From assembly GCA_943354475.1 (NCBI GenBank), contig CALRBT010000004.1, forward strand, positions 1 to 56,874: a stretch of 56,874 nt of DNA, in the 5' to 3' direction. Positions within the stretch are counted from its first letter, which is position 1. Every line of letters starts with the position of its first letter. The notes beneath the pieces are model-generated. The model saw only the letters and a list, made by a program, of their open reading frames with translations. It was not told where the DNA came from and did no database searches. This DNA is from Parcubacteria group bacterium. GTDB taxonomy: Bacteria; Patescibacteriota; Minisyncoccia; Phycocordibacterales; CALRBT01. This document shows, one piece after another, positions 1 through 56,874 of this stretch. Made by a program: the position numbers and the translations under genes.

Positions 1-38
1 AAAATAATTACTTTTTATTCGTTACTACTAACTAATTT

Positions 39-2180
39 ATGAACCGAGACTATCCACTAGAGAAAGTACGAAACTTTGGAATCATCGCGCACATCGACGC
101 TGGGAAAACGACTACTTCCGAGCGAATCCTTTTCTATACCGGAATGTCACACAAAATCGGCGAGGTACACGATGGAGCAACCGTTACTGACTGGATGGAA
201 CAAGAACGAGAACGCGGAATTACGATTACCGCCGCCGCTATTACTTGTTTTTGGAATAAGACTGATCAGGAAAAATCCGAGGCAAACAAATATCGTTTTA
301 ACATTATTGATACCCCAGGACACATCGACTTTACCGTTGAAGTAAAGCGATCTCTTCGTGTGCTCGACGGTGCAGTGGTTGTCTTTGATGGTGTTGCCGG
401 TGTTGAACCTCAATCTGAGACCAATTGGCGCTACGCTGACGACGCGAACGTTCCTCGAATCTGCTTTATCAACAAGCTTGACCGCACCGGCGCATCTTTT
501 GAACGATCATACGCAAGTATTCTTGAGCGATTAAATAAAAATGCAGTACGACTTCAAATCCCAATCGGCTTAGAAGGAGATCATGAAGGCGTCATCGACT
601 TGATGAAGATGAAAGCCTATCGTTTTGAAGGTGAGATGGGGATTAAGGTAATCGAAGGAGAAATCCCAGAGAATCTCAAGACTGAAGCTGATAAATATCG
701 TGCCGAGCTTGTTGAGAAGATTGCCGAGACAGAGGATGGATTGATGAATGACTATCTCGAAGGCAAGACGATTCCAGATGACGTGCTTAAAAGTACATTG
801 CGAAAAGCTGTACTTACGAACAAGATTTTCCCCGTCTTCGCTGGCTCTGCACTCAAAAACAAAGGAGTTCAGCTCGTACTCGACGCTGTGGTTGATTACC
901 TTCCATCTCCACTCGACATCCCACCAATTAAAGGTATTGATCCAAAAACCGGAGAAGAAATTGTTCGTAATGCCTCTGACAGTGAACCTTTCTCAGCCCT
1001 TGCCTTTAAACTCCAGTCAGATCCATTCGTGGGACAATTGACCTTCTTCCGTGTGTATTCAGGAACTATTGAAGCAGGTTCATACATTTACAATTCCTCA
1101 ACAGGGGAGAAGGAGCGTTTGGGCCGAATCGTACGTCTCCAGGCTAATGACCGTGAAGAAGTGAAGAAAGTATTTGCTGGAGAGATTGCCGCAGCTGTTG
1201 GACTCAAGAGTGCTAAGACATCACATACGCTCTGTGATGAGAATAGTCCAATTATTCTCGATAGAATTGTATTTCCAGAGCCAGTGGTATCACTCCGTAT
1301 TGAACCAAAGACAAAAGCTGACCAAGAGAAAATGGGTTTTGCACTCAAACGCCTTTCTGACGAAGACCCAACCTTTAAAATTACTTCAAATGCTGAGACT
1401 GCTGAGACGATTATCTCAGGAATGGGTGAGCTTCACCTTGAAATCCTTGTTGACCGCATGAAGCGTGAGTTCGGTGTCGAAGCAAATGTTGGTGAGCCAC
1501 AGGTGGCGTACAAAGAAACAATCACCAAAGAAGCTGAAGCTGAATGTAAGTACATCAAGCAATCCGGTGGTAAGGGTCAGTACGGCCATGTTCGTATTCG
1601 CATTAAACCACTCGAGAAACGTGACCCAGAAGCTAAGGTTGCTAAGAACGTAAAGATTGAGGATGGATTCGAATTTATCAACAGCATCAAAGGAGGTGTT
1701 ATTCCTCAGGAATTCATCGCTCCAGTTGAAAAGGGAGTAAAAGAAGGGATGGAGCGCGGTGTTACCGCTGGTTACAAGCTCGTTGATATTTCATGTGAGC
1801 TTTACGATGGTTCGTATCACGATGTGGACTCATCTGAAATGGCCTTCAAAATCGCAGGTTCTCAGGCACTTCAAGACGCCGCCAAGCGCGCAGGACCGGT
1901 AATTCTCGAGCCAATTATGAAAGTTGAGGTGATTGTTCCCGAGCAGTACATCGGAGACATTTCAGGAAACATCAATTCAAAGCGTGGACAGATCGAGAGC
2001 ACAGCAGATCGAGGAATGAACAAAGCGATTACCGCCCTCGTACCCCTTCAAGAAATGTTCAAATACGTTACACTCCTCCGCTCAATGACCAATGGTCGCG
2101 GAAGCTCAACGATGGAATTTGATCATTACGAAATCGTGCCACCACAGGTTGCCAAGAAAATTGTGGAAACAAGGAAGTGA
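39..2180 (+). CDS. fusA: Elongation factor G
   Basis: GTPase motifs [14 protein letters not shown] and NKLD; 713 aa; sits upstream of tuf. Confidence 0.98.
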
Positions 2181-2221
2181 TAACGAACACTTGTGCCCTT
2201 TGGGTACTCGCAAATAAACAA

Positions 2222-2263
2222 AAAACAAAAACGTCCTGAATTAATTCAGGACGTTTTTGTTTT
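2222..2263. terminator. Perfect 42-bp palindrome, probable bidirectional terminator after fusA
   Basis: aaaacaaaaacgtcctgaattaattcaggacgtttttgtttt is its own reverse complement, with A/T tracts at both ends. Confidence 0.7.
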
Positions 2264-2343
2264 GCCTTTGACTCAAAACATATCATCTGCAGAGAGCTCG
2301 ACGGACACTTATGCCTGGGCATAAAAGCTGCAACCTGCCCCCG

Positions 2344-2371
2344 TTGACTTCTCCCTTTGATTTGCTACTAT
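2344..2371 (+). promoter_or_regulatory. Sigma70-type promoter for tuf
   Basis: TTGACT, 16-nt spacer ending in TGC, then TACTAT (extended -10). Confidence 0.6.
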
Positions 2372-2602
2372 ATGTCCTATCGCAGTTTTGCGTTTTTCTA
2401 TTTACCGTTTCCGCGCAGTAGGTCAAGCAGGCTCTTTGAATATATAAGAGAAGAAACCCCTAACGTGAGGATGTTGGTAATAGAATTGTCTGTTGTCGAA
2501 AACAGGCAAATTTATAAAAATTTAAGTAATGTATCCTCGAAATCTCTTTGGTTTAGGCACATCTCGCGCCTTAAACTAAGGATGTTTGGGGAGTAAACGC
2601 TT

Positions 2603-3799
2603 ATGGCAGCAGAAGCATTTGACCGTTCAAAGCCACACCTCAATGTGGGAACAATCGGCCACGTTGACCACGGAAAGACTACTCTTACCGCGGCTATTCT
2701 CCATGTCCTCGACATGGCTGGCAACAAAGTAAAGATGCGCGGAGTTGGTGAAATCGACTCAGCGCCTGAAGAGAAGGCTCGCGGTATTACTATCGCCCTT
2801 TCTCACAACGAGTACGAGACAAAGGCTCGTCACTACGCGCACATCGACGCGCCAGGACACGCCGACTACATTAAGAACATGATTACTGGAGCTGCGCAGA
2901 TGGACGGTGCAATCCTCGTGGTTGCAGCAACTGACGGTGCGATGCCACAGACTCGTGAGCACATCCTTCTTGCAAAGCAGGTTGGGGTACCAAAGATTAT
3001 CGTTTTCCTTAACAAGGTTGATATGGTTCCTGATAAGGACATGATCGATCTCGTTGAAGAAGAAATCCGAGAGCTTCTTACAAAGAACGGCTTTGATGGA
3101 GCGAATGCTCCTGTTATCAAGGGCTCAGGTCTTAAGGCACTTGAGGCAAAGTCACTCGATGATGAGTATGCAAAGGGTGTACTTGCTCTCGCTGACGCAC
3201 TCGACAATTACTTCCCAGTACCAGAACGTGATCTCGACAAGCCATTTCTTATGCCAGTTGAAGACATCTTCACTATTGAAGGACGTGGAACCGTGGTTAC
3301 TGGACGCGTTGAGCGTGGACGAATCAAGGTTGGTGAGGAAGTTGAGATTGTTGGTATCAATACAACAGTTAAAACAACCGTTACTGGTATTGAAATGTTC
3401 AACAAACAGCTTACCGAAGGTCAGGCTGGAGACAACGCCGGAGTACTCCTCCGAGGTCTTAAGAAAGACGACATCACACGAGGTCAGGTTCTTGCAAAGC
3501 CAGGTTCAGTAACACCTCATACAGATTTCGAAGCTGAGGTATACGTACTTACCAAAGAAGAAGGAGGACGACACACACCATTCTTCTCAGGATATAAGCC
3601 ACAGTTCTACATTCGAACTACTGACGTTACTGGAGACGTAACCCTAAGCGAAGGTGTTGAAATGGTTATGCCAGGAGATACCGCAAAGTTTAAGGTAAAG
3701 CTTATGGCACCAGTTGCTCTCGAAGACAACACACGATTTGCTATCCGCGAGGGTGGGAAAACCGTGGGCGCCGGCGTTGTTACCAAAATCGTCGCCTAG
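2603..3799 (+). CDS. tuf: Elongation factor Tu
   Basis: [19 protein letters not shown] and NKVD motifs; GGAG Shine-Dalgarno upstream. Confidence 0.98.
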
Positions 3800-3800
3800 G

Positions 3801-3925
3801 TAGAATTCACACAGCTGGCGCACTTCTTTGTCGCTACGTTGTTCATTTCCTCCGCCGTACGTTTAGTACGTCTACAGAAATGAACTTCCTTGCTCCTCGA
3901 ATTGCATCCATCTGAGTAAATTCTA
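3801..3925 (-). repeat. Palindromic repeat family, copy A
   Basis: The reverse strand carries TGGATGCAATTCGAGG ... GACAAAGAAGTGC inside an imperfect outer stem (tagaatt...aattcta); homologous to copies at 5889, 27829, 44740 and 45752. Confidence 0.75.
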
Positions 3926-3977
3926 TAAGTCTTAATGAATCTAAAACTAAGAAATTAATTATTAATAGACACGAATT

Positions 3978-4358
3978 ATGGCAGTAGCAGTAAAAGAAAA
4001 AGCGCCAAAAAAAGCAGCAAAAGCTGTTTCTAAACCGAAGGATAAAGAGGCGGTATCCAAATTGCGCATCAGAGTTCGTGCCTATGAACACAAGATTCTT
4101 GACCAGTCGGTTAAGCAGATTATGGACACAGCACTTCGCTATGACGCAGAGGTAGTTGGTCCGATTCCGCTCCCTACGGAGATTAAGAAATATACCGTCA
4201 ATCGTTCAGCTTTCGTCTTCAAAAATGCGCGAGAACAATTTGAGATGAGAATACATAAACGAGTGATTGATATCTTGAACCCTAATGCCAAAGTGATTGA
4301 AGCGCTAACTAATCTTAGTCTTCCATCAGGTGTGAGTATTGAGGTGAAAATGGGATAA
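3978..4358 (+). CDS. rpsJ: 30S ribosomal protein S10 with Lys/Ala-rich N-terminal extension
   Basis: LRIRVRAYEH, GPIPLPT and HKRVIDI motifs. Confidence 0.97.
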   Translation: MAVAVKEKAPKKAAKAVSKPKDKEAVSKLRIRVRAYEHKILDQSVKQIMDTALRYDAEVVGPIPLPTEIKKYTVNRSAFVFKNAREQFEMRIHKRVIDILNPNAKVIEALTNLSLPSGVSIEVKMG

Positions 4359-4390
4359 GTTAGGGTATAGGGCGTAGACATTAGTAAAAT

Positions 4391-4440
4391 ACCCAACCAC
4401 AACAAAAGCCTCCGCAAGGAGGCTTTTGTTGTGGTTGGGT
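4391..4440. terminator. Long hairpin terminator after rpsJ
   Basis: Perfect 23-bp arms acccaaccacaacaaaagcctcc / ggaggcttttgttgtggttgggt with a GCAA loop. Confidence 0.75.
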
Positions 4441-4457
4441 GTCAGAATTGGGGGGTA

Positions 4458-4485
4458 TTGACACCTTTTTTATATTATGTAATAT
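4458..4485 (+). promoter_or_regulatory. Promoter for the structured RNA candidate
   Basis: TTGACA, 16-nt spacer, TAATAT; lies directly before the first stem at 4491. Confidence 0.6.
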
Positions 4486-4490
4486 ATCAA

Positions 4491-4912
4491 TCGGCGGGGG
4501 ACGAGGCACAACGGCATACTGGAAACAGACACCGAACGCCTCCCCGTCGAAACCTGGACCCGCGGTGGTCTAGGTAAACCCATTGGAGAGAATCCAATGT
4601 CTGCTTATGAAAGCACAGGGATCGAGGCCCTGTAAGCTTCCAGAGGCCAAACTCAAACAGAGGGGAAATCAAAATCCGAAGAGAGCGAAGTACGACCTTG
4701 CCAATCAGCATCTAGTTTTCGCTGATTGGCTGAGGCTGAATCTGTCAAATTTCCCATTATGGGAATGCCCTAACTCCGGACTCAAGGGCGTCTGCAACTA
4801 GTGCTAGCAGATACTTGAGCGCCGCGTGATCATGTGGCAATGGCAAAGTGGGGCGAGTTCGACGGAATGGATTAGTCCATCGGCGAACCGCCCCAAAGCC
4901 ATCAGTTCTTTT
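4491..4912 (+). ncRNA. Unclassified large structured non-coding RNA candidate
   Basis: About ten consecutive stems by eye, e.g. 4491-4499/4542-4550, 4552-4560/4567-4575, 4580-4586/4593-4599, 4700-4709/4721-4730 and a long 4840-4902 hairpin. It has a GAAA tetraloop, sits between a promoter and a T-tract, and contains no convincing ORF. Confidence 0.55.
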
Positions 4913-4947
4913 TAGATAAACACGCAGACTTCCATTGGAAGACCAAC

Positions 4948-4978
4948 CCGCACTCGTATTTTCGAGGGCGGTGTTTTT
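4948..4978 (+). terminator. Hairpin plus T-tract after the RNA candidate
   Basis: ccgcactcg / cgagggcgg stem followed by tgttttt. Confidence 0.5.
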
Positions 4979-4987
4979 GATTTTATA

Positions 4988-5016
4988 TTGACAAGGGTTG
5001 TTTTGCGGTGTAATAA
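4988..5016 (+). promoter_or_regulatory. Promoter for the 5044 ORF
   Basis: TTGACA, 17-nt spacer, TAATAA. Confidence 0.6.
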
Positions 5017-5043
5017 GATGATGGAAAACTATTGAGGTGTGTC

Positions 5044-5718
5044 ATGGAAAACGATTTTTACGAATCTGAAACCGCTGTTTGGGAAACAGTGACAAGGGAG
5101 CAGTTGTTGCACCACAAGAGATTATTCCACAAGCTATTTCCTCTCGGTCATCAGGAGAGCATAAGGAGTCTTATCCAAAATCTTCGGAACCCTTCGTTCC
5201 GTGGGTTACTTATGGCGGAAAATTGGGGGGCATACATAGGAGATATTCACCCCAGAGCATTTGATTTGTTGGCCAAGTACGGACAGGATTATCATCCGCA
5301 TGTGTGGAAACGACCACTTGATTCGTCGCTTGATAGAAAGTGCTATATAAACTCATGGGCTATGGTCGAGAATGACTATCGACACCGTAACCGTCATACC
5401 TCGAAAGTCGTTGAGCCCATAGTCTATGTAGAGGGGGTTGCTTTCGGTGTGCGAGTCTATCCGATGCTTCATGGGTGGAACGCCAGAAACCTAGCTTCTC
5501 GAAGAGCATATGACACCACTCACCATGCTGTGTGTCGGTGGACAAGATATCTTGGTATTCCATTTACCCGGGATGAGTATCGGAAAATACGTGGTTTTGG
5601 ATTTAGTAACCTCTTGGCCGTTGATAAGTTTCCTAGGTTTGAAACAAGGATTACTAGATTGCTTGCCAAGAGGTTTGGAGAGAGGAATATGCCTTTATGC
5701 AGGGTCACCGAAAGGTGA
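5044..5718 (+). CDS. Hypothetical protein with a transglutaminase/papain-like Cys-His-Asp motif set
   Basis: KCYINSW, YVEG, LHGW, YDTT and RYLGIPF motifs in the expected order; GAGGTG SD precedes the ATG at 5044 (the track starts at TTG 5032). Confidence 0.6.
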   Translation: MENDFYESETAVWETVTREQLLHHKRLFHKLFPLGHQESIRSLIQNLRNPSFRGLLMAENWGAYIGDIHPRAFDLLAKYGQDYHPHVWKRPLDSSLDRKCYINSWAMVENDYRHRNRHTSKVVEPIVYVEGVAFGVRVYPMLHGWNARNLASRRAYDTTHHAVCRWTRYLGIPFTRDEYRKIRGFGFSNLLAVDKFPRFETRITRLLAKRFGERNMPLCRVTER

Positions 5719-5725
5719 CCCTTTG
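5701..5725 (+). terminator. GAAA-loop hairpin overlapping the ORF stop
   Basis: agggtcacc-gaaa-ggtgaccct followed by a T-rich tract. Confidence 0.6.
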
Positions 5726-5738
5726 CCTTTGCCACGAT

Positions 5739-5766
5739 TTGCATCTTTTTTATACTCGTGTATACT
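5739..5766 (+). promoter_or_regulatory. Promoter restarting the S10 cluster at rplC
   Basis: TTGCAT, 16-nt spacer, TATACT. Confidence 0.5.
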
Positions 5767-5888
5767 CTCTCCTAACTCGCACACTCGAGTCGTCTACGTT
5801 CCAGCAAGTGGAACCAATGGAAAATTCAATCCGCATGGACTGTTTCTTCCTTTAGCGGTTTTTTTGTTGGAAAAGTACACGTCGTGTC

Positions 5889-6014
5889 TAGAATTTGTGG
5901 ATTTGGATGCAATTCTAGGCGCAAGCGAGGCTTGTGACTAAAATGTAGGTGAATCTACATTACAGGAACAAATGAGCGAAGCAACAACGAAGTGCCTCAA
6001 ATCCACAAATTCTA
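5889..6014 (+). repeat. Palindromic repeat family, copy B
   Basis: Perfect 17-bp outer arms tagaatttgtggatttg / caaatccacaaattcta; core nearly identical to the reverse complements of copies D and E. Confidence 0.85.
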
Positions 6015-6015
6015 C

Positions 6016-6627
6016 ATGAAATTCATACTAGGAACAAAATTAAACATGACCCAGATCTTTGATGAAAAAGGTCTTGTTCACCCTGTTACCATTCTCGAAG
6101 CAAAACCATCAGTCATTACCCAGGTTAAGACTGAGAATACTGATGGGTATACTGCTGTTCAGGTTGGCTACGGCGCTGGTAAAGACAAGAACGTCAATAA
6201 AGCACAAAAAGGTCACATGAAAGAGACTGGCATCTTCCGAACACTTAAGGAGTTCCGACTTGATGGAGATGATATGGCACACAATAAAGGAGATTTAATC
6301 GACCTTTCAAAATTTGCCGTTGGGGACACAGTAACCATTTCTGCTATTTCAAAAGCCAAAGGTTTCCAGGGCGTTATCAAGCGCCATGGATTCAAAGGGG
6401 GTCCTCGTTCTCACGGCCAGAAGCATTCAGAGCACGCCCCGGGATCAATCGGTGCGGTATGGCCACAACGCGTCCTTAAGGGAAAGCGCATGGGTGGACG
6501 CATGGGTGGAGATCGAATTACGGTCAAGAACCTTAAGGTTGCGGCAATTGACCTTGAAAATCACAAAATAATGATTCAAGGCGCTATTCCGGGACGACGA
6601 GGTACACTTGTCGAAGTGCGCGGCTAA
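6016..6627 (+). CDS. rplC: 50S ribosomal protein L3
   Basis: MKFILGTKLNMTQIF and KGFQGVIKRHGF motifs; true start ATG 6016 (the track extends into the repeat). Confidence 0.97.
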   Translation: MKFILGTKLNMTQIFDEKGLVHPVTILEAKPSVITQVKTENTDGYTAVQVGYGAGKDKNVNKAQKGHMKETGIFRTLKEFRLDGDDMAHNKGDLIDLSKFAVGDTVTISAISKAKGFQGVIKRHGFKGGPRSHGQKHSEHAPGSIGAVWPQRVLKGKRMGGRMGGDRITVKNLKVAAIDLENHKIMIQGAIPGRRGTLVEVRG

Positions 6628-6646
6628 TCTTTTGCAAAGACATTTT

Positions 6647-7384
6647 ATGGCAACAACTAAAACACATATTGAAGGAAAGAACAGAACAGTAGAGGCGAAG
6701 AAAGTTCTCGCCCCTATTGAGGCTGTGGTTTACTCACAGGATGGAAAAAAATCTGGCACAGTGTCTCTTCCTGGAAACATCTTCGGGCTTTCTTGGAATG
6801 CTGATCTTGTGCATCAGGTTATTACTTCAATGAAAACAAATGAGCGTTCTCCAATTGCTCATACAAAGGATCGAGGGGAAGTTTCTGGTGGTGGTAAAAA
6901 GCCTTGGCGACAAAAAGGAACTGGCAAGGCTCGTCACGGATCAAGACGTTCTCCAATCTGGGTTGGAGGAGGTGTCACTGGTGGACCAACCAAAGACAAG
7001 AATTTTGAACGCAAGGTTAATAAAAAGATGAAGGCAAAGGCTCTTTTCACGATTCTTTCAAGAAAGGTTAAGGACGGGGAGGTACTCTTTGTTGATCAGT
7101 TCAAGATGACAACTCCAAAGACAAAAGATGCCCTTACCGCCCTCGCCTCCCTGGCAAAGGTTAAAGGTTTTGAGAAGCTCACTACGAAGAAGAAAAACGC
7201 TGCTCATATCGCAATTGATGGAAAGAATAAAGGAATAGAACTTAGTTTCCGAAATATTGGAAATGTTACCGTTGATGAATTGCGAAACCTCAATCCGATT
7301 GACCTTATGTCAAAGACTTACTTGGTAGTAGCTAATCCTGCAAAGGCCGTTGAGGTTTTAGAGTCTAAAATCAATGCTAAATAA
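6647..7384 (+). CDS. rplD: 50S ribosomal protein L4
   Basis: TKDRGEVSGGGKKPWRQKGTGKARHGS motif; start taken at ATG 6647. Confidence 0.96.
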   Translation: MATTKTHIEGKNRTVEAKKVLAPIEAVVYSQDGKKSGTVSLPGNIFGLSWNADLVHQVITSMKTNERSPIAHTKDRGEVSGGGKKPWRQKGTGKARHGSRRSPIWVGGGVTGGPTKDKNFERKVNKKMKAKALFTILSRKVKDGEVLFVDQFKMTTPKTKDALTALASLAKVKGFEKLTTKKKNAAHIAIDGKNKGIELSFRNIGNVTVDELRNLNPIDLMSKTYLVVANPAKAVEVLESKINAK

Positions 7385-7389
7385 TATTT

Positions 7390-7797
7390 ATGGCAATCTT
7401 CTCTAAAAAAACGAATACTGACGAACCAAAAACTCCTAAAGCAAAAGTTGCTGGAGCTAAGGCTGTAGTAAAGAAAGTGACCAAAGAAAAGGTTGCTCTT
7501 GCACCAGTTGTAACCACACTAAACCTTAGTGCGCAGGTACTCAAGAATCCACGAATTACTGAGAAGGCTAGCTACCGAGCAGAGAGTGGCGTATATACAT
7601 TCAACGTATACATAACAGCTAATAAACAAGAAGTTTCCGATGCAATCTTTGAGCTTTACAAAGTAAGACCTGTTAAGGTCAACATGACTGCGATTAAATC
7701 CAAAAGAGTCTTTAGTCGAAATAAGCGAGGCTCCAAAGGCGGTGGTAAGAAAGCTTACGTTTACCTGGCTAAAGGAGATAAAATTGAATTTGTATAA
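7390..7797 (+). CDS. rplW: 50S ribosomal protein L23 with N-terminal extension
   Basis: PRITEKA and KKAYVYL motifs; conserved position. Confidence 0.95.
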   Translation: MAIFSKKTNTDEPKTPKAKVAGAKAVVKKVTKEKVALAPVVTTLNLSAQVLKNPRITEKASYRAESGVYTFNVYITANKQEVSDAIFELYKVRPVKVNMTAIKSKRVFSRNKRGSKGGGKKAYVYLAKGDKIEFV

Positions 7798-7807
7798 TCT
7801 ATAATTT

Positions 7808-8647
7808 ATGAAGACTTATCGACCAACATCTCCATCACGACGTAACATGATCACGGTTCCATACCGAGGAGTCTTGACGACGAATACCCCCGAGAAGTCT
7901 TTGACTCATGGATTTACACGAGCGGTTGGACGAAACAATCAAGGACGAATCACCACGAGACACAAGGGTGGTGGTAACAAGCGACTCTATCGAGAGATTG
8001 ATTTCAAACTTAACAAGAAAGACATCCCCGCTAAGATTCTTACGGTTGAATACGACCCAAACCGATCAAGCTTTATTTCCCTTGTTTCATACAATGATGG
8101 TGAGAAGCGTTATGTTATTTTGCCAAAGTCATTGACCGTCGGCGCAACCTTCATTATTTCAGAGAAGGCGCCTATTTCTGCAGGTAATCGTCTTCCACTT
8201 AAGAATATTCCCGTTGGTACCTTTATCTACAACCTTGAGATTAAACCTCTTGGTGGGGCAAAATTGGTCCGTTCAGCAGGTAACTTTGCTCAGGTTATTG
8301 CTCTCGATGCCGGTTACGCTCAAATCAAAATGCCATCAACAGAAATCAGACGAGTTCCTGACTCTGCCTGGGCTTCAATTGGTGAAGTTTCAAACGGAGA
8401 ACATCATTTTGCCAACTTTGGTAAGGCTGGTCGCTCACGTTGGCGAGGTATCAGACCAACGGTTCGAGGTACTGCCATGAACCCAGTAGATCACCCATAC
8501 GGTGGAGGTGAAGGACGTCAGGGTCGAGGTACAAAACGGCCAAAGACCAAGTGGGGTAAGGTTACTGGTGGAAGAAAGACCAGAACACCGAAGAAGTACT
8601 CAAATCGCTTGGTGGTTACAAGACGCAAGAAGACTAAAAAGAGCTAA
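7808..8647 (+). CDS. rplB: 50S ribosomal protein L2
   Basis: GRNNQGRIT, EYDPNRS and MNPVDHPYGGGEG motifs. Confidence 0.98.
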   Translation: MKTYRPTSPSRRNMITVPYRGVLTTNTPEKSLTHGFTRAVGRNNQGRITTRHKGGGNKRLYREIDFKLNKKDIPAKILTVEYDPNRSSFISLVSYNDGEKRYVILPKSLTVGATFIISEKAPISAGNRLPLKNIPVGTFIYNLEIKPLGGAKLVRSAGNFAQVIALDAGYAQIKMPSTEIRRVPDSAWASIGEVSNGEHHFANFGKAGRSRWRGIRPTVRGTAMNPVDHPYGGGEGRQGRGTKRPKTKWGKVTGGRKTRTPKKYSNRLVVTRRKKTKKS

Positions 8648-8653
8648 TCTTGT

Positions 8654-8682
8654 TTGACTTCGCTTGTTTTTCTCGGTAGTAT
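8654..8682 (+). promoter_or_regulatory. Internal promoter before rpsS
   Basis: TTGACT, 17-nt spacer, TAGTAT. Confidence 0.55.
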
Positions 8683-8718
8683 GCTGGGGACAAGCTCAGG
8701 AAAGGGCTTTTAATTTTT

Positions 8719-9078
8719 ATGACACGATCACTTAAAAAAGGACCATATATCGAGGAAAGACTCTTGAAGAAAATCGAGGGTAAGCATCCGGCAACTGCTG
8801 GGCTTATTAAGACATGGTCAAGACGAAGTCAGATTTCTCCAGAGATGGTTGGCTTTAAGTTTGGTGTCCATAATGGACGAGAGCACATTGAGGTATTGGT
8901 GAACGAGGAGATGGTAGGTCACCGATTGGGTGAATTCTCACCAACTCGTAAATTCATTCGTCACGGAGGTAAAATGCAGAAAGAGCTTGAGCAGAAGAAG
9001 AAAGATGGTGAAATTGCAGCCGCTCAAGCAGCCAAAGCAGCAACTTCAACAACCGCAGCTAAGAAAACTGCTAAGTAA
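8719..9078 (+). CDS. rpsS: 30S ribosomal protein S19 with Ala/Lys-rich tail
   Basis: RSLKKGP, KTWSRRS and [11 protein letters not shown] motifs. Confidence 0.97.
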
Positions 9079-9095
9079 TTTTGTAAATAATTTTT

Positions 9096-9476
9096 ATGGT
9101 AACCGCGCATTTACGATCATATAGACAGTCTCCTCGAAAAGTTCGCTTGGTTGCGGGGCTTCTTGGTGGTAAGTCGGTCACTAATGCACTTCAAGAACTA
9201 ACTTTCCTCGATAAGCGAGCATCTCTTCCAATCAAGAAATTGATTGAATCAGCTGTTGCGAATGCCAAGAATACCCTAGGTGTTGAGGTAACCAACCTTT
9301 TTATAAAGGAATTGCGAGTTGATAAGGCGCCTGTTCTCAAACGATCAATGCCGAGAGCGCGAGGAAGTGCTTTCCCAATTCACAAACACTCAAGTCACAT
9401 CAGCGTTATTCTTGTTGAACAAGCTCCTGTTGTTAAAGCAAAGAAGCTCGTAAAAGCTAAGGCTTCTGAAGCATAA
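9096..9476 (+). CDS. rplV: 50S ribosomal protein L22
   Basis: SPRKVRLVA and PRARGSA motifs. Confidence 0.97.
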   Translation: MVTAHLRSYRQSPRKVRLVAGLLGGKSVTNALQELTFLDKRASLPIKKLIESAVANAKNTLGVEVTNLFIKELRVDKAPVLKRSMPRARGSAFPIHKHSSHISVILVEQAPVVKAKKLVKAKASEA

Positions 9477-9495
9477 TTTAAAAATTTAAATCTAT

Positions 9496-10164
9496 ATGTC
9501 ACACACAGTCCATCCATACGCACATAGAATCGGTATCCTACGAGATTGGAAGTCTCGTTGGTTTGGTGAGCGAGGACAATTCAGTGAATACCTTAGGTGT
9601 GACGTTTTGATTCGTGAATACCTCATCAAACGACTTCGAGGACTCTATGTTGCTGGGGTTGAGATTGAGCGTGGAGCAAAATCATTCCGTATCATTATCA
9701 AGACATCTCGTCCTGGTATGATTATTGGTAGATCAGGAGAAGGTCAGGTAAAGCTCCGAAAGGATATTATGAGAATTATCTCAAAGAATAAGCTTACTGT
9801 TCCTGCAGATTTCAAGCTCGATATTGAAGAAGTGCGATCTCCAGAATCTTCAGCACCAATTGTCGCTCAGATGATTGCCGAAGGTCTTGAGAAGCGTTTG
9901 CCATTTAGACGCGTTATCAAGCAAATGGTTGATAAGGTTATGGCAAACCGCGATGTTAAGGGGGTCAAGGTCATCCTCTCAGGACGCCTTGGTGGTGCTG
10001 AAATGGCACGTGTTGAGAAGCTCCGAAAGGGAAGTGTCCCACTTCAGACAATGCGTGCTGATATCGACTTTGCTCGTGAGAAAGCACATCTTACCTACGG
10101 AGACATCGGTATCAAGACATGGATTTACCGAGGAGAGGTTTTTACCGAAAAACCAAAGAATTAA
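9496..10164 (+). CDS. rpsC: 30S ribosomal protein S3
   Basis: KH-domain RPGMIIGR, SGRLGGAEMAR and PLQTMRADID motifs. Confidence 0.97.
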   Translation: MSHTVHPYAHRIGILRDWKSRWFGERGQFSEYLRCDVLIREYLIKRLRGLYVAGVEIERGAKSFRIIIKTSRPGMIIGRSGEGQVKLRKDIMRIISKNKLTVPADFKLDIEEVRSPESSAPIVAQMIAEGLEKRLPFRRVIKQMVDKVMANRDVKGVKVILSGRLGGAEMARVEKLRKGSVPLQTMRADIDFAREKAHLTYGDIGIKTWIYRGEVFTEKPKN

Positions 10165-10174
10165 TTTAAATTTT

Positions 10175-10594
10175 ATGTTACTCCCTAAGAAAGTAAAACA
10201 TCGAAAATGGCAGACCGCTCGCCGAAACTCAGGTAAAGCTTGGGTTGAGACTCGTGGAACAACGGTCGCCTTCGGCTCTCACGGCCTCAAGGCAGTGAGC
10301 TCAGGGAGGATCAGGTCAAACCAGATTGAAGCGGCTCGTAAGGTGGTAAGTCGCGCGGCATCAAAAGTTGGTAAAATCTGGATTCGTGTGTTTCCTGACA
10401 TGCCTTACACTGGAAAACCTGCAGAGGTTGGAATGGGTAAGGGTAAGGGAGATCCACAGGGCTACCAGGTCCAGGTAAAGCCGGGACGTATGCTCTTTGA
10501 GATTGATGGCGTAACTGACGCTGTTGCAAGGGAAGCCCTCCGTAAGGCGAGTGCCAAACTTCCGCTCAAGACCAAGGTGGTCGCCAGAGACTAG
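10175..10594 (+). CDS. rplP: 50S ribosomal protein L16
   Basis: MLLPKKVKHRK, IEAAR and MGKGKG motifs; true start ATG 10175. Confidence 0.96.
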   Translation: MLLPKKVKHRKWQTARRNSGKAWVETRGTTVAFGSHGLKAVSSGRIRSNQIEAARKVVSRAASKVGKIWIRVFPDMPYTGKPAEVGMGKGKGDPQGYQVQVKPGRMLFEIDGVTDAVAREALRKASAKLPLKTKVVARD

Positions 10595-10609
10595 TGATTG
10601 ACGGTTCGG

Positions 10610-10637
10610 TTGACTTATCGTCAAAAATCCTTAGTAT
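10610..10637 (+). promoter_or_regulatory. Internal promoter before rpmC
   Basis: TTGACT, 16-nt spacer, TAGTAT. Confidence 0.45.
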
Positions 10638-10656
10638 GGGAGCACAACGTACATTT

Positions 10657-10857
10657 ATGAAAGAACTCAAGAATAAAACAAAAGAAGCCCTCGAAACAAT
10701 GCTTATTGAGAAGCGAAAGGTTCTTCGAGATTTTAGATTCAATATGACTTCAACTCAGATTAAGGACGTCAAAATTGGTAGAAATGCCAGAAAGAGTATT
10801 GCTCAGATTTTAACGCTCCTTAATCAGAAGGGTACGACCTCTGTTTCTGCAAAATAA
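10657..10857 (+). CDS. rpmC: 50S ribosomal protein L29
   Basis: MKELKNK...LRDFRF...RKSIAQILTLL; lies between rplP and rpsQ; start could also be ATG 10636. Confidence 0.92.
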   Translation: MKELKNKTKEALETMLIEKRKVLRDFRFNMTSTQIKDVKIGRNARKSIAQILTLLNQKGTTSVSAK

Positions 10858-10862
10858 TTACT

Positions 10863-11147
10863 ATGAAAAAGCCAGTAGAGAATAAAGAAATAACTGTCGA
10901 GAAAAAGGGTAAAATCCTCTCTGGTGTTGTTGTTTCTGACAAGATGACAGATACGATTGTTGTTTCTGTTGAGCGATACGTTAAGCATCCAAAGTACCGA
11001 AAGTTCATCAACCACCGAAAGCGATACAAGGCACATGATGCTGGAAATACCGCCAAAATCGGAGAGAAGGTTATGATCAAAGAGTGCGCCCCAATTTCAA
11101 AAGATAAACACTTCAAATTAGTCCCCACTCTCTCTAAGGCTAGCTAA
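10863..11147 (+). CDS. rpsQ: 30S ribosomal protein S17
   Basis: GVVVSDKM, HPKY and PISKDK motifs. Confidence 0.96.
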   Translation: MKKPVENKEITVEKKGKILSGVVVSDKMTDTIVVSVERYVKHPKYRKFINHRKRYKAHDAGNTAKIGEKVMIKECAPISKDKHFKLVPTLSKAS

Positions 11148-11178
11148 CCGCCTAAGTCAATCACCTAAATTCTAAACC

Positions 11179-11547
11179 ATGATTCAACCACGTACCATTG
11201 TAAAAATAACTGATAACTCCGGAGGAAAAATCGGACGAGTTTTCAAGGTACTCGGTTCATCAAAGAAGCGTTATGCCCGTATCGGAGATCTTGTTGTGCT
11301 TTCAGTACAATCAGCAGAACCTCGAAAGGGAACTAAGAAGAAAGACGTACATACCGCAGTGGTGGTTCGCCAACGACAAGCTTTTCGAAGAAAGGACGGA
11401 TCATACATCCGTTTTGATGAGAACGCAGTCGTATTGGTGGATAAGGAGAAGCGAGAGCCAAAGGCTGGACGTATCTTCGGACCAATTCCACGAGAGCTTG
11501 CTGAGAAATATCAGAAAATTGTTTCACTAGCCCCTGAGGTTGTGTAG
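11179..11547 (+). CDS. rplN: 50S ribosomal protein L14
   Basis: MIQ...DNSG, RFDENA and IVSLAPEV motifs. Confidence 0.97.
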   Translation: MIQPRTIVKITDNSGGKIGRVFKVLGSSKKRYARIGDLVVLSVQSAEPRKGTKKKDVHTAVVVRQRQAFRRKDGSYIRFDENAVVLVDKEKREPKAGRIFGPIPRELAEKYQKIVSLAPEVV

Positions 11548-11562
11548 ACTTATAGAAAATTT

Positions 11563-11868
11563 ATGTATATTAAAAAAGGCGACAATGTAATAGTGCTTTC
11601 CGGTAAGGATAAAGGAAAGAAAGGAAAGGTTATCAAGGCACTCCCTGCTCGCTCTTTGGTGGTGGTTGAAGGAGTTTCTGTGCACAAGAAGCACAAGCGA
11701 GCCACTCGAAGCGATTCAAAGGGACAGATTATCGAAATAGCGATGCCAATCAATGTTTCAAATGTCGCCCTCGTTGATCCAAAGAGTGGTAAGGCGACCC
11801 GAATCGGTAAGAAATTGGTAGGAGAGAAGTTTGTCCGAATCGCCAAGAAAAGTAACCAGACCATCTAA
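11563..11868 (+). CDS. rplX: 50S ribosomal protein L24
   Basis: KOW motif IKKGDNVIVLSGKDKGKKGKV. Confidence 0.97.
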   Translation: MYIKKGDNVIVLSGKDKGKKGKVIKALPARSLVVVEGVSVHKKHKRATRSDSKGQIIEIAMPINVSNVALVDPKSGKATRIGKKLVGEKFVRIAKKSNQTI

Positions 11869-11879
11869 ATTTCAACTTT

Positions 11880-12428
11880 ATGCCAATTACTACTGTTAAA
11901 GAAAAAGAAAAGAATGCTTTCACTGCTCTAAAGAGCGTGTCAGGCTACAAGAACCCTATGCAGGCGCCTCGCCTCACTAAGGTGGTTGTTTCTGCGGGAA
12001 CTGGATCAACCAAAGACAAGAAGAAGGTTGAACTCATCGCTGACCGTCTTGCCAAGATTACTGGTCAAAAGGCCGCTCCTCGTCTTGCTAAGGTATCGAT
12101 TGCAACTTTCAAGAGCCGAAAGGGTGATGCTATTGGTTACCAGATTACTCTAAGAGGCGCACGAATGTACGATTTTCTCGACAGACTTTTCAATATTTCA
12201 ATTCCTCGAACCAAGGACTTCAGAGGTCTTTCTCGAAAGGGAATCGATGATATCGGTAACTACACTATTGGTATCAAAGAGCACACTATTTTTCCAGAGA
12301 CCGCAGACGAAGAACTCAAAGACGTTTTTGGTTTCGCCATTACTCTTGTTACCACTGCAAAGGATAAAAAATCCGCTGAAAGTTTCTTAGAGCATATCGG
12401 TGTCCCGTTTCAGAAGGAAGTGAAATAA
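11880..12428 (+). CDS. rplE: 50S ribosomal protein L5
   Basis: ITGQK, FKSRKG, VTLRG-like and DFRGLS motifs. Confidence 0.97.
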   Translation: MPITTVKEKEKNAFTALKSVSGYKNPMQAPRLTKVVVSAGTGSTKDKKKVELIADRLAKITGQKAAPRLAKVSIATFKSRKGDAIGYQITLRGARMYDFLDRLFNISIPRTKDFRGLSRKGIDDIGNYTIGIKEHTIFPETADEELKDVFGFAITLVTTAKDKKSAESFLEHIGVPFQKEVK

Positions 12429-12472
12429 TAAACCAAAAATGCTCGGCTTAGGCCGAGCATTTTTGGTTTATT
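12427..12472. terminator. Long hairpin terminator after rplE
   Basis: Perfect 21-bp arms aataaaccaaaaatgctcggc / gccgagcatttttggtttatt with a TTAG loop. Confidence 0.75.
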
Positions 12473-12583
12473 GTACAGTTTTTAGAAGGGATTGATACAG
12501 AGACTTTGCATTATAGAAAATAAAGAGTTGACATTACTCTCTTCCGGAGATAATCTCCTCAGAAGAAAGAAGAGGAAAAAACC

Positions 12584-13339
12584 ATGGCAAATCATCAACT
12601 AAACCAAGCCTATACGAAAGCCTTCGAGACATTCCTGAGTCATACAAACGAAAAGCTGATTTTACTAGAATACTTAGGAAAGCTTATTCAAAGTCGAGAG
12701 GTTAGCTCGGTACTGGATATTGGTGCGGGTAATGGCGATTTGGCGATACCTCTTGCCAGAGAAGTTGGTCGTTATGTAGCGGTAGAACAAAAACCAAACT
12801 ATGCCAACACACTCAGAAACAGTAACCTTTTTGTCTACCAAGCAGTATTCCCATGTTTAATCGACGGAAAATTTGATCTTGTACTTGGTTCACATATTAT
12901 TCCTTGGAGAAAGGAAGAATACACCCCACTCATCTTTGCTGCCTGGGATTTGGTAGCAACGTACGGACAGCTGGTCCTCATTACCTATGATGATACAGAA
13001 CATAGTGCATGGAATGAGTTACGAGATGGGTGTAATCTTCCAACTTCACGTAGGTCAGGAAGTCGGATAGATCTCTTCAGGGAAGTTCTTGAAACCTTAG
13101 GGGAGGTTGAGGTTATAGAGCTTGTAACAGCAGTTGAGACAAATACGCTAGATGAGCTGTGCCAAGCACTAGCCTTTGTTTATAGTGATGGAGAAATAGA
13201 GAAGCTTACATTTTTTCTGAAAAACGAAGCGGTAAGGACTTATCTTGAAACCAATCACAAAACCGAAGGGAGATACTCTTTCCCGTTTACGCACTATGTT
13301 CTTCAGGTAAGTAAGTTACCACAAGCAGAGTTTATTTAA
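12584..13339 (+). CDS. Class I SAM-dependent methyltransferase
   Basis: VLDIGAGNG motif I and FDLVL post-II motif; GAGG SD; TTGACA promoter at 12528. Confidence 0.8.
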   Translation: MANHQLNQAYTKAFETFLSHTNEKLILLEYLGKLIQSREVSSVLDIGAGNGDLAIPLAREVGRYVAVEQKPNYANTLRNSNLFVYQAVFPCLIDGKFDLVLGSHIIPWRKEEYTPLIFAAWDLVATYGQLVLITYDDTEHSAWNELRDGCNLPTSRRSGSRIDLFREVLETLGEVEVIELVTAVETNTLDELCQALAFVYSDGEIEKLTFFLKNEAVRTYLETNHKTEGRYSFPFTHYVLQVSKLPQAEFI

Positions 13340-13345
13340 AGCAGT

Positions 13346-13371
13346 GACCCCATGCCAATCGGCATGGGGTC
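13346..13371 (+). terminator. Hairpin after the methyltransferase
   Basis: gaccccatgcc-aatc-ggcatggggtc. Confidence 0.55.
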
Positions 13372-13477
13372 TATGGTAATAAAAAGTGGAGGAGTAAACT
13401 ATTTTTTTCTTAAACTCACTTGACTTACTCAGCTAAAAGTACAAACTACGTTTAGCAAAGGGAAAAGGAGAGGTGGT

Positions 13478-13687
13478 GTGGAAGATTTCGATAAACTCTG
13501 TGGGTGTGGTTGTGGGGAACAACATAACCTTAAGGGCCCGTTCACTCTTGATGTCAATACTTCCAGGGTCTTCCATTTCGTTAATCGAGAACATAAGGAA
13601 CGTGGAATCAGTTCAGAGATGATGACCGGTATCAGACCCGCACCGATTGTTCCAGACTACCAGTTTTCTCGGTTGAAATGGACGTAG
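13478..13687 (+). CDS. Small hypothetical protein with a CGCGCG motif
   Basis: GTG start behind a strong GGAGAGGTG SD; followed by two hairpins (13701-13729, 13749-13776). Confidence 0.55.
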   Translation: MEDFDKLCGCGCGEQHNLKGPFTLDVNTSRVFHFVNREHKERGISSEMMTGIRPAPIVPDYQFSRLKWT

Positions 13688-13791
13688 GTGAGGAAAAGAT
13701 AAACCTAGGACACCTCGTGTCCTAGGTTTGTTGCGTTTAAAACCTCGGAAATCGTGAGACTTAGTCTCACGGTTTTATTATATGCCCAAGA

Positions 13792-13820
13792 TTGACATAT
13801 ATTTAAACTATATATAAACT
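13792..13820 (+). promoter_or_regulatory. Promoter of the toxin-antitoxin operon
   Basis: TTGACA, 17-nt spacer, TAAACT; the spacer is a near-palindrome (tatatttaaactatata), a possible autoregulatory operator. Confidence 0.5.
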
Positions 13821-13829
13821 ATATGGTAT

Positions 13830-14105
13830 ATGAACACACAAATTGTATTCACTATTGATCCAAAGGTTAAGGCAAAAGCCATGAAGCGCGCAAAGGCTGA
13901 GGGTATTCCTTTTGCGGCGTATCTTCGTCATGCCGCGGAAGAGTATGCGGAAGAGAGAACCGGATTTTCCATCACACGTCCAGAAATTCCAAATGCGAAA
14001 ACTGCAAAAATACTTCGTGCCACAGCACGTGATATTAAGGCAGGGAAGAACCTCGTATCTTTTAAGGACATGAAAGGCATGGACGATTATCTTAGATCAC
14101 TGTAA
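13830..14105 (+). CDS. Type II antitoxin, RelB/DinJ-like
   Basis: 91 aa; RHH-like N-terminus and IPNAKT C-terminal motif; upstream of a RelE-like toxin. Confidence 0.7.
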   Translation: MNTQIVFTIDPKVKAKAMKRAKAEGIPFAAYLRHAAEEYAEERTGFSITRPEIPNAKTAKILRATARDIKAGKNLVSFKDMKGMDDYLRSL

Positions 14106-14116
14106 TTCATGCAGAT

Positions 14117-14374
14117 ATGGAGATTGAATTACATCGAACATTCATAAAGCAGTTCAAAAAACTGCCTCGGGAAATTCGAAATAAGTTTATAGAGCGTAAA
14201 AATATTTTCAGACTAGAACCGTTTCATCCGCTAATTCACAATCACGAGCTTTCCGGAGAGTGGATTGGTCATCGAAGTATCAATATTACCGGAGACTACC
14301 GAGCTTTGTTTAGAGAAGAAAAAGGTATTATTATTTTTGTCAGTATCGGCACACATTCCGAGTTATACGACTAA
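14117..14374 (+). CDS. Type II toxin, RelE/YafQ-like mRNA interferase
   Basis: FIKQFKKL, HELSGEW, SINITGDYRALF and IGTHSELY pattern. Confidence 0.85.
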   Translation: MEIELHRTFIKQFKKLPREIRNKFIERKNIFRLEPFHPLIHNHELSGEWIGHRSINITGDYRALFREEKGIIIFVSIGTHSELYD

Positions 14375-14461
14375 AAAAGCAAAAACCGTCCCTCCAAACG
14401 GCTTTGCGTTTGTTGAGACGGTTGACACTGCCGTGCTCCCGGTCGGTGTGTACGTTTCTCC

Positions 14462-15178
14462 TCATTCGTTAAACCTAGAGATCCAGTGATACTTCAGGGC
14501 GAGCTCTGCAACTTTCGTTGCGGCGCGCTTTGAGAGCCCGTCCTCCGAGGTAAGTTTTTCGACGAATTGACGTTTTGTCCCGTCCTGCATGAATGGGCCG
14601 TCCTCGTATGTGAAGCCCAATGTGCAAAGGTATGCACGTGTTTTCAGAAGACTCTGGTGAATCGTGCGACACTCGTATGCATGTTCACCAGTCCACGGAC
14701 TGATCTCAAGTATGTCGTGGACAGTGAGTACTCTCGTTTCATCGTAGTCACGAAAGTTTGCGCCAAGAATCGTTCGAATAGCTATTGCCGAAAGTGTTCC
14801 GAGTCTACGTACGTTAGTTTCGCGAAGAGCTTCTTTCCCTAGCTTCCGCAATTCTGTCAGCGTAGCGGTGTGTATCGGGAGGCATGGAACGTCCAGATAT
14901 GTAAGCCCCTCTGTCACGAGGGCGTCGGCCAGGCGAGGGAGTTTTTCTCCCAGATCACTGTTTGCACGCCCAAGCATATCAGCAAGAGCTTTCAGCGCGT
15001 CTCGCATACGTACTGTACGTGCACGAGCGAGAAGTTTTTTGTGGTTACTATCCCATGCTTCCTTACGACCTATTGCTTCACGTACGAGATCGTTGCGCAC
15101 TTGTGGGCTCAACTCATGTTTCTGGACAAATTCAGCGACCGTCATGTTGAAGACGGGGTGTGTTTGGTTTGTGTGCAT
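14462..15178 (-). CDS. Hypothetical protein; weak resemblance of the C-terminal half to an RNA polymerase alpha-CTD-like helical domain
   Basis: 238-aa ORF with its own minus-strand TTGACA-17-TATTAT promoter (15225-15253). Confidence 0.6.
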   Translation of the reverse strand: MHTNQTHPVFNMTVAEFVQKHELSPQVRNDLVREAIGRKEAWDSNHKKLLARARTVRMRDALKALADMLGRANSDLGEKLPRLADALVTEGLTYLDVPCLPIHTATLTELRKLGKEALRETNVRRLGTLSAIAIRTILGANFRDYDETRVLTVHDILEISPWTGEHAYECRTIHQSLLKTRAYLCTLGFTYEDGPFMQDGTKRQFVEKLTSEDGLSKRAATKVAELALKYHWISRFNE

Positions 15179-15339
15179 CGTCGTTGTGACCTCTGGTCAT
15201 TTGGTTGTGATGATCGTCTGAGATAATAATAGCTTGAAAATGGACTCATGTCAATAGATAGTCACGATTTTAATTCAATAAATATAAGACGGAAAAGCTT
15301 GACAAATATATGTGTTTTGTATAGTATAGTCATATAATT

Positions 15340-16095
15340 ATGACTAATAAAAAAGAACCAACCAAACAGACGTACCTCGAAAGCGCCTTAAAATCAGGAC
15401 TTTCAGCAAAGGCGGCCACCGTATATGTGGCTATGCTCGAAGCTGGAATACCATTGTCACCCAAGGCTATTATTGGTCGGACGAGGTTACATCGGCAGTA
15501 TGTATACGATGCACTAGGGGAACTGCAGGACAGGCGCCTATCTCTGGCGGTAGGTGAGGGTCGGGGAGTAAAGTACCAAGCCGCAAGTCCAGATCGTCTA
15601 TTGCAAGACGCAGAGAAACATCGCATTGATGCGCTTGATGGGGTTTCGCAGCTTATGCGTCTCTATGACCGTTCTCCTGCGGGAGTAGTCGAGGTTATTC
15701 GTGGTAGCCAGAATGTTATAGAAGACGAATTGCGGTTATTGCGAGGTGCAAAAGCGGGCGACTACTTGGATATTGTGGGAGGAGGGGGTAACCGTTGGGT
15801 AGAGCTCTTCGAGGGTCATATCGAAGAATGGGAGGCGCTACGTAAAGAGAAAAAGATTAAACTGCGCTACATCGGCACCGAAGACGATGTCCGTCACAAT
15901 CGCGAGGAAAGTATTATCGAGAATGAGTCCCGCATCATCTCTGGTATCGGCGACCTAGTGACGGTGAGCATCCGCCCAGGCAGCGTGAGCTTTAACTTCT
16001 ATGAACCAGAAGCTGTGATTGTCCGTGTTAAAAACGAAGCGGCGGTCGCGAGCCAACGGGCGTTGTTTGAAGTGCTTTGGAAGGTTGCGAAATAA
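15340..16095 (+). CDS. TrmB-family helix-turn-helix transcriptional regulator
   Basis: GLSAKAATVYVAML...LHRQYVYDALGEL winged HTH followed by an effector-like domain; TTGACA-17-TAGTAT promoter at 15299-15327. Confidence 0.75.
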   Translation: MTNKKEPTKQTYLESALKSGLSAKAATVYVAMLEAGIPLSPKAIIGRTRLHRQYVYDALGELQDRRLSLAVGEGRGVKYQAASPDRLLQDAEKHRIDALDGVSQLMRLYDRSPAGVVEVIRGSQNVIEDELRLLRGAKAGDYLDIVGGGGNRWVELFEGHIEEWEALRKEKKIKLRYIGTEDDVRHNREESIIENESRIISGIGDLVTVSIRPGSVSFNFYEPEAVIVRVKNEAAVASQRALFEVLWKVAK

Positions 16096-16168
16096 GACAT
16101 TTGAGGTTGGATTGGAGTAGTGATGTAGAGGGTGACAGTCAGAATGGTCCAGATGAGACTAGGTTTAA

Positions 16169-16197
16169 TTGACTCTTTATTCTCACTCTGATAGTAT
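16169..16197 (+). promoter_or_regulatory. Promoter restarting the spc cluster at rpsN
   Basis: TTGACT, 17-nt spacer, TAGTAT. Confidence 0.6.
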
Positions 16198-16354
16198 CTA
16201 GCACAAGCTTTTAGAAACCTATCGGATGGCTCCTCGGGGCCTATAAAACCGCTAGAAGTCTAAATCTCAGGTTTGGCTTAGGTCATCCTATGATTTGGAC
16301 TGCTCACATTTACTTGCTGGCAGTTTCTTTCGTTTCTAGGGCAGATATCAAAAT

Positions 16355-16540
16355 ATGGCAAAAAAATCAGTTATCGCAAGAGGAGCAAAAACACCGAAGT
16401 TCAAATCTCGGGTTGTCAGACGTTGTTTCCGATGTGGTAGAAAGAATGGTTTTATGCGAGATTTTGGACTTTGCCGAATCTGTTTCAGAGAGTACGCAAA
16501 CGAAGGCTTAATTCCAGGAATAAAGAAATCATCATGGTAA
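16355..16540 (+). CDS. rpsN: 30S ribosomal protein S14, zinc-binding (type Z)
   Basis: 61 aa; CFRC and CRIC zinc motifs; ends in KSSW. Confidence 0.97.
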
Positions 16541-16926
16541 GAGACCCTATTTCAGACTTTATCATACAGTTAAAGAACGGCTCTACTGCAGGTAAGGAGA
16601 GTGTTACCGTTAGCTTTTCAAAATTAAAATTTGCCATTGCCCAGACCTTGGAGAAGGAAGGTTATCTCTCTACGATTGCAAAGAAAGGTAAGAAGACCAA
16701 GAAGTATCTTGAAGTTACCCTTAAATACGAGGGCAAAGCTCCTCGCATCAGTGGTGTTGAGCGCATCTCACGTCTTTCACAGCGTCTTTATTTCAAAGTG
16801 AAGGATATTCATTCAGTTAAGTACGGACACGGTGCCACTATCCTCACGACTCCAAAAGGAATCATGACGGATCGAGAGGCGCGAAAGAATAATGTCGGAG
16901 GAGAGCCTCTCTTTAAAATCTGGTAA
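16534..16926 (+). CDS. rpsH: 30S ribosomal protein S8
   Basis: [19 protein letters not shown] and TTPKGIMT motifs; true start ATG 16534 overlaps the rpsN stop. Confidence 0.96.
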
Positions 16927-16930
16927 TTAT

Positions 16931-17467
16931 ATGTCACGAATTGGAAAGAAAATTCTGGTCATCCCAGATAACACAGAGGTAACGATTAACGGATCGACAG
17001 TTGTCGTGAAGGGTCCTTTGGGCACCCTAACTCGAACATTCCATCCTGACTTGATTATCTCCCTTGAGAATAAGGAACTCAAAGTCGTTCGCAAGCATGA
17101 GAATTCACTTGAGCTCAATGCACTTTGGGGAACAACCGTTGCTCACCTTAACAATATGATTATCGGTGTTTCAAAGTCATTTGAGAAGAAGTTGATTATC
17201 GACGGCGTTGGATTCAAGTGGGCGATTGTCGGCGATAGCGTCGATATGGCGCTTGGTTTCTCTCATCCAGTAAAGATGAAAATCCCAGAGGGAATCAAAG
17301 CATCAATCGAGAAAGCAACCCTTACCATTTCTGGTTTTGATAAGGAGCTTGTCGGACGGTTTACCGCAAACATCCGCGACAAGAAAAAGCCTGAACCATA
17401 CAAAGGAAAAGGTATTCGCTACAGTGATGAGGTTATTCGCCGAAAGCAGGGTAAGAAAGCATCATAG
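16931..17467 (+). CDS. rplF: 50S ribosomal protein L6
   Basis: MSRIGK, LGFSHP and PEPYKGKGI motifs; true start ATG 16931. Confidence 0.97.
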   Translation: MSRIGKKILVIPDNTEVTINGSTVVVKGPLGTLTRTFHPDLIISLENKELKVVRKHENSLELNALWGTTVAHLNNMIIGVSKSFEKKLIIDGVGFKWAIVGDSVDMALGFSHPVKMKIPEGIKASIEKATLTISGFDKELVGRFTANIRDKKKPEPYKGKGIRYSDEVIRRKQGKKAS

Positions 17468-17479
17468 TAATTTACGTAT

Positions 17480-17824
17480 ATGAAAACGAGCATCAAAGAA
17501 AAAAGAATACGTCGCCACACTCGAATCCGAACTATCATCAGTGGTACGGCAACTCGCCCACGGTTTTCTGTTTTCAAATCAAACAAGTATCTATATGCTC
17601 AGCTTATTAATGATACTGTAGGAAATACACTTCTTGCCGCAAACTCACAGGGTATCAAAAAGGGAACTGCTCTTGAGAAGGCAAAGGAGGTTGGAATAAC
17701 TCTTGCCAAGCTTGCCGTTGAAAAAAAGATTAAAGAAGCAGTCTTTGATCGAGGGGGTTTCAGGTATACTGGAAAGATTAAGGCGATCGCTGATGGAGCG
17801 CGCGAAGGCGGACTAATAATGTAA
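17480..17824 (+). CDS. rplR: 50S ribosomal protein L18
   Basis: VFDRGGFRYTGKIKAIADGAREGGL motif. Confidence 0.97.
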   Translation: MKTSIKEKRIRRHTRIRTIISGTATRPRFSVFKSNKYLYAQLINDTVGNTLLAANSQGIKKGTALEKAKEVGITLAKLAVEKKIKEAVFDRGGFRYTGKIKAIADGAREGGLIM

Positions 17825-17828
17825 ACGT

Positions 17829-18536
17829 ATGGATGAAAAAGAAATTACAACTGAAGAAGTAGTCGTAGATGCCCCAGAGACAGTGGCTAACCCGGTCTCT
17901 GAGGTAGCTGACGGCGCACCTGTTCTCGATGTCGTCACTCCAGAGGAGGCGGCAGGAACTGCACTAAAGCCTGCGGGACGTTTTGTTCGAGGTGCGACCG
18001 ACACTCGTTCACGAAATCCACGAGCAAAGAAATTTAGCGCACCAAGGGAGCGAGTGAAGCCAGAATTTGATCAGAAGATTATTGATATTCGTCGCGTGGC
18101 TCGTGTGGTTGCTGGAGGACGACGATTTAGTTTCTCAGTTTCAATGATTGTCGGTAACCGCAAAGGTCAGGTAGGTGTTGGTCTTGGAAAAGGTTCAGAT
18201 ACACAGCTTGCAATCGATAAGGCAATGCGAGACGCTAAGAAGCACCTCATCAAGATTCCATTTACAAAAACATTTTCTATTCCTCACGATGTTGAGGCAA
18301 AGTATTCAAGTGCGCGCGTTATGATTATGCCAGCTAAAGGTAAGGGTCTTGTAGCAGGAGGTCCTGTACGAACAGTTCTTGAACTCGCTGGTGTAAAGGA
18401 TGTCGGCGCAAAGATTTTTTCGGGAAGTAAGAATCGTCTTAACAATGCACAAGCTGCGATTAAGGCACTCAGTCAGCTCAAGACTAAAAAGGTTACTACC
18501 CCTGCGGTGACTGCGGTTAACCCAGCTACTAACTAA
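17829..18536 (+). CDS. rpsE: 30S ribosomal protein S5 with a long N-terminal extension
   Basis: RVARVVAGGRRFSF and VAGG motifs. Confidence 0.97.
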   Translation: MDEKEITTEEVVVDAPETVANPVSEVADGAPVLDVVTPEEAAGTALKPAGRFVRGATDTRSRNPRAKKFSAPRERVKPEFDQKIIDIRRVARVVAGGRRFSFSVSMIVGNRKGQVGVGLGKGSDTQLAIDKAMRDAKKHLIKIPFTKTFSIPHDVEAKYSSARVMIMPAKGKGLVAGGPVRTVLELAGVKDVGAKIFSGSKNRLNNAQAAIKALSQLKTKKVTTPAVTAVNPATN

Positions 18537-18542
18537 ACGACT

Positions 18543-18986
18543 ATGCAACTTCATCAATTACAAAGAAAAACAAAGCTAGCGAAAAGTAGGCAAGTAGGTC
18601 GCGGTGGAACTCGAGGAAAGACTGCGGGTCGCGGTACCAAGGGTCAGAATGCTCGCGCAGGTCACAAGAAGCGTCCAGAGCTCCGAGATATTATTAAGAA
18701 GCTTCCAAAGCTTCGAGGACGTGGTATCTCACCATTCAAGAGTTTAGCTCCTGCTTCACTCATCATTAATATTGACTCTCTCGAGAAGAACTTTAAGGCA
18801 GGAGATGTTATTTCCTCAAGAGAATTGGTTGCCAAGAAACTCCTTACGATGCCAACCGGTAAGACACTTCCTGTTAAAATTCTTGGTAAGGGTGAAGTGA
18901 CCAAAAAGCTTACCCTCAAAGGATTTACTATTTCAGAGAGTGCTAAGGCGAAAATTGAGAAGGCGGGTGGTACAATAGTAGCCTAA
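18543..18986 (+). CDS. rplO: 50S ribosomal protein L15
   Basis: GRGGTRGKTAGRGTKGQNAR motif; KIEKAGG end. Confidence 0.97.
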   Translation: MQLHQLQRKTKLAKSRQVGRGGTRGKTAGRGTKGQNARAGHKKRPELRDIIKKLPKLRGRGISPFKSLAPASLIINIDSLEKNFKAGDVISSRELVAKKLLTMPTGKTLPVKILGKGEVTKKLTLKGFTISESAKAKIEKAGGTIVA

Positions 18987-19018
18987 GGGAACAGCGCGTT
19001 TCCTAACCTAACCAACGT

Positions 19019-20290
19019 ATGGGAAATTTCCTCACTAAAACAAAATTAATATTCACTGATGGGACGCTTCGAGCACGCATCCTCTTTGTTCTTGGTGCAC
19101 TCGTCTTCTTCAGACTACTTGCAGCTATTCCAATTCCAAGCGTTGACAAGCTTCGCCTTGAGGCATTTTTTGGTGATAATCAGTTTCTCGGACTGCTCAA
19201 CGTCTTTTCAGGAGGCGGACTCTCAAGTCTTTCCATCGTGATGCTCGGTGTTGGTCCGTATATTACCGCATCAATCATTATGCAGCTTTTGACCATGATG
19301 GTGCCAAAGCTCAAGGCGCTTTACCATGAGGAAGGAGAGGCGGGACGAAAACGATTTGCCCAGTACTCAAGGCTCATTACCATTCCGCTCGCTATTATCC
19401 AAGGCATTAGCTTTCTTATCATTCTTGAACGACAAGAGATTGTTCCGCACCTCGGGCTTCTTGCTTTTGGTATCAACGTCCTCATTATTACCGCTGGATC
19501 AGTCCTCTTGATGTGGATTGGAGAGCTGATGACTGAATTTGGTATCGGAAACGGTGTCTCACTCATCATCTTTGCAGGTATCGTCTCACAGCTTCCAACG
19601 ATGCTTGGACAATTACAATACACTTTTGATCCCGCACAGATTCCACTTTACCTCGCATTTCTCGTTGCCTCACTCCTAATCATTGCGGGGGTGGTGGTGG
19701 TGACAGAGGCCGAACGTCCGATCCCAATTACCTACGCCAAGCGCGTTCGTGGGTCAAAGATGTACGGAGGGGTTTCAACCTACTTGCCACTTCGAATCAA
19801 TCAGGCAGGTGTTATTCCAATCATCTTCGCGCTCTCAATACTTCTTTTCCCTCAGCTTATTTTCCAATTTCTTACGACGGTACAGAATCCCTTAGTTGCA
19901 TCAATTGCAAAGCATGGACTTGATTTTCTTGCTAATGGCTGGGCACACTCAATTCTCTACTTTATACTTGTATTCCTCTTTACTTACTTCTACACCGCAG
20001 TACAGTTTGATCCAGACGCACTTGCAACCAACCTCCAGAAGGGGGGAGCGTTCATCCCCGGCGTAAGGCCAGGGGCACCTACCTCAACCTATATTGCCAA
20101 GATCCTTACTCGAATCACCCTCGTTGGTGCAACCTTCCTTGGCTTTATCGCAGTCCTTCCATTTGCGATGCAACAGTTAACCTCAAACCAATCACTCGCT
20201 ATCGGTGGAACAGCTCTCCTTATCGCCGTTTCAGTGGTACTTGATTTGATTAAGAAGATTCAAGCACAGATCTCAATGCGCGAGTATTAA
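19019..20290 (+). CDS. secY: Preprotein translocase subunit SecY
   Basis: Multiple TM segments; LGVGPYITASII, GIGNGVSLII and GGAFIPGVRPG motifs. Confidence 0.98.
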   Translation: MGNFLTKTKLIFTDGTLRARILFVLGALVFFRLLAAIPIPSVDKLRLEAFFGDNQFLGLLNVFSGGGLSSLSIVMLGVGPYITASIIMQLLTMMVPKLKALYHEEGEAGRKRFAQYSRLITIPLAIIQGISFLIILERQEIVPHLGLLAFGINVLIITAGSVLLMWIGELMTEFGIGNGVSLIIFAGIVSQLPTMLGQLQYTFDPAQIPLYLAFLVASLLIIAGVVVVTEAERPIPITYAKRVRGSKMYGGVSTYLPLRINQAGVIPIIFALSILLFPQLIFQFLTTVQNPLVASIAKHGLDFLANGWAHSILYFILVFLFTYFYTAVQFDPDALATNLQKGGAFIPGVRPGAPTSTYIAKILTRITLVGATFLGFIAVLPFAMQQLTSNQSLAIGGTALLIAVSVVLDLIKKIQAQISMREY

Positions 20291-20325
20291 TTTAGGGGAT
20301 AGGTTTTAGGTTATAGGTGTTAGGA

Positions 20326-20370
20326 TAAAGCAACCCCCTCACTCGCAAGGCGAGTGAGGGGGTTGCTTTA
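20326..20370. terminator. Long hairpin terminator after secY
   Basis: Perfect 21-bp arms taaagcaaccccctcactcgc / gcgagtgagggggttgcttta. Confidence 0.75.
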
Positions 20371-20444
20371 TTGACAGTATTGATATAATAGTTTACAGTA
20401 TTAAAGGTGGATTCCCTCCAACCCTTTGTACACAGGAGCTCTCG

Positions 20445-20714
20445 ATGACAAACTCCAACGACACTCATCCCGAAGCAAGGGGTGATGAAGTGCTTCTTGC
20501 GAACATTGTTCCTGAGCGTATCCTTTACAACTTCGACGGCAGCAAAGGGCTCGAGGACTGGGACAGCACAGCTGATTGGAAGACCAGGCGGCTTGGCTTG
20601 GTAGCCTATAATCGGGACGGACAAATTCTCACTACAAGGAGACCTGTTTTTATTCAGTATTCCGAGTTCGCTGAATTCAGAAGGAAATTTGGATGGAAGC
20701 CTGGTCAAGAGTAA
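20445..20714 (+). CDS. Hypothetical protein
   Basis: 89 aa; AGGAG SD; TTGACA promoter at 20371; hairpin at about 20745-20772 downstream. Confidence 0.6.
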   Translation: MTNSNDTHPEARGDEVLLANIVPERILYNFDGSKGLEDWDSTADWKTRRLGLVAYNRDGQILTTRRPVFIQYSEFAEFRRKFGWKPGQE

Positions 20715-20834
20715 TTTGGGTCTTATCCGATTGGTCTCAAACGGAAGCCCTACAGAATTCGCTGTAGGGCTTTGTTGCTTCCAAAAATCCAAGGTCGGAC
20801 CTTGGATTTTATGGTATATAATCGAGGTATCGTG

Positions 20835-21110
20835 TTAGGGAAGATCTTTACTTCCGCTGTAATAAGCGGCGAGCACAGCTATCTGAAATGTAAAGGTAAA
20901 TACAAAAGCAAGGAGGGTACCCATAATAACAACCCATATATACATTCGAGGATTTTTTTGGAAATAGGTTGGTGTCCGCCAAAGAGAAATAAGTACGATT
21001 ATAGAAAAAAATATGCCAAGAATCGAAAACAGGTTGAGTCTTGCGGTTAAACTTGAAACGGCGAATAAGGAACTAACTAAACAAATTATGGTTGGTATTA
21101 GTTTGATCAT
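20835..21110 (-). CDS. Small membrane protein
   Basis: 91 aa with three hydrophobic segments. Confidence 0.6.
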   Translation of the reverse strand: MIKLIPTIICLVSSLFAVSSLTARLNLFSILGIFFSIIVLISLWRTPTYFQKNPRMYIWVVIMGTLLAFVFTFTFQIAVLAAYYSGSKDLP

Positions 21111-21272
21111 ATTTATATCTAAAGATTATCACAAATTATAATATGGAAGAAGTATAAGAGGAAACAGACCATTTTTGCTTTTTTAGCGCTTTACCTATAA
21201 GCTAAAATTATTATAGTCTCAACTTGCAAATCTGTGGAGTGTAAAATTAATTAGATAGAAAAAAATCATACC

Positions 21273-22028
21273 ATGAAACAACAAACCATAATCATCATAA
21301 TTCTCGCCTTAATAATTGTGGTTGGGAGTATGTTTTTATATACAAGTAAACAACGAAATGATAACAATGGGCTAAATAGTCAAAATCAAAAAATAGAAGA
21401 GTATAATCCTCAGATCAATCCCGCAGATTTCAGTACCACTATCACCAACAAATATTTCTCACTTCCTGTTGGTAAAAAAATGATCTACGAAGCCGAAACA
21501 AAAGATGGACTGGAAAAAATTGTAATAGAGGTAACATCGGAAACTAAAGTTATTGAAGGGGTCACGACGGTTGTGTATTTGGACACCGTTTATCTAAATG
21601 GTCAGCTACATGAAATTACTCGAGATTATCTTGCTCAGCACAGAAATGGTGACGTTTGGTATTTTGGAGAAGAGGTTGATAATTATGAAAATGGAAAGCT
21701 TAAAGATCATGCAGGAACATTTATCCATGGAAAGGATGGTGCAAAAGCAGGTATTTGGATGAAAGCTGAGCAGAAGGTTGGTGAATCGTATCGACAAGAA
21801 TACTTTAAAGGTGAAGCTGAAGATATGCGAGATGTTGTGGCTGCAGGCCTTACGGTTACTACCAAACTTGCAACGTATACTGACTGTGTAAAAGTCTATG
21901 ATTGGACCCCTCTTGATGTAAAATCAAGAGAGCATAAAACTTATTGTCCAAGTGTTGGATCACTTGTACTCAATGAACACCTTGAAACAGGTAAGAGGTC
22001 TGAACTCGTAGAAATAGTGAACCCCTAG
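21273..22028 (+). CDS. Secreted or membrane-anchored hypothetical protein
   Basis: N-terminal hydrophobic anchor, then a beta-rich domain (VWYFGEE, YCPSVG). Confidence 0.75.
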   Translation: MKQQTIIIIILALIIVVGSMFLYTSKQRNDNNGLNSQNQKIEEYNPQINPADFSTTITNKYFSLPVGKKMIYEAETKDGLEKIVIEVTSETKVIEGVTTVVYLDTVYLNGQLHEITRDYLAQHRNGDVWYFGEEVDNYENGKLKDHAGTFIHGKDGAKAGIWMKAEQKVGESYRQEYFKGEAEDMRDVVAAGLTVTTKLATYTDCVKVYDWTPLDVKSREHKTYCPSVGSLVLNEHLETGKRSELVEIVNP

Positions 22029-22075
22029 TTGCCGAAATCTGTCTTTGTGAGATAAGTGGAATGAATGTGAAGGCA

Positions 22076-22102
22076 AAAACCCAAGGTTCTACCTTGGGTT
22101 TT
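22076..22102. terminator. Hairpin, near-identical to the one at 22551
   Basis: aaaacccaaggt-tct-accttgggtttt. Confidence 0.65.
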
Positions 22103-22188
22103 GTTCTCAACCCCTATGATTAACGTTAGGGAGACTAATCCACAGTTGTACTTGATTTGCTAGAGTGGGGGGGGGTAAAATTCATCGT

Positions 22189-22530
22189 ATGAAAAAATCA
22201 TTTTATATTCTTCTTCTTGTTACTATTATCGTAATAATTATTTTTACGACGTACGTTATCCTACTTATAGGATCTATAGGTGGAGGGTCATCATCCGATC
22301 CATCTTGGTTATTACCCGCAGTAGCATCATTGCCAACTTTACTGCTAGCTTATCCAATCGCGAAGCTTTTTAAGAAAATTCGTAATCCTAATGATGGAGT
22401 TGATCAAATTAAGTCTGGAAACTCGTATGGTTGGGTTATCTCCACAATTTTAATCGGTCTTTTACTTGTTGCCTTACTCTGCTTCATATGCTTCTTATAC
22501 CTTTTTATGTTTGCGGTACCACGGGCTTAA
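22189..22530 (+). CDS. Membrane protein
   Basis: Three hydrophobic segments; ATG 22189 preferred over the track's GTG 22165. Confidence 0.6.
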   Translation: MKKSFYILLLVTIIVIIIFTTYVILLIGSIGGGSSSDPSWLLPAVASLPTLLLAYPIAKLFKKIRNPNDGVDQIKSGNSYGWVISTILIGLLLVALLCFICFLYLFMFAVPRA

Positions 22531-22550
22531 TTATCTTCAAGAAAAAAACG

Positions 22551-22587
22551 AAAGCAAAATCCAAGGTATAACCTTGGATTTTGCTTT
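22551..22587. terminator. Hairpin before adk
   Basis: aaagcaaaatccaaggt-ata-accttggattttgcttt. Confidence 0.65.
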
Positions 22588-22670
22588 TTTACCTGTTTAC
22601 CTATAAGCTAAAAGCTATAACCTAAGGGAGTGTAACGAACACTTATACCCTTTGGGTATAAAACTAACCA

Positions 22671-23267
22671 ATGTCCTCACTTCAAACATTTATTTTCATG
22701 GGACGTTCTGGCTGTGGTAAGGGGACACAGGGTAAGTTGCTTGAAACTGCACTCCGAGCAAGTGATTCCGAGCACGACATCCTCTATTTAGAGAGTGGAG
22801 ACATCTTTCGAAATTTTATTAAAGGAAATAATTATTCACAAAAACTCTCACGTGAAGTATATGAATCGGGGGCGCTCCAGCCAGAGTTTCTCGCGGTTTG
22901 GGCCTGGGCAAGTCTTTTGGTTGATAATATGGGTGGCAAGGAGCACCTGATTCTCGATGGCGTGCCTCGAAAACTTCGTGAGGCGCATGTACTCGATTCA
23001 GCATTTACATTCTATAAACGTGAGAAAATCAACATCGTCTATATCAACGTCAGTAGGGAATGGTCAAAGGAGCGACTGATGGCTCGTGGGAGAGTGGATG
23101 ACAACCATGATGATGTTGAAGTGAGACTCAACTGGTTTGATGTGGATGTAATGCCAGCGCTTAATTACTTTAAAGAAAATCCTGAGTACGTTTTCCACGA
23201 CATTAACGGTGAGCAGACGATTGAACAGGTTCACGCAGAGGTGCTGAAGAGCTTAGAGCTAAATTAA
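22671..23267 (+). CDS. adk: Adenylate kinase family protein
   Basis: P-loop GRSGCGKGTQ, LDGVPR and RGRVDD motifs; secY-adk-map context. Confidence 0.88.
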   Translation: MSSLQTFIFMGRSGCGKGTQGKLLETALRASDSEHDILYLESGDIFRNFIKGNNYSQKLSREVYESGALQPEFLAVWAWASLLVDNMGGKEHLILDGVPRKLREAHVLDSAFTFYKREKINIVYINVSREWSKERLMARGRVDDNHDDVEVRLNWFDVDVMPALNYFKENPEYVFHDINGEQTIEQVHAEVLKSLELN

Positions 23268-23277
23268 TTTTAAATTT

Positions 23278-24048
23278 ATGGGTGGCCTTATTAAAACAGC
23301 AGAGGAAATAGAGATACTGCGTGAGAGTGGAAGAAGATTGGCGGTGGTACTTGATACTTTAGCTCGTGCAGTAAAACCAGGAGTATCAACCTTTGATCTC
23401 GACGCATTGGCTTACAGACTCATCACCGAGGGTGGCGACAAGCCCGCATTTTTAAACTACAAACCAAAGGGGGCAATAAGACCTTTTCCAAATACTCTTT
23501 GCATTTCAGTTAATGCTGAGGTGGTTCATGGAATTCCACGGACAGATCACATTCTTAAAGAGGGGGATACGGTTGGACTCGATCTCGGATTATCTCATGA
23601 AGGGATGTTTACCGATCATGCTATTAGGGTGGCAGTGGGGGAAATCAGCAAGGAAGACAGGAAGCTCCTTGAAGCGACAAAAGAGGCGCTCTACCTTGGA
23701 ATCAAGGCTGCCAAGCACGGTAATCGAATTGGGGATATTGGTCACGCTATTTCTTTTTCAATAGAAAAGGCTGGTTTTAGTGTCGTAGAAGAGCTTGGAG
23801 GACACGGCTTGGGGTACAATGCTCATGAACCACCCGAAGTACCAAATACCGGCACCGCAGGGACGGGACGTAAATTAGAGCCTGGAATGGTTCTGGCCAT
23901 CGAACCAATTGTAAATGCTGGTAAACCTGACATCATTATCGATAGTGATAAGTGGACGATTAGAACAAGGGATGGTTCCCGTAGTTGTCAATTTGAACAT
24001 ACCATTTTGATTACCGAAGGAGAGGCGGAAATACTAACGAAACTTTAG
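23278..24048 (+). CDS. map: Type I methionine aminopeptidase
   Basis: CISVNAEVVHGIP, GHGLG, AIEP and FEHT metal-site motifs. Confidence 0.96.
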   Translation: MGGLIKTAEEIEILRESGRRLAVVLDTLARAVKPGVSTFDLDALAYRLITEGGDKPAFLNYKPKGAIRPFPNTLCISVNAEVVHGIPRTDHILKEGDTVGLDLGLSHEGMFTDHAIRVAVGEISKEDRKLLEATKEALYLGIKAAKHGNRIGDIGHAISFSIEKAGFSVVEELGGHGLGYNAHEPPEVPNTGTAGTGRKLEPGMVLAIEPIVNAGKPDIIIDSDKWTIRTRDGSRSCQFEHTILITEGEAEILTKL

Positions 24049-24081
24049 TTTTTAACTCAAAAACGATATACTTCTAGTATT

Positions 24082-26817
24082 ATGGAAGGTCCTGGTATAG
24101 CGCAAAAGAAATTTTCTTCACTTGAAGAAGAGGTTACGTATTTGCGAGGGCGTGTTGAAGAGAAGGAGCGGCTGATTCAGCATGAGGGGGGGACACTAGA
24201 TCACTCTGAGGTTGTTGTAGACGAGATAAGATCATATAGTAAGGAAAATGCAGCTGATGCTCTACATCCTGATTTTGCACTGGCTAAATCAGAGCAAGAC
24301 GCAATCGTCCTCGAGCTGAAACCAAAAGAGACTGATGCACAAATCAGCGAGCTTCTGGATATGCTTACCGGAAAAGGACTTCTTAATACTCTCAGTATCG
24401 TTGAGGGGCTTAATAATCCGCTCTTAGAGGATGATTTTCACCGATTTTTGGTCCAATATATCAAGACTGGCCACTCGCTACCTGGAATTAAGGAAAAGGA
24501 CCCACGTTTTAAGGCGCTCAAAATGACACTTTTCGAGATTGCCCTTCCTGAAAATGAAAAAGAGGACAATGAGCGAAGGGGATTCAAGGAGTTGGTTGCT
24601 TCAATGGAGCAGTTTTATCTCGGTATGCTCTCGGTTGGCAACGCGACTGATAATGATATTTATACGCTTGAGGTCGCTGTACCAAATCAAACACAAGAAG
24701 TGATTTTCTTTGCATCCGTTCCGGAAAGTCAGGGATCTCTTTTTGAAAAACAAATTCTCTCTATCTTTCCAAAGGCGAAAATCAACGAACTTAAAGAAGA
24801 TTACAACATCTTTGCTGATGGGGGCGCCTCTGCCGGCTCGAGTGTGACTTATGCCAAGAATCCAATTTTCCCCATCAAAATGGCTGATCAGTTTGAGTAC
24901 GATCCCCTCAACGTCGTATTAAACGCTTTTTCTCGAATTGCTCGTGAAGGTGAAGGTGCTGCTATGCAGATTGTTATTAGTCCAAAAGAGCGAGGGTTTA
25001 CTGACAAATATAAAGAGGCGCTCAATGAGATCAGTCGTGGAATGAAAGTTAAAGATGCAATCGACATTCGCATGTCTGGATTTGGAATTTTTACAAAAGA
25101 AGTAGGGCGATTTTTTAAAGATGGAGGAAAAAAGAAAGAGGAAGGGCAAAAAGAGAGTGAAAAGGATAGAGAGGCGGTTGAGAATATAAAGAAGAAAATT
25201 CTTTCACCAACTATCCAGACGAACATACGTTTAGTAACCTCAGCGACAAGTGAATCGAGAGCAGAAGGGATTCTCTCAGAGATTGAAGCAGCGTTTAACC
25301 AGTTTGAAGATTCTCAAGCTAATGCGTTCAAGTTTAACCGACAAAAGCGAGGGGCACTCAAGAAATTCATTACCAATTTCTCATTTCGTCTCTTTAGCCC
25401 TCAAGAAATGTTGCCAGTATCACTGAAGGAACTCATGGCAGTCTTTCACTTTCCTTCAATTGGTGTTATTGCAACCCCTGATCTCAAGCAGTCAAAAGCA
25501 GCGACTGCTCCAGCACCGGCATCCTTTGATACCAAGGGTATTCTTCTGGGCACTAATCTTCATCGCAACAACGAGGCTAATATTTACATGTCCCCATCTG
25601 ATCGAATGAGGCACTTCTATGTTATCGGACAAACAGGAACTGGTAAGTCGAACTTCTTGAAGAATATGGTTATTCAGGACATTCAAAGAGGGGATGGGGT
25701 CTGTATGATTGATCCGCATGGCTCCGATATTGTTGACGTTTTGGCGACGATTCCAAAAGAGCGCTATGAAGATGTGATTTACTTTGACCCATCCTATACC
25801 GCAAGACCAATGGGACTCAATATGCTTGAGTTCGATCAGAACTTCCCTGAGCAGAAAACATTTGTAGTAAATGAGTTGATGAGTATTTTCCGCAAACTCT
25901 TTGGTGCTGTACCAGAGTCAATGGGACCTGCCTTTGAACAATACTTCCGTAACAGTGCGCTTCTAGTGATGGCTGACCCTGAGTCGGGCTGTACTCTGAT
26001 CGAGGTTGGTCGGGTGATTTCTGACAAAGCCTTTAGAGATCTCAAGCTCTCCAAGTGTAAGGATCCAATCATTGCTCAATTTTGGAGAAATGCTGAAGAT
26101 ACCAAAGGGGAGCAGGACTTGGCAAACTTTGCGCAATACGTAACGAATAAGTTTGACGTGTTTACAACCAATGACATCATGCGACCAATCATTGCTCAGG
26201 CAAAGTCGAGTTTCAATTTTCGTGAAATTATGGATAACAAGAAGATTCTCTTGGTTAATCTATCCAAAGGACGACTGGGTGATATCAATGCCAACCTGAT
26301 CGGACTCGTTATTGTCGGTAAAATCCTGATGGCAGCACTCTCTCGTGTTGATAGCCTTGGAAAGGACTTGGCGCCGTTTTATCTCTATATTGATGAGTTC
26401 CAAAATATCACGACCGACTCGATCGCCACGATCCTCTCTGAAGCCCGTAAGTACAAACTCTCATTAACGGTGGCGCACCAATTTATTGCACAGCTCGAGG
26501 ATAAGATTAAGGATGCAGTCTTTGGTAACGTTGGATCAATCGCTGCTTTCCGGGTAGGTGCTGACGATGCTGAGTATCTGGAGAAACAATTCTCCCCAGT
26601 CTTTACCGCAAAGGATATTATGAATATTGAAAACTATAACGCTTACTTAAAAATTCTAGTTAACGGTACTCCAGAAAAGCCATTTAACGTTAAGACTCTA
26701 GCGTCGCCAAAAGGGGACAGTGGCATCGTTGATTCACTTCGTGAACTCTCGTATCTGCGCTTCGGCCGTGACCGAGAAGAGGTTGAGGCCGACATTATGA
26801 GGCGTTACGGTAAGTAA
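24082..26817 (+). CDS. Type IV coupling-protein-like (TraD/VirD4/HerA) ATPase
   Basis: Walker A GQTGTGKS, Walker B LYIDEFQ and SEARKY...AHQ motif; long N-terminal region. Confidence 0.8.
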   Translation: MEGPGIAQKKFSSLEEEVTYLRGRVEEKERLIQHEGGTLDHSEVVVDEIRSYSKENAADALHPDFALAKSEQDAIVLELKPKETDAQISELLDMLTGKGLLNTLSIVEGLNNPLLEDDFHRFLVQYIKTGHSLPGIKEKDPRFKALKMTLFEIALPENEKEDNERRGFKELVASMEQFYLGMLSVGNATDNDIYTLEVAVPNQTQEVIFFASVPESQGSLFEKQILSIFPKAKINELKEDYNIFADGGASAGSSVTYAKNPIFPIKMADQFEYDPLNVVLNAFSRIAREGEGAAMQIVISPKERGFTDKYKEALNEISRGMKVKDAIDIRMSGFGIFTKEVGRFFKDGGKKKEEGQKESEKDREAVENIKKKILSPTIQTNIRLVTSATSESRAEGILSEIEAAFNQFEDSQANAFKFNRQKRGALKKFITNFSFRLFSPQEMLPVSLKELMAVFHFPSIGVIATPDLKQSKAATAPAPASFDTKGILLGTNLHRNNEANIYMSPSDRMRHFYVIGQTGTGKSNFLKNMVIQDIQRGDGVCMIDPHGSDIVDVLATIPKERYEDVIYFDPSYTARPMGLNMLEFDQNFPEQKTFVVNELMSIFRKLFGAVPESMGPAFEQYFRNSALLVMADPESGCTLIEVGRVISDKAFRDLKLSKCKDPIIAQFWRNAEDTKGEQDLANFAQYVTNKFDVFTTNDIMRPIIAQAKSSFNFREIMDNKKILLVNLSKGRLGDINANLIGLVIVGKILMAALSRVDSLGKDLAPFYLYIDEFQNITTDSIATILSEARKYKLSLTVAHQFIAQLEDKIKDAVFGNVGSIAAFRVGADDAEYLEKQFSPVFTAKDIMNIENYNAYLKILVNGTPEKPFNVKTLASPKGDSGIVDSLRELSYLRFGRDREEVEADIMRRYGK

Positions 26818-26888
26818 TCTTAAGTTTTACAAATTTCTAAAAAAGGCTTATACTGCAACCTATTATTCTCATTTAAATACTCGTTTTT

Positions 26889-27494
26889 ATGGCTCATCAC
26901 AAAGAAGAAAGGACATTCGTAATCATTAAACCGGACGGCGTTCAGCGGACACTCATTGGCGAAATAATTGGCCGCTACGAGCGATTGGGATTAAAACTCG
27001 TGGCAATGAAGATGCTCGTGACCAACGAGGACCACGTTGAAGCGCACTATACCCTTGACCCTACCTGGCGAACTGTTACTGGAGAGAAAACAATCAAGAG
27101 CTACAAGGATAAAGGACTCACGCCCCCTTCTGAAGATCCACTTGAAATCACCGCCAAAATTCTTCTCGGTCTCAAGAAATACATGACCTCAGGCCCAATT
27201 GTTGCTATGGTTTGGCAGGGAGCGCATGCGGTAAAGATCGTTCGCAAAGTGACTGGAAGTACCGAACCTCTCTCATCTGATGTCGGCTCTATCAGAGGAG
27301 ACTTTGTGCTCGATTCCTACCAGATGTCTGATACTGACAGTCGTGCAATTCGAAACCTCGTACATGCGTCAGGTTCTCCCGAAGAGGCTGAAATGGAAAT
27401 TAAGCACTGGTTTAAACCAGAAGAGCTTACAAAGTATCGACTCATTGCCGACGAGATGCTCTATGATGTTAATATTGACGGGATTCTAGAATAG
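26889..27494 (+). CDS. ndk: Nucleoside diphosphate kinase
   Basis: TFVIIKPDGVQR and catalytic NLVHASGS motifs; TTTACA-17-TATACT promoter upstream. Confidence 0.93.
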   Translation: MAHHKEERTFVIIKPDGVQRTLIGEIIGRYERLGLKLVAMKMLVTNEDHVEAHYTLDPTWRTVTGEKTIKSYKDKGLTPPSEDPLEITAKILLGLKKYMTSGPIVAMVWQGAHAVKIVRKVTGSTEPLSSDVGSIRGDFVLDSYQMSDTDSRAIRNLVHASGSPEEAEMEIKHWFKPEELTKYRLIADEMLYDVNIDGILE

Positions 27495-27504
27495 GGAGTG
27501 TTAA

Positions 27505-27556
27505 GAGCGACACAAAACAAAAAACGCTGGAAGGCGTTTTTTGTTTTGTGTCGCTC
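27505..27556. terminator. Long hairpin terminator after ndk
   Basis: Perfect 23-bp arms gagcgacacaaaacaaaaaacgc / gcgttttttgttttgtgtcgctc. Confidence 0.75.
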
Positions 27557-27634
27557 GGTCTACCTCTCCTCCTTATAGGAAACGAGGCACTACTTCATTT
27601 CTTGATTCTTAATTTTTCTACGATATACTTGAGA

Positions 27635-27762
27635 TAGGGTCATTTGTTATATTTTTAGATTAAATATTTCGTCGGGAGGTTGATATTGTGGCAGGCCTTG
27701 GCTTTACCACTAAGACCACCCACTTGGGTAGTAATCTCAAGTCAATATCTCAAATGATCCTA
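27635..27762 (+). ncRNA. 6S-like rod-shaped RNA candidate
   Basis: The 5' end tagggtcatttg pairs with the 3' end caaatgatccta. An inner agatta/taatct stem, a central bubble and a terminal hairpin follow. TTGATT-16-TATACT promoter upstream; hairpin plus T-tract at 27767-27800. Confidence 0.55.
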
Positions 27763-27828
27763 ACGAAAGACTCTCTCTATAATTTTGGAGAGGGTTTTTG
27801 GTTTTAGTGTGAACAGTTTGATATACTG

Positions 27829-27953
27829 TTAGAGCTTTAGATTTAGATGCAGTTCTAGGAACAAGGAAGACGGTTTCTGGAGGCGTACTAAGTCGTACGA
27901 CGTAAGAAACTGACGACGTAGTGACAACGAAATGCACTAAATATAAACTCTAA
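27829..27953 (+). repeat. Palindromic repeat family, copy C
   Basis: TAGATGCAGTTCTAGG ... GACAACGAAATGC core homologous to copy A; imperfect outer stem ttagagctttagattta / taaatataaactctaa. Confidence 0.75.
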
Positions 27954-27957
27954 TCAA

Positions 27958-29316
27958 ATGAAAATATCTTTTTATGGTGGAGCAGGAATGGTTACAGGGT
28001 CAAATTTTTTACTTGAGAGTGAAACCAAGAAGTTTATAGTTGACTGCGGATTGTTTCAAGGTCTCGGTGAAAATACAACGCAGGCTAATAGCAAACTGTT
28101 CGCGTATGACCCAAGCATGGTTGATGTTGTGCTCGTGACTCATGCTCATATGGATCATATTGGCAGGATTCCCAAACTAGTTAAAGACGGGTTTGTGGGG
28201 GTGATTTACTCAACCAAAGAAACACGTGAACTAGCAGAATTGATGCTAAATGACAGCGTTGGTCTGATGGATAAGGATGCAAAGCTTCATAATCTGGTAC
28301 CAATTTATGACGAGAGTCATGTCAGAGCCACACTTGGACTCTGGAAGGGGGTTGAGTACCACCAGAGTGTTGATATCGGAGATGGTGTCAGTGCCTTATT
28401 TAAAGACGCTGGACACGTACTTGGATCATCAATGATTGAGCTAACCCACAAAGACAAGAAAATGGTTTTCTCGGGGGACTTGGGTAGCTCACCATCAATT
28501 CTTTTGCGAGATACCGAAGCTTTAGATAAGCCAGATTACCTGGTAATTGAGAGTACGTATGGTGCATCAAACCACGAACCAAAAGAAAAACGATTAGAGG
28601 ATTTACGAGTAATCATTAACGACACCTTTATGCGCAAAGGGGCGCTGATTATCCCAGCATTTTCACTCGAACGAACGCAGGAAATTCTTTATGACCTTAA
28701 TGAACTAGTAGAATCAAGTGAGGTTAAGCAGATTCCCGTATTCCTAGATTCACCTCTGGCAATCAAAATTACGGAGATATATAAACATGGTACAAAGCAC
28801 TTCAACGATACGGTCAAATCGAGGATATCTAAAGGGGATAACATCCTTGAGTTTCCTAAGCTCAAATTAACGCTGTGGAGCGGTGAATCACATAAGATTG
28901 CGGATACTCCTAACCCAAAAATCATTATCGCTGGCGGCGGAATGTCGACGGGAGGCAGGATTCTTTTTCACGAACAAATATATCTCCCTGACCCTAATAA
29001 CACACTACTCATTGTTGGTTATCAAGCCGTGGGGAGTCTTGGTAGGGCGATTGAAGAAGGGGCGAAAGAACTTACTATTCATGGCGAAGAGGTGCCTGTA
29101 CGGGCCAAAATTTCCAAAATTAAGAGTTATTCTGGACACAAGGACATGGACGAGATACTTTCTTTTGTTGAACCATCAGCAGAACACTTGAAAAAAACTT
29201 TTTTGGTTCATGGTGAAATGAAACAAGCACTCTTTTTGGCACAACGATTAAAGGATTACTTGGGAGTTAGTGCGACAGTTCCAAAGATAGGGGACTCATT
29301 TGAAATTGATTTTTAA
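27958..29316 (+). CDS. Metallo-beta-lactamase/beta-CASP RNA-processing nuclease
   Basis: THAHMDHIG, AGHVLG, FSGDLG, ESTYG, SGHKD and VHGE motifs. Confidence 0.9.
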   Translation: MKISFYGGAGMVTGSNFLLESETKKFIVDCGLFQGLGENTTQANSKLFAYDPSMVDVVLVTHAHMDHIGRIPKLVKDGFVGVIYSTKETRELAELMLNDSVGLMDKDAKLHNLVPIYDESHVRATLGLWKGVEYHQSVDIGDGVSALFKDAGHVLGSSMIELTHKDKKMVFSGDLGSSPSILLRDTEALDKPDYLVIESTYGASNHEPKEKRLEDLRVIINDTFMRKGALIIPAFSLERTQEILYDLNELVESSEVKQIPVFLDSPLAIKITEIYKHGTKHFNDTVKSRISKGDNILEFPKLKLTLWSGESHKIADTPNPKIIIAGGGMSTGGRILFHEQIYLPDPNNTLLIVGYQAVGSLGRAIEEGAKELTIHGEEVPVRAKISKIKSYSGHKDMDEILSFVEPSAEHLKKTFLVHGEMKQALFLAQRLKDYLGVSATVPKIGDSFEIDF

Positions 29317-29358
29317 ATGAAATAATAAAATAAATTTTTGTGTTACTATAAATGTTCT

Positions 29359-29967
29359 ATGGAAAAAGATTTACCAGTAAATTTAAGAAAATATAAATTG
29401 TGTGTCTCAGGGGCCGCTGAGACAGGACACTGTGGTGTTGATGCTTTTGAACAAGCAAAAGAGCTTGGGCGAGAGGTTGTTCGTCAGGGTTGTATCCTTA
29501 CTACAGGGGCAACAACGGGCTTTCCTTTTTGGGCAGCAGTTGGAGCAAAAGAAGCCAAAGGTATCTCCATCGGTTTCTCTCCTGCAACTTCTGAGCGGGA
29601 ACATCGTGATGTTTACCGACTTCCAATAGAGAATATGGACATGATTGTGTATACCGGTTTTGGATATCCTGGACGAGATCTACTACTGACTCGTTCATCT
29701 GATGCGGTGTTTATTGGGTGTGGGCGTATCGGTACCATACATGAGTTTACGATTGCTTACGAGGACGGCAAGCCCATTGGAATATTGCAGGGTGGTTGGG
29801 AAACTGATGAAGTAATCAAGAATATTATTAAAAACAGTCATCGGGTTAATAATAAGATTGTTTATGATAGTGATCCAAAAATTTTAGTAGAAAAAGTGGT
29901 TGAGTTGGTAAAAAAAGATAAAAATGAAAAGAGTGTCCGCATCGGATTTCCTCAGGAGTGGGTTTGA
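29359..29967 (+). CDS. LOG-family (Rossmann-fold nucleotide-binding) protein
   Basis: TGATTG, IGFSP and GRIGTIHEF motifs; start taken at ATG 29359. Confidence 0.75.
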   Translation: MEKDLPVNLRKYKLCVSGAAETGHCGVDAFEQAKELGREVVRQGCILTTGATTGFPFWAAVGAKEAKGISIGFSPATSEREHRDVYRLPIENMDMIVYTGFGYPGRDLLLTRSSDAVFIGCGRIGTIHEFTIAYEDGKPIGILQGGWETDEVIKNIIKNSHRVNNKIVYDSDPKILVEKVVELVKKDKNEKSVRIGFPQEWV

Positions 29968-29994
29968 TTATAAAAAATATCAAACTTTTTATAC

Positions 29995-32655
29995 ATGAAA
30001 TTATCGAAAATATCACCACTCCTTGTTTTATTTTTAGCAATAATTATCGGTGGGGCTGCTCTCTCAACTCCACTATTCACCTTTGCACAGGTTGTCGCTA
30101 CACAATCGAATAGTCAAAAGACTCCATCTGAAAGCAACAAGGTTATTTTACTAGTCGAGCAGAATGTTGCTGATGCCTTGAAATCAGAATTAGACACATA
30201 CAGTGCTGACATTCAGAGAGAATATGGTTTTCGTACTACAATCCGTCGTGTACTACCCTCTGACACAGTCGCTGTACTCAAAAACTATGTTGTCGGAGAG
30301 TATCAAAAGAATGGACTAGCAGGAGTCTTGATTGTGGGTAATGTGCCAACTGGTAACTTTTATGATCCTACTATTGACCCTTCTTCTGTTTTTAACAGCC
30401 AGGGTGATATTAAGAGCGACTCAATTTACAGAGACATCCTGGATGCTTGCACGTATCATGCTGATACCAATGCTTATTCATATGAAAACGCCAACTGTAC
30501 CCTTTCGTCAATTCCCACGGAAGCATATTGGATAGGTCGTATAACACCAAACTCATCTACGCAAAGTTCCATCACTCTCTTGAAAGATTATTTTAATCGA
30601 AATCATTCGTATCGAACGGGTACATTTTCTTATCAGAAAAAAGTCTTAGTATATGTACCATTACCTGAAGCTGATAGTGCAACTATAAATAGACTAAAGG
30701 ACTTCTCTCTATTTAATGCCTATTCTTCAAATCAGGTAAACATAGTCGATCAAACAAGTAAAACTTCCGATCAAACATATTTATCCGAATTAAAAAAAGT
30801 GCACGGCTATGAGCTCGTGTATTTTAATGGACACGGGGCTCCAAAGTTTCATGAAAAAGACATAAATTCGGGGCCAGTCGGGACTGAAGGTGAAAGGGAC
30901 CCCGCTTCACTGAGGATTAGTGGCGCAAGTGCATTTTTAGAGTTTTTCGGCTCATGCTCTGTTGGTCGTTTTACAACACCAGATTATATGGCTGGTAAGT
31001 ATCTTTTTAGCGACAGTTTGGTTGCGATTGCTCCATCAGTTCCAGTTTTCGCCGCTACTCAGGCACCACAAGCACTCAGTTACTTACTTGTATCCGGTAA
31101 ACCTGTATTTGAAGCGCTCAAGATGCTACCGCTAGGTGGTTCAAATTTACTTGGGGATCCGACACTTCGCATGAGATACCAACAAACTCCAATTGCATCA
31201 AATAAACCAGTAATTACTGTCGATAAAAAAGAGATCATCCTTAATGATTTAATTCAAAGTATACCACTGACTATACGTAATAAGGGTAATTCAAAGTTAC
31301 TCTTTGATGCCGCTCATTGGGCGTTTAGTCCAAAAGAAGATGTAAGCGTACGTCCAGATCTTTCTTTCTCTTCATCGGAAACCATTAGCGGAGGTATTGA
31401 ACCAGGCTCATCAGGGGTTCTAACGTTTACAAGTTTTCCTTGGGAGAATCTTCGCGTAGGTATATATACAGGCACTCTCTCGGTTTTATCGAATGATCCG
31501 ATTAGTCCGATTTTAAAAATACCGCTTACTGTTAAAAAAGGTGCAGTCCCGCAAGTTTGTTTAAATGGTCTTGATGTCAAAACATATCCAAAATGCATCT
31601 GTCCTATCGGAAAAGTGCAATCAGGGAACACGTGTCTTTTTAAATCATCCCCGACGGTGTCTTTGGCCCCTCTCCCAAATGATGGTTTAGATGATGGTCG
31701 TTTGATACGTTTTAAAGTTACCGCTGATTCTCGTGGTGATATTGGTATTGCAAAATTCAACTTTCGAGTATCTAGAAGTAATGCGATCTTGTCTGCATAT
31801 CAACTCTCGGTATACTCTGATTTGGAGTACTCGGTTGCTGTGCCGGTGCCAGGAAACACATCAGGAAGGAACTCTATCGGGAGTGTTACCTATAATGAGA
31901 GAGGTGGCGTTCGTGTGACTACGAGCTTTGAGGGAAAGCCACTACAGATTCCTGCAGGCCAATCTCGCTACTTTGAACTACGTGCGAAGGTTACACCGAG
32001 CGGTGATGCTTCGGCCACCACGACACTTCTCAGTGATTCTACTAGTTACACTGATATGTTGACGTATGTACCCGGTAAAGCAAGTAAATTATTCACAGAC
32101 TATTTCGTCTGGTCGCCCAATACCACGACCACATCGCAGTTTACAAACACTGATTGGACTAATGGATTTAATGTTACAGGTCTTTCGATGGATAGTGTCT
32201 CACAATTAAGGACGTGGAGTATGAATCCATCTGGTTCCATTTCCGCTACCTCCTGTATCGCAGGGTCAGGAAGCACTCTGCAACCAAAGGCAACCAATGT
32301 CTGCGACGCTACTGTTAGCTGGTCAACAACTGGAGCGAAAAGCGCTTATGTAACTATCAAAGGAGATTCACCTTATACTGTCAAGAATTATCCATACGAA
32401 TATACCGCACCTCGTCTTAACCTATTGAAAGGAGATAACGTTCCATTTTGGACGAGGGTTGGGACCTATACCGTAAGTTTGTATGTGAATGGCACAAAGC
32501 CGATAGGAACAACCACTCCTGGAACTGGTATCAAAGTAGGCGAAACAACTATCACAGTGTCTGACCCACTATCAAGAATTGATCAGAAAAGCCTTGAGCA
32601 ACTTGCTTCAATACTTGCTGGATTACAAAAAGTACTTAATGGTTTTATCAAGTAA
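29995..32655 (+). CDS. Large secreted surface protein with a gingipain/peptidase C25-like domain
   Basis: Signal or anchor peptide; GVLIVGNVP, WIGRI, FNGHG and GSCSVG motifs; then Ig-like and Cys-rich segments. Confidence 0.65.
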   Translation: MKLSKISPLLVLFLAIIIGGAALSTPLFTFAQVVATQSNSQKTPSESNKVILLVEQNVADALKSELDTYSADIQREYGFRTTIRRVLPSDTVAVLKNYVVGEYQKNGLAGVLIVGNVPTGNFYDPTIDPSSVFNSQGDIKSDSIYRDILDACTYHADTNAYSYENANCTLSSIPTEAYWIGRITPNSSTQSSITLLKDYFNRNHSYRTGTFSYQKKVLVYVPLPEADSATINRLKDFSLFNAYSSNQVNIVDQTSKTSDQTYLSELKKVHGYELVYFNGHGAPKFHEKDINSGPVGTEGERDPASLRISGASAFLEFFGSCSVGRFTTPDYMAGKYLFSDSLVAIAPSVPVFAATQAPQALSYLLVSGKPVFEALKMLPLGGSNLLGDPTLRMRYQQTPIASNKPVITVDKKEIILNDLIQSIPLTIRNKGNSKLLFDAAHWAFSPKEDVSVRPDLSFSSSETISGGIEPGSSGVLTFTSFPWENLRVGIYTGTLSVLSNDPISPILKIPLTVKKGAVPQVCLNGLDVKTYPKCICPIGKVQSGNTCLFKSSPTVSLAPLPNDGLDDGRLIRFKVTADSRGDIGIAKFNFRVSRSNAILSAYQLSVYSDLEYSVAVPVPGNTSGRNSIGSVTYNERGGVRVTTSFEGKPLQIPAGQSRYFELRAKVTPSGDASATTTLLSDSTSYTDMLTYVPGKASKLFTDYFVWSPNTTTTSQFTNTDWTNGFNVTGLSMDSVSQLRTWSMNPSGSISATSCIAGSGSTLQPKATNVCDATVSWSTTGAKSAYVTIKGDSPYTVKNYPYEYTAPRLNLLKGDNVPFWTRVGTYTVSLYVNGTKPIGTTTPGTGIKVGETTITVSDPLSRIDQKSLEQLASILAGLQKVLNGFIK

Positions 32656-32680
32656 GAAGGTTTATATAACTTTAAAAATA

Positions 32681-32717
32681 AAGAACCCCCCGCAAGCGAA
32701 GTTTGCGGGGGGTTCTT
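32681..32717. terminator. Bidirectional terminator between convergent genes
   Basis: aagaaccccccgcaa / ttgcggggggttctt arms. Confidence 0.75.
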
Positions 32718-32741
32718 AATTTAGGGCCTTAGTTTCTTAAT

Positions 32742-33086
32742 TTATGCTACAAACTTGACTACTCGCTCAAAGGTCTTAGGTCTCTCAGCGGCGAGAGAAG
32801 AGAGGATCTTTCGATCAATGAGTACATTCTTCTTGATGGCGGTTCCAATCCATTTGCTGTATGTCTGTCCAAGAGGGCGAAGTGCTGCGTTGATGCGAAC
32901 ATTCCAAAGCTTTCGGTAATCGTTTTTCTTGTCCCTTCGGTGAGCAAACGCGTAGGTACCAGCGTGGTAGATCGCTTCGTATGCCTGCTTTTCTTTGGTT
33001 CGGCGTCCCAAAAGGTAGCCCTTGGTCTTCTTCAAGACATTCTTTCGCGTTTTCAACGCATTCATTCCTTTCTTAACTCGAGTCAT
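32742..33086 (-). CDS. rplT: 50S ribosomal protein L20
   Basis: MTRVKKG, YRKLWNVRINAA and IDRKILS motifs. Confidence 0.96.
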   Translation of the reverse strand: MTRVKKGMNALKTRKNVLKKTKGYLLGRRTKEKQAYEAIYHAGTYAFAHRRDKKNDYRKLWNVRINAALRPLGQTYSKWIGTAIKKNVLIDRKILSSLAAERPKTFERVVKFVA

Positions 33087-33118
33087 ATATTTAGATTTAT
33101 TGGTTTTTTATAGGTAAC

Positions 33119-33301
33119 TTAAAAAGGGAGGAAGCGACCGAGTGGCTTATTTTTGATCACAAAAACGTTCATTTGTTTCCCAGCAAGCTGTGAGCTTCGA
33201 GACTCCTTGGCGTTGAAGTGGTTTTTACCCGGCTTTCGAGCAAGTAACTTACCATTTTTGGTTTGTTTCAAGCGTTTACTAAAAGATTTATTGGTTTTCA
33301 T
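33119..33301 (-). CDS. rpmI: 50S ribosomal protein L35
   Basis: KTNKSFSKR and HFNAK motifs; lies between infC and rplT. Confidence 0.92.
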   Translation of the reverse strand: MKTNKSFSKRLKQTKNGKLLARKPGKNHFNAKESRSSQLAGKQMNVFVIKNKPLGRFLPF

Positions 33302-33326
33302 ACAAAGTGATTATATTGTTTCTGTT

Positions 33327-33839
33327 TTATTTATCTCGCTCAATAATCATTGAAAGTCCTTTCGGCCCTTTTTTGACAGGATCTGCAATCTTATACGGCT
33401 CACTAATGAGGTGGAGAATGCGTTCCAGACGTCCCTTAAGGAAGTTATACTCCATGTACTTAGATCTTCCCGAAAGAAAGAGGTCAATCTTGATTCGATG
33501 CCCTTCCTTGAGCCACTCAGAGGTTTTTTTGGCTTTCAGGGTAAGGTCGTGCTCTCCGGTGCCAATCTTTATCTGGATACTTTTGACCTCGGTTGAATGA
33601 GACTTACTCTTTGCCTGCTTCTGTTTCTTGTTCGCTTCGTACTGGAATTTACCATAATCCATGATTTTTGCAACGGGTGGGGTCGCAGTAGGGGAGATCT
33701 CAATAAGATCACTGCCGTACTGCGCAGCCTTTGCTAGAGCCTCTGCAAGGGAGAGAACCCCCAAGCTTTCACCTTCGGGTCCAATGACCCTTAATTCTGG
33801 GGCTTTTATCTGATGATTGGCTCTAGTTGTTGTTTTCAA
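33327..33839 (-). CDS. infC: Translation initiation factor IF-3
   Basis: ELRVIG, PPVAKIMDYGKFQYE and EVKSIQ motifs; the start codon is non-ATG (TTG), as expected for infC. Confidence 0.95.
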   Translation of the reverse strand: MKTTTRANHQIKAPELRVIGPEGESLGVLSLAEALAKAAQYGSDLIEISPTATPPVAKIMDYGKFQYEANKKQKQAKSKSHSTEVKSIQIKIGTGEHDLTLKAKKTSEWLKEGHRIKIDLFLSGRSKYMEYNFLKGRLERILHLISEPYKIADPVKKGPKGLSMIIERDK

Positions 33840-33883
33840 GTGTGGAAAATATAGTCAAAACTTAGCAAGTGACTGCTCTGGTA

Positions 33884-33912
33884 TTTATAGCATATTTTAA
33901 AGGCTAGGTAAA
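33884..33912 (-). promoter_or_regulatory. Promoter for infC-rpmI-rplT
   Basis: Minus-strand TTTACC, 17-nt spacer, TATAAA. Confidence 0.5.
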
Positions 33913-34399
33913 GCCCTATCTGGGACATTGCTCACAAGGTGGTTGCTTTTACATAATCTTTTGCCATAATCAAGGAGGAAACGCAATTTTGGTGAAAAAC
34001 CATGAATGGTAGCGGAGAAGCTAAAAGTCCACCCGGGTCAGTCTCGCGGGAGAGGCTCTATACACCAAGGAAGGAAATTGATGAACTCTGGGCTAACGTC
34101 TACAAGAGAGCAAGAGAGAAAGTCTCAAATGGAATATCCCGTCACTAGTATATCCTCTGAGGATAATTCTAGTTTATCCAATCAATGGGTCAAACCACGA
34201 GGTTCTCGTTTACGAAAGTTGGGATACGCTTTATGCCCAAAGAATGAACAATAAAGATTGTGAGGAGACGTACCGACCTCTGACCGACGATGAGTACGAA
34301 CAATTCTCTCGAACGATTAGAGAAATAGAAAAATTAAAGAGAGGGAAGTTTAATTTGAGATGTTGGGGTTCACCAAAATAACGGTGAACCCCTAGTTGG

Positions 34400-35362
34400 T
34401 TAGATAGCACCCTCTACTTTTGTAGGCACCGTTGATTCTCTGAGGTTGATATAGACAATCAGAAGCGTGATTATGCTAAATACAAACGGAGGTAGGAATA
34501 ATGCAAGGGGAACAAATGACGTTATCAGATTCATCCCGAAGACGATGAGAATACCCAACGTCATGCTATGAAGCGTTGCTGCGTATGATTGCCGATAGGT
34601 AAGTCCCCACTTGAATATCTTTCCAAGAAGTTGAACGAAGATAGCGAGTAGGAATGCAAAGAGTAAATTGAGGTTGAAATAAATCAAGAAGGCAAGGAAA
34701 ATAAAGGGGATACCGATAGGAACAATAAACTTAAGTAGAGGGCGTATTTTGTTCGCGAACTCTCTGAATTTGTCCTGGTTAATGGAGGTGTTAGGGAAGT
34801 TAGAGAGGCTCTGGACGGTTATCTTACCATTACTATCTCTACTGATAATATCGGTTGCTGTAACCAAAATATGTGATTTATAGGTCGTTAATATTTGGTC
34901 AATGGCGCTAATATTTGGGTCAGCCTGAGTTGCAATAACAACGAGGTTTTCAACAGTGTTTGAAGCGTTTTTTTGGTTTAGTGTAATCGCAGGATTTCCA
35001 ATGGGGCTTTTTTCCAGTTCACTCATTTCCTTAGAGCTTGTTGCTGTAATGAATTTAGATCCAAATATATCGGGTAGTTTGATGACGTACGGTTCTGGAA
35101 CATTTGTGGAGAGATGTCCTGCTTGGATGGTGAGGGTCAGTTCTTTTGGGAAAGTCTCAATTATAGAATCGATCGATTCCTGGTCAGTCGCTTTTATGAA
35201 GACTGGGATTGATATAATTGAGAAGACAAAAGTAGAGAGGAGTGCAAGAAGACAACTCAATTTAAAGAAATAACCAACTGAGCTTTTGGTCGAGTTATTT
35301 TTTAAATCCTGATAAAACGCCGGTCCGTAGATGCTTTTTTTAATTTCTTCTATAAAATTCAT
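34400..35362 (-). CDS. Integral membrane protein (DUF1189-like)
   Basis: N-terminal TM helix, extracellular domain and a C-terminal TM cluster with the YRQSY...HSMT pattern; family assignment is from memory only. Confidence 0.6.
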   Translation of the reverse strand: MNFIEEIKKSIYGPAFYQDLKNNSTKSSVGYFFKLSCLLALLSTFVFSIISIPVFIKATDQESIDSIIETFPKELTLTIQAGHLSTNVPEPYVIKLPDIFGSKFITATSSKEMSELEKSPIGNPAITLNQKNASNTVENLVVIATQADPNISAIDQILTTYKSHILVTATDIISRDSNGKITVQSLSNFPNTSINQDKFREFANKIRPLLKFIVPIGIPFIFLAFLIYFNLNLLFAFLLAIFVQLLGKIFKWGLTYRQSYAATLHSMTLGILIVFGMNLITSFVPLALFLPPFVFSIITLLIVYINLRESTVPTKVEGAI

Positions 35363-35513
35363 ATGTTTTATATTATGAAATAACTTTACAGTACTTGCTT
35401 ATTAAACACAAGCGTGGTGTTGTGGTAAAAACTTGAGACGTTAGAAACTATTACCAAAGGTAAAAGCCGCCATTCGCTTTCGCTATGTGGCGGCTCTTGG
35501 CAACTGGAAGCAC

Positions 35514-35966
35514 TTATTTGAAGCAATTGCGTAGCTCAATCATAAATCGCATTAGGGCGGCTTCTTCTTCGATGTTTAGAGCGGGGTTATTGTAGGTTGC
35601 ACCACCGATGCGCTGAAGGCACGTGATCTTGTCGTTGAGAAGGATGAAGATCATTCCTAACTTGCCTTTGTAGGCAATGTCTACAGTTTCAGCGACACTA
35701 CCATCGGCATGCGCGGTTACATGATAGATGATACTAATTTTCCCTCCGTACACCCGGACACTTCTATCTGCCTCAAGCATTCTTTTTGCGGGATTATGTT
35801 CAGTCTGGAGATACTCATTTCCATTGAATATGTCAGGCAATTCTTCAATTTGAAGATTTGGTCGTTCCACGAGTAGATTATAGAGGACACTTCTGAATCC
35901 AGGGCTCAAAAACCATAGAGCCACGATACAAAGTATGATAGCAAAGACAATGTAGAACTGACTCAC
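35514..35966 (-). CDS. Hypothetical membrane-anchored protein
   Basis: GTG start with AAGGAG SD; N-terminal hydrophobic helix. Confidence 0.6.
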   Translation of the reverse strand: MSQFYIVFAIILCIVALWFLSPGFRSVLYNLLVERPNLQIEELPDIFNGNEYLQTEHNPAKRMLEADRSVRVYGGKISIIYHVTAHADGSVAETVDIAYKGKLGMIFILLNDKITCLQRIGGATYNNPALNIEEEAALMRFMIELRNCFK

Positions 35967-36341
35967 GAGAGATCTCCTTGGTTTGATTGCTGTCCTTGTG
36001 AACGGGACTGGCGATACTTTGCCACAAAGCTATTGAAAAATCAAAAATCTAGCATGAAATACTGATTTAATCCAAGCTTTTTGATTACAATTGTGGTTTT
36101 GAGAGTGTCACTTCACATGGTTCGACGATACCTTATAAAAAAGTGCTCCCAGCATTTCTTCATTTCCACATAATAAAACAGGTTTTCTGTCTATTCCTCG
36201 CGGCAGAGCCGACGAGGTATTAAGCATAAAACACCATGGCTGTTTTTTTGGAATAGGAATGGTCCTCCGACCACTCTGTACACAACACGTGTTTTCACCC
36301 TCGGGGCAAGACAGCGAGGTATTCAAACATCGTACTCCAAT

Positions 36342-36372
36342 AAAAATTGCCCGCAAAAAGCGGGCTGATTTT
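36342..36372 (-). terminator. Hairpin, probably the original tmRNA terminator displaced by island integration
   Basis: gcccgc-N5-gcgggc stem with a minus-strand T-tract, directly outside the ATGTGGA core at 36378. Confidence 0.55.
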
Positions 36373-36630
36373 TAAAAATGTGGACATATCTAGTAAAACA
36401 TTGAACCACTTTAAAACCTATATTACTCGGTTTTGGGAGTTCCATAAATCAAGCCCCGCTCTGCAAAATGCCCTTGAGGGTGTTGGTTAAAGCTTTCAGC
36501 AAGGGTCACAATCCTAGTATAGAACTAAGTATTAGTAGCGAGCAGTGCGCAGGTTTACGTTTACTCGCGCTCAACCCACCTTGCCAATCTTTGACAATAC
36601 TTGCCACAGTACGTTACTCTTCTCTTAACT

Positions 36631-36819
36631 ATGAGTGAAAATACATATCGCGTTGGAGAAGTCGCCAAAAAGCTCAACGTGAGTGTCCGTTCGGTGTTTC
36701 GGTATATTCACGATGAAAAGTTGAGAGCGACTAAAATTGGTTACTGGCGTGTTGATGAAAATGACCTCAAATCCTTTGTTATTGGAAGAACCAACGTAGG
36801 AAAGCCAATGAAAAAATGA
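36631..36819 (+). CDS. Small helix-turn-helix DNA-binding protein (excisionase/MerR-like)
   Basis: YRVGEVAKKLNVSVRSVFRYIHDEKLRATKIG-WRV pattern; ATG 36631; overlaps the hsdM start. Confidence 0.75.
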   Translation: MSENTYRVGEVAKKLNVSVRSVFRYIHDEKLRATKIGYWRVDENDLKSFVIGRTNVGKPMKK

Positions 36820-38270
36820 AAACTAAAGCTAAACCACAACCAACGAAAGATGCGCTCACCAAATCAGACATCAAGCGTGTCTGCGATATATTGCGTCGTG
36901 ATGATGGGGTCGGGGCAAAGGACTACATTGAGCAGTTTTCTTGGCTTCTTTTCTTGAAGGTCTTTGAGGGTGTAGAGGGTCAACTCAAGGAACTTGAAGA
37001 AGCGGAGGGAAGGAAGTACAAAGCCGTCATTGATACGGAATACCAATGGTCATCGTGGGCTAAAAAGGATTGGAAAGACAAAGACGAACTGGTTCACTTC
37101 ATAAATCAAAAGCTATTCCCTTATCTCAAGGCACTCAAAGGAACACGCGAGAGGGATAAAATCGGGGAGATTTTCCGTGAGCTTTCTGGCAACCGTATCC
37201 GTTCGCCCCACAACCTCCTTGATGTCATCGGCATTTTGGACAAGATAGAGAAACATCACTTTCAAGACACAAACTTACTCTCACAGGTCTACGAAGAAAT
37301 ACTACAAGCTATGGGTAGTGAGGGTGGTTGGTCGGGAGAGTTCTACACCCCACGCCCCATCATTCGTTTGATGGTCAAAATCGTTGACCCTAAACTCGGA
37401 GAAACTATCTTTGACCCGTTCGTCGGTTCAGGCGGTTTTTTGGTGGAAAGTTTCAATCAACTGTACGAAAAGTCAGCAAAAGATGTGAAAGCGTGGCGTA
37501 CACTTCAAACAAAAACATTTTTCGGACAGGAAAAGAAACCACTACCTTTTCTTATCGGTACAATGAACCTCATCTTGCACCATATTCTCGTCCCAAACAT
37601 CGTACGCTCTAATACGTTTATGGAAGACGTACACAATATGCCAGAGAGTGCCAAAATGGACGTGATTTTGACCAACCCACCTTTTGGAGCAGAAGAAAGT
37701 AAAGACGTTCAGAACAACTACCCTATACAAATAGGAGCTACTGAAGGTCTTGCACTTCAGTACATTATGAAGCGTCTCAAAAATGGTGGGCGCTGTGCCG
37801 TTATTCTTCCAGAAGGAAACGTACTTTTTGGTGGTGGAGCTATGGCTCGTATCCGACAGGAACTTTTGGAAAAGTTCAATGTGCATACAATCATTTCACT
37901 TCCACAAGGAGCATTCGCACAAATGGGTGCTGGTGTAAAAACAAATCTCATCTTTTTTGATAAGACGGGCTCAACAAAAGAAATCTGGTACGGTGAAGTA
38001 AGGGGAAAGTTTACAAAAAAGAAAACAATGCAGGACGGTAGCTTTGACGCGATTTTTGATAAGTGGAAGAAACGAGAGGTATCTGATAGTTCTTGGGTAG
38101 TTCCCGTGGAAACTATCAAACAACGTGGCTACGATATTTCTCCCAAAAATCCCACACTGGCTGATGCTGACGTGCTTCTTTCGCCAGACGCAATACTAGG
38201 AGAAATAGAGAAAAATCAACACGAGATTGATAACGTACTTCTATCATTGAAAGAGATACTCAAAAAATGA
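36816..38270 (+). CDS. hsdM: Type I restriction-modification methyltransferase subunit M
   Basis: GEFYTPR, FDPFVGSGGFL (motif I) and NPPF (motif IV, m6A). Confidence 0.93.
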   Translation: MKTKAKPQPTKDALTKSDIKRVCDILRRDDGVGAKDYIEQFSWLLFLKVFEGVEGQLKELEEAEGRKYKAVIDTEYQWSSWAKKDWKDKDELVHFINQKLFPYLKALKGTRERDKIGEIFRELSGNRIRSPHNLLDVIGILDKIEKHHFQDTNLLSQVYEEILQAMGSEGGWSGEFYTPRPIIRLMVKIVDPKLGETIFDPFVGSGGFLVESFNQLYEKSAKDVKAWRTLQTKTFFGQEKKPLPFLIGTMNLILHHILVPNIVRSNTFMEDVHNMPESAKMDVILTNPPFGAEESKDVQNNYPIQIGATEGLALQYIMKRLKNGGRCAVILPEGNVLFGGGAMARIRQELLEKFNVHTIISLPQGAFAQMGAGVKTNLIFFDKTGSTKEIWYGEVRGKFTKKKTMQDGSFDAIFDKWKKREVSDSSWVVPVETIKQRGYDISPKNPTLADADVLLSPDAILGEIEKNQHEIDNVLLSLKEILKK

Positions 38271-39487
38271 TTATGGAATTGAAAAAACTACAACTAGGCG
38301 AAATCTGCAACATCTCTGGTGGTTTTGGCTTCCCTCATTCACATCAAGGACGCAAAAATGAGAAATACCCATTTTACAAAGTAGGTGATATGAACACAGG
38401 CGGAAATGAAACGTATATGATTACGCACAATCATTCTGTTTCCGAAGGTGATATCAAAGCACTCAAGGCAAAAATCTTTCCTGCTGGTACAATCATTTTT
38501 CCAAAGATTGGAGCGGCTATTGCAACAAATAAGAAACGTATTTTGAGCACCCCATCAACAGTTGATAATAACGTAATGGTTCTCATTCCCAACGAGGAAA
38601 TGGTAACCACTAAATACCTTTTTTATTTCCTTCAGGACTTTGACCTAAAGGATTGGTCAAATAAATCCGCGTTACCATCAATCAGAAAAAGTGATGTTGA
38701 GAAAACAGAAATACGGTTACCGTTTACAGATGGAAAACCAGACCTTGCCGAGCAAAAACGTATTACTGACAAGTTGGATAAGGTTTTTATGGAGATTGAA
38801 AAGAGTATTGATAAAATCAGACAGAACAGAAAGTATGCAGGTAAAACTACCTATTCAGAGCTTCTGACTACTTTTAGCGATGAAAACTTGAAAACATACT
38901 CCCTTGAAGAAGTTTGCGATACAACAAGTGGAGGCACTCCATCTCGTTCTAACAGTGCTTATTATGACGGCGACATTTCGTGGTTGAAATCTGGTGAACT
39001 GAACGACAATCGCTCAATATCATCTTCAGAGGAGCATATTTCGGAGGACGCAATAAAAAAATCTAATGCAAAAGTATTCCCATCGGGTACGGTTCTTTTG
39101 GCTATGTACGGTGCGACTGTCGGCAAGTTAGGTATTTTGAGTGCAAGTGCTTCTACCAATCAAGCTGTTTGTGCAATAACTCCCCACAAAAACATTTTGA
39201 ATGAGTATATGTTTTGGTACTTATTTTTCTATCGTGATGAGTTAGTCAAAAAAGCGTTTGGTGGTGCACAGCCAAACATCAGTCAAACGCTCATTCGCAA
39301 ACTTCCAGTAAAAATACCCCTAAAAGATAAACAGCCAGACCTAGCCAAACAAAAAGAGATTGTTGCAAAAGTAAGTTCTATTCAAGAGAAGCAGGAAATG
39401 CTAACGGACTTGTTTTCCCGACAAGAAAAGTTATTTACATCACTTCGCTCGTCAGTATTGAGCCAATCGTTCCAAATGCAAACATAA
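38267..39487 (+). CDS. hsdS: Type I restriction-modification specificity subunit S
   Basis: Two TRD-like halves, each followed by a helical P...Q..I spacer (LAEQKRI, LAKQKEI). Confidence 0.9.
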   Translation: MIMELKKLQLGEICNISGGFGFPHSHQGRKNEKYPFYKVGDMNTGGNETYMITHNHSVSEGDIKALKAKIFPAGTIIFPKIGAAIATNKKRILSTPSTVDNNVMVLIPNEEMVTTKYLFYFLQDFDLKDWSNKSALPSIRKSDVEKTEIRLPFTDGKPDLAEQKRITDKLDKVFMEIEKSIDKIRQNRKYAGKTTYSELLTTFSDENLKTYSLEEVCDTTSGGTPSRSNSAYYDGDISWLKSGELNDNRSISSSEEHISEDAIKKSNAKVFPSGTVLLAMYGATVGKLGILSASASTNQAVCAITPHKNILNEYMFWYLFFYRDELVKKAFGGAQPNISQTLIRKLPVKIPLKDKQPDLAKQKEIVAKVSSIQEKQEMLTDLFSRQEKLFTSLRSSVLSQSFQMQT

Positions 39488-39492
39488 AATAT

Positions 39493-41949
39493 ATGCCATA
39501 TTCAGAAGACGATACAAGGGTCAAAATCATAGACCCACAAATACACGAGAGCGGTTGGAAAGAGGAACAAATCCTCCGACAATATGCTATTGCCGATGAC
39601 CGCTTCTTTGTAGAGGGCGAGGACTTCAAGCGTCTTCCTACTGCAAAGTTTGCTGATTATGTTTTGCTGTACAACAACGTTTCTATTGCCGTACTTGAAG
39701 CAAAGGCAGAAGACGAAGACCCTCTCAAACATTTGAGCCAAGCACAGGACTACGCAAAGCGTCTTGATGTGCCTTTTGCCTATATCTCAAACGGCAAAAC
39801 AACTTATCTTTACGACCGCCGAACATTGAAGACGGAAGAAGTATCAAGCTACCTTTCACCTGAAGAAATGTACGAGGCGTACAAAGAGTGGAAAGGATTG
39901 AGCGAGCAGAAACTAGACGCTCTCACATATCCGCTTTATGTTGCAGGTACAAAGCGTCCGCGTGCGTATCAAGAAACAGCAATAAAAAATACTGTTGAGA
40001 ACGTCGTCAAAGGAAAGAAGACCACCCTCCTTACGATGGCGACTGGTACAGGTAAAACATTCACGGCATTTCAGATTGTTTGGAAACTTGTGAAGTCAAA
40101 GCATATACATCGCGTGCTTTTCCTCTGCGACCGCATCATTCTCCGCGATGACGCATACAGCAGAGATTTTGAACCATTTGGTGAGGCGCGTTGCAAAATT
40201 GAGGGCGGTGAGTTCAATGCCAACCGCGATATCTACTTTGCAACATATCAAACCCTTTTCACTAATGACTTATACAAACAAATACCAGCCGATTTCTTTG
40301 ACCTGATTATTATTGATGAGTGTCATCGTTCTCGCTATGGCGACTGGGGTGAGGTATTGGAACATTTCCAATCTGCACAGCAACTCGGAATGACCGCTAC
40401 GCCAAAGCGTGAGGACAACATTGATGTATACGAATACTTTGGCGAGCCAGTATTTGAGTATTCTCTCGGACAAGCGATTGAAGACGGCTATCTCGTGCCG
40501 TACAAAATCTTCAAAATATCAACCAACCTCTATAAAGAAGGGCTAGACATCTCTTCGGCTGAAGAAGTTATTTACGATGACGAGATAGAGCCAGAAAAAA
40601 TAAAGGATTTCTATGAGCCATCAGAGTATGAGCGAGCCGTTACTATCCCTGAACAAATAGACCTACTGTCAAAGAAAGTGATTGAGGTGCTAGATAAAAC
40701 GAACCAATACGGCAAAACGATTATCTTCTGCGTGGATATGGCACACGCACAAGCAGTCAAAGACAAACTCAACGAGTTGAAAGGAAACGAGGATTATGCC
40801 TCACGTGTCGTAGCCGAAGACAAAGACGACCTTACAAAGTTCCGAGACAAAGAACGTGTGATGCCTGTTGTTGCTACAACCGTAGACCTTCTCTCAACTG
40901 GCGTAGATATTCCACACATTGAAAATATCGTCTTTATGCGCCCCATCGCCTCACGAGTATTGTTCAAGCAAATTATCGGGCGTGGCTCTCGTCTCTTTGA
41001 GGGTAAGGGCTTCTTTAGGATTGTTGACTTCACCAATGCAACACGCCTTATTGATGAATGGGATATTCCTACTGAAAAACCAGAACCGCCAGAGCCACCC
41101 GAAGAACCAATCGCACCGTACGACAAACTTGTTATGGGTATTGTGGTGGACAACAAAATGGAAGCCCCTGTCGTAAGTGCAATCGTAAAAGCGAAACTGG
41201 GACGCTGGGAAAAAATGGGCAAAACCGATGAAAACGGAATGTTCAAGCTCTTTGGCTTGCCATCAAACGACAAGGTAAGTATCAGCATTGAACACGCGGA
41301 GTATAAGAAGTTGAACAAGAAACTTGCGCCACATAAAACTGAAGACGAGACCCCGTACGAGTTTCGCTTGAAAGCGTGGAAGTCCGCACCGAAGAAAATC
41401 ACCGTCAAAGGTATTGTCGTTACGATTGATGAGGAAGTGGAGGTTGAGTTTGACGGTATGAAGCTATCGTATGCAGAGTACCGAAAATACTCAAAAGATA
41501 AGATTGCCGAAACAATCCATTCTTCGGATGAGCTTCGCGCTATCTGGCTAGACCCAGAAAAAAGAGAGAAGTTTATCGCTGACCTTGAAGCGATGAAAGT
41601 AAACATCACACTCATCAAGTCCATTGAGAACCTTGAAGACGTGGACGCTTTTGACATCGTGGCTCACATTGCTTTTGACGCTCCGCTACTAACTCGTGAA
41701 GACCGCGTAAAGCACTTTATGAGGCACAACGCGAAGAACATAGACCAGTACGGCAAGGAGATTGGCGAGGCAATCCGCGAGATTATGGAGAAGTACAAGA
41801 ACAGTGGCGAGGAAAATCTCTCCGCGCAGGCGTTTCTACTTCCGAATATGAATGCAAAGAAGGAGGCAATCCAGCAGAAATACCCAGAAGGTCTATATGG
41901 CTTCATGCACTCGCTTAAATCAAAGATTTACGCCGTTATGGCCTCATAA
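39493..41949 (+). CDS. hsdR: Type I restriction endonuclease subunit R (EcoEI-like) with an extra inserted domain
   Basis: ADY...VLEAK nuclease motif; MATGTGKT, IIDECHR, MTATP and QIIGRGSR helicase motifs. Confidence 0.92.
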   Translation: MPYSEDDTRVKIIDPQIHESGWKEEQILRQYAIADDRFFVEGEDFKRLPTAKFADYVLLYNNVSIAVLEAKAEDEDPLKHLSQAQDYAKRLDVPFAYISNGKTTYLYDRRTLKTEEVSSYLSPEEMYEAYKEWKGLSEQKLDALTYPLYVAGTKRPRAYQETAIKNTVENVVKGKKTTLLTMATGTGKTFTAFQIVWKLVKSKHIHRVLFLCDRIILRDDAYSRDFEPFGEARCKIEGGEFNANRDIYFATYQTLFTNDLYKQIPADFFDLIIIDECHRSRYGDWGEVLEHFQSAQQLGMTATPKREDNIDVYEYFGEPVFEYSLGQAIEDGYLVPYKIFKISTNLYKEGLDISSAEEVIYDDEIEPEKIKDFYEPSEYERAVTIPEQIDLLSKKVIEVLDKTNQYGKTIIFCVDMAHAQAVKDKLNELKGNEDYASRVVAEDKDDLTKFRDKERVMPVVATTVDLLSTGVDIPHIENIVFMRPIASRVLFKQIIGRGSRLFEGKGFFRIVDFTNATRLIDEWDIPTEKPEPPEPPEEPIAPYDKLVMGIVVDNKMEAPVVSAIVKAKLGRWEKMGKTDENGMFKLFGLPSNDKVSISIEHAEYKKLNKKLAPHKTEDETPYEFRLKAWKSAPKKITVKGIVVTIDEEVEVEFDGMKLSYAEYRKYSKDKIAETIHSSDELRAIWLDPEKREKFIADLEAMKVNITLIKSIENLEDVDAFDIVAHIAFDAPLLTREDRVKHFMRHNAKNIDQYGKEIGEAIREIMEKYKNSGEENLSAQAFLLPNMNAKKEAIQQKYPEGLYGFMHSLKSKIYAVMAS

Positions 41950-41969
41950 TAGGCCTTCCGTAGAAATAT

Positions 41970-42863
41970 TTGTCGGGAATTTTGAGCGGAAGAAGAGGTA
42001 AAAATGGGGATAACCACATTGTCCCAAAGCTTACATGCATGTATACTTTACGCATGCCTAATGCGCCCAAATTTGTACCCAATCTGTTCAGGAGCGATGC
42101 TTTCTTTATCGGGCTCTCAAAGTATGAAGAACCATTGCTCAAGCCATTTCACGATATGGTGAGAAGCCGTATCCACACCGTAGGCGATACTGCCATTACC
42201 TACCGAGTTATTAACCACTGGGCACAGAAAAATCTTCTGCCAGAGGGTTGTAAAAACTCAAATGGTACGTGGCACAAATTCACTACCGTGGAGCTTGCTT
42301 GGTTGCGTGTAGTTGTTCGCTTGAGGAAGTTGGGTCTATCGCTAGAAAAAATTGCCTCAGCAACAGAGCAGGTAATGCGTTGGGATAATAGGAGCCAATC
42401 CTACCCAATCTTTGAATACTGTCTTGCCTTGGCATTGGCAAGCTCCAATGACCCCTATGTAATTTTTCTATCAGACGGAACTGCCGATGTAGCGACTTCA
42501 AAAGATATTGAGGGTGCAAAAATTATTGCTGGGTCGCGAGACATGTCGCTGGTTTCTCTAAAATCAATCTTGTCTGAGCTGGGCTTTACTCCTGTTAATC
42601 CCGCTCCGCTCATCTCCCTTGAGCGAAATGAGGCTGTCCTTATCAGCAAGGCAAGGAGCGGTGTTAATAGTGAAATTACGGCTCACATAAAGGAGGGCAG
42701 GGTCGGTAATATTAGGAGAACAGTTTCCTACAGAGAGAACCCCTCGCTGGATGACATAAAGAAGGGCTTCAAGGAAAATGGCGGCTTTGGAGAAATCTTA
42801 CTCAAAGTGTCAGGGGGCGTAGTGCAATCTGCCGTTGTAAACCACCATGAACGCCTTTCTTAA
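41970..42863 (+). CDS. MerR-family helix-turn-helix protein
   Basis: TYRVINHWAQKNLLP...FTTVEL...LRKLGLSLEKI; true start uncertain (ATG 42039 or 42057 possible). Confidence 0.65.
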   Translation: MSGILSGRRGKNGDNHIVPKLTCMYTLRMPNAPKFVPNLFRSDAFFIGLSKYEEPLLKPFHDMVRSRIHTVGDTAITYRVINHWAQKNLLPEGCKNSNGTWHKFTTVELAWLRVVVRLRKLGLSLEKIASATEQVMRWDNRSQSYPIFEYCLALALASSNDPYVIFLSDGTADVATSKDIEGAKIIAGSRDMSLVSLKSILSELGFTPVNPAPLISLERNEAVLISKARSGVNSEITAHIKEGRVGNIRRTVSYRENPSLDDIKKGFKENGGFGEILLKVSGGVVQSAVVNHHERLS

Positions 42864-42955
42864 CCCTGCTATCAGCCTTAATGGCTGGGGCATTTATGAA
42901 TACGTCATTGCTATCAGAAAAGCATCTGGGGCACATCACACAGCTATGAAATACA

Positions 42956-43114
42956 ATGATTTCAGTTTCAGAGTACCGAAAGGTACTCAAAGACGACGAG
43001 AGCCCAGACGAGATTATACAGCGTCGTATAGCCTATTTAGAGGCCTTCTGCCGCAGTGTGGCGCGTATTGAACTACAAGCGTATGTCAAAGTCATCAAAA
43101 ATGAAACAGCATAG
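42956..43114 (+). CDS. 52-aa ORF overlapping the recombinase start (below the ORF-track cut-off)
   Basis: Translates as MISVSEYRKVLKDDESPDEIIQRRIAYLEAFCRSVARIELQAYVKVIKNETA; protein-like helical composition. Confidence 0.5.
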   Translation: MISVSEYRKVLKDDESPDEIIQRRIAYLEAFCRSVARIELQAYVKVIKNETA

Positions 43115-44741
43115 TCCGCCACAGTCACTTCAAGAGCTGAAAAGCTCGGGCGTTACGATTTACGGCCTTATTTATTGCAGAGTTTCGTCCGATAGACAGG
43201 CCACCGAGGGTCACGGCTTGGAAAGTCAGGAGCAACGTTGCCGTGAATACGCAAAACTAAACGGGTTCATCGTTGATAAAGTTTTTGCCGATAGCGCCTC
43301 AGGGGGTGGAGAATACACTTCACGAAAAAAACAGGTGGCACTACTTGAGTATGTAAAAGCGCACCCCAACAAAGTTTTCGTGGTCATAATTGACGATATT
43401 TCTCGTTTTGCGAGAGATGTGCAAGGTCACACACAGTTCAAGCTGCTTCTAAGGGAGCAGGGCGTAGAACTTACTTCTCCAAATTTTAATTTTGAAAATA
43501 GTCCCGAGGGGCAACTGATTGAAACCGTGATGGCTTCGGTAAGCCAGTATCATCGTACAGGAAATGCTCGCCAAGTTATCCAAAAACAGCTTGCTCGCAT
43601 GAACCTTGGCTGTTGGCCGTTTGCCTCAGTGCGCCCATTTAAAATGATGAAAGATGCAAACTATGGAAAAATTCTTACAGCGCAGTATCCCGACGTTGAA
43701 TATGCTAAAGAAGCCTTGGAGCGGTTCGCTAATGGCGAATTTCTTACGAAGGCTGATGCGTGCAGATTTCTCGCGGGAAAAGGCTATTGGAGGGACAACA
43801 GGCGCCCTGAAAAACATATTGATGCATTTACCTACTTGGCTAAGAGTATTCTAAACGCAGGGTGGGTAGAGTATACAAAGTGGGGTTTCAAGCCAATTGA
43901 GGGAAAGCACAAGGGCTTTATCTCTATGGAAACTTACGAAAAGGTTCAGAAGCGCCTAAAACGTGAGGGGTTAAGTAATCGTATACGTAAAGATATTCAC
44001 CCTGATTTCTTCGCTCGCGGTCTAGTTCTGTGCGATGGTTGCTCGTACCCATTCAGGGGAGCGTACTCAAGGGGTAGGACAAAACGCTATCCGTACTATG
44101 TCTGCCAAACACACGGGTGCCAATTTTATGGAAAATCAATTCGTAAAGATATTCTTGAAGGCCAATTCAAACAGCTACTTTCTGAAACCGCGTTGAAGGA
44201 AGATGTCGGCGACCTCGTTAGTATAATGTTTGACCGCGTTTGGAAAGATGAGGTTATCAATGTGAAAACTAATGAAGCCATTGTTGCTTCGCACAAATCA
44301 TCGCTTGAACATAAGCTAGAACAGCTTACAGAGGCCGTGTTTGGTGCAAAATCGCCTGCACTGAAAAAGATATATGAAAGCCAAATGGAAAGACTTGCAA
44401 AGGAGCTTGATAGCCCCGACCTTGCAAGCGTCGGGGAAATAGACTTCTCTGTACCTTATAGAACCGCTCTAGATAAAGCCAAGGGATTGCTAAAAAGCCC
44501 TTTAGAATATTGGGAAAAACTAGATGTACGTGAACAACATCGTCTTTTTTACTTCATCTTTGATGAGAAATTACCCTACACACCGAACGTTGGGTATAGA
44601 ACCGACAAAATACGAACAGCCATAAGGCTTTTTGAGAGCTTTGTGGCTGTAAGTTCTACTGATGTGGAGATGGGCGGAGTCGAACCGCCGTGCGGGAAAG
44701 TAGCTAGAATGCATCTACCGTGTGTAGCAGATTTGATTTAG
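43083..44741 (+). CDS. Large serine recombinase (integrase)
   Basis: Catalytic YCRVSS and DDISRFAR motifs; recombinase domain; zinc ribbon CDGC...YYVC...GC; coiled coil. Start is ATG 43083 or 43101. The last 24 codons are read from antisense tmRNA. Confidence 0.9.
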   Translation: MSKSSKMKQHSPPQSLQELKSSGVTIYGLIYCRVSSDRQATEGHGLESQEQRCREYAKLNGFIVDKVFADSASGGGEYTSRKKQVALLEYVKAHPNKVFVVIIDDISRFARDVQGHTQFKLLLREQGVELTSPNFNFENSPEGQLIETVMASVSQYHRTGNARQVIQKQLARMNLGCWPFASVRPFKMMKDANYGKILTAQYPDVEYAKEALERFANGEFLTKADACRFLAGKGYWRDNRRPEKHIDAFTYLAKSILNAGWVEYTKWGFKPIEGKHKGFISMETYEKVQKRLKREGLSNRIRKDIHPDFFARGLVLCDGCSYPFRGAYSRGRTKRYPYYVCQTHGCQFYGKSIRKDILEGQFKQLLSETALKEDVGDLVSIMFDRVWKDEVINVKTNEAIVASHKSSLEHKLEQLTEAVFGAKSPALKKIYESQMERLAKELDSPDLASVGEIDFSVPYRTALDKAKGLLKSPLEYWEKLDVREQHRLFYFIFDEKLPYTPNVGYRTDKIRTAIRLFESFVAVSSTDVEMGGVEPPCGKVARMHLPCVADLI

Positions 44742-45181
44742 GACTTGCGAATTTGACACATTTCGTCGTTGCTTCGCTCATTTGCTCCCGCAGAGTAGAT
44801 TCACCTACACTTTGGTCACAAGCCTCACTCGCGCCTAGAACTGTATCCAAATTCGCAAGTCCTGTTTAGAAATATTACGTAGAGAATATGCAAAACCGTA
44901 ATATGTCGATTCTCTTTATTTTGAATTACTCGCGAGAAACTGAGTAATTCTAGTTCCATTTTATTACACCCGATTCAACCTATGAAACTTCAGTTGATCG
45001 AACGCCACTTAGGCTAAAGCGTAAGTGGAAGCAAAGGTATTTCCCGTAAAGTACGGAGAAGCTACCGATTTTGCTTTTGAAAGTACGTTTGCACGTAGCT
45101 TGTTAAGCGTTTTTTAGGAAGGACGCTCACTTCCACACGGCACATAAAAGACTAATTTTCCTGTCGATGCCTGGCATCCCC
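44665..45181 (-). ncRNA. ssrA: tmRNA (about 517 nt, containing a palindromic insertion)
   Basis: 5' GGGGAUG pairs with 3' CAUCUCC-A giving G3:U70; T-arm GGCGG-UUCGACU-CCGCC; pk1 ggaag/cttcc and agcgt/acgct; tag ORF 45092-45009 = ANVLSKAKSVASPYFTGNTFASTYALA; next to smpB. Confidence 0.92.
44740..44863 (-). repeat. Palindromic repeat family, copy D (inside tmRNA)
   Basis: Perfect 16-bp arms aggacttgcgaatttg / caaattcgcaagtcct; core shared with copies B and E. Confidence 0.85.
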
Positions 45182-45182
45182 A

Positions 45183-45629
45183 TTATCTAGTTTTCAACGT
45201 TCGCTCAATTTCACGCTTGGAATCTCGTTTCTTAATCACTTCGCGTTTATCGTACTTTTTACGGCCGCGGGCAATTCCAATCTCAAGCTTCAATTTTGCC
45301 CCCTTATTATACACCGAAATTGGCACAATTGTCAATCCTCTCTGTTGCTCAGTTCCAGCCAATACTGCTAGTTCTTTGCGATTAAGAAGTAGTCTTCTGT
45401 TTCGGAGCGGATCGTAGCCCTTTGGAGCATTTGCTTGCTGGTAGGGAGGAATATTGGCGTTGATTAAGTAAGCTTCGCCCCCTCGTATGGTGACGTGGGA
45501 GCCATCGAGTGACCCAAGGTGGTTTCGCAAGGATTTTACTTCAAACCCAAAAAGCTCCATTCCGGCTTCAAACCGTTCCAGAATTTCATAGTTTAAATTT
45601 GCTTTCTTGTAGCTAACTAAGGCTTGCAT
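45183..45629 (-). CDS. smpB: SsrA-binding protein
   Basis: EAGMELFGFEVKSLR, PLRNRRLLL and RGRKKYDKR motifs; true start ATG 45629. Confidence 0.96.
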   Translation of the reverse strand: MQALVSYKKANLNYEILERFEAGMELFGFEVKSLRNHLGSLDGSHVTIRGGEAYLINANIPPYQQANAPKGYDPLRNRRLLLNRKELAVLAGTEQQRGLTIVPISVYNKGAKLKLEIGIARGRKKYDKREVIKKRDSKREIERTLKTR

Positions 45630-45751
45630 AATATGGTCAGTGTAGCATTTTTGAGCTTTAATTTGCATCCTTTTGATCTTATTTTTTCTTTAGAAAACGA
45701 GGTTCAAATTACCTAGCCATATTCCTAGCTTTGTGTATAATGTGCCTACTT

Positions 45752-45877
45752 CAGGACTTTCATAGGTAGCGCATTTCTTTGTTGCAAGCTCCGTTTGCTC
45801 CCGCAGAGTAGATTCACCTACACTTTGGTCGCAAGCCTCGCTCGCGCCTCGAACTGCATCCACTTATGAAAGTCCTG
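45752..45877 (-). repeat. Palindromic repeat family, copy E (ftsH leader)
   Basis: Arms caggactttcataggt / acttatgaaagtcctg (one mismatch); core tttgctcccgcagagtagattcacctacactttggtc identical to copy D. Confidence 0.85.
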
Positions 45878-45892
45878 TGAAATTAGAAAAAT

Positions 45893-47839
45893 ATGGCCTT
45901 ATTTAACAACGACAAAAAGGAAGATAACAACAAAAAAGCTCCCGTCACTAAGGCGGGGAAGAGCCTCATGCCTGGTGGCAACTTTTTCGGCAATCTGATT
46001 ACTGCCCTTTTGGTCTTCATGGTCATCATCGGGGTTTACATGTTGATAGCCGAGAATCAGACTAAATCTCAAGAAATTTCACTCTCAGAACTCTCAACGG
46101 ATATCAATAAGGGATTAGTAGATGAAATCAGTGTTCGTGGAGACGATTTACAAATTATTTACATTGGCACTGCAAAGATAGAGAAGATTGCCAAAAAAGA
46201 AGCTGGAACTGCGCTCACCTCAACCCTTTCAAACTACGGTGTGGACAAAGTAAAACTTGAAGGAGTAAAAATCAATATTAGAAACCAATCAGGTCTCGGG
46301 TATTGGATTCTCACCCTTTTGCCTTACTTATTCCCATTTATATTTATTGCATTTTTCCTTTGGTATATGACCCGTCAGGTAAAAGGGGCTGGAATGCAGG
46401 CATTTACTTTCGGCCAATCAAAGGCACGTATCACTGATCCTGATGATAACAATCAGCGTGTTCTTTTTAAGGATGTTGCTGGGGCAAAAGAAGCAAAAGA
46501 AGAGTTGGTTGAAGTCGTCGATTTTTTGAAGAATCCAAAGAAGTTTCTTGATATTGGTGCTCGGATTCCAAAGGGAATTCTAATGATGGGTGCGCCAGGA
46601 ACAGGAAAGACACTCCTAGCACGTGCCGTAGCAGGGGAGGCGGGTGTCCCATTCTTCTCAATTTCAGGATCAGAATTTGTTGAGATGTTTGTGGGTGTCG
46701 GTGCTTCACGTGTTCGAGATTTATTTAAAATGGCAAAGAAAGCGGCTCCCTCGATTATCTTTGTGGACGAGATTGATGCTGTTGGACGTGTGCGAGGAAC
46801 AGGGGTTGGTGGGGGAAATGACGAGCGTGAACAAACACTCAACCAAATCCTCGTTGAAATGGATGGTTTTGAGCCAAATGAGAAAGTAATCGTAATGGCT
46901 GCAACCAACAGGCCAGACGTTCTTGACCCAGCCCTTCTTCGCCCTGGCCGATTTGATCGTCGGGTAACACTCGATCTCCCTGATCGTTCTGATCGTGAAG
47001 AGATACTAAAGATTCATGCCAGAGGCAAGCCGCTTGGCGAAGACATTAAACTTGCCGTAATTGCAGAGCGAACCCCAGGTTTCTCTGGTGCCGATCTCTA
47101 CTCGTTGATGAATGAAGGAGCGATTCTCGCTGCAAGGGAAGATCGCAAGAAGGTTACTCAATATGATCTTATCCGAGCAATCGAAAAGGTGATGCTTGGT
47201 CCTGAGCGCCGTAGCCACCTCCTCTCTAAGGCAGAAAAGAAAATTACTGCATACCACGAAGCAGGTCACGCCCTCGTTGCGTCCCTTCTTCAATACTCAG
47301 ATCCTGTGCACAAGATCTCAATTATTTCTCGTGGACGTGCTGCGGGGTATACTTTGAAGCTTCCGCTTGATGATCACAAGATGCAATCCAAAAAGGAGTT
47401 CCTCGATGACATCGCAGTCTCTCTCGGAGGATACGTTACCGAAAAGTTGATCTTCGATGACCTCACGACTGGTCCATCAAATGATTTACAAGTAGCGACA
47501 GCCTTAGCGAGAGATATGGTTACCAAGTATGGAATGTCAGATAAATTGGGACCAGTTGCACTTGAAGGTTCAGGTGGTGCAGCACTCTTTGGACGTGGAG
47601 TCGATGAGAAAGAGTACTCAGATCGAGTGGGAGCAGTGATTGACCTTGAGGTTTCAGGGATTATGAACGAGGCGCATCGTCGGGCAGAGGAGGTGATTGT
47701 CGCCAATCGCAAATTACTCGACGCTATTGCTGCAACTCTTATTGATGTTGAAACGATTGAGCGAGACGATTTTGAAAAGATTTTGGTTGCCCACGGCGTT
47801 ACCCCAAAGAAGAAACAGGATATTGAACATCAGGTGTAA
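45893..47839 (+). CDS. ftsH: ATP-dependent zinc metalloprotease FtsH
   Basis: Two TM segments; [21 protein letters not shown] and HEAGH motifs. Confidence 0.97.
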
Positions 47840-47911
47840 GAAAATTTTCAGAAATGTCCCTACCCAGGGATGTTTTTGATTAGGGTTACTTTAAGGTATA
47901 CTAAAATAAAT

Positions 47912-49468
47912 ATGAAATTTATATATTTAAAATACAAAAAGTATTTATGGTATGGGGTTATTGCACTCGTCTTGTTAGTTGGTGGTTATTTATACTTTGG
48001 TTCAAAAAATTCCAGTGACTACAAAACATTTACTGTTACCAAGACTTCAGTTGAAGATAAGATTATATTTTCAGGGAATGTTATTCCCGCTGAGAAAGTA
48101 GTGCTTTCCTTTGAAAAGACTGGACGAATTGTGTCACTACCTGCTTATGTCGGTAAGATGGTCTACGCAGGGGAAGTGCTCGCATCCCTCTCTTCTGGTG
48201 AAAGCCAGGCGCTCCTCGACCAAGCACGAGCAAGTCTATTGTCAGAAGAAGCGACACTTGCTGAATTAAAACGAGGAACAAGACCAGAGTCAATTGAGGT
48301 TGCAAAGACCAAAGTCTCAACTGCTCAGATCGCACTTGCAAACAGTTTGCAAGGTTTGCGCGATGCGCTCACCGACGCTTATACAAAAGCAGATGATGCG
48401 GTCCATAACACACTTGACCCACTCTATAGTAATGACACAAGTGATGCCCCGACACTTATAGTACAGACACCAAACTCTCAACTTCAAATTAACCTTGAAA
48501 CATTGCGAGCGAAACAAGAGAAGACACTCGTCTCATGGAGGGTACTTAATAATACAAATTACATCGACCTCAATAACACGTTACTTTTGTCACTAAAATC
48601 AAACCTCACTGAAACGAAAAACTTACTTGATATGGCAGCTTCTGCATTGGGAACGGCTCAAACCAGTGGATCTGTTACACAATCAAATCTTGATACATGG
48701 CGCGCAGCTGTTGGTGTTGCTAGAACAACCATTTCAGCATCAATCAATAAATTAAATACTGCCGAACAAAGTTTTGCCACAAGCGGATCAGCTCTCACAC
48801 TTGCTCAGCAGGATTTAGCGGTTCTACAGGCTGGATCTTCTGCAGAAGCAATCGCTAGTCAGGAGGCTAGGGTTGCCTCAGCTCAGGGTAAGGTCTCACA
48901 ATATCAAGCTGAGGTAAACAAGTCTGTCCTCATATCACCAATTACCGGGGTTGTTTCAACCAGAGACACTGAGCTTGGACAGATTGTTTCTCCAAATCAG
49001 CAAATCGTTTCTGTTATTTCCAACAAAAAATTCCAGATTGAGTCAAATGTCTCTGAGCTCGACATTGGCAAAGTAATGCTTGGAATGCAGGCGACGACAA
49101 CGCTCGATGCCTACGGGACAGATGCTATTTTTCCTGCAAAAATTATTCGTGTTGACCCAGCAGAGACAACTGTAGAGAACTCACCCGCTTATGGCGTTAG
49201 ACTGGAATTCACTTCTGAAGATGCTCGTATTAAATCAGGTATGACAGCGAATATTACTATTGTTATTGCACGTAAGGATGGTGTTCTGGCGGTTCCTATC
49301 CGAACCATTAAGAAAGAGGGAAGTAGTAAATCAGTAAGTATTTTAACTGGAAATAATTTGATTGAGTCTAGAGAAGTAACGACAGGGCTCACCAGTTTAT
49401 CAGGTATGGTTGAGATTCTCTCAGGACTCAGTGAAAATGATCGTGTAGTGTTACCACAAGGACTCTAA
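47912..49468 (+). CDS. MacA/RND-type periplasmic adaptor (membrane fusion protein)
   Basis: N-terminal anchor, long coiled-coil hairpin, lipoyl motif SPITGVV; C-terminal TGLTSLSGMVEILSGL; ATG 47912. Confidence 0.85.
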   Translation: MKFIYLKYKKYLWYGVIALVLLVGGYLYFGSKNSSDYKTFTVTKTSVEDKIIFSGNVIPAEKVVLSFEKTGRIVSLPAYVGKMVYAGEVLASLSSGESQALLDQARASLLSEEATLAELKRGTRPESIEVAKTKVSTAQIALANSLQGLRDALTDAYTKADDAVHNTLDPLYSNDTSDAPTLIVQTPNSQLQINLETLRAKQEKTLVSWRVLNNTNYIDLNNTLLLSLKSNLTETKNLLDMAASALGTAQTSGSVTQSNLDTWRAAVGVARTTISASINKLNTAEQSFATSGSALTLAQQDLAVLQAGSSAEAIASQEARVASAQGKVSQYQAEVNKSVLISPITGVVSTRDTELGQIVSPNQQIVSVISNKKFQIESNVSELDIGKVMLGMQATTTLDAYGTDAIFPAKIIRVDPAETTVENSPAYGVRLEFTSEDARIKSGMTANITIVIARKDGVLAVPIRTIKKEGSSKSVSILTGNNLIESREVTTGLTSLSGMVEILSGLSENDRVVLPQGL

Positions 49469-49494
49469 TACCCTAAAGCTTGGATAAATCTGAC

Positions 49495-50775
49495 ATGTTC
49501 AATCCTGCTACATATATTTCAAGTTTTTTAATCACGGTACCGGTCGCCTTTTTCTTGGCAGTTCGTTATGTGAGGCGTACGAGCCTTTGGACTACCTCCC
49601 TTATTGTCTTTGTGATGACCTTGACGTTCCTTAATCTTGTCATGGTCTCCGGTATCTTGGTCGGTTTGATCCAAGGATCATATGATGCATTTAAGTATCA
49701 ATATTCAGGAGATGTCTTCATTTCTAAACTTGTTGGTAAGAATTACATTGAGCGTAGTACTGAGATCATTGAAACAATCAAGACACTTCCTGGTGTTTCC
49801 GGATACGCAGCTCGCTACATAGAAGGTGGTCGAATTGAAGCAAACTACTTAACCAGAGTTAACGATGTTACTCAGGCGGCTGATACCGTGGGTTCAGAAT
49901 TTACTGGCATTGATCCGGAAGCGGAAGATAAAACAACAGGGTTGTCAGCTAAAATAATTGCAGGGGAATACCTTAATAAAACGGATAGCAACTCAATTCT
50001 TATCGGTAGTCAGCTTCTCGAACAATACTCAACAGTGAGCTTTGCGGGACTTGATACAATCTCAAACGTTGTTCCTGGAAGTAAGGTGCGAGTGAGTATT
50101 AATGGAACGGTCAAAGAATTTACCGTTAAGGGTGTAGTAAAGAGCAAGGTCAATAATGTTGGGTTAAGAGTTTTCTTTGTTGATAGTGAACTGCGAAAAT
50201 TGCTTGGTAGGACTGACTACAACGTAGATGAAATTGCTGTTAAATTAAAGCCAGGAGTTGATTCTACGCAAATTACTGCAACACTAAAGGCGTCGGGACT
50301 GGGGGAGTATGCACTTATTCGTACTTCTGAGGAATCCCAAGGAACATTTCTTGAGCAGATTAAAACAACTTTTGGAATGCTCGGTAATGTTATCGGCTCT
50401 ATTAGTCTTGTGGTCGCCTCGATTACAGTATTTATCGTTATCTTTATTACCGCAATCACACGAAGAAAATTTATCGGAATTCTCAAAGGTATCGGTATTT
50501 CAGGATCAGCAATCGAGCTCTCCTACATCCTCCTCTCTCTATTTTATGCAATCATTGGTATTTCAATCGGAGCATTTATCCTTTATGTTGTGGTAAGGCC
50601 TTTCATCGATGTCCATCCAATTGATTTTCCATTTAGTGACGGAATTTTAGTGGCTGAGTATGGGAGCACCGCATTTCGTAGTCTTTTGATTTTGATTGCA
50701 ACAATTATTGCAGGTTATATCCCTGCGAGAATTATTGTTAAAAAGAATACACTCGACGCAATTCTCGGAAGATAA
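49495..50775 (+). CDS. ABC transporter permease (MacB/FtsX family)
   Basis: One TM, a large extracellular domain, then three TMs; IGILKGIG and GYIPARII motifs; ATG 49495. Confidence 0.85.
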   Translation: MFNPATYISSFLITVPVAFFLAVRYVRRTSLWTTSLIVFVMTLTFLNLVMVSGILVGLIQGSYDAFKYQYSGDVFISKLVGKNYIERSTEIIETIKTLPGVSGYAARYIEGGRIEANYLTRVNDVTQAADTVGSEFTGIDPEAEDKTTGLSAKIIAGEYLNKTDSNSILIGSQLLEQYSTVSFAGLDTISNVVPGSKVRVSINGTVKEFTVKGVVKSKVNNVGLRVFFVDSELRKLLGRTDYNVDEIAVKLKPGVDSTQITATLKASGLGEYALIRTSEESQGTFLEQIKTTFGMLGNVIGSISLVVASITVFIVIFITAITRRKFIGILKGIGISGSAIELSYILLSLFYAIIGISIGAFILYVVVRPFIDVHPIDFPFSDGILVAEYGSTAFRSLLILIATIIAGYIPARIIVKKNTLDAILGR

Positions 50776-50777
50776 AT

Positions 50778-51470
50778 ATGATTAAGGTAAATAATATTAC
50801 AAAAACATTTCAAAGCGGAGGAATTGAAACTACCGTTCTTCATGGTGTCACCCTTGAGATTCCTAAAGGACAATTTCTGGCAATTATGGGTCGCTCAGGG
50901 GCGGGCAAGAGTACTTTGATGTATCAGATTTCACTTCTTGACCGTCCATCATCTGGAACTATTTTTGTTGCAGGGGAGAATGCTACAGACTTCTCTATCA
51001 AACAAGCAACACAATTTAGACTGAATAATTTCGGCTACATTTTTCAAGACTACGCACTCCTCCCAGAGCTTACTGCAGTTGAGAATGTTGCTCTGCCACT
51101 TTTAATGCTCGGGATTCCACTGAAGATTGCTAAGATGCGTGCAACTAACGTGTTGGTTAAGGTTAAGATGGATCATCGTTTGGGAAATTTACCGAGTCAA
51201 CTCTCTGGTGGGGAACAACAGCGTGTCTCTGTCGCTCGTGCAATTGTTAATGAACCATCAGTTATTTTTGCCGACGAACCAACGGCAAACCTTGATGTTG
51301 ATAACTCAATTCGAGTTATGGACTTACTCACCGAACTCCATAATGAAGGGCAAACCATTGTGATGGTGACACATGAAGAAGAGTACAGTAAGCGTGCAGA
51401 GCGCATCATTAAACTATCTGACGGAGTAATTATTTCTGATCTTTTACTTAATCATACCCAAGGGGCATAA
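50778..51470 (+). CDS. ABC transporter ATP-binding protein (LolD/MacB-like)
   Basis: GRSGAGKST, LSGGEQQRV, ADEPT and VTHE motifs. Confidence 0.93.
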   Translation: MIKVNNITKTFQSGGIETTVLHGVTLEIPKGQFLAIMGRSGAGKSTLMYQISLLDRPSSGTIFVAGENATDFSIKQATQFRLNNFGYIFQDYALLPELTAVENVALPLLMLGIPLKIAKMRATNVLVKVKMDHRLGNLPSQLSGGEQQRVSVARAIVNEPSVIFADEPTANLDVDNSIRVMDLLTELHNEGQTIVMVTHEEEYSKRAERIIKLSDGVIISDLLLNHTQGA

Positions 51471-51511
51471 ATATACCCTTAAAAAAATAAAGAGCTCAGT
51501 AAACACCGGCT

Positions 51512-51540
51512 TTGCCTTGGTCTTGTTTTTAGGCTACTAT
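51512..51540 (+). promoter_or_regulatory. Promoter for the tRNA
   Basis: TTGCCT, 17-nt spacer, TACTAT. Confidence 0.55.
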
Positions 51541-51561
51541 TCGGAAAGTTCGCAGTAACTT

Positions 51562-51635
51562 CCACCCTTAGCTCAGTTGGTTAGAGCACAGAGCTTATAC
51601 CTCTGCGGTCCTTGGTTCGAGTCCAAGAGGGTGGA
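51562..51635 (+). tRNA. tRNA-Ile, anticodon UAU
   Basis: Acceptor CCACCCT/AGGGTGG plus discriminator A; D-arm GCTC/GAGC; anticodon stem CAGAG/CTCTG with loop CT-TAT-AC; T-arm CTTGG-TTCGAGT-CCAAG; CCA not encoded. Confidence 0.92.
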
Positions 51636-51659
51636 CTAAAATGTTTAAGTAGCGGAAGG

Positions 51660-53915
51660 TTATTCAAAATGGATATTCTTGTCGATTCGTGAGAGGCGAT
51701 GATTGAGGAGGGGGTAGTTAGAGAGCGTCAGGTCCTCGGCTATTAGTTTGGCGGCTTCAGAGCGTGCGGCTTCAACCATTTTAATATTCTTGATCGCTTC
51801 CATACCGAGGTCAGAGAGACCCCATTGTTTTTTGCCGGCGAGTCCTCCTTCACCACGTTGCTGAAGGTCGAGCTCTGCTAATTCAAAACCATTCTTGGCG
51901 TTTTTGATTGCTTTAAGTCTATCAACACTTTTTTTGCTCTTACTTTCGTTCACGATAAAGCAATAAGCTTGATGGTTACTGCGGATGACTCGTCCACGAA
52001 GTTGGTGGAGCTGGGCTAGTCCAAATCGCTCACCGCCTTCAATTAAAATCACTGTGGCATTTGGCACATTCACCCCAACTTCAATAACTGAGGTTGCCAC
52101 CAGGATATCGATTCTGTGTTCGGTGAATTCAGTCATGACCTCATCTTTTTCCGCTGGTTTTAATTTGCCGTGAATGAGCGCAACGCGATATTCAGGAAAG
52201 ATTTTCTCTTGTAATTGTTTTGCAGTTTCAACGACCGACTTTGCGTTGAGCGCTTGTTCTTTGAGTGGGTCAGGTTCGTCGATGCGTGGGCAAATGACAT
52301 AGGCTTGCCTGCCGAGCTTTAGTTGCTCTCGTATCTTACTGTAGACATTCTCCATTTCTGCCGAGACAACGACTTCAGTAATAACTGGTTTGCGTCCTGC
52401 TGGCATTTCATCCAGGAGCGTGAGATCAAGGTCACCATAAACAGTAAGCGCGAGCGTTCGAGGGATTGGTGTTGCGGTCATTGAAAGGAAGTGGGGAACA
52501 ATTGGTTTTTTTGTCACTACAGGGACTGGGTAGGCTTTGAGCGTCCCTTTTTTGATTGGTTTTGTTACTGGTTCACTGTTAACTTTGCGAGCAAGTTTTT
52601 GTCGCTGGGCTGTCCCAAAGCGATGTTGCTCGTCGATGATTATGTAAGCGAGGTTTTTAAATGAGACACTTTTTTGAATTAGTGCATGGGTACCGATGAG
52701 GATTGAGATTTCGCCCGAGGCAACCCATTTTAATAATTGGGTCCGTGAGATGTCAGTCCATCCATCAGGATTTACTTTGGAGGGGAATTTGCGACAACCA
52801 CTTCCGGTAATGAGCGCAATCGAGATAGGGAGGTGTGAGAAATATTTAATGAATGATTCAAAATGTTGTCCTGCCAAAATTTCGGTTGGTGCCATATAAG
52901 CAATTTGGAGCGTACCAAAGTCTTGGTCTTTAGGACGGGTTGCAACGACGGCGTAAGCCGTCGTCGCTGCTACCGCAGTCTTACCCGAGCCAACATCTCC
53001 TTCGAGTAATCGCGACATAGGATGCCCACTTTTAAAATCAGAGAGAATTGTTTCTATGGCGGATTTCTGCGCCCTCGTTGCATCAAAAGGGAAACGTTTG
53101 AAGAATGCTTCGATATCACCTTTATCTTTTTCAATAGTGAAAGCGCCATTGGCTTCGTACTCGCGTCGCTCTCGTTGTTTTTGTAGTTGAATAAAAAATA
53201 CTTCCTCGAAAGCAAACCGCTTTCGAGCACTGACGCTGTCTTCCTCGCGCTGAGGTGTATGGATCCATATCAGTGACGTGCGCAAAGAGGGAAGTGAATA
53301 CCTCTTGAGCATTTCATCCGGAATTGGATCAATTAACTTGTCGATAACTCCTGACTTAAAAACACGTTGGAGTGCGTAGTAAAACCAACGTGAGGTAATT
53401 CCCCGGCTCTCAGGATAGATTGGAAAAGAAAACAGTTCATTGTCACCCTCAACTCCTTCATTGAGCGCACTGGCATTAAAAAGCATTCCCTTGTTATCAA
53501 TCGGCAACTGATCAATATTTTCAATCTCAGGATTAGCAAGATAGCTCTCTCCTTTGCGCTCGGCCACCTTACCAACCACACGCACCAGAGATCCTTCCCT
53601 GAGCATCTTTGCGATGTAGGGTTGGTTAAACCATACTGCTTTGATCTTGCCTGTTCCATCTTCTATGGTCGCTTCAGCCATTGGGATTTTCTTGATGAAT
53701 GCTTTACTGAGTTTGAGTCCCGAGACTTTGCCGTAAAGTGTTACTTCCTGTCCTGCCACCAGTGTATTAATCGTCTTTGATTGCGAAGCAAATTCGTAAC
53801 GAAGTGGAAAATGAAAGAGCATGTCTTCGATCGTTTTGATGCCAAGCTTGGCGAGCGCTTGTTTCTGGGGAAGGAGAAGGCGAAATTCTCGCTCAATAGG
53901 GCTTTGGAGTTCCAT
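51660..53915 (-). CDS. recG: ATP-dependent DNA helicase RecG
   Basis: GDVGSGKT, IIDEQHRFG, MTATPIPRT, VIEVGVNVP and LHQLRGR motifs. Confidence 0.96.
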   Translation of the reverse strand: MELQSPIEREFRLLLPQKQALAKLGIKTIEDMLFHFPLRYEFASQSKTINTLVAGQEVTLYGKVSGLKLSKAFIKKIPMAEATIEDGTGKIKAVWFNQPYIAKMLREGSLVRVVGKVAERKGESYLANPEIENIDQLPIDNKGMLFNASALNEGVEGDNELFSFPIYPESRGITSRWFYYALQRVFKSGVIDKLIDPIPDEMLKRYSLPSLRTSLIWIHTPQREEDSVSARKRFAFEEVFFIQLQKQRERREYEANGAFTIEKDKGDIEAFFKRFPFDATRAQKSAIETILSDFKSGHPMSRLLEGDVGSGKTAVAATTAYAVVATRPKDQDFGTLQIAYMAPTEILAGQHFESFIKYFSHLPISIALITGSGCRKFPSKVNPDGWTDISRTQLLKWVASGEISILIGTHALIQKSVSFKNLAYIIIDEQHRFGTAQRQKLARKVNSEPVTKPIKKGTLKAYPVPVVTKKPIVPHFLSMTATPIPRTLALTVYGDLDLTLLDEMPAGRKPVITEVVVSAEMENVYSKIREQLKLGRQAYVICPRIDEPDPLKEQALNAKSVVETAKQLQEKIFPEYRVALIHGKLKPAEKDEVMTEFTEHRIDILVATSVIEVGVNVPNATVILIEGGERFGLAQLHQLRGRVIRSNHQAYCFIVNESKSKKSVDRLKAIKNAKNGFELAELDLQQRGEGGLAGKKQWGLSDLGMEAIKNIKMVEAARSEAAKLIAEDLTLSNYPLLNHRLSRIDKNIHFE

Positions 53916-53964
53916 GAGTTGAATTATACCAAATAAGGAAACACTCGTAAGAGAGCCTCAACTT

Positions 53965-54600
53965 TTAAGTCCTAAAGAGTGAGACCATCTCTGATATGTT
54001 TTTTTCCTCAAACACGAAAATGATTTCGGTGTGGGTCGTTATGGTTTCTGCTAGCAAAATTCGCTTTTGAGCTATGCGTCGAATTAGTGAAAAGGTTATG
54101 TTTGGCATACTGTAGTATTTTGAATCGAGTGAGAGGCCAATCGAGGCAAGTCCAGAGACAGTCATACGGGGTTTTTCTCTAAAATGTTTAAGTACCGATT
54201 CCTTTATTCTATCTGAACAAATGACGGTGATCTCGCTCGTACTCAAGGTCATCGTAAGAAAGTCATCATTCGTCGTTTTTACTTTTTCGTAAAGGGACGA
54301 GAGTTTTGCCAGAAGTGTGGGCGTTTTTTCGAAGACAATTTCTGAAAGGGGAGATTTGGTGGTGACATTATTTATCTTCACTTCTTGAATGAGCGAGTCC
54401 GTTTTCTTTACCCCACTCTTTACTCTGGAGAGAGCAACCACAATACCAGCGACACCAACATTTTTCCTGGTTTTTTGTTCCACTGTTTTTACAATTTGCT
54501 TGGCGTAAGCAGAAAGGTTCATGTACCCTTGAGAAAGGGCGAAGAGAGCATCTTCGTCTGAGCAAAGTATTTCTCGTACAATATCTTGAGTCTTTATCAT
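53965..54600 (-). CDS. Hypothetical protein, probably an N-terminal HTH plus ACT-like regulatory domains
   Basis: 211-aa ORF; beta-alpha ACT-like segments ending in SEITV and TEIIF; extended -10 box 6 nt upstream. Confidence 0.6.
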   Translation of the reverse strand: MIKTQDIVREILCSDEDALFALSQGYMNLSAYAKQIVKTVEQKTRKNVGVAGIVVALSRVKSGVKKTDSLIQEVKINNVTTKSPLSEIVFEKTPTLLAKLSSLYEKVKTTNDDFLTMTLSTSEITVICSDRIKESVLKHFREKPRMTVSGLASIGLSLDSKYYSMPNITFSLIRRIAQKRILLAETITTHTEIIFVFEEKNISEMVSLFRT

Positions 54601-54694
54601 GAAGACACTGTATCAAATATAACAAAAAGATACAAATACGATATATTTACAATAAAACTTGTTATGTCAATCGTCCTTTCTCTATACTCATGAT

Positions 54695-55420
54695 ATGCAA
54701 ACAAAACTTATATATTTAGAGTCTATGGATCAATACGTTGATGAAGCGCGAGTAGTCCAGGTAATGAATGAAGAAGGAAAAATAGTGGTTACTCTCGATC
54801 AAACAATTTTTTATCCTCAAGGTGGCGGTCAACCATTTGATACAGGGATTATCTCAAATCAAGATAAAAAGTTTCTTGTCGAGGAAGTTCGGTTTGTGGA
54901 AGGTATTGTCAAACATATTGGGAAGTTTGAAGGGGGAGAGTTCGAGTCGGGGGATAGGGTGACTTGTTTTATTGATGTTCAGTGTAGGGAGTTACACACA
55001 CGCCTGCATTCAGGTGGACACTTGATAGATATGGGACTTAAACAACTAGGTGTTACGTGGAAACCAGGCAGAGGTTACCATTTTCCTAACGGGCCTTATG
55101 TTGAGTACAACGGGTCACTTGAGAGTGTTGATGTAGAAAAACTAAAGGGTGATTTGGAAACTATCTGCAATCAAATCATTCAAAAAGGAATCAAAACGAG
55201 TATATTGTTTATGCCAAAAGAAGAGATGAATTCAGTATGTGCTTTTGTACCGGAGTATATTCCAGAAAATAAACCTGCTCGTGTCGTCATGTATGGGGAT
55301 TTTGGTATTCCGTGCGGTGGAACTCATGTGAACAATCTCAGTGATATTGGTGGAGTTTCCATTCGAAAAATAAAACAAGATGGAGAGAATATCCGAGTCT
55401 CTTATACACTTATTGGCTAG
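54695..55420 (+). CDS. alaX: Free-standing alanyl-tRNA editing protein (AlaX family)
   Basis: DQTIFYPQGGGQP, RLHSGGHL (HxxxH) and CGGTH motifs; ATG 54695. Confidence 0.88.
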   Translation: MQTKLIYLESMDQYVDEARVVQVMNEEGKIVVTLDQTIFYPQGGGQPFDTGIISNQDKKFLVEEVRFVEGIVKHIGKFEGGEFESGDRVTCFIDVQCRELHTRLHSGGHLIDMGLKQLGVTWKPGRGYHFPNGPYVEYNGSLESVDVEKLKGDLETICNQIIQKGIKTSILFMPKEEMNSVCAFVPEYIPENKPARVVMYGDFGIPCGGTHVNNLSDIGGVSIRKIKQDGENIRVSYTLIG

Positions 55421-55487
55421 AAGGAAACGCCCTGTATTTTTGGGAAAAACAAAGTTTTGATAAATAAGGATTTGCTATAATACTTAC

Positions 55488-55874
55488 ATGTGGCTCACTA
55501 ACCCCAAAACATACCTCTGTGGCTATGTTACCTTGATATTTTTTATTGTGGTGATTTTTAGTCCGTTTGTGATGGTGGGAGGGGGTCATCATCATGACCT
55601 TGCTCGTACAAATGACTGTCCTTTCATGGTTGGTGGAATAGGATTATGTGACATGACACTTCTCGATCATATCGTTTCATGGCAGAGAATATTCACGGTA
55701 CTCCCCACGGAACTCTTCATACTCGCTTTCTTGTTGCTGGCGGCACTTATATATCAGTACTTCAAACCATTAGGTAGTCCCCCGCGCCTACATCTTTTGT
55801 CTTTGAGAAGACTAAAGACACTTCTTTTGTTCCAATTTTTTATTGGAAGCACTATAAGTCCACGTGCGCCATAA
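55488..55874 (+). CDS. Small membrane protein with His/Cys cluster
   Basis: TM helix, GGGHHH...CPFM...C segment, second TM helix; ends in SPRAP. Confidence 0.55.
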   Translation: MWLTNPKTYLCGYVTLIFFIVVIFSPFVMVGGGHHHDLARTNDCPFMVGGIGLCDMTLLDHIVSWQRIFTVLPTELFILAFLLLAALIYQYFKPLGSPPRLHLLSLRRLKTLLLFQFFIGSTISPRAP

Positions 55875-55927
55875 GCATAGTTATCGTTTGTTTGTTCAGT
55901 AGATAACTAAAAGTTAAATAAAAAATT

Positions 55928-56293
55928 ATGGAAAATAAAAACAACATTCTCGTTATTGGTGCCGTGATGTTACTCCTTGGTCTCGTTTCCGGTTACTTTA
56001 TCGGCACAAACCGATCTGTATATCAACAACTTCCCGTTTCAGCACCTTCTGGTATGCACGGAGCAATGAATGGAATGATGATGAGCCTTGAGGGGAAAAC
56101 AGGGGATGCGCTCGATGTCGCATTTCTTGATGAGATGATCGTCCATCACGAAGGCGCAATCGAGATGGCACAAACCCTTCTTCGTGGAACAAAGAGGCCA
56201 GAACTCATCAAACTTGGTAATGATATTATTACCGCGCAAACAGCAGAGATAGAGATGATGAAAGGATGGCGCACGACCTGGTTTGGTCGATAG
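55928..56293 (+). CDS. DUF305-like (ferritin-like four-helix) protein
   Basis: FLDEMIVHHEGAIEMA...IITAQTAEIEMMKGW motif; Met-rich linker. Confidence 0.85.
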   Translation: MENKNNILVIGAVMLLLGLVSGYFIGTNRSVYQQLPVSAPSGMHGAMNGMMMSLEGKTGDALDVAFLDEMIVHHEGAIEMAQTLLRGTKRPELIKLGNDIITAQTAEIEMMKGWRTTWFGR

Positions 56294-56310
56294 TTACATA
56301 GAGATAATCA

Positions 56311-56348
56311 AAACCACAAAGAGCGATTCACGTCGCTCTTTGTGGTTT
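56311..56348. terminator. Bidirectional terminator
   Basis: aaaccacaaagagcga / tcgctctttgtggttt arms between convergent genes. Confidence 0.75.
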
Positions 56349-56874
56349 ACATTGTGATCAAAAAATCTTTCAATGCTGCAAATGGTTTGATTTGCAAATA
56401 CGTTTTCTGGTCGTCTTCTTCGCTCAGCTGCGCCCGAGTGACCTTGTATCCATCTGGAATAAAGAGCCTATCCCAGCCGTAGCCTTTTTCGCCAGCGGGA
56501 GTTTCTGCAATCTCACCACCAAGACTTCCTTCAAATAATTTCAGAATCTTACCGTCGTAATACCCAAAAACACACCTTGCGGTCGCTCGACGAGTTTTTC
56601 CATGTAGCATCGAGCAAATTGTCTCAAACGGTACTTTGTCGACAAAGAACTTGATGAATGGACCAGGTAGACTATTTAGAGCTTCAAACTCTAGAGAGAC
56701 ATCCTCAACAATCACTGGGGTTTTAATTTTGTCGTATGCTTGGCGAACCTTGTGCCCCACTATTTCTTTGAGGTCTAAAGACTGGATCTCATCCAGATCG
56801 AGCTTCAGGTGTTTTACAGGCAACCCCAAATATTTGGCCAAGTAGTCAGCCTTGTTCTGGTTGCCGGTTATGAA
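56347..56874 (-). CDS. Ham1/ITPase-family non-canonical purine NTP pyrophosphatase (5' end outside the window)
   Basis: FITGNQNK at the window edge; EIQS, VIVEDVSL, LPGPFIK and YGWD motifs. Confidence 0.88.
   Translation of the reverse strand, partial: FITGNQNKADYLAKYLGLPVKHLKLDLDEIQSLDLKEIVGHKVRQAYDKIKTPVIVEDVSLEFEALNSLPGPFIKFFVDKVPFETICSMLHGKTRRATARCVFGYYDGKILKLFEGSLGGEIAETPAGEKGYGWDRLFIPDGYKVTRAQLSEEDDQKTYLQIKPFAALKDFLITM

What the first reader, a model, noticed from the sequence alone, without database searches (positions are those of the whole stretch)
3801..3925. Five-copy, about 125-bp palindromic element with a conserved core and co-varying outer stems
Seen: copies at 3801-3925 (-), 5889-6014 (+), 27829-27953 (+), 44740-44863 (-) and 45752-45877 (-). 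All share TRGATRCARTTCKAGG at one end and RACRAMGAARTG at the other. Two internal subtypes exist: gtac..gtac (A, C) and gtaggtgaatctac (B, D, E). The outer arms of about 16 bp differ in sequence between copies yet stay self-complementary, with termini resembling YAGRAHTT. Copies occur in both orientations relative to transcription. Established: REP, MITE and Rickettsia palindromic elements are analogous dispersed palindromes. Inference: a non-autonomous mobile element whose outer stem is selected or generated as a structure, which is unlike a fixed transposon TIR. No mobilising enzyme is in this window.
Basis: partly seen in the sequence, partly recalled or inferred. Interest (0 to 1): 0.75.

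Follow-up and report, generated by a model that had tools for sequence, protein, structure and literature searches.

The report
Mobile structured hairpin element family
The five repeats are copies of a roughly 125-base hairpin element that has inserted cleanly at gene borders, and once inside the tmRNA gene, of a tiny-genome bacterium. It belongs to a large, apparently undescribed family found in many bacterial phyla, and no transposase for it can be found.

Summary
They are five of about 36 copies in this 786-kb genome (Parcubacteria-like, Patescibacteria).

The family is patchy in Patescibacteria. Its invariant core, R-G-UUC-KAGGCG...CAAC-RAM-GAA-A, also occurs in Bacillaceae, Clostridia, Thermodesulfobacteriota, Myxococcota, Bacteroidota, Elusimicrobiota and Wolbachia. 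It matches no Rfam 15 family, and I found no paper on it.

- **Structure:** 91% of cells pair and 40 of 41 pairs show compensatory change. One strand always folds better (81 of 83 copies).
- **Mobility:** close relatives have empty sites for copies A, B, D and E. Copy D is a clean insertion in tmRNA that includes the outer stem and has no target duplication.
- **Orientation:** the folding strand lies on the negative-GC-skew strand in 60 of 70 copies.
- **Position:** the 3' end of the folding strand is flush with an ORF border in 27 of 37 copies, and it usually supplies a TAG stop codon.
- **Enzymes:** the genome has no Y1/RAYT, no TnpB and no multi-copy transposase.
- **Modules:** outer stems are specific to each locus, while inner modules are exchanged between copies.
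- **Rare sense copies:** these sit upstream of RNase J-like, PNPase, DEAD-box helicase, smpB and rplC.

How the element moves is still unknown.

The parts
3801..3925 (-). Copy A. It lies antisense to tuf-rpsJ, starting 1 nt after the tuf stop codon (TAG 3797-3799). The probable ancestral TAAG is still present at 3926-3929.
   Evidence: Relatives L206 and L210 have only a 40-44-nt tuf-rpsJ spacer and no element.
3895..3910 (-). 5' half of the conserved core of copy A (TGGATGCAATTCGAGG).
   Evidence: AGUUC.AGG.G is at least 90% conserved in 83 cross-phylum copies.
3821..3832 (-). 3' half of the conserved core of copy A (GACAAAGAAGTG). It pairs GAA/UGC with UUC/GCA across a covarying R.R mismatch.
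3856..3870 (-). Apical hairpin of copy A (CGTAC-TAAAC-GTACG). This is the exchangeable apical module, one of about three types in the genome.
   Evidence: Module swapping between orthologous copies is shown.
5889..6014 (+). Copy B. It lies sense to the operon and ends 1 nt before the rplC start codon (ATG 6016-6018).
   Evidence: Relatives L206 and L210 have no element at ...AAAA^ATGAAATTC.
27829..27953 (+). Copy C. It lies sense and ends 4 nt before the ATG (27958) of an RNase J-like beta-CASP/RMMBL gene.
44740..44863 (-). Copy D, a 124-nt insertion (AGGACTTGCG...CGCAAGTCCT) in the tmRNA gene. It lies between pseudoknot 4 and the 3' strand of helix 2, sense to tmRNA, with no target duplication.
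   Evidence: Relatives show the exact empty site TCTAAAC^AAATYAAATC in L219 and L222.
44662..45181 (-). Host tmRNA gene (520 nt, against 370-450 nt in 37 relatives). ARAGORN misses it, probably because of the insert.
45752..45877 (-). Copy E, in the divergent ftsH-smpB spacer. It lies sense to smpB, and its 3' end is flush with the conserved block AAGTAGGSACATTATACAC.
   Evidence: It is absent in L219-L223.

Best explanation
Each repeat is a copy of a non-autonomous mobile element of about 125 nt that consists of a single long hairpin.

**Shown**
- The whole hairpin, outer stem included, is the unit that inserts.
- In the one case that can be read to the base (copy D), insertion is seamless and makes no target-site duplication.
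- Copies are strongly oriented: the better-folding, purine-rich strand lies on the negative-GC-skew (lagging) strand, so it is antisense to most genes.
- The 3' end of that strand usually sits flush against an ORF border. That border is a stop codon, often the element's own terminal TAG, or for the rare sense copies a start codon.
- The same strand folds better in almost every copy in every phylum.
- No transposase for the element is present in the genome.

**Inferred**
- A single-stranded form of that one strand (ssDNA or RNA), carrying the invariant internal loop R-G-UUC-KAGGCG / CAAC-RAM-GAA-A, is what some conserved trans-acting factor recognises. That factor may be a host housekeeping enzyme, or it may come from another replicon.
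- After insertion the outer stem is kept paired because a closed stem brings the two flanks back together. This insulates the host transcript: tmRNA stays intact, and a stop codon and the next start codon stay adjacent.
- The inner modules are homogenised or swapped between copies by recombination. This is why the stems look hypervariable compared with the cores.
- A few copies in the 'wrong' (sense) orientation may have been kept as 5'-leader hairpins of RNA-decay and ribosome-rescue genes.
For: **Copy number and spread**
- About 36 copies in G000.
- 14 of 41 genomes of the same order hold 1-38 copies, and 17 of 301 genomes of the phylum have a hit.
- Only 2 hits in about 1 Mb of 80 related valS loci.
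- Full-length homologues occur in many phyla.

**Structure**
-.

**Strand asymmetry**
- 27 of 30 own copies and 81 of 83 cross-phylum copies fold better on the model strand, by 7-10 kcal/mol on average. About half of that comes from G.U pairs.
- G.U 178 against A.C 42 in the paired columns.
- Sense and antisense copies show the same asymmetry.

**Empty sites**
-.
- Copy D is exact, with no duplication.
- No target duplication is detectable across 34 copies.

**Orientation and position**
- Model strand on the negative-skew strand in 32 of 37 copies and 28 of 33 copies; p = 8e-10 combined.
- Flush 3' end in 27 of 37 copies, against 2 of 37 for the 5' end (p = 1.5e-9). Other genomes show the same pattern.
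- TAG is the stop codon of 17 of 23 flush genes, against 33% genome-wide.

**No enzyme found**
- Y1_Tnp and TnpB are absent from G000, G021 and G028.
- Reverse transcriptase does not track the element.
- The genome has no multi-copy protein families.
- No protein recurs as a neighbour in 80 loci.

**Module exchange**
-.
Against: - No mobilising activity, intermediate or transcript has been observed.
- The better-folding strand lies on the leading-strand template, which is not the strand exposed as ssDNA in the IS200/IS605 model. A simple ssDNA-at-the-fork mechanism therefore does not fit as it stands.
- Replication and transcription direction are confounded. The skew rule holds in 86% of copies and the antisense-to-gene rule in 76%.
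- A strand-neutral count that includes loop positions gives only G.T 96 against A.C 79.
- The exact insertion boundary is certain for copy D only. Copy A could also be read as a 4-nt duplication, TAGG/TAAG.
- The flush position may partly reflect selection in a very compact genome rather than targeting.
Confidence: 0.6

Rival explanations
1. The element is a PATE- or REP-like derivative of the IS200/IS605 superfamily. A Y1 (HUH) transposase or RAYT would move it as single-stranded DNA at replication forks, with or without TnpB.
For: - Insertion is seamless and makes no target duplication.
- Precise loss is possible: a mini-palindrome remains in L220 at the copy D site.
- Orientation is strongly tied to replication direction.
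- Recognition appears to be of hairpins on one strand.
- RAYT-like Y1 proteins are common in the order, in 26 of 41 genomes.
Against: - G000 (about 36 copies), G021 (22) and G028 (19) have no Y1_Tnp hit in six-frame searches, and TnpB is also absent.
- The better-folding strand is on the opposite strand to the one expected for IS608-type elements.
- The whole element is one hairpin rather than two subterminal hairpins.
- No conserved 4-5-nt target flanks one end.
Confidence: 0.12
2. The hairpins are chiefly a family of functional cis-acting RNA elements, such as processing or stability sites or leaders, that the cell maintains. On this view mobility is incidental or ancient.
For: - An orthologous copy in two species (flank 82% identical) keeps its outer stem and basal core at 94-97% identity.
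- The internal loop is invariant across phyla.
- In G000 the sense copies precede RNase J-like, PNPase, DEAD-box helicase, smpB, an RNase_H_2-like exonuclease and rplC, and one lies in tmRNA. The enrichment has p of about 2e-5, assuming at most 20 such genes.
- Four of the five copies that break the orientation rule are among these.
Against: - The closest relatives lack copies A, B, D and E, so these copies are recent and not needed by the genes.
- About 76-86% of copies are antisense to the surrounding genes, although the sense strand is the one whose structure is kept.
- Sense copies in other genomes precede unrelated genes: dnaE, recA, bipA, smc and methyltransferases.
Confidence: 0.12
3. 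A smaller mobile core inserts into the loops of hairpins that already exist at each locus (terminators or REP-like stems), so the outer stem is host sequence.
For: - Core and arm identities are uncorrelated.
- Copy E and the copy at C10:10768 share an identical 62-nt core tract but have different stems.
- Orthologous copies keep the stem while the apical module changes.
- The 3' arm of copy E weakly resembles native sequence in L219.
Against: - The empty site for copy D in L219 and L222 has no stem, so the full stem came in with the element.
- No solo stems of the TAGRAYTT...AARTYCTA type exist in the genome. Its many hairpins are a different kind, A/T-tract terminators.
- The outer stems share a consensus, so they are homologous to one another.
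Confidence: 0.08
4. The element is a classic DDE-type MITE: a deletion derivative of an insertion sequence with terminal inverted repeats, moved by cut-and-paste transposition.
For: - The termini are partly conserved and inverted, (T)AGRAYTT...AARTYCT(A).
- The size is right, the copies are intergenic, and expansions occur in bursts.
Against: - There is no target-site duplication.
- The genome has no transposase or multi-copy protein.
- Conservation across phyla lies in the interior, not in the ends.
- The strand and orientation bias is not expected of a double-stranded cut-and-paste element.
Confidence: 0.04

Closest known systems
Hairpin-forming bacterial MITE-like repeats (Neisseria Correia/NEMIS, enterobacterial ERIC/IRU, pneumococcal RUP and BOX, Bacillus cereus bcr1)
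   Same: These are 100-160-nt non-coding dispersed repeats, mostly intergenic, that fold into long hairpins when transcribed. They can supply stop codons or other signals at gene borders, and they expand in bursts in particular lineages. (From my own knowledge, plus reviews PMC2229807 and PMC3184786, which appeared.)
   Different: Those families have fixed terminal repeats, target duplications (TA, or TTTAT for bcr1), and a narrow host range tied to an insertion-sequence family. This element has no duplication and no parent insertion sequence. It has an interior core conserved across phyla, one strand that always folds better, and a replication-linked orientation.
REP/REPIN elements with RAYT, and IS200/IS605-derived PATEs
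   Same: Recognition rests on palindromes, there is no target duplication, the biology is strand-specific and linked to replication, and the elements are placed after genes.
   Different: REPs are 20-40 nt with a GTAG or CGTC head and need a RAYT gene. Here the unit is a 125-nt hairpin with several domains, and three genomes rich in the element have no Y1 gene. The favoured strand is also the opposite one.
Rickettsia palindromic elements (RPE) and other palindromes found inside structural RNA genes
   Same: They occur in reduced genomes, are tolerated inside functional genes (RPEs have been reported in tmRNA and in protein genes), and have no recognisable transposase.
   Different: There is no sequence similarity. 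RPEs often insert in frame within coding sequence, whereas this family stays at ORF borders and has a core conserved in many phyla.
Integron attC sites and the folded CTX-phage attP (single-stranded hairpin recombination substrates)
   Same: The structure, not the sequence, of a 60-150-nt imperfect palindrome on one strand is recognised. These sites lie directly after a gene's stop codon, and their orientation relative to replication matters.
   Different: The R''/R' boxes (RYYYAAC / GTTRRRY) are absent, the copies are not in cassette arrays, and no integron integrase context is present. The element itself is what moves.

Membership tests
Any Rfam 15 RNA family | Score at or above the family's gathering threshold, or at least E <= 1 | tested here: not met
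   cmscan of the window found only tmRNA and a tRNA. A permissive scan of 10 loci that hold copies gave no hit on the element.
REP/REPIN | A RAYT (Y1 HUH transposase) gene in the genome | tested here: not met
   PF01797 gives 0 matches in G000, G021 and G028, which hold about 36, 22 and 19 copies.
REP/REPIN | Short (20-40 nt) palindrome with a GTAG or CGTC head, often in inverted pairs | tested here: not met
   The unit is a single hairpin of about 125 nt with an internal-loop core, and its termini are (T)AGRAYTT.
IS200/IS605-derived PATE | Insertion without target duplication; seamless ends | tested here: met
   The empty site for copy D is exact, and no duplication signal appears in 34 copies.
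IS200/IS605-derived PATE | TnpA (Y1) and/or TnpB present; conserved 4-5-nt target 5' of the left end; two subterminal hairpins | tested here: not met
   no enzymes; no conserved flank; one hairpin spans the whole element.
Classic MITE (DDE transposon derivative) | Terminal inverted repeats plus a target-site duplication, and a related autonomous insertion sequence | tested here: not met
   The ends are inverted and partly conserved, but there is no duplication. No full-length element carries the core or the ends, and the genome has no paralogous proteins.
Integron attC | R''-L''...L'-R' boxes (RYYYAAC / GTTRRRY); arrays next to an intI gene | tested here: not met
   The boxes are absent from the consensus, and the copies are dispersed singly. 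IntI was not searched for.
Self-cleaving ribozymes or group I/II introns (as an explanation for tolerance inside tmRNA) | Match to a known catalytic core | tested here: not met
   No Rfam hit. Catalysis itself cannot be tested with these tools.
Structured single-stranded nucleic acid element (general) | Covariation that supports the helices; one strand favoured | tested here: met
   covariation; strand asymmetry.

The most novel reading that the evidence does not exclude
The element would be a 'structured transposon' that needs no transposase of its own.

- A single-stranded hairpin of one polarity, whose paired tips hold its 5' and 3' ends together, would be joined seamlessly into the nascent lagging strand or at some other nick by conserved host replication or repair enzymes.
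- Those enzymes would recognise the invariant internal loop.
- This would account for the lack of a target duplication, the need for pairing right to the tips whatever the sequence, the orientation tied to replication, and the spread across phyla.
- In this genome a few copies in the reverse orientation would then have been taken up as shared 5'-leader hairpins. These would couple expression of the RNA-decay and ribosome-rescue machinery (RNase J-like, PNPase, DEAD-box helicase, SmpB/tmRNA) to the cell's load of hairpin RNA.
Probability: 0.12. Interest if true: 0.9.

Novelty: new variant of a known kind. Interest (0 to 1): 0.72.

Why it matters
Dispersed palindromic repeats are familiar, but this family combines features that no described family has together:
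- an interior core conserved from Patescibacteria to Bacillaceae and Myxococcota
- seamless insertion without a target duplication
- one strand that always folds better
- an orientation tied to replication
- docking exactly at stop and start codons
- expansion to about 36 copies in a 786-kb genome with no transposase

If the mobilising factor is a housekeeping enzyme, this would be a new route of DNA mobility. It would also be a cheap source of gene-border hairpins in the most streamlined bacteria.

The element also has practical consequences for annotation. It breaks tmRNA detection, since ARAGORN missed the gene here, and it sets the annotated stop codons of many genes.

Tried and rejected
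- **Known RNA family:** Rfam at the gathering threshold and at E <= 1 gave nothing.
- **Annotated homologues:** blastn of the Bacillaceae variant against plasmid and phage collections gave nothing.
- **Linked protein:** clustering the ORFs of 80 cross-phylum loci showed no recurrent neighbour.
- **Autonomous parent:** a search for the core halves outside known copies found only one truncated copy.
- **Transposases:** TnpB and Y1 are absent. Reverse transcriptase is present in G000 but absent from G021 and G028, and it is common in genomes without the element. The genome has no multi-copy proteins.
- **Target duplication:** k = 2-5 is not above the shuffled expectation, apart from a borderline k = 2.
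- **Pre-existing 'solo' stems:** none found.
- **Promoter or terminator role:** the terminal TAGAAT resembles a -10 box in a few copies, but it is not conserved, and no U-tract follows the hairpin. This is left open.
- **RNA-decay association in other genomes:** not seen.
- **Ribozyme, T-loop, sarcin-ricin or K-turn readings of the core:** these were considered from memory only. None fits well enough to claim.
- **Searching the relatives' metagenome records with the model:** the records are not held.
- **Literature:** five searches and two papers named no such family.

Full report
**1. Observation**

They align over about 128 nt. Each has:
- an outer stem of about 18 bp that varies between copies but stays paired
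- a conserved core, GGATGCARTTCKAGG...RACRAMGAARTGC
- a variable inner stem-loop of two types

Each copy folds as one long hairpin, with z-scores of -4.2 to -6.6. RNAalifold finds 41 pairs, 24 of them with compensatory changes among only five sequences.

**2. Size and spread of the family**

The window is contig C4 of a 786-kb, 98%-complete genome. The names on the closest EF-Tu and SmpB homologues place it in Parcubacteria/Paceibacterota, Patescibacteria.

A covariance model built from the five copies (R1) finds about 36 copies in this genome. The wider distribution is patchy:
- 14 of 41 genomes of the same order hold 1-38 copies each, and every one of those genomes is in a different family.
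- 17 of 301 genomes of the phylum have a hit, under stricter filters.
- About 1 Mb of 80 related valS loci from metagenomes holds only two copies.

An exact-pattern scan of one genome per species for the core hit not only Parcubacteria and Saccharibacteria. It also hit Bacillaceae, Brevibacillus, Clostridia (Wukongibacter), Thermodesulfobacteriota, Myxococcales, Bacteroidota, Elusimicrobiota, a Wolbachia and others. R1 aligns most of these end to end at the same length of about 125-130 nt.

The parts conserved in at least 90% of copies are AGUUC.AGG.G and CAAC.A.GAA.U. These form an internal loop between two helices, next to a covarying R.R mismatch. The outer arms are specific to each lineage.

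No Rfam 15 family matches, even at E <= 1. Plasmid and phage collections gave nothing. Five literature searches and two papers named no such family.

**3. Structure and strand**

On 83 cross-phylum copies:
- 91.1% of cells pair, against 61.5% when shuffled and 34-40% when the partner is slid.
- 40 of 41 pairs show double changes.
- The covariation score is 0.664 against 0.171.

The alignment is model-fitted, so it leans towards the structure; the MAFFT-based result and the fold z-scores do not depend on the model.

A test that ignores strand labels shows that the same strand is always the better folder. This holds for 27 of 30 own copies (mean difference 7.2 kcal/mol) and for 81 of 83 cross-phylum copies (9.9 kcal/mol, or 4.5 with G.U pairs forbidden). 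In the paired columns G.U outnumbers A.C by 178 to 42. A cruder palindrome alignment that includes loop positions gives 96 to 79.

Copies that lie sense and copies that lie antisense to their host genes show the same asymmetry. It therefore belongs to the element and was not imposed by local transcription. It also runs against the direction expected from replication-linked mutation bias (inference).

**4. Mobility**

*Copy D.* This copy lies inside the tmRNA gene. The gene is 520 nt long, against 370-450 nt in 37 relatives. Alignment with the closest relatives gives an exact empty site: TCTAAAC^AAATYAAATC in L219 and L222, against TCTAAAC[AGGACTTGCG...CGCAAGTCCT]AAATCAAATC here. The inserted unit is therefore the whole hairpin, including its perfectly paired tips, and nothing is duplicated.

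A more distant relative, L220, has the 14-nt mini-palindrome AGGATGTAAATCCT at exactly the same position. This could be a remnant of another insertion, which would make the site a hot spot. It could equally mean the insertion was ancestral and was later lost precisely in L219 and L222.

*Copies A, B and E.* Relatives with 96% identical EF-Tu have a 40-44-nt tuf-rpsJ spacer and nothing before rplC. Relatives with 86-93% identical SmpB lack copy E. R1 finds no copy at all in the roughly 87 kb fetched from these relatives.

*Copy at C2:33687.* This copy fills the entire spacer from the valS stop codon to the start codon of the next gene. Relatives have 18-25 nt of unrelated spacer there.

Across 34 copies there is no target-duplication signal.

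**5. Placement rules**

| Rule | Count |
|---|---|
| Model (better-folding) strand on the negative-GC-skew strand, G000 | 32 of 37 |
| Same, in two other families (G027, G035) | 28 of 33 |
| Combined significance | p = 8e-10 |
| Gene next to the model 3' end is on the opposite strand | 53 of 70 (76%) |
| Model 3' end flush (within 5 nt) with an ORF border | 27 of 37 |
| Model 5' end flush with an ORF border | 2 of 37 (p = 1.5e-9) |

Genes are mostly co-oriented with replication, so the replication and transcription explanations for the orientation cannot be separated here.

The flush borders break down as follows:
- For 22 antisense copies, the border is the stop codon of the gene that reads into the element.
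- For the sense copies, the border is the start codon of the next gene. Examples are copy B (TTCTA-C-ATG), the copy at C2:33687 (TCCTA-C-ATG) and copy C (4 nt away).

Other genomes show the same asymmetry. TAG is the stop codon of 17 of 23 flush genes, against 33% genome-wide (p = 7e-5). The element's terminal TAG has therefore often become the stop codon.

At copy A the protein's C-terminus is unchanged, and the probable old TAAG still sits on the far side of the element.

One reading, which is inference, is that a closed hairpin keeps a stop codon and the next start codon side by side. On that view only flush, fully paired insertions are tolerated in so compact a genome. That does not explain why it is always the same end of the element that is flush.

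**6. No enzyme found**

- Y1/RAYT (PF01797) is common in the order but absent from G000, G021 and G028, which hold about 36, 22 and 19 copies.
- TnpB is absent.
- Reverse transcriptase is present once in G000 but absent from G021 and G028, and it is frequent in genomes without the element.
- The genome has no multi-copy protein families.
- Nothing recurs next to the element in 80 loci.
- No longer element carries the core.

**7. Why the stems look 'generated'**

Among 28 copies, core identity and arm identity are uncorrelated (r = 0.06). Some pairs have 91% identical cores and 50% identical arms. Copy E and the copy at C10:10768 share an identical 62-nt tract and then diverge, which is a mosaic pattern.

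Two orthologous copies in different species, L117 and L144, have flanks that are 82% identical. Their outer stem and basal core are 94-97% identical, but their apical 60 nt are of different types. The genome has no solo outer stems.

Together with copy D, this points to an outer stem that arrives with the element and then stays at its locus. The inner modules are exchanged between copies by recombination or gene conversion.

About eight copies also carry an extra ACCCAGTAGGTC-hairpin-GAGG module, inserted into the core loop.

**8. The sense copies**

In G000 the minority of copies that lie sense to the next gene precede the following genes:
- rplC
- an RNase J-like beta-CASP gene
- smpB
- a DEAD-box helicase gene
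- PNPase
- an RNase_H_2-superfamily exonuclease gene
- a PrsW protease gene

One further sense copy lies in tmRNA.

Four of the five copies that break the skew rule are those before rplC, the RNase J-like gene, PNPase and the helicase gene. The enrichment for RNA-decay and rescue genes has p of about 2e-5 if the genome has at most 20 such genes, which is my assumption.

Sense copies in other genomes do not show this enrichment, and the closest relatives lack copies B and E. If it is real, it is a recent, lineage-specific co-option.

**9. Verdict**

The element is a member of a large, cross-phylum and apparently undescribed family of hairpin-shaped, non-autonomous mobile elements.

It behaves most like the hairpin MITE and REP class. 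However, it fails the defining tests of each named family: it has no target duplication, no RAYT or TnpB, no parent insertion sequence and no attC boxes.

How it moves, which single-stranded form is recognised, and why its 3' end docks at ORF borders remain open. Earlier notes of this scan on other windows of the same genome reached a similar description. I treated them as leads only.

Noticed in passing
window 43056-44741 (+), overlapping tmRNA 44662-45181 (-): A 561-aa large serine recombinase (Resolvase plus Zn_ribbon_recom domains) runs antisense into the last ~80 nt of the tmRNA gene. It ends at a TAG created at the junction of copy D. This suggests a genomic island or prophage integrated at ssrA.
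   Followed up: partly
G000 C2:9874, C2:35832, C1:75107, C1:62395, C1:111012, C3:47934, C5:28360 and C5:28257: An extra module of 25-50 nt, ACCCAGTAGGTC-hairpin(loop TGCT)-GAGG, is inserted at TTCKA^GG in the core loop of about eight copies. It is sometimes doubled or on the 3' side, and it was never seen outside an element. It may be a nested mini-insert or an optional third helix.
   Followed up: partly
whole genome, for example window 4391-4440, 27505-27556 and 20325-20371: There are dozens of perfect 20-30-bp palindromes of the form AAACAAAAAC..GC-loop-GC..GTTTTTGTTT after genes. They look like bidirectional intrinsic terminators and are a separate hairpin class, unrelated to the element.
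   Followed up: no
window 4359-6015: Between rpsJ and rplC this genome has about 1.2 kb more than its relatives, including ORF 5032-5718 (228 aa, no Pfam hit). A conserved block at 5737-5802 upstream of rplC is shared with the relatives and may be a ribosomal-protein leader.
   Followed up: partly
L220, about 5880-5900 (tmRNA of a relative): A 14-nt mini-palindrome, AGGATGTAAATCCT, sits at exactly the nucleotide where copy D is inserted here, and it has the same AGGA...TCCT tips. It could be a remnant of an independent insertion or an excision footprint.
   Followed up: partly
L117 14-142 compared with L144 5059-5187: These are orthologous element copies in two species, with flanks 82% identical. 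The outer stem and basal core are 94-97% identical, which is more conserved than the neighbouring coding sequence. The apical module has been replaced by another type.
   Followed up: yes
window 44662-45181: ARAGORN does not report this tmRNA, although Infernal scores it at 86 bits. The 124-nt insert probably defeats the tmRNA detector, so tmRNA could be wrongly annotated as missing in genomes like this one.
   Followed up: partly
window 51562-51636: A tRNA-Ile with anticodon UAU.
   Followed up: no
G012 (same order, 7 element copies): The tmRNA family gives only a weak hit there (E = 2.9e-4), whereas almost all other relatives score above 80 bits. The gene may be disrupted or highly divergent.
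   Followed up: no

What the first reader, a model, noticed from the sequence alone, without database searches (positions are those of the whole stretch)
4458..4980. Unclassified structured RNA of about 420 nt with its own promoter and terminator inside the S10 cluster
Seen: after the rpsJ terminator comes TTGACA-16-TAATAT, then a GC-richer region tiled almost end to end with stems. These are 4491-4499/4542-4550 enclosing ctg-GAAA-cag, 4552-4575, 4580-4599, 4602-4615, 4615-4633, 4700-4730 and 4751-4765, competing pairings gccct/agggc versus ctcaag/cttgag around 4767-4819, and a 4840-4902 rod ending in a T-tract. By eye it lacks the signature sequences of RNase P, SRP, tmRNA, group I/II introns and common riboswitches. 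The next gene has its own promoter, so the RNA appears to be a stand-alone transcript. Inference: a candidate new large ncRNA class, possibly ribosome-linked given its location or paired with the adjacent Cys-His-Asp protein.
Basis: partly seen in the sequence, partly recalled or inferred. Interest (0 to 1): 0.8.

Follow-up and report, generated by a model that had tools for sequence, protein, structure and literature searches.

The report
Orphan hairpin-rich non-coding RNA candidate
A roughly 490-base non-coding stretch between two ribosomal-protein genes of a tiny uncultured bacterium folds far better than chance and looks like its own RNA gene, but it occurs in this one species only, so a new RNA class can be neither confirmed nor excluded.

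Summary
It folds with z = -6.3, as extreme as this genome's RNase P RNA. A promoter-like site lies upstream and a terminator-like hairpin with a U-tract lies at 4945-4978. Rfam 15 gives no match even at E <= 10, and RNase P RNA and tmRNA lie elsewhere.

The interpretation as a new large ncRNA class is not supported by comparative evidence, because no second copy was found anywhere:
- BLAST of 60 relatives found nothing; the same search with RNase P RNA hit 53 of 61 genomes.
- Three covariance models covering 369 of the 495 nt found nothing in 400 genomes of the order, and one found nothing in 400 of the phylum.
- About 170 related loci, phage and plasmid collections and the organism's own genome also gave nothing.

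The RNA does not travel with the adjacent 224-aa ORF: none of 12 readable homologue loci has it. It lies in the gap between the rpsJ terminator and rplC's own promoter and leader. That gap collects unrelated, hairpin-rich inserts across this order.

Best reading (0.4): a species-restricted stand-alone structured transcript. Main rival (0.3): functionless hairpin-rich filler.

The parts
4391..4440 (.). Perfect 23-bp palindromic hairpin after rpsJ; a bidirectional terminator-like element that forms the upstream boundary of the gap
   Evidence: I2: 100% complementary arms
4458..4485 (+). Sigma-70-like promoter TTGACA-16-TAATAT (10 of 12 match); inferred start near 4492
   Evidence: Weak evidence on its own: such sites are no commoner in this genome than in a shuffled one (228 against 278)
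4486..4980 (+). Candidate structured non-coding RNA, about 490 nt; about 420 nt if it ends at the T-tract 4906-4913
   Evidence: z = -6.26; no Rfam match; all frames non-coding by codon usage, with 4-7 stops each; G+C 0.52 against genome 0.42
4491..4550 (+). 5' domain: long interrupted hairpin capped by a GAAA tetraloop (CUG-GAAA-CAG)
   Evidence: -27.5 kcal/mol, z = -4.5
4552..4575 (+). 9-bp hairpin with one G-U pair
   Evidence: z = -3.2
4581..4599 (+). 7-bp hairpin with loop GAGAA. GGAGAG in the loop and stem lies 6 nt before an AUG that opens a 12-codon mini-ORF
   Evidence: z = -4.3; sequence
4640..4695 (+). A/purine-rich, largely unpaired linker (CCAGAGGCCAAACUCAAACAGAGGGGAAAUCAAAAUCCGAAGAGAGCGAAGUACGA)
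   Evidence: AT skew +0.38
4696..4735 (+). 14-bp hairpin, including 10 perfect pairs at 4700-4709/4721-4730
   Evidence: z = -4.4
4781..4838 (+). Two hairpins, 4781-4819 and 4821-4838. The first competes with the pairing 4767-4771/4785-4789
   Evidence: z = -0.3 and -2.4
4840..4902 (+). 63-nt rod, the most significant single element, followed by TTCTTTTT
   Evidence: -35.2 kcal/mol, z = -6.35
4945..4978 (+). Terminator-like hairpin (CCGC-A-CUCG / CGAG-G-GCGG) followed by UGUUUUUGAUUUU
   Evidence: z = -3.1; missed by the scanner because of the internal mismatch
4988..5016 (+). Weaker promoter-like site TTGACA-17-TAATAA in front of the ORF
   Evidence: read from the sequence; not reported because the last base of the -10 hexamer is A
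5044..5718 (+). 224-aa ORF of an uncharacterised Patescibacteria-only family. It is a neighbour of the RNA, not a conserved partner
   Evidence: codon usage atypical for this genome; structure model pLDDT 58 with no PDB fold match
5701..5722 (+). Terminator-like hairpin that overlaps the last codons and the stop of the ORF
5729..5880 (+). rplC operon's own promoter-like site (TTGCCA-16-TATACT) and a degenerate copy of a leader element conserved upstream of rplC in some relatives; the downstream boundary of the gap
5889..6014 (.). Copy of a multi-copy palindromic element just before rplC

Best explanation
Window 4486-4980 is most likely a species-restricted, independently transcribed, highly structured non-coding RNA of about 490 nt.

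Inferred transcript:
- A sigma-70-like promoter at 4458-4485 would start transcription near 4492.
- The RNA would fold into a 5' domain of three hairpins, one capped by a GAAA tetraloop.
- An A-rich unpaired linker follows, then a central set of hairpins and a 63-nt rod.
- It would end at the hairpin 4945-4975 plus U-tract.

Setting: it lies with an unrelated 224-aa ORF in the gap between the rpsJ terminator and the rplC operon's own promoter and leader. In this order that gap is a transcriptional boundary, so inserts there cause no polar effect, and it repeatedly collects foreign or hairpin-rich DNA.

Proposed action: a trans-acting stable RNA, probably a protein-binding scaffold or decoy.

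Shown: it is non-coding, it folds above chance, it belongs to no known family, it is unique, and it is independent of the ORF family. It is also not a housekeeping or ribosomal RNA.

Inferred only: that it is transcribed, its strand and ends, and any function.
For: - Fold z = -6.26. By my shuffles it is -8.0, against a genome background of mean -1.0, sd 1.7 and minimum -6.4 in 56 windows, and -8.2 for the RNase P window.
- Seven of ten hairpin segments are individually significant.
- G+C is 0.52 in a 0.42 genome. The gap ranks 10th of 144 ORF-free gaps by G+C and is among the longest, which is where structured RNAs fall.
- Every frame has 4-7 stops. The 48-74-aa ORFs score -0.17 to -0.26 bits per codon, against 0.29 +/- 0.11 for native genes, and have no Pfam match.
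- The only two 10-of-12 promoter matches on the + strand between 3500 and 6500 lie exactly behind terminators, at 4458 and 5729.
- A terminator-like hairpin with a U-tract lies at 4945-4978.
- Unpaired segments are A-rich on the + strand, and one loop is a GNRA tetraloop.
- The stretch is kept in a 786-kb genome that is about 85% coding.
- It is identical in four independent assemblies of the species.
Against: - There is a single sequence, so there is no covariation.
- No homologue was found in 60 relatives by BLAST. The same search with RNase P RNA hit 53 of 61 genomes, that is 52 of those 60 relatives.
- None was found with models R1, R2 and R3 in 400 genomes of the order, or with R2 in 400 genomes of the phylum.
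- None was found in 80 rpsJ loci or in 34 metagenome and ORF loci, nor in phages, plasmids or the organism's own genome.
- Both strands fold equally well and G-U pairs do not favour a strand: 9 against 15. This is what DNA palindromes give.
- Most of this genome's strongest-folding windows are long palindromes or repeated palindromic elements.
- Twelve of 13 enlarged rpsJ-rplC spacers in relatives also fold with z <= -4.3 although unrelated in sequence.
- Sigma-70-like sites are not enriched genome-wide.
- There are no expression data.
Confidence: 0.4

Rival explanations
1. Functionless or selfish filler. The stretch is hairpin-rich DNA left by one or more insertions, such as decayed palindromic elements or the non-coding part of a cassette that brought the ORF. 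It sits in a neutral gap between a terminator and a promoter. Any transcript is incidental.
For: - It is unique to one species and has no homologue.
- The gap is 6-100 nt in most relatives, but 300-3000 nt and filled with unrelated sequence in about 20 of 70.
- Those enlarged spacers are almost all strongly folding.
- The genome is rich in palindromes and palindromic repeats.
- Both strands fold alike.
- The neighbouring ORF has atypical codon usage, which suggests recent arrival.
Against: - No part of the region is repeated elsewhere in the genome, unlike the known palindromic elements.
- It has ten different hairpins rather than one long palindrome.
- Its G+C is well above that of other intergenic DNA.
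- Promoter-like and terminator-like signals frame it in the right order.
- A 786-kb streamlined genome would be expected to delete junk.
Confidence: 0.3
2. A long cis-acting 5' leader or attenuator of the 224-aa ORF. Transcription from 4458-4485 runs through the structured region, and the hairpin 4945-4975 with its U-tract decides whether it continues into the ORF at 5044.
For: - The order promoter, structured RNA, terminator, ORF is the classic attenuator layout.
- The ORF's own promoter is the weaker one: TTGACA-17-TAATAA, not called by the scanner.
- Mutually exclusive pairings exist around 4767-4819.
Against: - None of the 12 readable loci of the ORF family has a homologous upstream element or a structured non-coding one. 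L003 folds at z = -1.1 and L004 has only 80 nt upstream. Nine of ten further loci give z from -2.1 to +0.7; the tenth, L186 at -4.9, lies in a 653-aa ORF.
- At 490 nt it is far longer than known riboswitches or attenuators.
- No riboswitch or T-box match appears even at E <= 10.
Confidence: 0.12
3. The functional form is on the minus strand or is the DNA itself, for example an antisense transcript that ends at the bidirectional hairpin 4440-4391, or a cluster of inverted-repeat protein-binding or recombination sites.
For: - The minus strand folds as well as the plus strand: -193.9 kcal/mol, z = -5.4.
- Most stems are perfect Watson-Crick palindromes.
- The hairpin 4391-4440 has a T-rich tail on the minus strand.
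Against: - Only a weak 9-of-12 promoter-like site on the minus strand, at 5045-5018, lies beyond the region's 3' edge. The other, at 4785-4756, is internal.
- On the minus strand the unpaired linker would be U-rich.
- No recombinase or transposase is adjacent.
- No terminal repeats bound the insert.
Confidence: 0.08
4. A protein-coding gene or a decayed pseudogene.
For: ORFs of 72 aa (4583-4801, +), 74 aa (4487-4711, -) and 48 aa (4431-4577, +) exist.
Against: - Their codon usage is that of non-coding frames.
- They have no Pfam match at E <= 10.
- tblastx finds no match in the organism's own genome.
- Gene callers placed no gene here in four assemblies.
Confidence: 0.03
5. A very divergent member of a known RNA family: RNase P, SRP, tmRNA, a group I or II intron, ROOL, GOLLD, OLE, raiA or HEARO.
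For: Its size and hairpin density resemble those of large ncRNAs. No SRP RNA is detectable in this genome.
Against: - No Rfam family matches inside 4486-4980, even at E <= 10 with permissive filters.
- RNase P RNA and tmRNA are found elsewhere.
- The whole order lacks both SRP RNA and the SRP54-type GTPase, so no SRP RNA is expected.
- A housekeeping RNA would be conserved in relatives, and this one is not.
Confidence: 0.03

Closest known systems
Orphan large structured ncRNA candidates found as long, G+C-rich intergenic regions in AT-rich bacterial genomes (the IGR length versus G+C approach, e.g. PMC8632094, seen only as title and abstract)
   Same: - It is a long ORF-free gap with G+C well above the genome average.
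- It is dense in hairpins.
- It has promoter-like and terminator-like signals of its own.
- It has no known function.
   Different: Accepted candidates of that kind rest on several homologues with covariation. Here there is one sequence in one species and none elsewhere.
ROOL, GOLLD and OLE (large bacterial ncRNAs in Rfam)
   Same: It is several hundred nucleotides long, has many stems, is non-coding and is often next to mobile or accessory genes.
   Different: - There is no Rfam match at all.
- It is shorter than these RNAs, by my recollection of their sizes, which I did not check.
- It has no family.
- No tRNA or phage context is visible.
Palindromic repeat elements (MITE-, REP- or RPE-like), including the 125-bp element present five times in this window
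   Same: - It is hairpin-forming intergenic DNA.
- Both strands fold equally.
- It lies in the same gap as one such element (5889-6014).
   Different: It is single-copy, consists of ten different hairpins rather than one palindrome, and shares no sequence with those elements.
Ribosomal-protein operon leaders, such as the conserved element upstream of rplC seen here in relatives
   Same: It is a structured RNA inside the S10 gene cluster, preceded by a promoter.
   Different: - It is separated from rplC by an ORF, a terminator and rplC's own promoter and leader.
- It is not conserved in position or sequence.
Type III toxin-antitoxin loci (promoter, RNA, terminator, protein gene)
   Same: The order of the parts is the same: promoter, non-coding RNA, terminator, ORF.
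   Different: - No tandem repeats appear in the repeat scan.
- The ORF matches no defence or toxin model.
- The ORF family occurs without the RNA.

Membership tests
Any Rfam 15 family (including RNase P, SRP, tmRNA, group I/II introns, riboswitches, T-box, ROOL, GOLLD, OLE, raiA, HEARO) | Covariance-model score at or above the family's gathering threshold | tested here: not met
   No match in 4486-4980 at gathering thresholds or at E <= 10 with permissive filters. The 14 weak matches all lie on the rpsJ terminator hairpin and promoter stretch, 4351-4488.
Bacterial RNase P RNA | It is the genome's only RNase P RNA and is conserved across relatives | tested here: not met
   RF00010 matches G000:C2:46442-46800 at 106.8 bits. 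That RNA is found by BLAST in 53 of 61 genomes, the candidate in 1 of 61.
tmRNA | tRNA-like domain and tag reading frame | tested here: not met
   tmRNA lies at 44662-45181 on the minus strand, 86.4 bits.
SRP RNA | Conserved helix 8 (domain IV) motif, and an Ffh partner in the genome | tested here: not met
   - RF00169 and RF01854 give nothing in the genome, and no SRP match appears in the region at E <= 10.
- The SRP54-type GTPase domain PF00448 is absent from this genome and from 30 relatives, as are its sequence motifs.
New ncRNA class in the comparative-genomics sense | Several divergent homologues whose predicted pairs are kept by compensatory changes | tested here: not met
   Only identical copies from the same strain exist. 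No homologue was found.
New ncRNA class in the comparative-genomics sense | A discrete transcript with defined ends | not testable with these tools
RNA partner of the adjacent 224-aa protein family | Co-occurrence of RNA and protein gene across genomes | tested here: not met
   There are 13 homologues and DNA was readable for 12 (no DNA for P0004). R1 and R2 give no significant match in any readable locus. Upstream regions are short or fold at background level, or are coding as in L186.
Palindromic repeat element (MITE/REP-like) | Several copies in the genome | tested here: not met
   blastn-short against the whole genome gives only 13-17-nt chance matches.
Ribosomal-protein operon leader | Conserved position directly upstream of the regulated r-protein gene | tested here: not met
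   - The ORF, a terminator and rplC's own promoter and leader (5729-5880) lie between the region and rplC.
- There is no similarity to that leader above shuffles.
- It is absent from 80 rpsJ-rplC loci.
Type III toxin-antitoxin RNA | Tandem repeats of about 34-45 nt upstream of a terminator and a toxin gene | tested here: not met
   No direct-repeat family lies inside 4486-4980. The ORF has no PADLOC match.

The most novel reading that the evidence does not exclude
The region encodes a new, lineage-restricted large structured RNA: a multi-domain RNA of about 490 nt with its own promoter and terminator, acquired or invented in one family-level lineage of Paceibacteria, and acting in trans, for example as a protein scaffold or decoy. 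It would be the founding member of a class whose relatives are not yet in sequence databases.
Probability: 0.3. Interest if true: 0.55.

Novelty: new variant of a known kind. Interest (0 to 1): 0.3.

Why it matters
If the RNA is real, it would show that bacteria with extremely reduced genomes (Patescibacteria/CPR) still carry large, lineage-specific structured RNAs. It would also add a large ncRNA with no relatives to a short list. With one sequence, no expression data and no function, it cannot be acted on at present.

The wider result is more useful. In this order the rpsJ-rplC junction is a transcriptional boundary that tolerates and accumulates inserts. This explains why such oddities appear 'inside' the S10 cluster.

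Two side observations may matter more than the finding itself:
- a covarying RNA element upstream of rplC in some relatives;
- the apparent absence of the whole SRP pathway from this order.

Tried and rejected
- **Rfam.** The whole window at gathering thresholds and 4350-5100 at E <= 10 gave nothing in the region.
- **BLAST of the RNA.** It found nothing in 60 relatives, in phages, in plasmids or in the organism's own genome. nhmmer and blastn found nothing in 80 rpsJ loci.
- **Covariance models.** Three single-sequence models were built: R1 4488-4602, R2 4694-4840 and R3 4838-4944. All three were searched in 400 genomes of the order and R2 also in 400 of the phylum. R1 and R2 were searched in 34 metagenome and ORF loci, and with filters off in 10 further ORF loci. 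Only chance-level scores came back.
- **Close relatives.** A search through L3 in metagenome contigs gave at best 63% identity, so no near relative exists to compare.
- **Population variation.** Four other assemblies differ from the window by 1-4 bases over 5.4-11.7 kb and by none in the RNA, so this gives no information.
- **Coupling to the ORF.** Rejected.
- **ORF function.** There is no Pfam, PHROG, NCBIfam or PADLOC match. The AlphaFold model has pLDDT 58 and no PDB fold match.
- **Coding or pseudogene.** Rejected by codon usage, Pfam and tblastx.
- **Duplicate of the rplC promoter and leader.** An 18-nt promoter repeat (D2) and a GUCUAnGU...CCAAUG resemblance suggested this, but the local alignment score is not above shuffles, 27% of which reach it.
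- **Mobile-element ends.** No terminal inverted repeats or clear target duplication were found.
- **Strand assignment from G-U pairs or energies.** Inconclusive.
- **The missing SRP RNA.** Rejected, because the order lacks the SRP protein too.

Full report
**Setting.** The window comes from a 786-kb, 16-contig, 98%-complete genome. By the titles of the closest rpsJ loci it belongs to the Paceibacteria/Parcubacteria group of Patescibacteria (CPR). It is the only member of its family among the species representatives. Its closest L3 protein in metagenome contigs is 63% identical. The local gene order is as follows:
- fusA 39-2180, tuf 2603-3799, rpsJ 3978-4358;
- a perfect 23-bp hairpin at 4391-4440;
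- the candidate RNA;
- a 224-aa ORF at 5044-5718 with a terminator-like hairpin at 5701-5722;
- a promoter-like site at 5729-5756;
- a palindromic repeat at 5889-6014;
- rplC 6016-6627, followed by rplD, rplW and rplB.

**Checking the observation.** The exception is 4602-4615.
- The region 4486-4980 folds at -193.6 kcal/mol against -152.7 +/- 6.5 for 100 dinucleotide shuffles, z = -6.26.
- I calibrated this against the genome. Fifty-six random 495-nt windows give a mean z of -1.0, sd 1.7 and minimum -6.4. The candidate gives -8.0 by the same script and the RNase P window -8.2.
- Seven of ten hairpin segments are individually significant. The strongest is the 4840-4902 rod, z = -6.35.
- The region is non-coding. 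Every frame has 4-7 stops, and the 48-74-aa ORFs score -0.17 to -0.26 bits per codon against 0.29 +/- 0.11 for native genes. They have no Pfam match.
- G+C is 0.52 in a 0.42 genome. The gap ranks 10th of 144 ORF-free gaps by G+C.
- TTGACA-16-TAATAT lies at 4458-4485.
- The best terminator is the hairpin 4945-4975 followed by UGUUUUUGAUUUU. The unit is therefore nearer 490 nt than 420.

**Caveats on the structure signal.**
- The minus strand folds just as well, z = -5.4.
- G-U pairs do not choose a strand: 9 on the plus strand against 15 on the minus.
- After regression on G+C the region ranks 23rd of 901 windows.
- The most extreme 200-nt window here, 4401-4600, is one of only two local windows that contain the whole terminator hairpin 4391-4440. 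The 200-nt windows wholly inside the RNA region score only -0.45 to -1.95.
- Most of this genome's strongest-folding windows are long palindromes or repeated palindromic elements.
- Sigma-70-like sites with 10 of 12 matches are no commoner than in a shuffled genome, 228 against 278. The promoter is therefore weak evidence by itself. Even so, the only two such sites on the + strand between 3500 and 6500 lie exactly behind terminators.

**What it is not.**
- Rfam 15 gives no match in the region, even at E <= 10 with permissive filters.
- RNase P RNA lies on another contig and tmRNA at 44662-45181.
- No SRP RNA is detectable in the genome or in 40 relatives. The SRP54-type GTPase of Ffh and FtsY is missing from this genome and from 30 relatives, while all 14 control genomes have it. 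My motif scans agree. An SRP RNA is therefore not expected, and the candidate is not it.
- It is not a copy of any repeat in the genome.
- It shows no similarity above shuffles to the rplC promoter and leader region.

**Search for relatives.**
- BLAST in 60 relatives found only the genome itself. As a positive control, the same search with this genome's RNase P RNA hit 53 of 61 genomes. A conserved RNA would therefore have been seen.
- Three single-sequence covariance models cover 369 of the 495 nt. They gave only chance-level scores in 400 genomes of the order and, for R2, in 400 genomes of the phylum.
- R1 and R2 also gave nothing in 34 metagenome and ORF loci, or with filters off in 10 further ORF-family loci.
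- nhmmer and blastn found nothing in 80 rpsJ loci, and blastn found nothing in phage and plasmid collections.
- Four other assemblies of the same strain are identical over the RNA and differ from the window by 1-4 bases over 5.4-11.7 kb. They carry no population signal.
- Covariation, the usual proof of a structured RNA, therefore cannot be obtained, and 'class' is not justified.

**Relation to the ORF.** The 224-aa protein belongs to a small Patescibacteria-only family. Three homologues came from 5.8 billion proteins and ten more from species genomes. None came from viral contigs.
- DNA could be read for 12 of these 13 homologues. In none of those loci does the gene lie in the S10 cluster.
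- None has a structured non-coding region upstream. L003 has 530 nt folding at z = -1.1 and L004 has only 80 nt.
- Nine of the ten further loci fold at background level upstream. The tenth, L186 at z = -4.9, lies inside a 653-aa ORF.
- The RNA is therefore not a partner of this protein family.
- The ORF has atypical codon usage for this genome, -0.08 bits per codon, which suggests it arrived recently.
- Its function stays unknown. It matches no family model, its structure model has pLDDT 58, and it has no PDB fold match.

**Why here.** In 70 relatives where both genes were found, the estimated rpsJ-rplC spacer is under about 100 nt, or slightly negative by the estimate, in 42. It is 300-3000 nt in about 20, filled with unrelated ORFs or non-coding DNA. 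Twelve of 13 spacers of 226-706 nt fold with z <= -4.3.
- Several relatives carry, just before rplC, a promoter-like GTATACT followed by a conserved element. Its form is AGACCUAYGU, a variable hairpin, ACCAAUGGGCA, and a long hairpin with eight compensatory pairs.
- The window has a degenerate copy at about 5792-5880, behind the promoter-like site at 5729-5756.
- In these genomes, therefore, rpsJ ends in its own terminator and rplC starts a new transcription unit. An insert between the two has no polar effect.
- That explains the location without any link to the ribosome.

**Most likely mechanism.** I put 0.4 on a species-restricted, stand-alone structured RNA: promoter 4458-4485, start near 4492, three 5' hairpins including a GAAA tetraloop, an A-rich linker, central hairpins, a 63-nt rod, and the terminator 4945-4978. 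It would act in trans as a stable protein-binding RNA.
- Shown: it is non-coding, it folds above chance, it is unique, and it is independent of the ORF.
- Inferred: transcription, strand, ends and function.

Rivals:
- functionless hairpin-rich filler in a neutral gap, 0.3;
- a long leader or attenuator of the ORF, 0.12, weakened by its absence from the other family loci;
- a minus-strand or DNA-level role, 0.08;
- a coding remnant, 0.03;
- a divergent member of a known RNA family, 0.03.

**Novelty and verdict.** It matches no known family, but the general kind is familiar: a promoter-to-terminator structured RNA gene, or a hairpin-rich intergenic insert. With one sequence and no expression data the interest is modest, 0.3.

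Noticed in passing
L032:4286-4412, L033:3619-3722, L037:3994-4118, L044:4931-5040, L047:4743-4842, L050:6578-6695, L052:4398-4518, L073:5900-6020; window about 5792-5880: A conserved structured element of about 100-125 nt lies between a promoter-like GTATACT and rplC in 9 of 80 Paceibacteria rpsJ loci. Its form is AGACCUAYGU, a variable hairpin, ACCAAUGGGCA(C/G)AAA, and a long hairpin with eight compensatory pairs. Five of these loci were scanned against Rfam at gathering thresholds and gave no match. The exact motif occurs in only 1 of 191 sampled genomes of the order. It may be a new leader of the L3/L4 operon.
   Followed up: partly
whole genome G000 and 30-40 relatives of the same order: The SRP pathway appears to be absent. 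There is no SRP RNA by RF00169 or RF01854 in this genome, and none by RF00169 in 40 relatives. The SRP54-type GTPase domain (PF00448, found in Ffh and FtsY) is absent from this genome and 30 relatives, although all 14 control genomes have it. No GxxGxGKT plus DTAGR reading frame exists. Two full-text searches found no paper that reports this.
   Followed up: partly
rpsJ-rplC spacers of L010-L089: The estimated spacer is under about 100 nt, or slightly negative, in most relatives. It is 300-3000 nt in about 20 of 70, with unrelated ORFs (for example 192-210 aa in L032, L039 and L047) or non-coding DNA. Almost all enlarged spacers fold strongly, so this junction is an insertion hot spot.
   Followed up: partly
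window 5044-5718; L003, L004, L181-L190: The 224-aa ORF belongs to a small family seen only in Patescibacteria, with 13 homologues at 31-43% identity. The four sequences aligned share motifs such as FPxGH, YVEG, PMxHxW and RYxGIPFT. The ORF has no known domain, a low-confidence structure model and codon usage atypical for this genome.
   Followed up: partly
window 5021-5033 and 5044-5056: The first 13 bases of the ORF (ATGGAAAACGATT) are repeated 23 nt upstream as ATGGAAAACTATT, which opens only a 4-codon frame (D4).
   Followed up: no
window 4585-4635: A 12-codon mini-ORF (MSAYESTGIEAL) has GGAGAG 6 nt before its AUG. The AUG sits in the 3' arm of hairpin 4581-4599. This may be chance.
   Followed up: no
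window 4529-4548 and 5431-5450: A 20-nt stretch of the RNA's first hairpin is 80% complementary to a stretch inside the ORF (I4). It is within what chance could give.
   Followed up: no
genome G000, e.g. C9:2601-2900, C11:28701-29000, C5:51201-51700, C2:26301-26700: The strongest-folding 200-nt windows of the genome are mostly long perfect palindromes of 40-130 nt, many of them in several copies. The genome is heavily populated by palindromic elements and long bidirectional terminators.
   Followed up: partly
window 44662-45181 (-): The tmRNA gene spans 520 nt and carries a 125-nt insertion relative to the Rfam model.
   Followed up: no

What the first reader, a model, noticed from the sequence alone, without database searches (positions are those of the whole stretch)
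36378..44668. Minimal defence island in tmRNA with precisely readable ends
Seen: core repeat ATGTGGA at both ends (9 of 10 matches over atgtggaSat). Joining the inner flanks gives gtggctgtaagttctactg-ATGT-GG-ACAT-atctagtaaaacattgaaccac, an imperfect inverted repeat around a GG dinucleotide. Joining the outer flanks restores the tmRNA end followed by a terminator. Cargo is HTH-hsdM-hsdS-hsdR, a MerR-like gene, a small ORF and the recombinase, with no replication or transfer genes. Established: serine integrases cross over at a central dinucleotide within such dyads; tmRNA/tRNA islands more typically use tyrosine integrases. Inference: an excisable R-M cassette.
Basis: partly seen in the sequence, partly recalled or inferred. 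Interest (0 to 1): 0.65.

Follow-up and report, generated by a model that had tools for sequence, protein, structure and literature searches.

The report
Serine-integrase restriction island at tmRNA end
An 8.3-kb mobile cassette carrying a type I restriction-modification system sits at the last bases of the tmRNA gene of a tiny-genome (Patescibacteria-type) bacterium; it was put there by a large serine integrase whose attachment site lies inside its own gene, an arrangement that recurs at tmRNA and tRNA-Ala genes in many relatives and that I did not find described.

Summary
ATGTGGA stands at 36378-36384 and 44662-44668. The outer flanks rebuild a tmRNA 3' end followed by a terminator. The inner flanks give an attP-like site. 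The cargo is as listed: excisionase-family HTH, hsdM, hsdS, hsdR, a MerR-like gene, a small ORF and a large serine recombinase (LSR).

- About 22 genomes of the same order carry a 31-51% identical LSR. Its 3' end overlaps the 3' end of a tmRNA gene (15 of 20 loci) or a tRNA gene (3 of 20).
- Among the 80 best loci in a species-wide collection, at least 57 show this layout: 31 tmRNA, 17 tRNA-Ala, 9 other or uncalled tDNAs.
- Nine mapped island ends share only the core GTGGA, the antisense of U70-C74.
- The T-loop-like motif TNGAAC lies 16 nt from the core in attP and 11 nt in attB. This is the 5-bp shift known for LSR sites.

New here: the integrase frame crosses the core. In the excised form it would continue into a conserved 28-37-codon tail at the far end of the island. 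Integration therefore swaps the enzyme's C-terminus.

The GG crossover is not established; GA fits the geometry slightly better. No read-level proof of excision was possible, but one contig of the same species ends exactly at the core.

The parts
36349..36365 (-). Original intrinsic terminator of ssrA (GCCCGCTTTTTGCGGGC + T-run), now separated from the tmRNA gene by the island; B arm of attB
   Evidence: Terminator scan. A homologous hairpin directly follows ssrA in the island-free relative G024.
36378..36384 (+). Distal copy of the core ATGTGGA (junction B arm / P' arm). The family-wide minimal core is GTGGA, 36380-36384.
   Evidence: Nine island ends in relatives share only GTGGA.
36380..36407 (+). 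P' half-site: GTGGA-N16-TTGAACC, a T-loop-like ZD-type motif 5 bp further out than in the tmRNA half-site
   Evidence: It is the only match to GTGGA-N16-TBGAACM in the window, 0.09 expected. The same N16 spacing occurs in all nine mapped P' ends, against N11 in the tDNA arms. The 5-bp rule is from PMC3783163.
36380..36490 (+). Displaced 3' end of the integrase gene: 36 codons plus stop (VDISSKTLNHFKTYITRFWEFHKSSPALQNALEGVG*), in frame with the integrase only in the excised (attP) form
   Evidence: Conserved at protein level in relatives, and the tail type follows the integrase clade. A contiguous integrase-plus-tail ORF exists in G222:C2 and G206:C12.
36631..36819 (+). Excisionase-family HTH protein (62 aa), candidate recombination directionality factor or regulator
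   Evidence: PF12728 6e-9; TIGR01764 31.2 bits against a cut-off of 28.8; phrog_66 excisionase/regulator.
36816..38270 (+). hsdM, type I methyltransferase
   Evidence: PF02384 1e-60 and HsdM_N; PADLOC MTase_I 1.4e-138.
38267..39487 (+). hsdS, specificity subunit with two target-recognition domains
   Evidence: PF01420 1.8e-41, two stretches.
39493..41949 (+). hsdR, restriction/translocase subunit (EcoEI-type C-terminus)
   Evidence: ResIII, Helicase_C, EcoEI_R_C; PADLOC REase_I 8e-136.
41970..42863 (+). MerR_1-like HTH protein (297 aa; gene callers give 269 aa), function unknown; part of a module conserved with the island of G150
   Evidence: PF13411 7e-8. 42% identical to the protein at the same position in L059. 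No PHROG, NCBIfam or PADLOC hit.
42847..43071 (+). Small ORF (74 aa; 52 aa as called), no detectable family
43056..44741 (+). Large serine recombinase (561 aa from GTG; 546 aa from ATG 43101). The last 24 codons plus the stop, 44667-44741, are read from the antisense of the tmRNA gene.
   Evidence: PF00239 and PF13408; phrog_95 integrase 5e-47. AF2 model with pLDDT 86. Full-length Foldseek matches to SPbeta, Bxb1, PhiC31 and LI integrases, E 1e-15 to 1e-10. Catalytic motif YCRVSSDRQ.
44640..44661 (+). P arm of attP, inside the integrase coding region (codes the variable segment FVAVSST)
44662..44668 (+). Proximal copy of the core ATGTGGA, the antisense of the tmRNA 3' end ...U70 C71 C72 A73 C74 A U
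   Evidence: Contig L025 of the same species ends exactly at 44662.
44662..45181 (-). ssrA (tmRNA) gene, target of the island. Its T-arm (GTGGA-N11-TCGAACC on the + strand) is the B' half-site.
   Evidence: Rfam RF00023, 86.4 bits, full length.

Best explanation
The 8,284-bp unit between the two cores is an integrative, non-self-transmissible island. It was moved into the last five bases of the tRNA-like end of ssrA by its own large serine integrase.

Shown by sequence and comparison:
- The enzyme has the full LSR architecture: catalytic domain, recombinase domain, and zinc ribbon with a coiled coil.
- It belongs to a large family whose genes end convergently inside tmRNA or tRNA-Ala genes.
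- The island ends are a 5-bp family-wide core, GTGGA. This is the antisense of U70-C71-C72-A73-C74, which tmRNA and tRNA-Ala share.
- The tDNA arm carries the T-loop motif TCGAACC 11 nt from the core. The island's P' arm carries a mimic (TTGAACC) 16 nt from it. This is the 5-bp offset that lets LSRs tell attP from attB.
- attP lies inside the integrase ORF.

Inferred:
- From the circular form, the integrase is made with its conserved, helix-forming tail of about 36 residues. It recombines attP with attB by a 2-bp staggered cut within GTGGA, most likely at GA or GG.
- Integration leaves the tmRNA sequence intact up to the processing site but removes its terminator.
- Integration also replaces the integrase tail with 24 residues read from antisense tmRNA, which are predicted to be disordered.
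- Excision (attL x attR) would restore both. It probably needs a directionality factor, for which the excisionase-family HTH gene next to P' is the candidate.
- The type I R-M system is cargo that pays for the element's upkeep. It defends the host and may also act as an addiction module.
For: - Architecture and family membership of the integrase.
- Same convergent overlap with tmRNA or tRNA:
  - 18 of 20 loci of the same order;
  - at least 57 of 80 best loci in the species-wide collection, including cultured Alphaproteobacteria at tRNA-Ala.
- Distal ends of other islands mapped to GTGGA directly after a terminator hairpin, with different cargo: an MTase+S system, an AAA_15 ATPase, and a CapP-like protease.
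- Half-site spacing of N16 in P' versus N11 in B' in every mapped element, matching Rutherford et al. 2013.
- Integrase frame:
  - It stays open for 28-37 codons across nine virtual or real attP junctions. By my estimate the chance per site is about 0.15.
  - Tail type A or B follows integrase clade A or B in 8 of 8 cases. This includes the tandem array in G222:C2, where the contiguous ORF is chimeric exactly as stepwise insertion next to ssrA predicts.
- Structure: the native-type tail is predicted helical (pLDDT about 76-79), while the tDNA-coded tail is disordered (pLDDT below 50).
- Polymorphism hint: contig L025 from another assembly has 1 mismatch in 5,516 nt and ends exactly at base 44662. 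That is the last base shared by the occupied and the empty site. No identical hsdR or integrase is recorded from that assembly.
- The reconstructed attB resembles island-free relatives.
Against: - No direct evidence of excision or of an empty site. Exact-match scans of JGI metagenomes for attB and for the P' junction found nothing.
- All four long contigs that carry the integrase have it integrated at the same place.
- GC content does not set the island apart.
- The left (B and P) arms show no clear mirror of the T-loop motif. The attP dyad is weak (14/25), so the exact crossover dinucleotide is undetermined.
- The excisionase-like gene is not conserved in the other islands examined, so its role as RDF is a guess.
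- The Pfam 'Recombinase' domain (PF07508) is not detected by sequence. That domain is supported only by the predicted fold.
Confidence: 0.85

Rival explanations
1. The island is a fixed relic. It integrated once via the serine integrase but no longer excises, and the recombinase and sites are decaying or have been domesticated.
For: All long contigs with the exact integrase or hsdR show the same integrated context. GC content has equilibrated with the host. No attB or attP junction was found in the metagenome scans.
Against: - The integrase ORF is intact, with all catalytic and zinc-binding residues.
- The 36-codon displaced tail is still open and conserved, although it cannot be translated in the integrated state.
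- Both half-site motifs are intact.
- A same-species contig breaks exactly at the core.
Confidence: 0.12
2. The short repeat is coincidental. The block arrived by another route, such as homologous recombination of flanks or a tyrosine integrase acting in trans, and the serine recombinase is an invertase or resolvase unrelated to the boundaries.
For: A 7-bp repeat alone is weak evidence: 3 of 100 shuffles give two ATGTGGASAT matches. The PF07508 domain is not detected by sequence.
Against: - The same gene-to-tDNA overlap recurs in dozens of genomes.
- The distal ends recur at the same core with the same N16 motif.
- The integrase frame continues across the junction into a cognate conserved tail.
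- No tyrosine recombinase lies in the island.
- The fold matches full-length serine integrases.
Confidence: 0.02
3. One reading: strand exchange occurs at the GG dinucleotide at the centre of ATGT-GG-ACAT.
For: GG lies within the 5-bp core shared by all mapped junctions. The local palindrome ATGT/ACAT flanks it in this attP.
Against: - The ATGT/ACAT symmetry is specific to this element. Other members have GGTGGAC or AGTGGAC.
- The best overall dyad is centred on the A, 14/25 against 10/25 for GG.
- With GA as the centre, the 9-bp ZD-type motifs fall at positions 16-24 (attP) and 11-19 (attB), as in the LI integrase sites. With GG they fall one position further out.
Confidence: 0.35

Closest known systems
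Dehalococcoides ssrA-specific genomic islands with the DsiB/DsiA integration module (McMurdie et al. 2011, PMC3146451)
   Same: [quoted passage not shown]
- A roughly 540-aa serine recombinase gene lies next to ssrA in convergent orientation.
- Cargo is variable and tandem arrays occur.
- The recombinase is likened to CcrB; the integrase here gives a weak NCBIfam CcrB hit.
   Different: - There, a 20-bp direct repeat marks insertion in the T-loop, with a second small serine recombinase (DsiA) and a six-gene module.
- Here, the core is 5-7 bp at the acceptor/discriminator end (U70-C74), there is a single recombinase, and attP lies inside the recombinase ORF.
- Homology of this integrase to DsiB was not tested, because no DsiB sequence was at hand.
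Phage and ICE large serine integrases (LI/A118, Bxb1, PhiC31, SPbeta SprA, TP901-1, CcrAB)
   Same: Domain architecture and predicted fold, the catalytic motif, short att sites, and a ZD motif 5 bp further out in attP than in attB.
   Different: - Those characterised enzymes, as far as I know, target protein-coding or intergenic sites and keep attP outside the integrase coding sequence.
- This family targets tDNA ends. Its own 3' end spans attP, so integration changes the protein.
- Sequence identity to phage integrases is only about 21-25%.
tRNA/tmRNA islands of tyrosine integrases (Islander/TIGER class; Williams 2002; Hudson et al. 2015, PMC4383910)
   Same: The target is the 3' part of a tDNA, the gene is restored after insertion, the integrase gene sits at the tDNA-proximal end, tandem arrays occur, and the cargo is defence or fitness genes.
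   Different: The enzyme family and chemistry differ. The direct repeat here is only 5-10 bp, against tens of bp there. The 2015 paper states that serine recombinases were not known to target tDNAs.
SSV1-type archaeal integrases whose gene is split by integration (own knowledge; reviewed in PMC8371274, not read here)
   Same: attP lies within the integrase gene, so the integrated and free forms encode different proteins.
   Different: Those are tyrosine recombinases split near the N-terminus, which leaves no intact gene. Here only the last ~36 codons are exchanged and the catalytic and DNA-binding domains stay intact.
Integration-dependent immunity of mycobacteriophages
   Same: An attP inside a coding sequence makes integration change a protein's C-terminus, and this is used as a switch.
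   Different: There the gene is the repressor and the integrase is a tyrosine recombinase. Here the affected protein is the serine integrase itself, and a switch function has not been shown.

Membership tests
Large serine recombinase / serine integrase | N-terminal resolvase-type catalytic domain with the nucleophilic Ser and conserved Arg residues | tested here: met
   PF00239 1.8e-20. The motif is Y25-x-R27-V-S29-S30-x-R-Q33, and D98, R102 and R105 are invariant in 77 sequences. PDB sequence hits to TP901-1 and gamma-delta catalytic domains.
Large serine recombinase / serine integrase | Recombinase domain (RD, PF07508) after helix E | tested here: inconclusive
   No PF07508 hit at E<=0.01. 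However, residues ~180-291 of the AF2 model align within full-length Foldseek matches to SPbeta, Bxb1, PhiC31 and LI integrases, with 548-563 aligned columns and E 1e-15.
Large serine recombinase / serine integrase | Zinc-ribbon domain with an inserted coiled coil | tested here: met
   PF13408 6.9e-7. Four nearly invariant Cys: C311, C314, C335, C340. Long helical hairpin at 367-436 in the model.
Large serine recombinase / serine integrase | attP and attB half-sites share a ZD motif that lies 5 bp closer to the centre in attB | tested here: met
   GTGGA-N16-T[TCG]GAAC in nine P' arms versus GTGGA-N11-T[CT]GAAC in the tDNA arms. The rule is taken from PMC3783163. Seen on the P'/B' side only; the opposite arms are not clearly symmetric.
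Large serine recombinase / serine integrase | Catalyses unidirectional attP x attB recombination with a 2-bp stagger; excision needs an RDF | not testable with these tools
   Needs biochemistry or read evidence.
Dehalococcoides ssrA-GI (DsiB/DsiA) islands | Island bounded by ssrA and a 20-bp direct repeat of its 3' end, with insertion in the T-loop | tested here: not met
   The repeat here is 7 bp (5 bp family-wide), at U70-C74 beyond the T-arm. Description.
Dehalococcoides ssrA-GI (DsiB/DsiA) islands | Two serine recombinases (large DsiB plus small DsiA) in a six-gene integration module | tested here: not met
   Only one recombinase in the island. The second weak homologue in the genome is on another contig.
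Type I restriction-modification system | HsdM, HsdS (two TRDs) and HsdR (nuclease plus SF2 translocase) encoded together | tested here: met
   Pfam and PADLOC hits, all full length. Activity and recognition motif not testable here.
Tyrosine-integrase tDNA island (Islander type) | A tyrosine recombinase encoded in the island, and a long tDNA fragment as direct repeat | tested here: not met
   No phage-integrase-type domain in any island ORF. The repeat is 7 bp.

The most novel reading that the evidence does not exclude
Placing attP inside the integrase gene may act as a built-in sensor of integration state that sets directionality or dosage.
- The free circle would make a full-length enzyme whose conserved helical tail is needed for, or favours, attP x attB recombination.
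- The integrated copy would make an enzyme with a disordered tail coded by antisense tmRNA. That enzyme would be inactive, unstable, or competent only for RDF-assisted excision.
- Read-through from the now terminator-less tmRNA gene would add antisense repression of the integrase.

This would be a serine-integrase counterpart of archaeal split integrases and of integration-dependent immunity. It would also explain how a whole LSR family came to specialise on the alanine-type acceptor end shared by tmRNA and tRNA-Ala.
Probability: 0.3. Interest if true: 0.85.

Novelty: new variant of a known kind. Interest (0 to 1): 0.66.

Why it matters
- tDNA targeting: a 2015 database paper by the developers of the Islander/TIGER island finders states that serine recombinases are not known to target tRNA or tmRNA genes (PMC4383910). 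This island belongs to a large family that does so systematically, in Patescibacteria and also in cultured Alphaproteobacteria. It recognises the universal T-loop plus the alanine-type acceptor end.
- Possible detection gap: the family gives no hit to the Pfam 'Recombinase' domain. A recent integrase-mining pipeline requires that domain for serine integrases (PMC12884075), so it may discard this family.
- Practical uses: the sites are short and can be predicted from a tDNA sequence. That makes these enzymes candidates for integration tools in organisms where no attB is known. They also offer a way to study gene flow of defence systems among ultra-small, uncultured bacteria.
- Mechanism: the tail swap gives a simple, testable hypothesis about how directionality can be encoded in the layout of the element itself.

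Tried and rejected
2. Exact-match scans of JGI metagenome contigs for the reconstructed attB and for the core+P' arm: 0 hits each. The species is probably absent from that collection, so this says nothing about excision.
3. Free (non-integrated) forms:
   - IMG/VR gave only two moderately related loci, and both are integrated at tDNA-like ends.
   - Cultured phages and plasmids hold only relatives at about 21-26% identity.
4. Finding distal ends by dyad symmetry with the P arm alone failed for most relatives. A motif search (GTGGA-N16-TNGAAC after a terminator) worked.
5. GC content and skew do not mark the island.
6. A 'mirror-image spare attP' upstream of the integrase gene was reported in earlier notes for other genomes. 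I looked for it with inverted-repeat, blastn-short and tblastn searches. Only chance-level 10-11-mers were found, so this island lacks it.
7. Exact look-up of the left-flank protein gave a Logan contig that stops about 120 bp short of the att site, which is uninformative.
8. Mirror ZD motif in the B and P arms: none convincing. GGCTGA in both arms is probably terminator or coding sequence.
9. Homology to Dehalococcoides DsiB could not be tested, because no sequence was available through the tools.
10. Literature searches found no description of this family in Patescibacteria. The library does not hold most subscription-journal papers.

Full report
**What is there**

The window is contig 4 of a 786-kb genome that is 98% complete. 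All its relatives in the collection are placed only in the same order. Titles of related records name Patescibacteria lineages such as Paceibacteria, Nomurabacteria and Kaiserbacteria.

- Rfam finds a full-length tmRNA gene on the minus strand at 45181..44662, at 86.4 bits. smpB lies directly upstream of it.
- ARAGORN misses this tmRNA. The gene carries a ~125-nt palindromic insertion that is multi-copy in the genome.
- The tmRNA ends ...GGTTCGACTCCGCCCATCTCCACAT. That is T-arm, acceptor strand CAUCUCC, discriminator A, then CAU, so CCA is not fully encoded.

**The observation**

- ATGTGGA stands at 36378-36384 and 44662-44668. ATGTGGASAT occurs only at these two places in the window, with 0.25 expected and 3 of 100 shuffles reaching two.
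- The right copy is the last seven bases of ssrA.
- The left copy follows a 6-bp GC hairpin with T-runs on both strands, at 36349-36365.
- Joining the outer flanks gives a tmRNA end, 12 nt and a terminator. Five island-free relatives of the same order have the same layout. The nearest one (G024, smpB 73% identical) has the hairpin GCCCGCTTTTTGGCGGG, against GCCCGCTTTTTGCGGGC here.
- All genes between the repeats are on the + strand:
  - an excisionase-family HTH (TIGR01764 above its cut-off, phrog_66);
  - hsdM, hsdS with two TRDs, and hsdR;
  - a MerR_1-like protein of 297 aa;
  - a 74-aa ORF without hits;
  - a recombinase of 546/561 aa with Resolvase and Zn_ribbon_recom domains.
- Nothing resembling a replication or transfer gene was detected.

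**The recombinase is a large serine integrase**

- Its catalytic motif YCRVSSDRQ, the D-R-x-x-R block and four zinc-binding cysteines are invariant or nearly so in 77 family members.
- Sequence searches reach solved structures only for the catalytic domain, and Pfam PF07508 is not detected.
- The AlphaFold2 model has mean pLDDT 86. It shows a catalytic domain, helix E, a mixed alpha/beta domain, a zinc ribbon and a long helical hairpin at 367-436.
- Foldseek aligns the model over its full length to the SPbeta, Bxb1, PhiC31 and LI integrases, with E 1e-15 to 1e-10.

**Comparative evidence that the enzyme and the tDNA end belong together**

- Same order: in 401 genomes, 55 have a homologue, and a distinct subfamily (E <= 1e-78, 31-51% identity) appears in about 22. 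In 20 loci of that subfamily, 15 have a tmRNA gene and 3 a tRNA gene whose 3' end abuts or overlaps the 3' end of the recombinase gene, convergently as in the window.
- Species-wide scan: this found 519 relatives. The best 80 are mostly Patescibacteria but include cultured Alphaproteobacteria (Jannaschia aquimarina, Roseovarius marisflavi, Nitratireductor alexandrii). At least 57 of the 80 have a tDNA at the recombinase stop: 31 tmRNA, 17 tRNA-Ala and 9 others. Almost all of these ORFs end in peptides such as VEMGGIEPPC or VDPTGLEPAT, which are antisense T-arm sequence read as protein.
- Shared target sequence: tmRNA and tRNA-Ala share the alanine acceptor end U70-C71-C72-A73-C74. Its antisense is GTGGA.

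**Island ends in relatives**

I fetched 20-kb stretches and found the distal ends of other islands. A motif search located seven: L059, L063, L066, L067, L068, L073 and L075. The inner junction of the L067 tandem array is an eighth.

- Each distal end is GTGGA immediately after a terminator hairpin, followed by 16 nt and T[TCG]GAAC[CA]. The inner junction of the tandem array follows the neighbouring integrase gene instead of a terminator.
- Island sizes are 3.3-7.6 kb, apart from the 10.7-kb tandem array in L067.
- Cargo differs between islands: a fused methyltransferase with an S subunit and DUF5655; an AAA_15/AriA/PtuA-like ATPase; a CapP-like protease; and unknowns.
- Comparing the two ends of each island, the only block always shared is GTGGA. 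Strand exchange must therefore occur inside these five bases.

**Half-site geometry**

- In the tDNA arm the T-loop sequence T[CT]GAACC begins 11 nt after GTGGA.
- In every P' arm its look-alike begins 16 nt after GTGGA. In the window this pattern matches only once, with 0.09 expected.
- Rutherford et al. 2013 showed for the LI integrase that the ZD motif occupies positions 16-24 in attP and 11-19 in attB, a 5-bp shift.
- With GA as the central dinucleotide, the motifs here (taken as 9 bp) fall on exactly those positions. With GG they fall one position further out.
- The best dyad of the reconstructed attP is centred on the A, 14/25 against 10/25 for GG.

**attP lies inside the integrase gene**

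- The integrase frame crosses the core (...SSTD-V-E...). In the integrated state it runs on for 24 codons of antisense tmRNA to a stop at 44739-44741.
- If the inner flanks are joined, the same frame continues from 36383 for 34 more codons. The tail from the core is VDISSKTLNHFKTYITRFWEFHKSSPALQNALEGVG*, ending at 36490.
- The same holds for all nine P' ends examined: the frame stays open for 28-37 codons and then stops.
- The tails fall into two types:
  - type A: ...N-x-x-K-x-Y-[IL]-x-x-F-W-x-[FY]...L-Q-x-A-L;
  - type B: ...W-N-x-[LI]-x-x-[YW]-[IV]...
- A tree of the integrase bodies without tails splits into two clades with 100/100 support. Tail type follows clade in 8 of 8 cases.
- The informative case is the tandem array in G222:C2:
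  - The tmRNA-proximal integrase is clade A. The type A tail sits at the inner junction, where it is contiguous with the clade B integrase of the distal island.
  - The type B tail sits at the far end.
  - This is what stepwise insertion next to ssrA predicts.
  - It also provides a real, uninterrupted integrase-plus-tail ORF containing GTGGA-N16-TTCAACC.
- A second contiguous example is G206:C12.
- In models, the native-type tail is a ~27-residue helix (pLDDT about 76-79). The tDNA-coded tail is disordered (pLDDT below 50).
- The TNGAAC motif is dual-coded as [L/S/W]-N. The varying middle base of a codon whose products are chemically unrelated points to a constraint on the DNA there. Conservation further out in the tail points to a constraint on the protein.
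- A tail that can be translated only from the excised form, yet is conserved, is indirect evidence that these elements do excise.

**Evidence on present-day mobility**

- Direct tests were not possible.
- Exact-protein look-ups show four long contigs with the island in place.
- One 5.5-kb contig from another assembly (GCA_943354935.1) has 1 mismatch in 5,516 nt and ends exactly at window base 44662. That is the last base common to an occupied and an empty site, which is what an assembly-graph fork at the att site would produce.
- No identical hsdR or integrase is on record from that assembly.
- This is suggestive of a polymorphism, not proof.

**Mechanism proposed**

- Shown: the architecture, the family-wide tDNA targeting, the core, the half-site offset, and the ORF spanning attP.
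- Inferred:
  - The circular form expresses the full-length integrase, which recombines attP with the tmRNA end.
  - The tmRNA sequence is preserved up to its processing site but loses its terminator. No strong terminator follows within ~370 nt, so tmRNA read-through may be antisense to the integrase gene.
  - The integrase tail is exchanged on integration.
  - Excision needs a directionality factor, possibly the excisionase-family protein. In the circle, that gene lies directly downstream of the integrase.
  - The type I R-M system is cargo.

**Comparison with what is known**

- Hudson et al. 2015 wrote that serine recombinases were not known to target tDNAs.
- McMurdie et al. 2011 had nevertheless described Dehalococcoides ssrA islands with a CcrB-like serine recombinase next to ssrA. 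Those have a 20-bp repeat in the T-loop and a second small recombinase.
- The present family differs from that case in crossover position, repeat length, having a single recombinase, and the attP-in-ORF layout.
- I found no paper describing it, but the library is incomplete.
- Earlier notes of this scan report the same layout in many other genomes. I treat those as leads. The claims used here were re-derived from this window and its relatives.

**Verdict**

This is a new variant of a known kind: an LSR-mobilised ssrA island, with tDNA-end specificity and an integrase that swaps its own tail.

Noticed in passing
window 44742-44866: A ~125-nt element with 15-bp terminal inverted repeats (ggacttgcgaatttg...caaattcgcaagtcc) is inserted inside the tmRNA gene, seen as a 125-nt insertion in the Rfam alignment. 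About nine further copies lie elsewhere in the same genome, and related copies occur in G027 and G028. It explains why ARAGORN misses this tmRNA.
   Followed up: partly
window 51562-51636: A tRNA-Ile with a genomically encoded UAU anticodon (ARAGORN, and Rfam at 68 bits), which is rare in bacteria.
   Followed up: no
L067 (G222:C2:26600-46599, reverse-oriented), island coordinates 0-10669: Tandem array of two serine-integrase islands at ssrA. The inner junction is a contiguous chimeric ORF: a clade-B integrase body with a clade-A tail.
   Followed up: yes
L183/L074 (G206:C12), integrase at contig 10665-12230: The closest homologue (50% identity) has a contiguous native-type tail and an intact GTGGA-N16-TGGAACC site. 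It lies next to IF3/L20 genes, as the island does in the window. It is followed by >10 kb of + strand genes and the contig end, with no tmRNA on the contig. It is probably the distal member of a tandem array, but this is unresolved.
   Followed up: partly
window 36458-36478 and the homologous tail positions in L059, L068 and L067: Within type-A tails, the stretch CTGCAAAA[TA]GCCCTT is identical at the nucleotide level in four elements whose integrases are only 42-56% identical. This suggests an additional DNA- or RNA-level signal, such as a promoter or operator for the downstream genes, on top of coding.
   Followed up: no
window 44649-44659, 43464-43474, 39371-39380: The P-arm 11-mer GTAAGTTCTAC has an inverted copy inside the integrase gene and a 10-nt direct copy at the end of hsdS. 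By my estimate about 0.1-0.2 such matches are expected by chance. No function is evident.
   Followed up: partly
window 39493-41949 (HsdR residues 548-617): Weak Pfam matches to CarboxypepD_reg-like beta domains inside HsdR, between the helicase and the EcoEI_R_C regions (E about 0.003, below cut-off).
   Followed up: no
L039 3365-3612; L045 505-624; L032 4136-4257: A group I intron (75.9 bits) lies next to the tRNA targeted by the island in G196. LOOT RNA motifs (94 and 85 bits) lie near two other islands.
   Followed up: no
L015 (G025:C87), ~40 nt downstream of the ssrA terminator: An antisense tDNA-like end, TGTGGAGATGAGC...GGGGGAATCGAA, follows the tmRNA terminator in an island-free relative. 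It may be a convergent tDNA or an att remnant.
   Followed up: no

What the first reader, a model, noticed from the sequence alone, without database searches (positions are those of the whole stretch)
44640..44741. Attachment site inside the integrase ORF: excision swaps the enzyme's own C-terminal tail
Seen: the recombinase frame crosses the core at ...SSTDV. In the integrated state it continues EMGGVEPPCGKVARMHLPCVADLI-stop, encoded by antisense tmRNA (44667-44741). In the excised circle the same frame continues into the other end of the island and stays open for 35 codons: DISSKTLNHFKTYITRFWEFHKSSPALQNALEGVG-stop (36383-36490). Established: attP-in-gene tail switching controls repressor stability in some mycobacteriophages (integration-dependent immunity). 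Inference: here the integrase itself would have state-specific isoforms, giving a self-sensing switch for directionality, activity or proteolysis. This is the strongest candidate for an undescribed mechanism in the window.
Basis: partly seen in the sequence, partly recalled or inferred. Interest (0 to 1): 0.82.

Follow-up and report, generated by a model that had tools for sequence, protein, structure and literature searches.

The report
Integrase gene split by its own integration
An 8.3-kb mobile island sits at the last bases of the tmRNA gene, and its serine integrase gene spans its own attachment site, so integration detaches a family-conserved 35-residue tail that only excision rejoins.

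Summary
ORF 43083-44741 (+) is an intact large serine integrase. It crosses a GTGGA core (44664-44668) and ends after 24 codons read antisense through the tmRNA gene (minus strand, 44662-45181). The same core lies at 36380-36384, next to the native ssrA terminator, and is followed in frame by 35 codons (36383-36490).

That far-end segment is not a chance open frame. A profile of homologues' tails, built without the window, hits it at E=1.4e-13. Eighteen orphan tails in 16 other integrated islands, and about 60 further metagenomic clusters, carry the same segment, nearly all behind an in-frame GTGGA. Conserved residues use many synonymous codons, and the stop position is conserved.

The family targets the shared acceptor end of tmRNA and tRNA-Ala. 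A GAAC motif sits 5 bp further out in attP than in attB.

State-specific integrase isoforms are therefore real at the sequence level. Their functional difference is inferred, not shown.

The idea is not wholly undescribed. Phage Mx8 IntP/IntX (a tyrosine integrase) does this. McMurdie 2011 noted and speculated the same for Dehalococcoides DsiB.

Verdict: a new variant of a known kind, interest about 0.6.

The parts
36349..36365 (-). Native ssrA terminator hairpin (GCCCGC TTTTT GCGGGC plus a T-run), now 8.3 kb away from the tmRNA gene
   Evidence: Terminator scan. It lies 14 nt 3' of the left core copy on the tmRNA strand. Analogous hairpins precede the core in L033, L055 and L082.
36378..36384 (+). 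Far-end junction core ATGTGGA (family-invariant part GTGGA at 36380-36384). Host flank lies to the left and element to the right.
   Evidence: GTGGA is invariant at both junction types across loci. The bases 5' of it are host-specific.
36383..36490 (+). Detached 3' segment of the integrase gene: 35 codons plus stop, DISSKTLNHFKTYITRFWEFHKSSPALQNALEGVG. It is joined in frame to the integrase only in the excised circle.
   Evidence: Tail profile built without the window hits it at E=1.4e-13. Alignment A2. Synonymous-codon pattern. About 60 further orphan copies in metagenomes.
36385..36407 (+). P' arm of attP inside tail codons 1-8. The GAAC motif at 36403-36406 lies 19-22 nt after the core.
   Evidence: GAAC is at +19-22 in 31 of 37 P' arms, against +14-17 in 43 of 44 B arms. 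Codons 4-7 are nearly fixed at DNA level.
36601..36819 (+). Small HTH_17, excisionase-family DNA-binding protein (72 aa), a candidate directionality factor or regulator
   Evidence: Pfam PF12728. NCBIfam TIGR01764 'excise', 30.6 bits against a cut-off of 28.8. Also present in L040 but not universal next to the tail.
36816..41949 (+). Cargo: type I restriction-modification system hsdM (36816-38270), hsdS (38267-39487), hsdR (39493-41949)
   Evidence: Pfam N6_Mtase/HsdM_N, Methylase_S, ResIII/EcoEI_R_C/HSDR_N.
41970..42863 (+). MerR-like HTH protein (297 aa) upstream of the integrase. A MerR_1 protein occupies the same position in L031.
   Evidence: Pfam PF13411. L031 gene table.
43083..44741 (+). 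Large serine integrase ORF as it exists in the integrated state (alternative starts GTG 43056 and ATG 43101). The conserved body ends at ...SSTDV (44666).
   Evidence: Pfam Resolvase plus Zn_ribbon_recom. About 890 homologues. All family-invariant residues are present. AF2 and Foldseek match full-length serine integrases.
44662..44668 (+). tmRNA-side junction core ATGTGGA. GTGGA at 44664-44668 is antisense of tmRNA U70-C71-C72-A73-C74. The likely crossover dinucleotide is GG at 44666-44667.
   Evidence: The best dyad centre of the reconstructed attP and attB falls between the two G.
44667..44741 (+). Integrated-state tail: 24 codons plus stop (EMGGVEPPCGKVARMHLPCVADLI) read antisense through the tmRNA acceptor and T arm. 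The GAAC of the B arm is at 44682-44685.
   Evidence: AF2 pLDDT is 31-37 with no secondary structure. The equivalent tails of homologues follow the target RNA gene and vary in length.
44662..45181 (-). tmRNA gene (ssrA), the integration target. smpB lies directly upstream (45183-45668, minus strand).
   Evidence: Rfam RF00023, 86.4 bits. SmpB Pfam hit.

Best explanation
SHOWN.
- Window 36380-44668 is an 8.3-kb integrative island.
- It carries a type I restriction-modification system, two HTH proteins and a large serine integrase.
- It is inserted at the acceptor end of the tmRNA gene.
- The attachment site attP lies inside the integrase gene, in a short linker after the last conserved helix (...RLFESFVAVSSTDV).
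- Strand exchange occurs within GTGGA. This is antisense of U70-C74 of the alanine-type acceptor end, and the crossover is probably the GG.
- Integration therefore cuts the gene 35 codons before its stop. It leaves those codons 8.3 kb away at the other island end and fuses the body to 24 codons of antisense tmRNA.
- Excision rejoins the body and the true tail in frame.
- The detached tail is a family-conserved helical module (consensus ..K.LN.LK.YLSRFW.YYQSSP.LQKAL) under protein-level purifying selection.
- The antisense-RNA tail is unselected and predicted to be disordered.

INFERRED.
- The tail is translated only from the circle, or from tandem arrays. Selection on it must therefore act in that state.
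- The full-length enzyme is thus most likely the form needed for attP x attB integration, or for stability and regulation while the element is free.
- The integrated element can make only a tail-swapped enzyme. That enzyme is either attenuated, which would lock the island in, or is the form used for attL x attR excision, perhaps with the HTH_17 or MerR-like protein.
- Integration also removes the ssrA terminator. Read-through from ssrA probably runs antisense into the integrase gene and may dampen it.

My confidence in the anatomy is about 0.95. My confidence in a functionally meaningful isoform difference is about 0.55.
For: - Anatomy.
- Tail homology: a 7-sequence tail profile without the window hits window 36344-36487 at E=1.4e-13. 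It also hits orphan tails upstream of the integrase, on the same strand, in 16 further integrated loci. There was no minus-strand hit below E=0.3.
- All but two orphan tails (L058, which lacks the core, and frame-shifted L053) sit in frame behind GTGGA[C/G].
- Homologues with the joined form end ...DVD plus the same 33-aa tail: P0082, P0091, P0098, P0100, P0103 and P0112.
- A search of 1.84 billion cluster representatives found 80 clusters carrying the tail. About 60 are small orphan ORFs. The distance from the FW motif to the stop is 18-19 residues in 50 of 71.
- Coding signature in 18 orphan tails. Identity at codon positions 1/2/3 for codons 9-30 is 0.645/0.75/0.488, and median dN/dS is 0.36. 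Arg15 uses 6 codons from both codon families, Leu26 uses 5, Ser uses both TCN and AGY, and Phe16 and Tyr use both of their codons.
- Serine-integrase logic of the sites. The dyad centre falls on GG. GAAC lies at +14-17 in 43 of 44 B arms and at +19-22 in 31 of 37 P' arms.
- Targets are tmRNA or tRNA-Ala in about 40 loci.
- Structure. In full-length P0112 the tail forms two helices (529-545 and 547-555, pLDDT 52-70), and a linker with pLDDT below 50 falls exactly at the core codons. In the window's integrated form, residues 518-546 have pLDDT 31-37 with no structure.
- The fold matches full-length serine integrases.
Against: - There is no direct evidence that this island excises, or that either isoform is made.
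- None of the joined-form contigs I checked shows a circular overlap.
- At least some joined forms are tandem arrays rather than free circles (L042, L039, L031).
- The tail's confidence in the AF2 model is only moderate, and I could not inspect what it packs against.
- The first 8 tail codons are constrained at DNA level as an att arm. Part of the apparent peptide conservation, including the near-invariant Asn, is therefore not protein selection.
- dN/dS comes from 30 codons with saturated dS.
- The tail may be needed for every reaction. In that case integration simply cripples the enzyme rather than switching it.
Confidence: 0.55

Rival explanations
1. By-product with loss of function. The integrase gene overlaps attP only because the element is compact. 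The tail is needed for folding, DNA binding or synapsis in every reaction. The integrated copy therefore encodes a crippled enzyme. The island would be essentially locked in unless a full-length enzyme is supplied in trans or by a tandem neighbour. There would be no directionality logic.
For: - The tail is conserved and hydrophobic/aromatic, as a structural element would be.
- Tandem arrays that restore a full-length gene exist (L042, L039, L031).
- McMurdie 2011 proposed exactly this alternative for DsiB.
- Decayed copies exist: L053 has a frame-shifted tail and G015 has in-frame stops.
Against: - Seventeen of the 19 orphan tails I inspected in genome loci are intact and in frame behind the core, and about 60 further orphan clusters carry intact tails. 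This is hard to sustain if integration were a dead end.
- The split point falls in a predicted flexible linker after a complete serine-integrase fold. The tail therefore looks like an add-on module, not part of the core.
Confidence: 0.27
2. The far-end segment is conserved as DNA, as an att arm or regulatory site, and not as protein. The open frame would be incidental.
For: Codons 1-8 show no third-position relaxation (identity 0.65/0.54/0.58). AAA-ACA-TTG-AAC is nearly fixed. This region is the P' arm.
Against: - Codons 9-33 lie beyond a normal serine-integrase half-site.
- They show third-position relaxation.
- Conserved Arg, Leu and Ser residues switch between codon families.
- The stop position is conserved.
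- The frame join is correct in all but two loci.
Confidence: 0.03
3. In the integrated state the tail is made on its own as a roughly 35-residue micro-protein, started at the GTG of the core. It would act in trans on the truncated integrase.
For: The invariant core supplies an in-frame GTG in front of nearly every orphan tail. Gene callers often call small ORFs there.
Against: The sequence upstream of the core is host-derived and unconserved. There is no consistent ribosome-binding site, and the window has only ...TGATTTTTAAAAAT before GTG. The called ORFs start at arbitrary upstream positions.
Confidence: 0.05
4. The island ends are misassigned, and the 7-bp repeat and the open frame are coincidences.
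For: Only 7 bp are shared. The repeat finder reports no significant direct repeat.
Against: The tail profile hit (E=1.4e-13), the native terminator next to the left core, and the family-wide identical architecture all fix the ends.
Confidence: 0.01

Closest known systems
Myxophage Mx8 integrase IntP/IntX (tyrosine recombinase)
   Same: attP lies inside the integrase coding sequence. Integration creates a recombinant gene with a new 3' end. [quoted passage not shown] The Islander paper also lists Mx8 and SSV integrases as extending across attP (PMC4383910).
   Different: Mx8 uses a tyrosine recombinase with a different chemistry and different site architecture, and it is a single phage. Here the enzyme is a large serine integrase. 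The detached piece is a short module conserved across a very large family. The replacement tail is antisense tRNA/tmRNA.
Dehalococcoides ssrA genomic islands with the serine recombinase DsiB (McMurdie et al. 2011, PMC3146451)
   Same: A CcrB-like serine recombinase of about 540 aa integrates islands at ssrA. [quoted passage not shown] The authors speculated that it may be fully functional only on the circle, or next to an adjacent island carrying the 3' fragment. Tandem arrays are present.
   Different: - Their crossover is inferred in the T-loop, with a 20-bp ssrA direct repeat. Here it is at U70-C74, with only 5-7 shared bp.
- Their module includes a second small serine recombinase, DsiA, plus RecF, ParB and Mom homologues. 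None of these is in this island.
- They reported divergent C-termini and gave no evidence for a conserved detached tail.
- I did not test whether DsiB is homologous to this family beyond the superfamily level.
Canonical large serine integrases (A118/LI, Bxb1, PhiC31, SPbeta SprA, TP901-1, CcrB)
   Same: The domain order is resolvase, recombinase, zinc ribbon, then coiled coil. The fold matches 9dxf/9dxh, 9iu2, 9rah and 4kis. The att sites are short with a tiny core. A conserved outer motif lies 5 bp further from the centre in attP than in attB. From memory, this corresponds to the zinc-domain motif shift described by Rutherford et al. 2013.
   Different: Known examples keep attP outside the integrase ORF and rely on a separate directionality factor. 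They usually target protein-coding genes. [quoted passage not shown] Here the B' half of attB is unconserved.
Integration-dependent immunity of mycobacteriophage BPs and relatives
   Same: attP lies inside a gene, so the integrated and free genomes encode proteins with different C-termini and different behaviour (PMC4557955).
   Different: There the split gene is the repressor, and the switch concerns proteolytic stability and immunity. Here the split gene is the recombinase itself, and no degron has been shown.

Membership tests
Large serine integrase (large serine recombinase) | N-terminal resolvase-type catalytic domain with the nucleophilic serine | tested here: met
   PF00239 at E=1.8e-20, with the motif YCRVSSDRQ. 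All family-invariant residues are present.
Large serine integrase (large serine recombinase) | C-terminal recombinase domain, zinc ribbon and long coiled-coil insertion | tested here: met
   PF13408. AF2 helices 367-415 and 419-443. Foldseek E=3e-17 to full-length integrase complexes 9dxf/9dxh, and also matches Bxb1, PhiC31 and LI.
Large serine integrase (large serine recombinase) | Short att sites with a central dinucleotide, imperfect dyad symmetry, and an outer motif shifted about 5 bp between attP and attB half-sites | tested here: inconclusive
   There is a 5-bp invariant core, and the best dyad centre falls on GG, though symmetry is weak (0.37 against 0.25 expected). The GAAC shift from +14-17 to +19-22 is clear. 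The crossover itself was not observed.
Large serine integrase (large serine recombinase) | Excision requires a recombination directionality factor | not testable with these tools
   The only candidates are the HTH_17 'excise' protein at 36601-36819 and the MerR-like protein at 41970-42863.
attP-inside-integrase elements of the Mx8 IntP/IntX type | attP core lies within the integrase coding sequence, so integration changes the C-terminus | tested here: met
attP-inside-integrase elements of the Mx8 IntP/IntX type | Tyrosine recombinase | tested here: not met
   The enzyme is a serine recombinase. It works like Mx8 in design but is not a member.
attP-inside-integrase elements of the Mx8 IntP/IntX type | The integrated-state isoform has altered activity | not testable with these tools
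   This needs recombination assays.
Dehalococcoides ssrA-GI integration module (DsiB/DsiA) | A serine recombinase gene overlaps the ssrA-side junction | tested here: met
   compared with PMC3146451.
Dehalococcoides ssrA-GI integration module (DsiB/DsiA) | Crossover in the T-loop with a 20-bp ssrA direct repeat | tested here: not met
   The core here is U70-C74, with 7 bp shared in the window and no longer repeat.
Dehalococcoides ssrA-GI integration module (DsiB/DsiA) | Companion small serine recombinase DsiA plus RecF, ParB and Mom-like genes | tested here: not met
   Pfam scan of the island ORFs finds none of these.
tRNA/tmRNA-targeting genomic islands (Islander-type) | The island lies between an intact tDNA and a displaced tDNA 3' fragment, and uses a tyrosine integrase | tested here: not met
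   Only 5-7 bp of the tDNA are duplicated, and the integrase is a serine recombinase. The target gene and the position at its 3' end are the same as in this class.

The most novel reading that the evidence does not exclude
The DNA state itself encodes directionality for a serine integrase. Only the circle makes the tail-bearing enzyme, which would be specialised for attP x attB. Integration physically removes the tail exon, so the island can make only a tail-less enzyme with different synapsis rules: excision-competent or auto-silenced. In addition, the enzyme would recognise essentially one half-site, the universal T-loop plus the alanine-type U70-C74 acceptor end shared by tmRNA and tRNA-Ala. 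That would give an attB present in almost every bacterium.
Probability: 0.3. Interest if true: 0.85.

Novelty: new variant of a known kind. Interest (0 to 1): 0.62.

Why it matters
How serine integrases choose between integration and excision is a central question in site-specific recombination. It also limits their use as genome-engineering tools.

This is a large natural family: about 890 homologues in one search, from Patescibacteria to Alphaproteobacteria, including cultured strains. In it, a conserved C-terminal module is present only in the free element. Simple assays of full-length against tail-less enzyme on the two substrate pairs would therefore test directly whether gene topology can substitute for, or add to, a directionality factor.

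The family also overturns the older statement that serine integrases do not target tRNA genes. It uses a target, the alanine-type acceptor end plus T-loop, that is conserved across bacteria. That could be useful for broad-host-range integration.

For annotation, the small 'hypothetical' ORFs at island ends and the odd ...VEMGGIEPP... integrase C-termini are explained by this design.

Tried and rejected
- ARAGORN did not find the tmRNA. Rfam did.
- The repeat finder gave no meaningful direct repeat for the island ends. The ends were fixed by homology instead.
- 100 genomes of the same order had no close relative with an empty site.
- A word-based search with only the C-terminal 52 residues of P0112 found nothing but the query. 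The exhaustive profile search replaced it.
- Joined-form contigs L029, L030, L031 and L041 show no terminal overlap, so circularity is unproven.
- I tested whether an excisionase-like gene always follows the tail. It does not, because the next gene is variable cargo.
- No tail of the Patescibacteria type was found within 10 kb in the alphaproteobacterial loci. A proteobacterial-type viral contig does carry an analogous joined tail (L127).
- Literature searches for serine integrases with attP in the ORF returned only McMurdie 2011 and the Mx8 and SSV tyrosine cases.
- Earlier scan notes mention a spare inverted attP copy in some relatives. The window has no minus-strand tail hit.
Full report
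**1. What is in the window**

The window is contig 4 of a 786-kb, 98%-complete genome of the Patescibacteria (CPR) type.

- Rfam places a tmRNA gene on the minus strand at 44662-45181 (86.4 bits). ARAGORN missed it.
- smpB lies directly upstream.
- On the plus strand, ORF 43056/43083-44741 carries a Resolvase domain and a recombinase zinc ribbon. It is a large serine integrase, not a tyrosine integrase.
- The family consensus begins MSK, which favours ATG 43083 as the start.
- Between 36601 and 42863, all on the plus strand, lie an HTH_17 excisionase-family protein, hsdM, hsdS, hsdR and a MerR-like protein.

**2.

The integrase frame reads ...FVAVSSTDV. It then continues EMGGVEPPCGKVARMHLPCVADLI-stop (44667-44741), antisense to the acceptor and T arm of the tmRNA.

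The heptamer ATGTGGA occurs at 44662-44668 and again at 36378-36384. After the second copy the same frame reads DISSKTLNHFKTYITRFWEFHKSSPALQNALEGVG-stop (36383-36490).

Seven shared bases are not significant by themselves, and the repeat finder saw nothing longer. On the tmRNA strand, however, the left copy is followed 14 nt later by a clean hairpin terminator at 36365-36349. That is what the original 3' flank of ssrA should look like.

**3. The far-end segment is the real end of the gene**

About 890 homologues were found. Nearly all end ...LFEEFV..NS.DV[E/D] and then run into sequences such as MGGIEPPC, PTGIEPVTSSLQMRRS or PRGIEPLTS. These are translations of antisense tRNA-like genes, always in the same frame.

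A minority of homologues end instead with DVD plus a 33-residue tail. An example is IAHKSLNPIKSYLSRFWLYYQSSPALQNALANA (P0112). This is plainly homologous to the window's predicted circle tail.

I built a profile from seven such tails, leaving out the window, and searched the six-frame fragments of all fetched loci.

- Window 36344-36487 scored E=1.4e-13.
- Sixteen other integrated loci each had an orphan tail 3-11 kb upstream of the integrase, on the same strand.
- No minus-strand hit was better than E=0.3.

Apart from two exceptions, every orphan tail is preceded in frame by GTGGA[C/G]. The sequence 5' of it is unrelated host DNA, often a terminator or the CCA end (TTGGTGGA). L058 lacks the core and L053 is frame-shifted.

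An exhaustive profile search of 1.84 billion cluster representatives found 80 tail-bearing clusters. About 60 are short ORFs containing only the tail. About a dozen are joined to an integrase body. The distance from the FW motif to the stop codon is 18-19 residues in 50 of 71.

**4. Protein-level or DNA-level conservation?**

Both apply, in different parts of the tail.

- Tail codons 1-8 show no third-position relaxation (identity 0.65/0.54/0.58). AAA-ACA-TTG-AAC is almost fixed.
- Codons 9-30 show identities of 0.645/0.75/0.488.
- In codons 9-30 the conserved residues use many synonymous codons. Arg15 uses six codons from both families. Leu26 uses five. Ser uses both TCN and AGY. Phe16 and Tyr use both of their codons.
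- Median dN/dS is 0.36. This is rough, since the segment is short and dS is near saturation.

So the first roughly 24 nt are an att arm. The remainder is selected as protein, although it is not part of any intact gene while the element is integrated.

**5. The sites behave as serine-integrase sites**

I reconstructed attP and attB for 14 islands, plus five joined forms.

- The best dyad centre falls between the two G of GT-GG-A in both sites.
- The B arm is the antisense T-loop. GAAC lies at +14-17 in 43 of 44 loci.
- In the P' arm GAAC lies at +19-22 in 31 of 37 loci.
- This 5-bp outward shift in attP is the pattern described for zinc-domain motifs of large serine integrases. I cite this from memory (Rutherford et al. 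2013), not from a tool.
- The B' arm, the host DNA beyond the RNA gene, is not conserved.

**6. Target choice**

ARAGORN on the junctions shows that the family sits at tmRNA genes (about 20 loci) or tRNA-Ala genes (about 20 loci), with one tRNA-Tyr.

GTGGA is antisense of U70-C71-C72-A73-C74. This is the alanine-type acceptor end, including the U of the G3:U70 pair, which tmRNA shares with tRNA-Ala.

The closest homologue (74% identity, L032) sits at tRNA-Ala(GGC), whereas the window's enzyme sits at tmRNA.

The family extends to Alphaproteobacteria, including cultured strains, and to viral contigs. One of these (L127) has an analogous joined tail. More distant Patescibacteria members have a second tail type, VD....(S/N)WNQ(I/L)E.Y(I/V)F.

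**7. Structure**

AlphaFold2 of the full-length relative P0112 gives mean pLDDT 85.

- It shows the complete serine-integrase architecture. Foldseek matches 9dxf/9dxh, Bxb1, PhiC31 and LI.
- After the last body helix (507-516, the RLFEGF motif) comes a linker with pLDDT below 50 at 521-523. These are exactly the core codons.
- Two tail helices follow (529-545 and 547-555, pLDDT 52-70).

In the window's integrated form, residues 518-546 have pLDDT 31-37 and no secondary structure. I could not inspect what the tail contacts.

**8. Joined forms are not all free circles**

In L042, L039 and L031 a full-length integrase is followed by a second island that ends at the RNA gene. The inner integrase is therefore fused to its neighbour's tail. 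No joined-form contig showed a circular overlap. Excision of this particular island is therefore not demonstrated.

**9. Mechanism**

Shown by sequence: integration splits the gene and excision restores it.

Inferred: because the tail can be translated only in the joined state, its purifying selection must come from that state. It is most simply needed for integration or for behaviour of the free element. The integrated element makes only a tail-swapped enzyme.

Whether that enzyme is excision-competent (a switch) or merely weakened (a lock) cannot be decided here. I put about 0.55 on a functionally meaningful isoform difference and about 0.27 on plain loss of function.

A second inferred consequence follows from integration moving the ssrA terminator 8.3 kb away. 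No strong terminator follows the tmRNA 3' end inside the island. ssrA read-through would therefore be antisense to the integrase gene.

**10. Prior knowledge**

- Mx8 (tyrosine integrase): attP lies in the integrase gene, and integration gives a new 3' end and modified activity (PMC6070905).
- McMurdie 2011 (PMC3146451): in Dehalococcoides ssrA islands the serine recombinase DsiB always overlaps attL. The authors speculated that it is fully functional only on the circle or beside an island supplying the 3' fragment. They reported a T-loop crossover, a 20-bp repeat and divergent C-termini, not a conserved detached tail.
- Integration-dependent immunity: this splits the repressor gene, not the integrase (PMC4557955).
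- Earlier notes of this scan report the same design in more than 40 other genomes. They are leads, not evidence, and none cites McMurdie 2011.

**11. Verdict**

This is a new variant of a known kind: a serine-integrase version of the Mx8 principle, with a family-wide conserved detachable tail and an alanine-acceptor-end target. Interest is 0.62.

Noticed in passing
window 44738-44868: A palindromic insert of about 125 nt with terminal inverted repeats (GGACTTGCGAATTTG...CAAATTCGCAAGTCC) sits inside the tmRNA gene. It makes the gene 520 nt long and probably explains why ARAGORN missed it. Nine further copies (73-92% identity) occur in the genome. The integrase's integrated-state stop codon (44739-44741) lies at its edge.
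   Followed up: partly
window 45306-45335 (minus strand): A perfect sigma-70 consensus, TTGACA-18-TATAAT, lies inside the 3' part of smpB, about 120 nt upstream of the tmRNA 5' end. It is a likely ssrA promoter.
   Followed up: no
window 51562-51636: A tRNA-Ile with a genomically encoded UAU anticodon (ARAGORN and Rfam).
   Followed up: no
L042 2977-11536; L039 4184-11563; L031 214-6626; L037 2948-11498: Tandem arrays of related islands at one RNA gene. The inner integrase is fused in frame to the tail of the neighbouring island, so it regains a heterologous full-length C-terminus. L037 has two orphan tails about 960 nt apart.
   Followed up: partly
L071, L076, L080, L083, L084, L086, L096, L102, L108 (Alphaproteobacteria); L113-L117 (viral contigs): Homologues at 32-37% identity in Alphaproteobacteria, including cultured Roseovarius, Nitratireductor and Rhodovulum, also end inside tRNA-Ala (...VEPRGIEPLTS...). 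Their far-end tails were not found within 10 kb.
   Followed up: partly
L054, L059, L070, L077, L088, L098, L101, L107, L110, L111: A second type of detached tail, VD....(S/N)WNQ(I/L)E.Y(I/V)F.., lies behind an in-frame GTGGA in more distant family members. L085 and L091 (Peregrinibacteria) share a longer 45-aa candidate tail.
   Followed up: partly
L053 about 4010-4116; G015:C3:83995-85525: Decayed copies. The L053 orphan tail is out of frame with its core. The G015 homologue has in-frame stop codons.
   Followed up: no
window 36380-44668 and L029-L046: Cargo of these small islands is mostly defence-type: type I R-M here, and a DNA methylase with SocA_Panacea, HicA, KAP NTPase and DUF87 ATPases elsewhere.
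   Followed up: no
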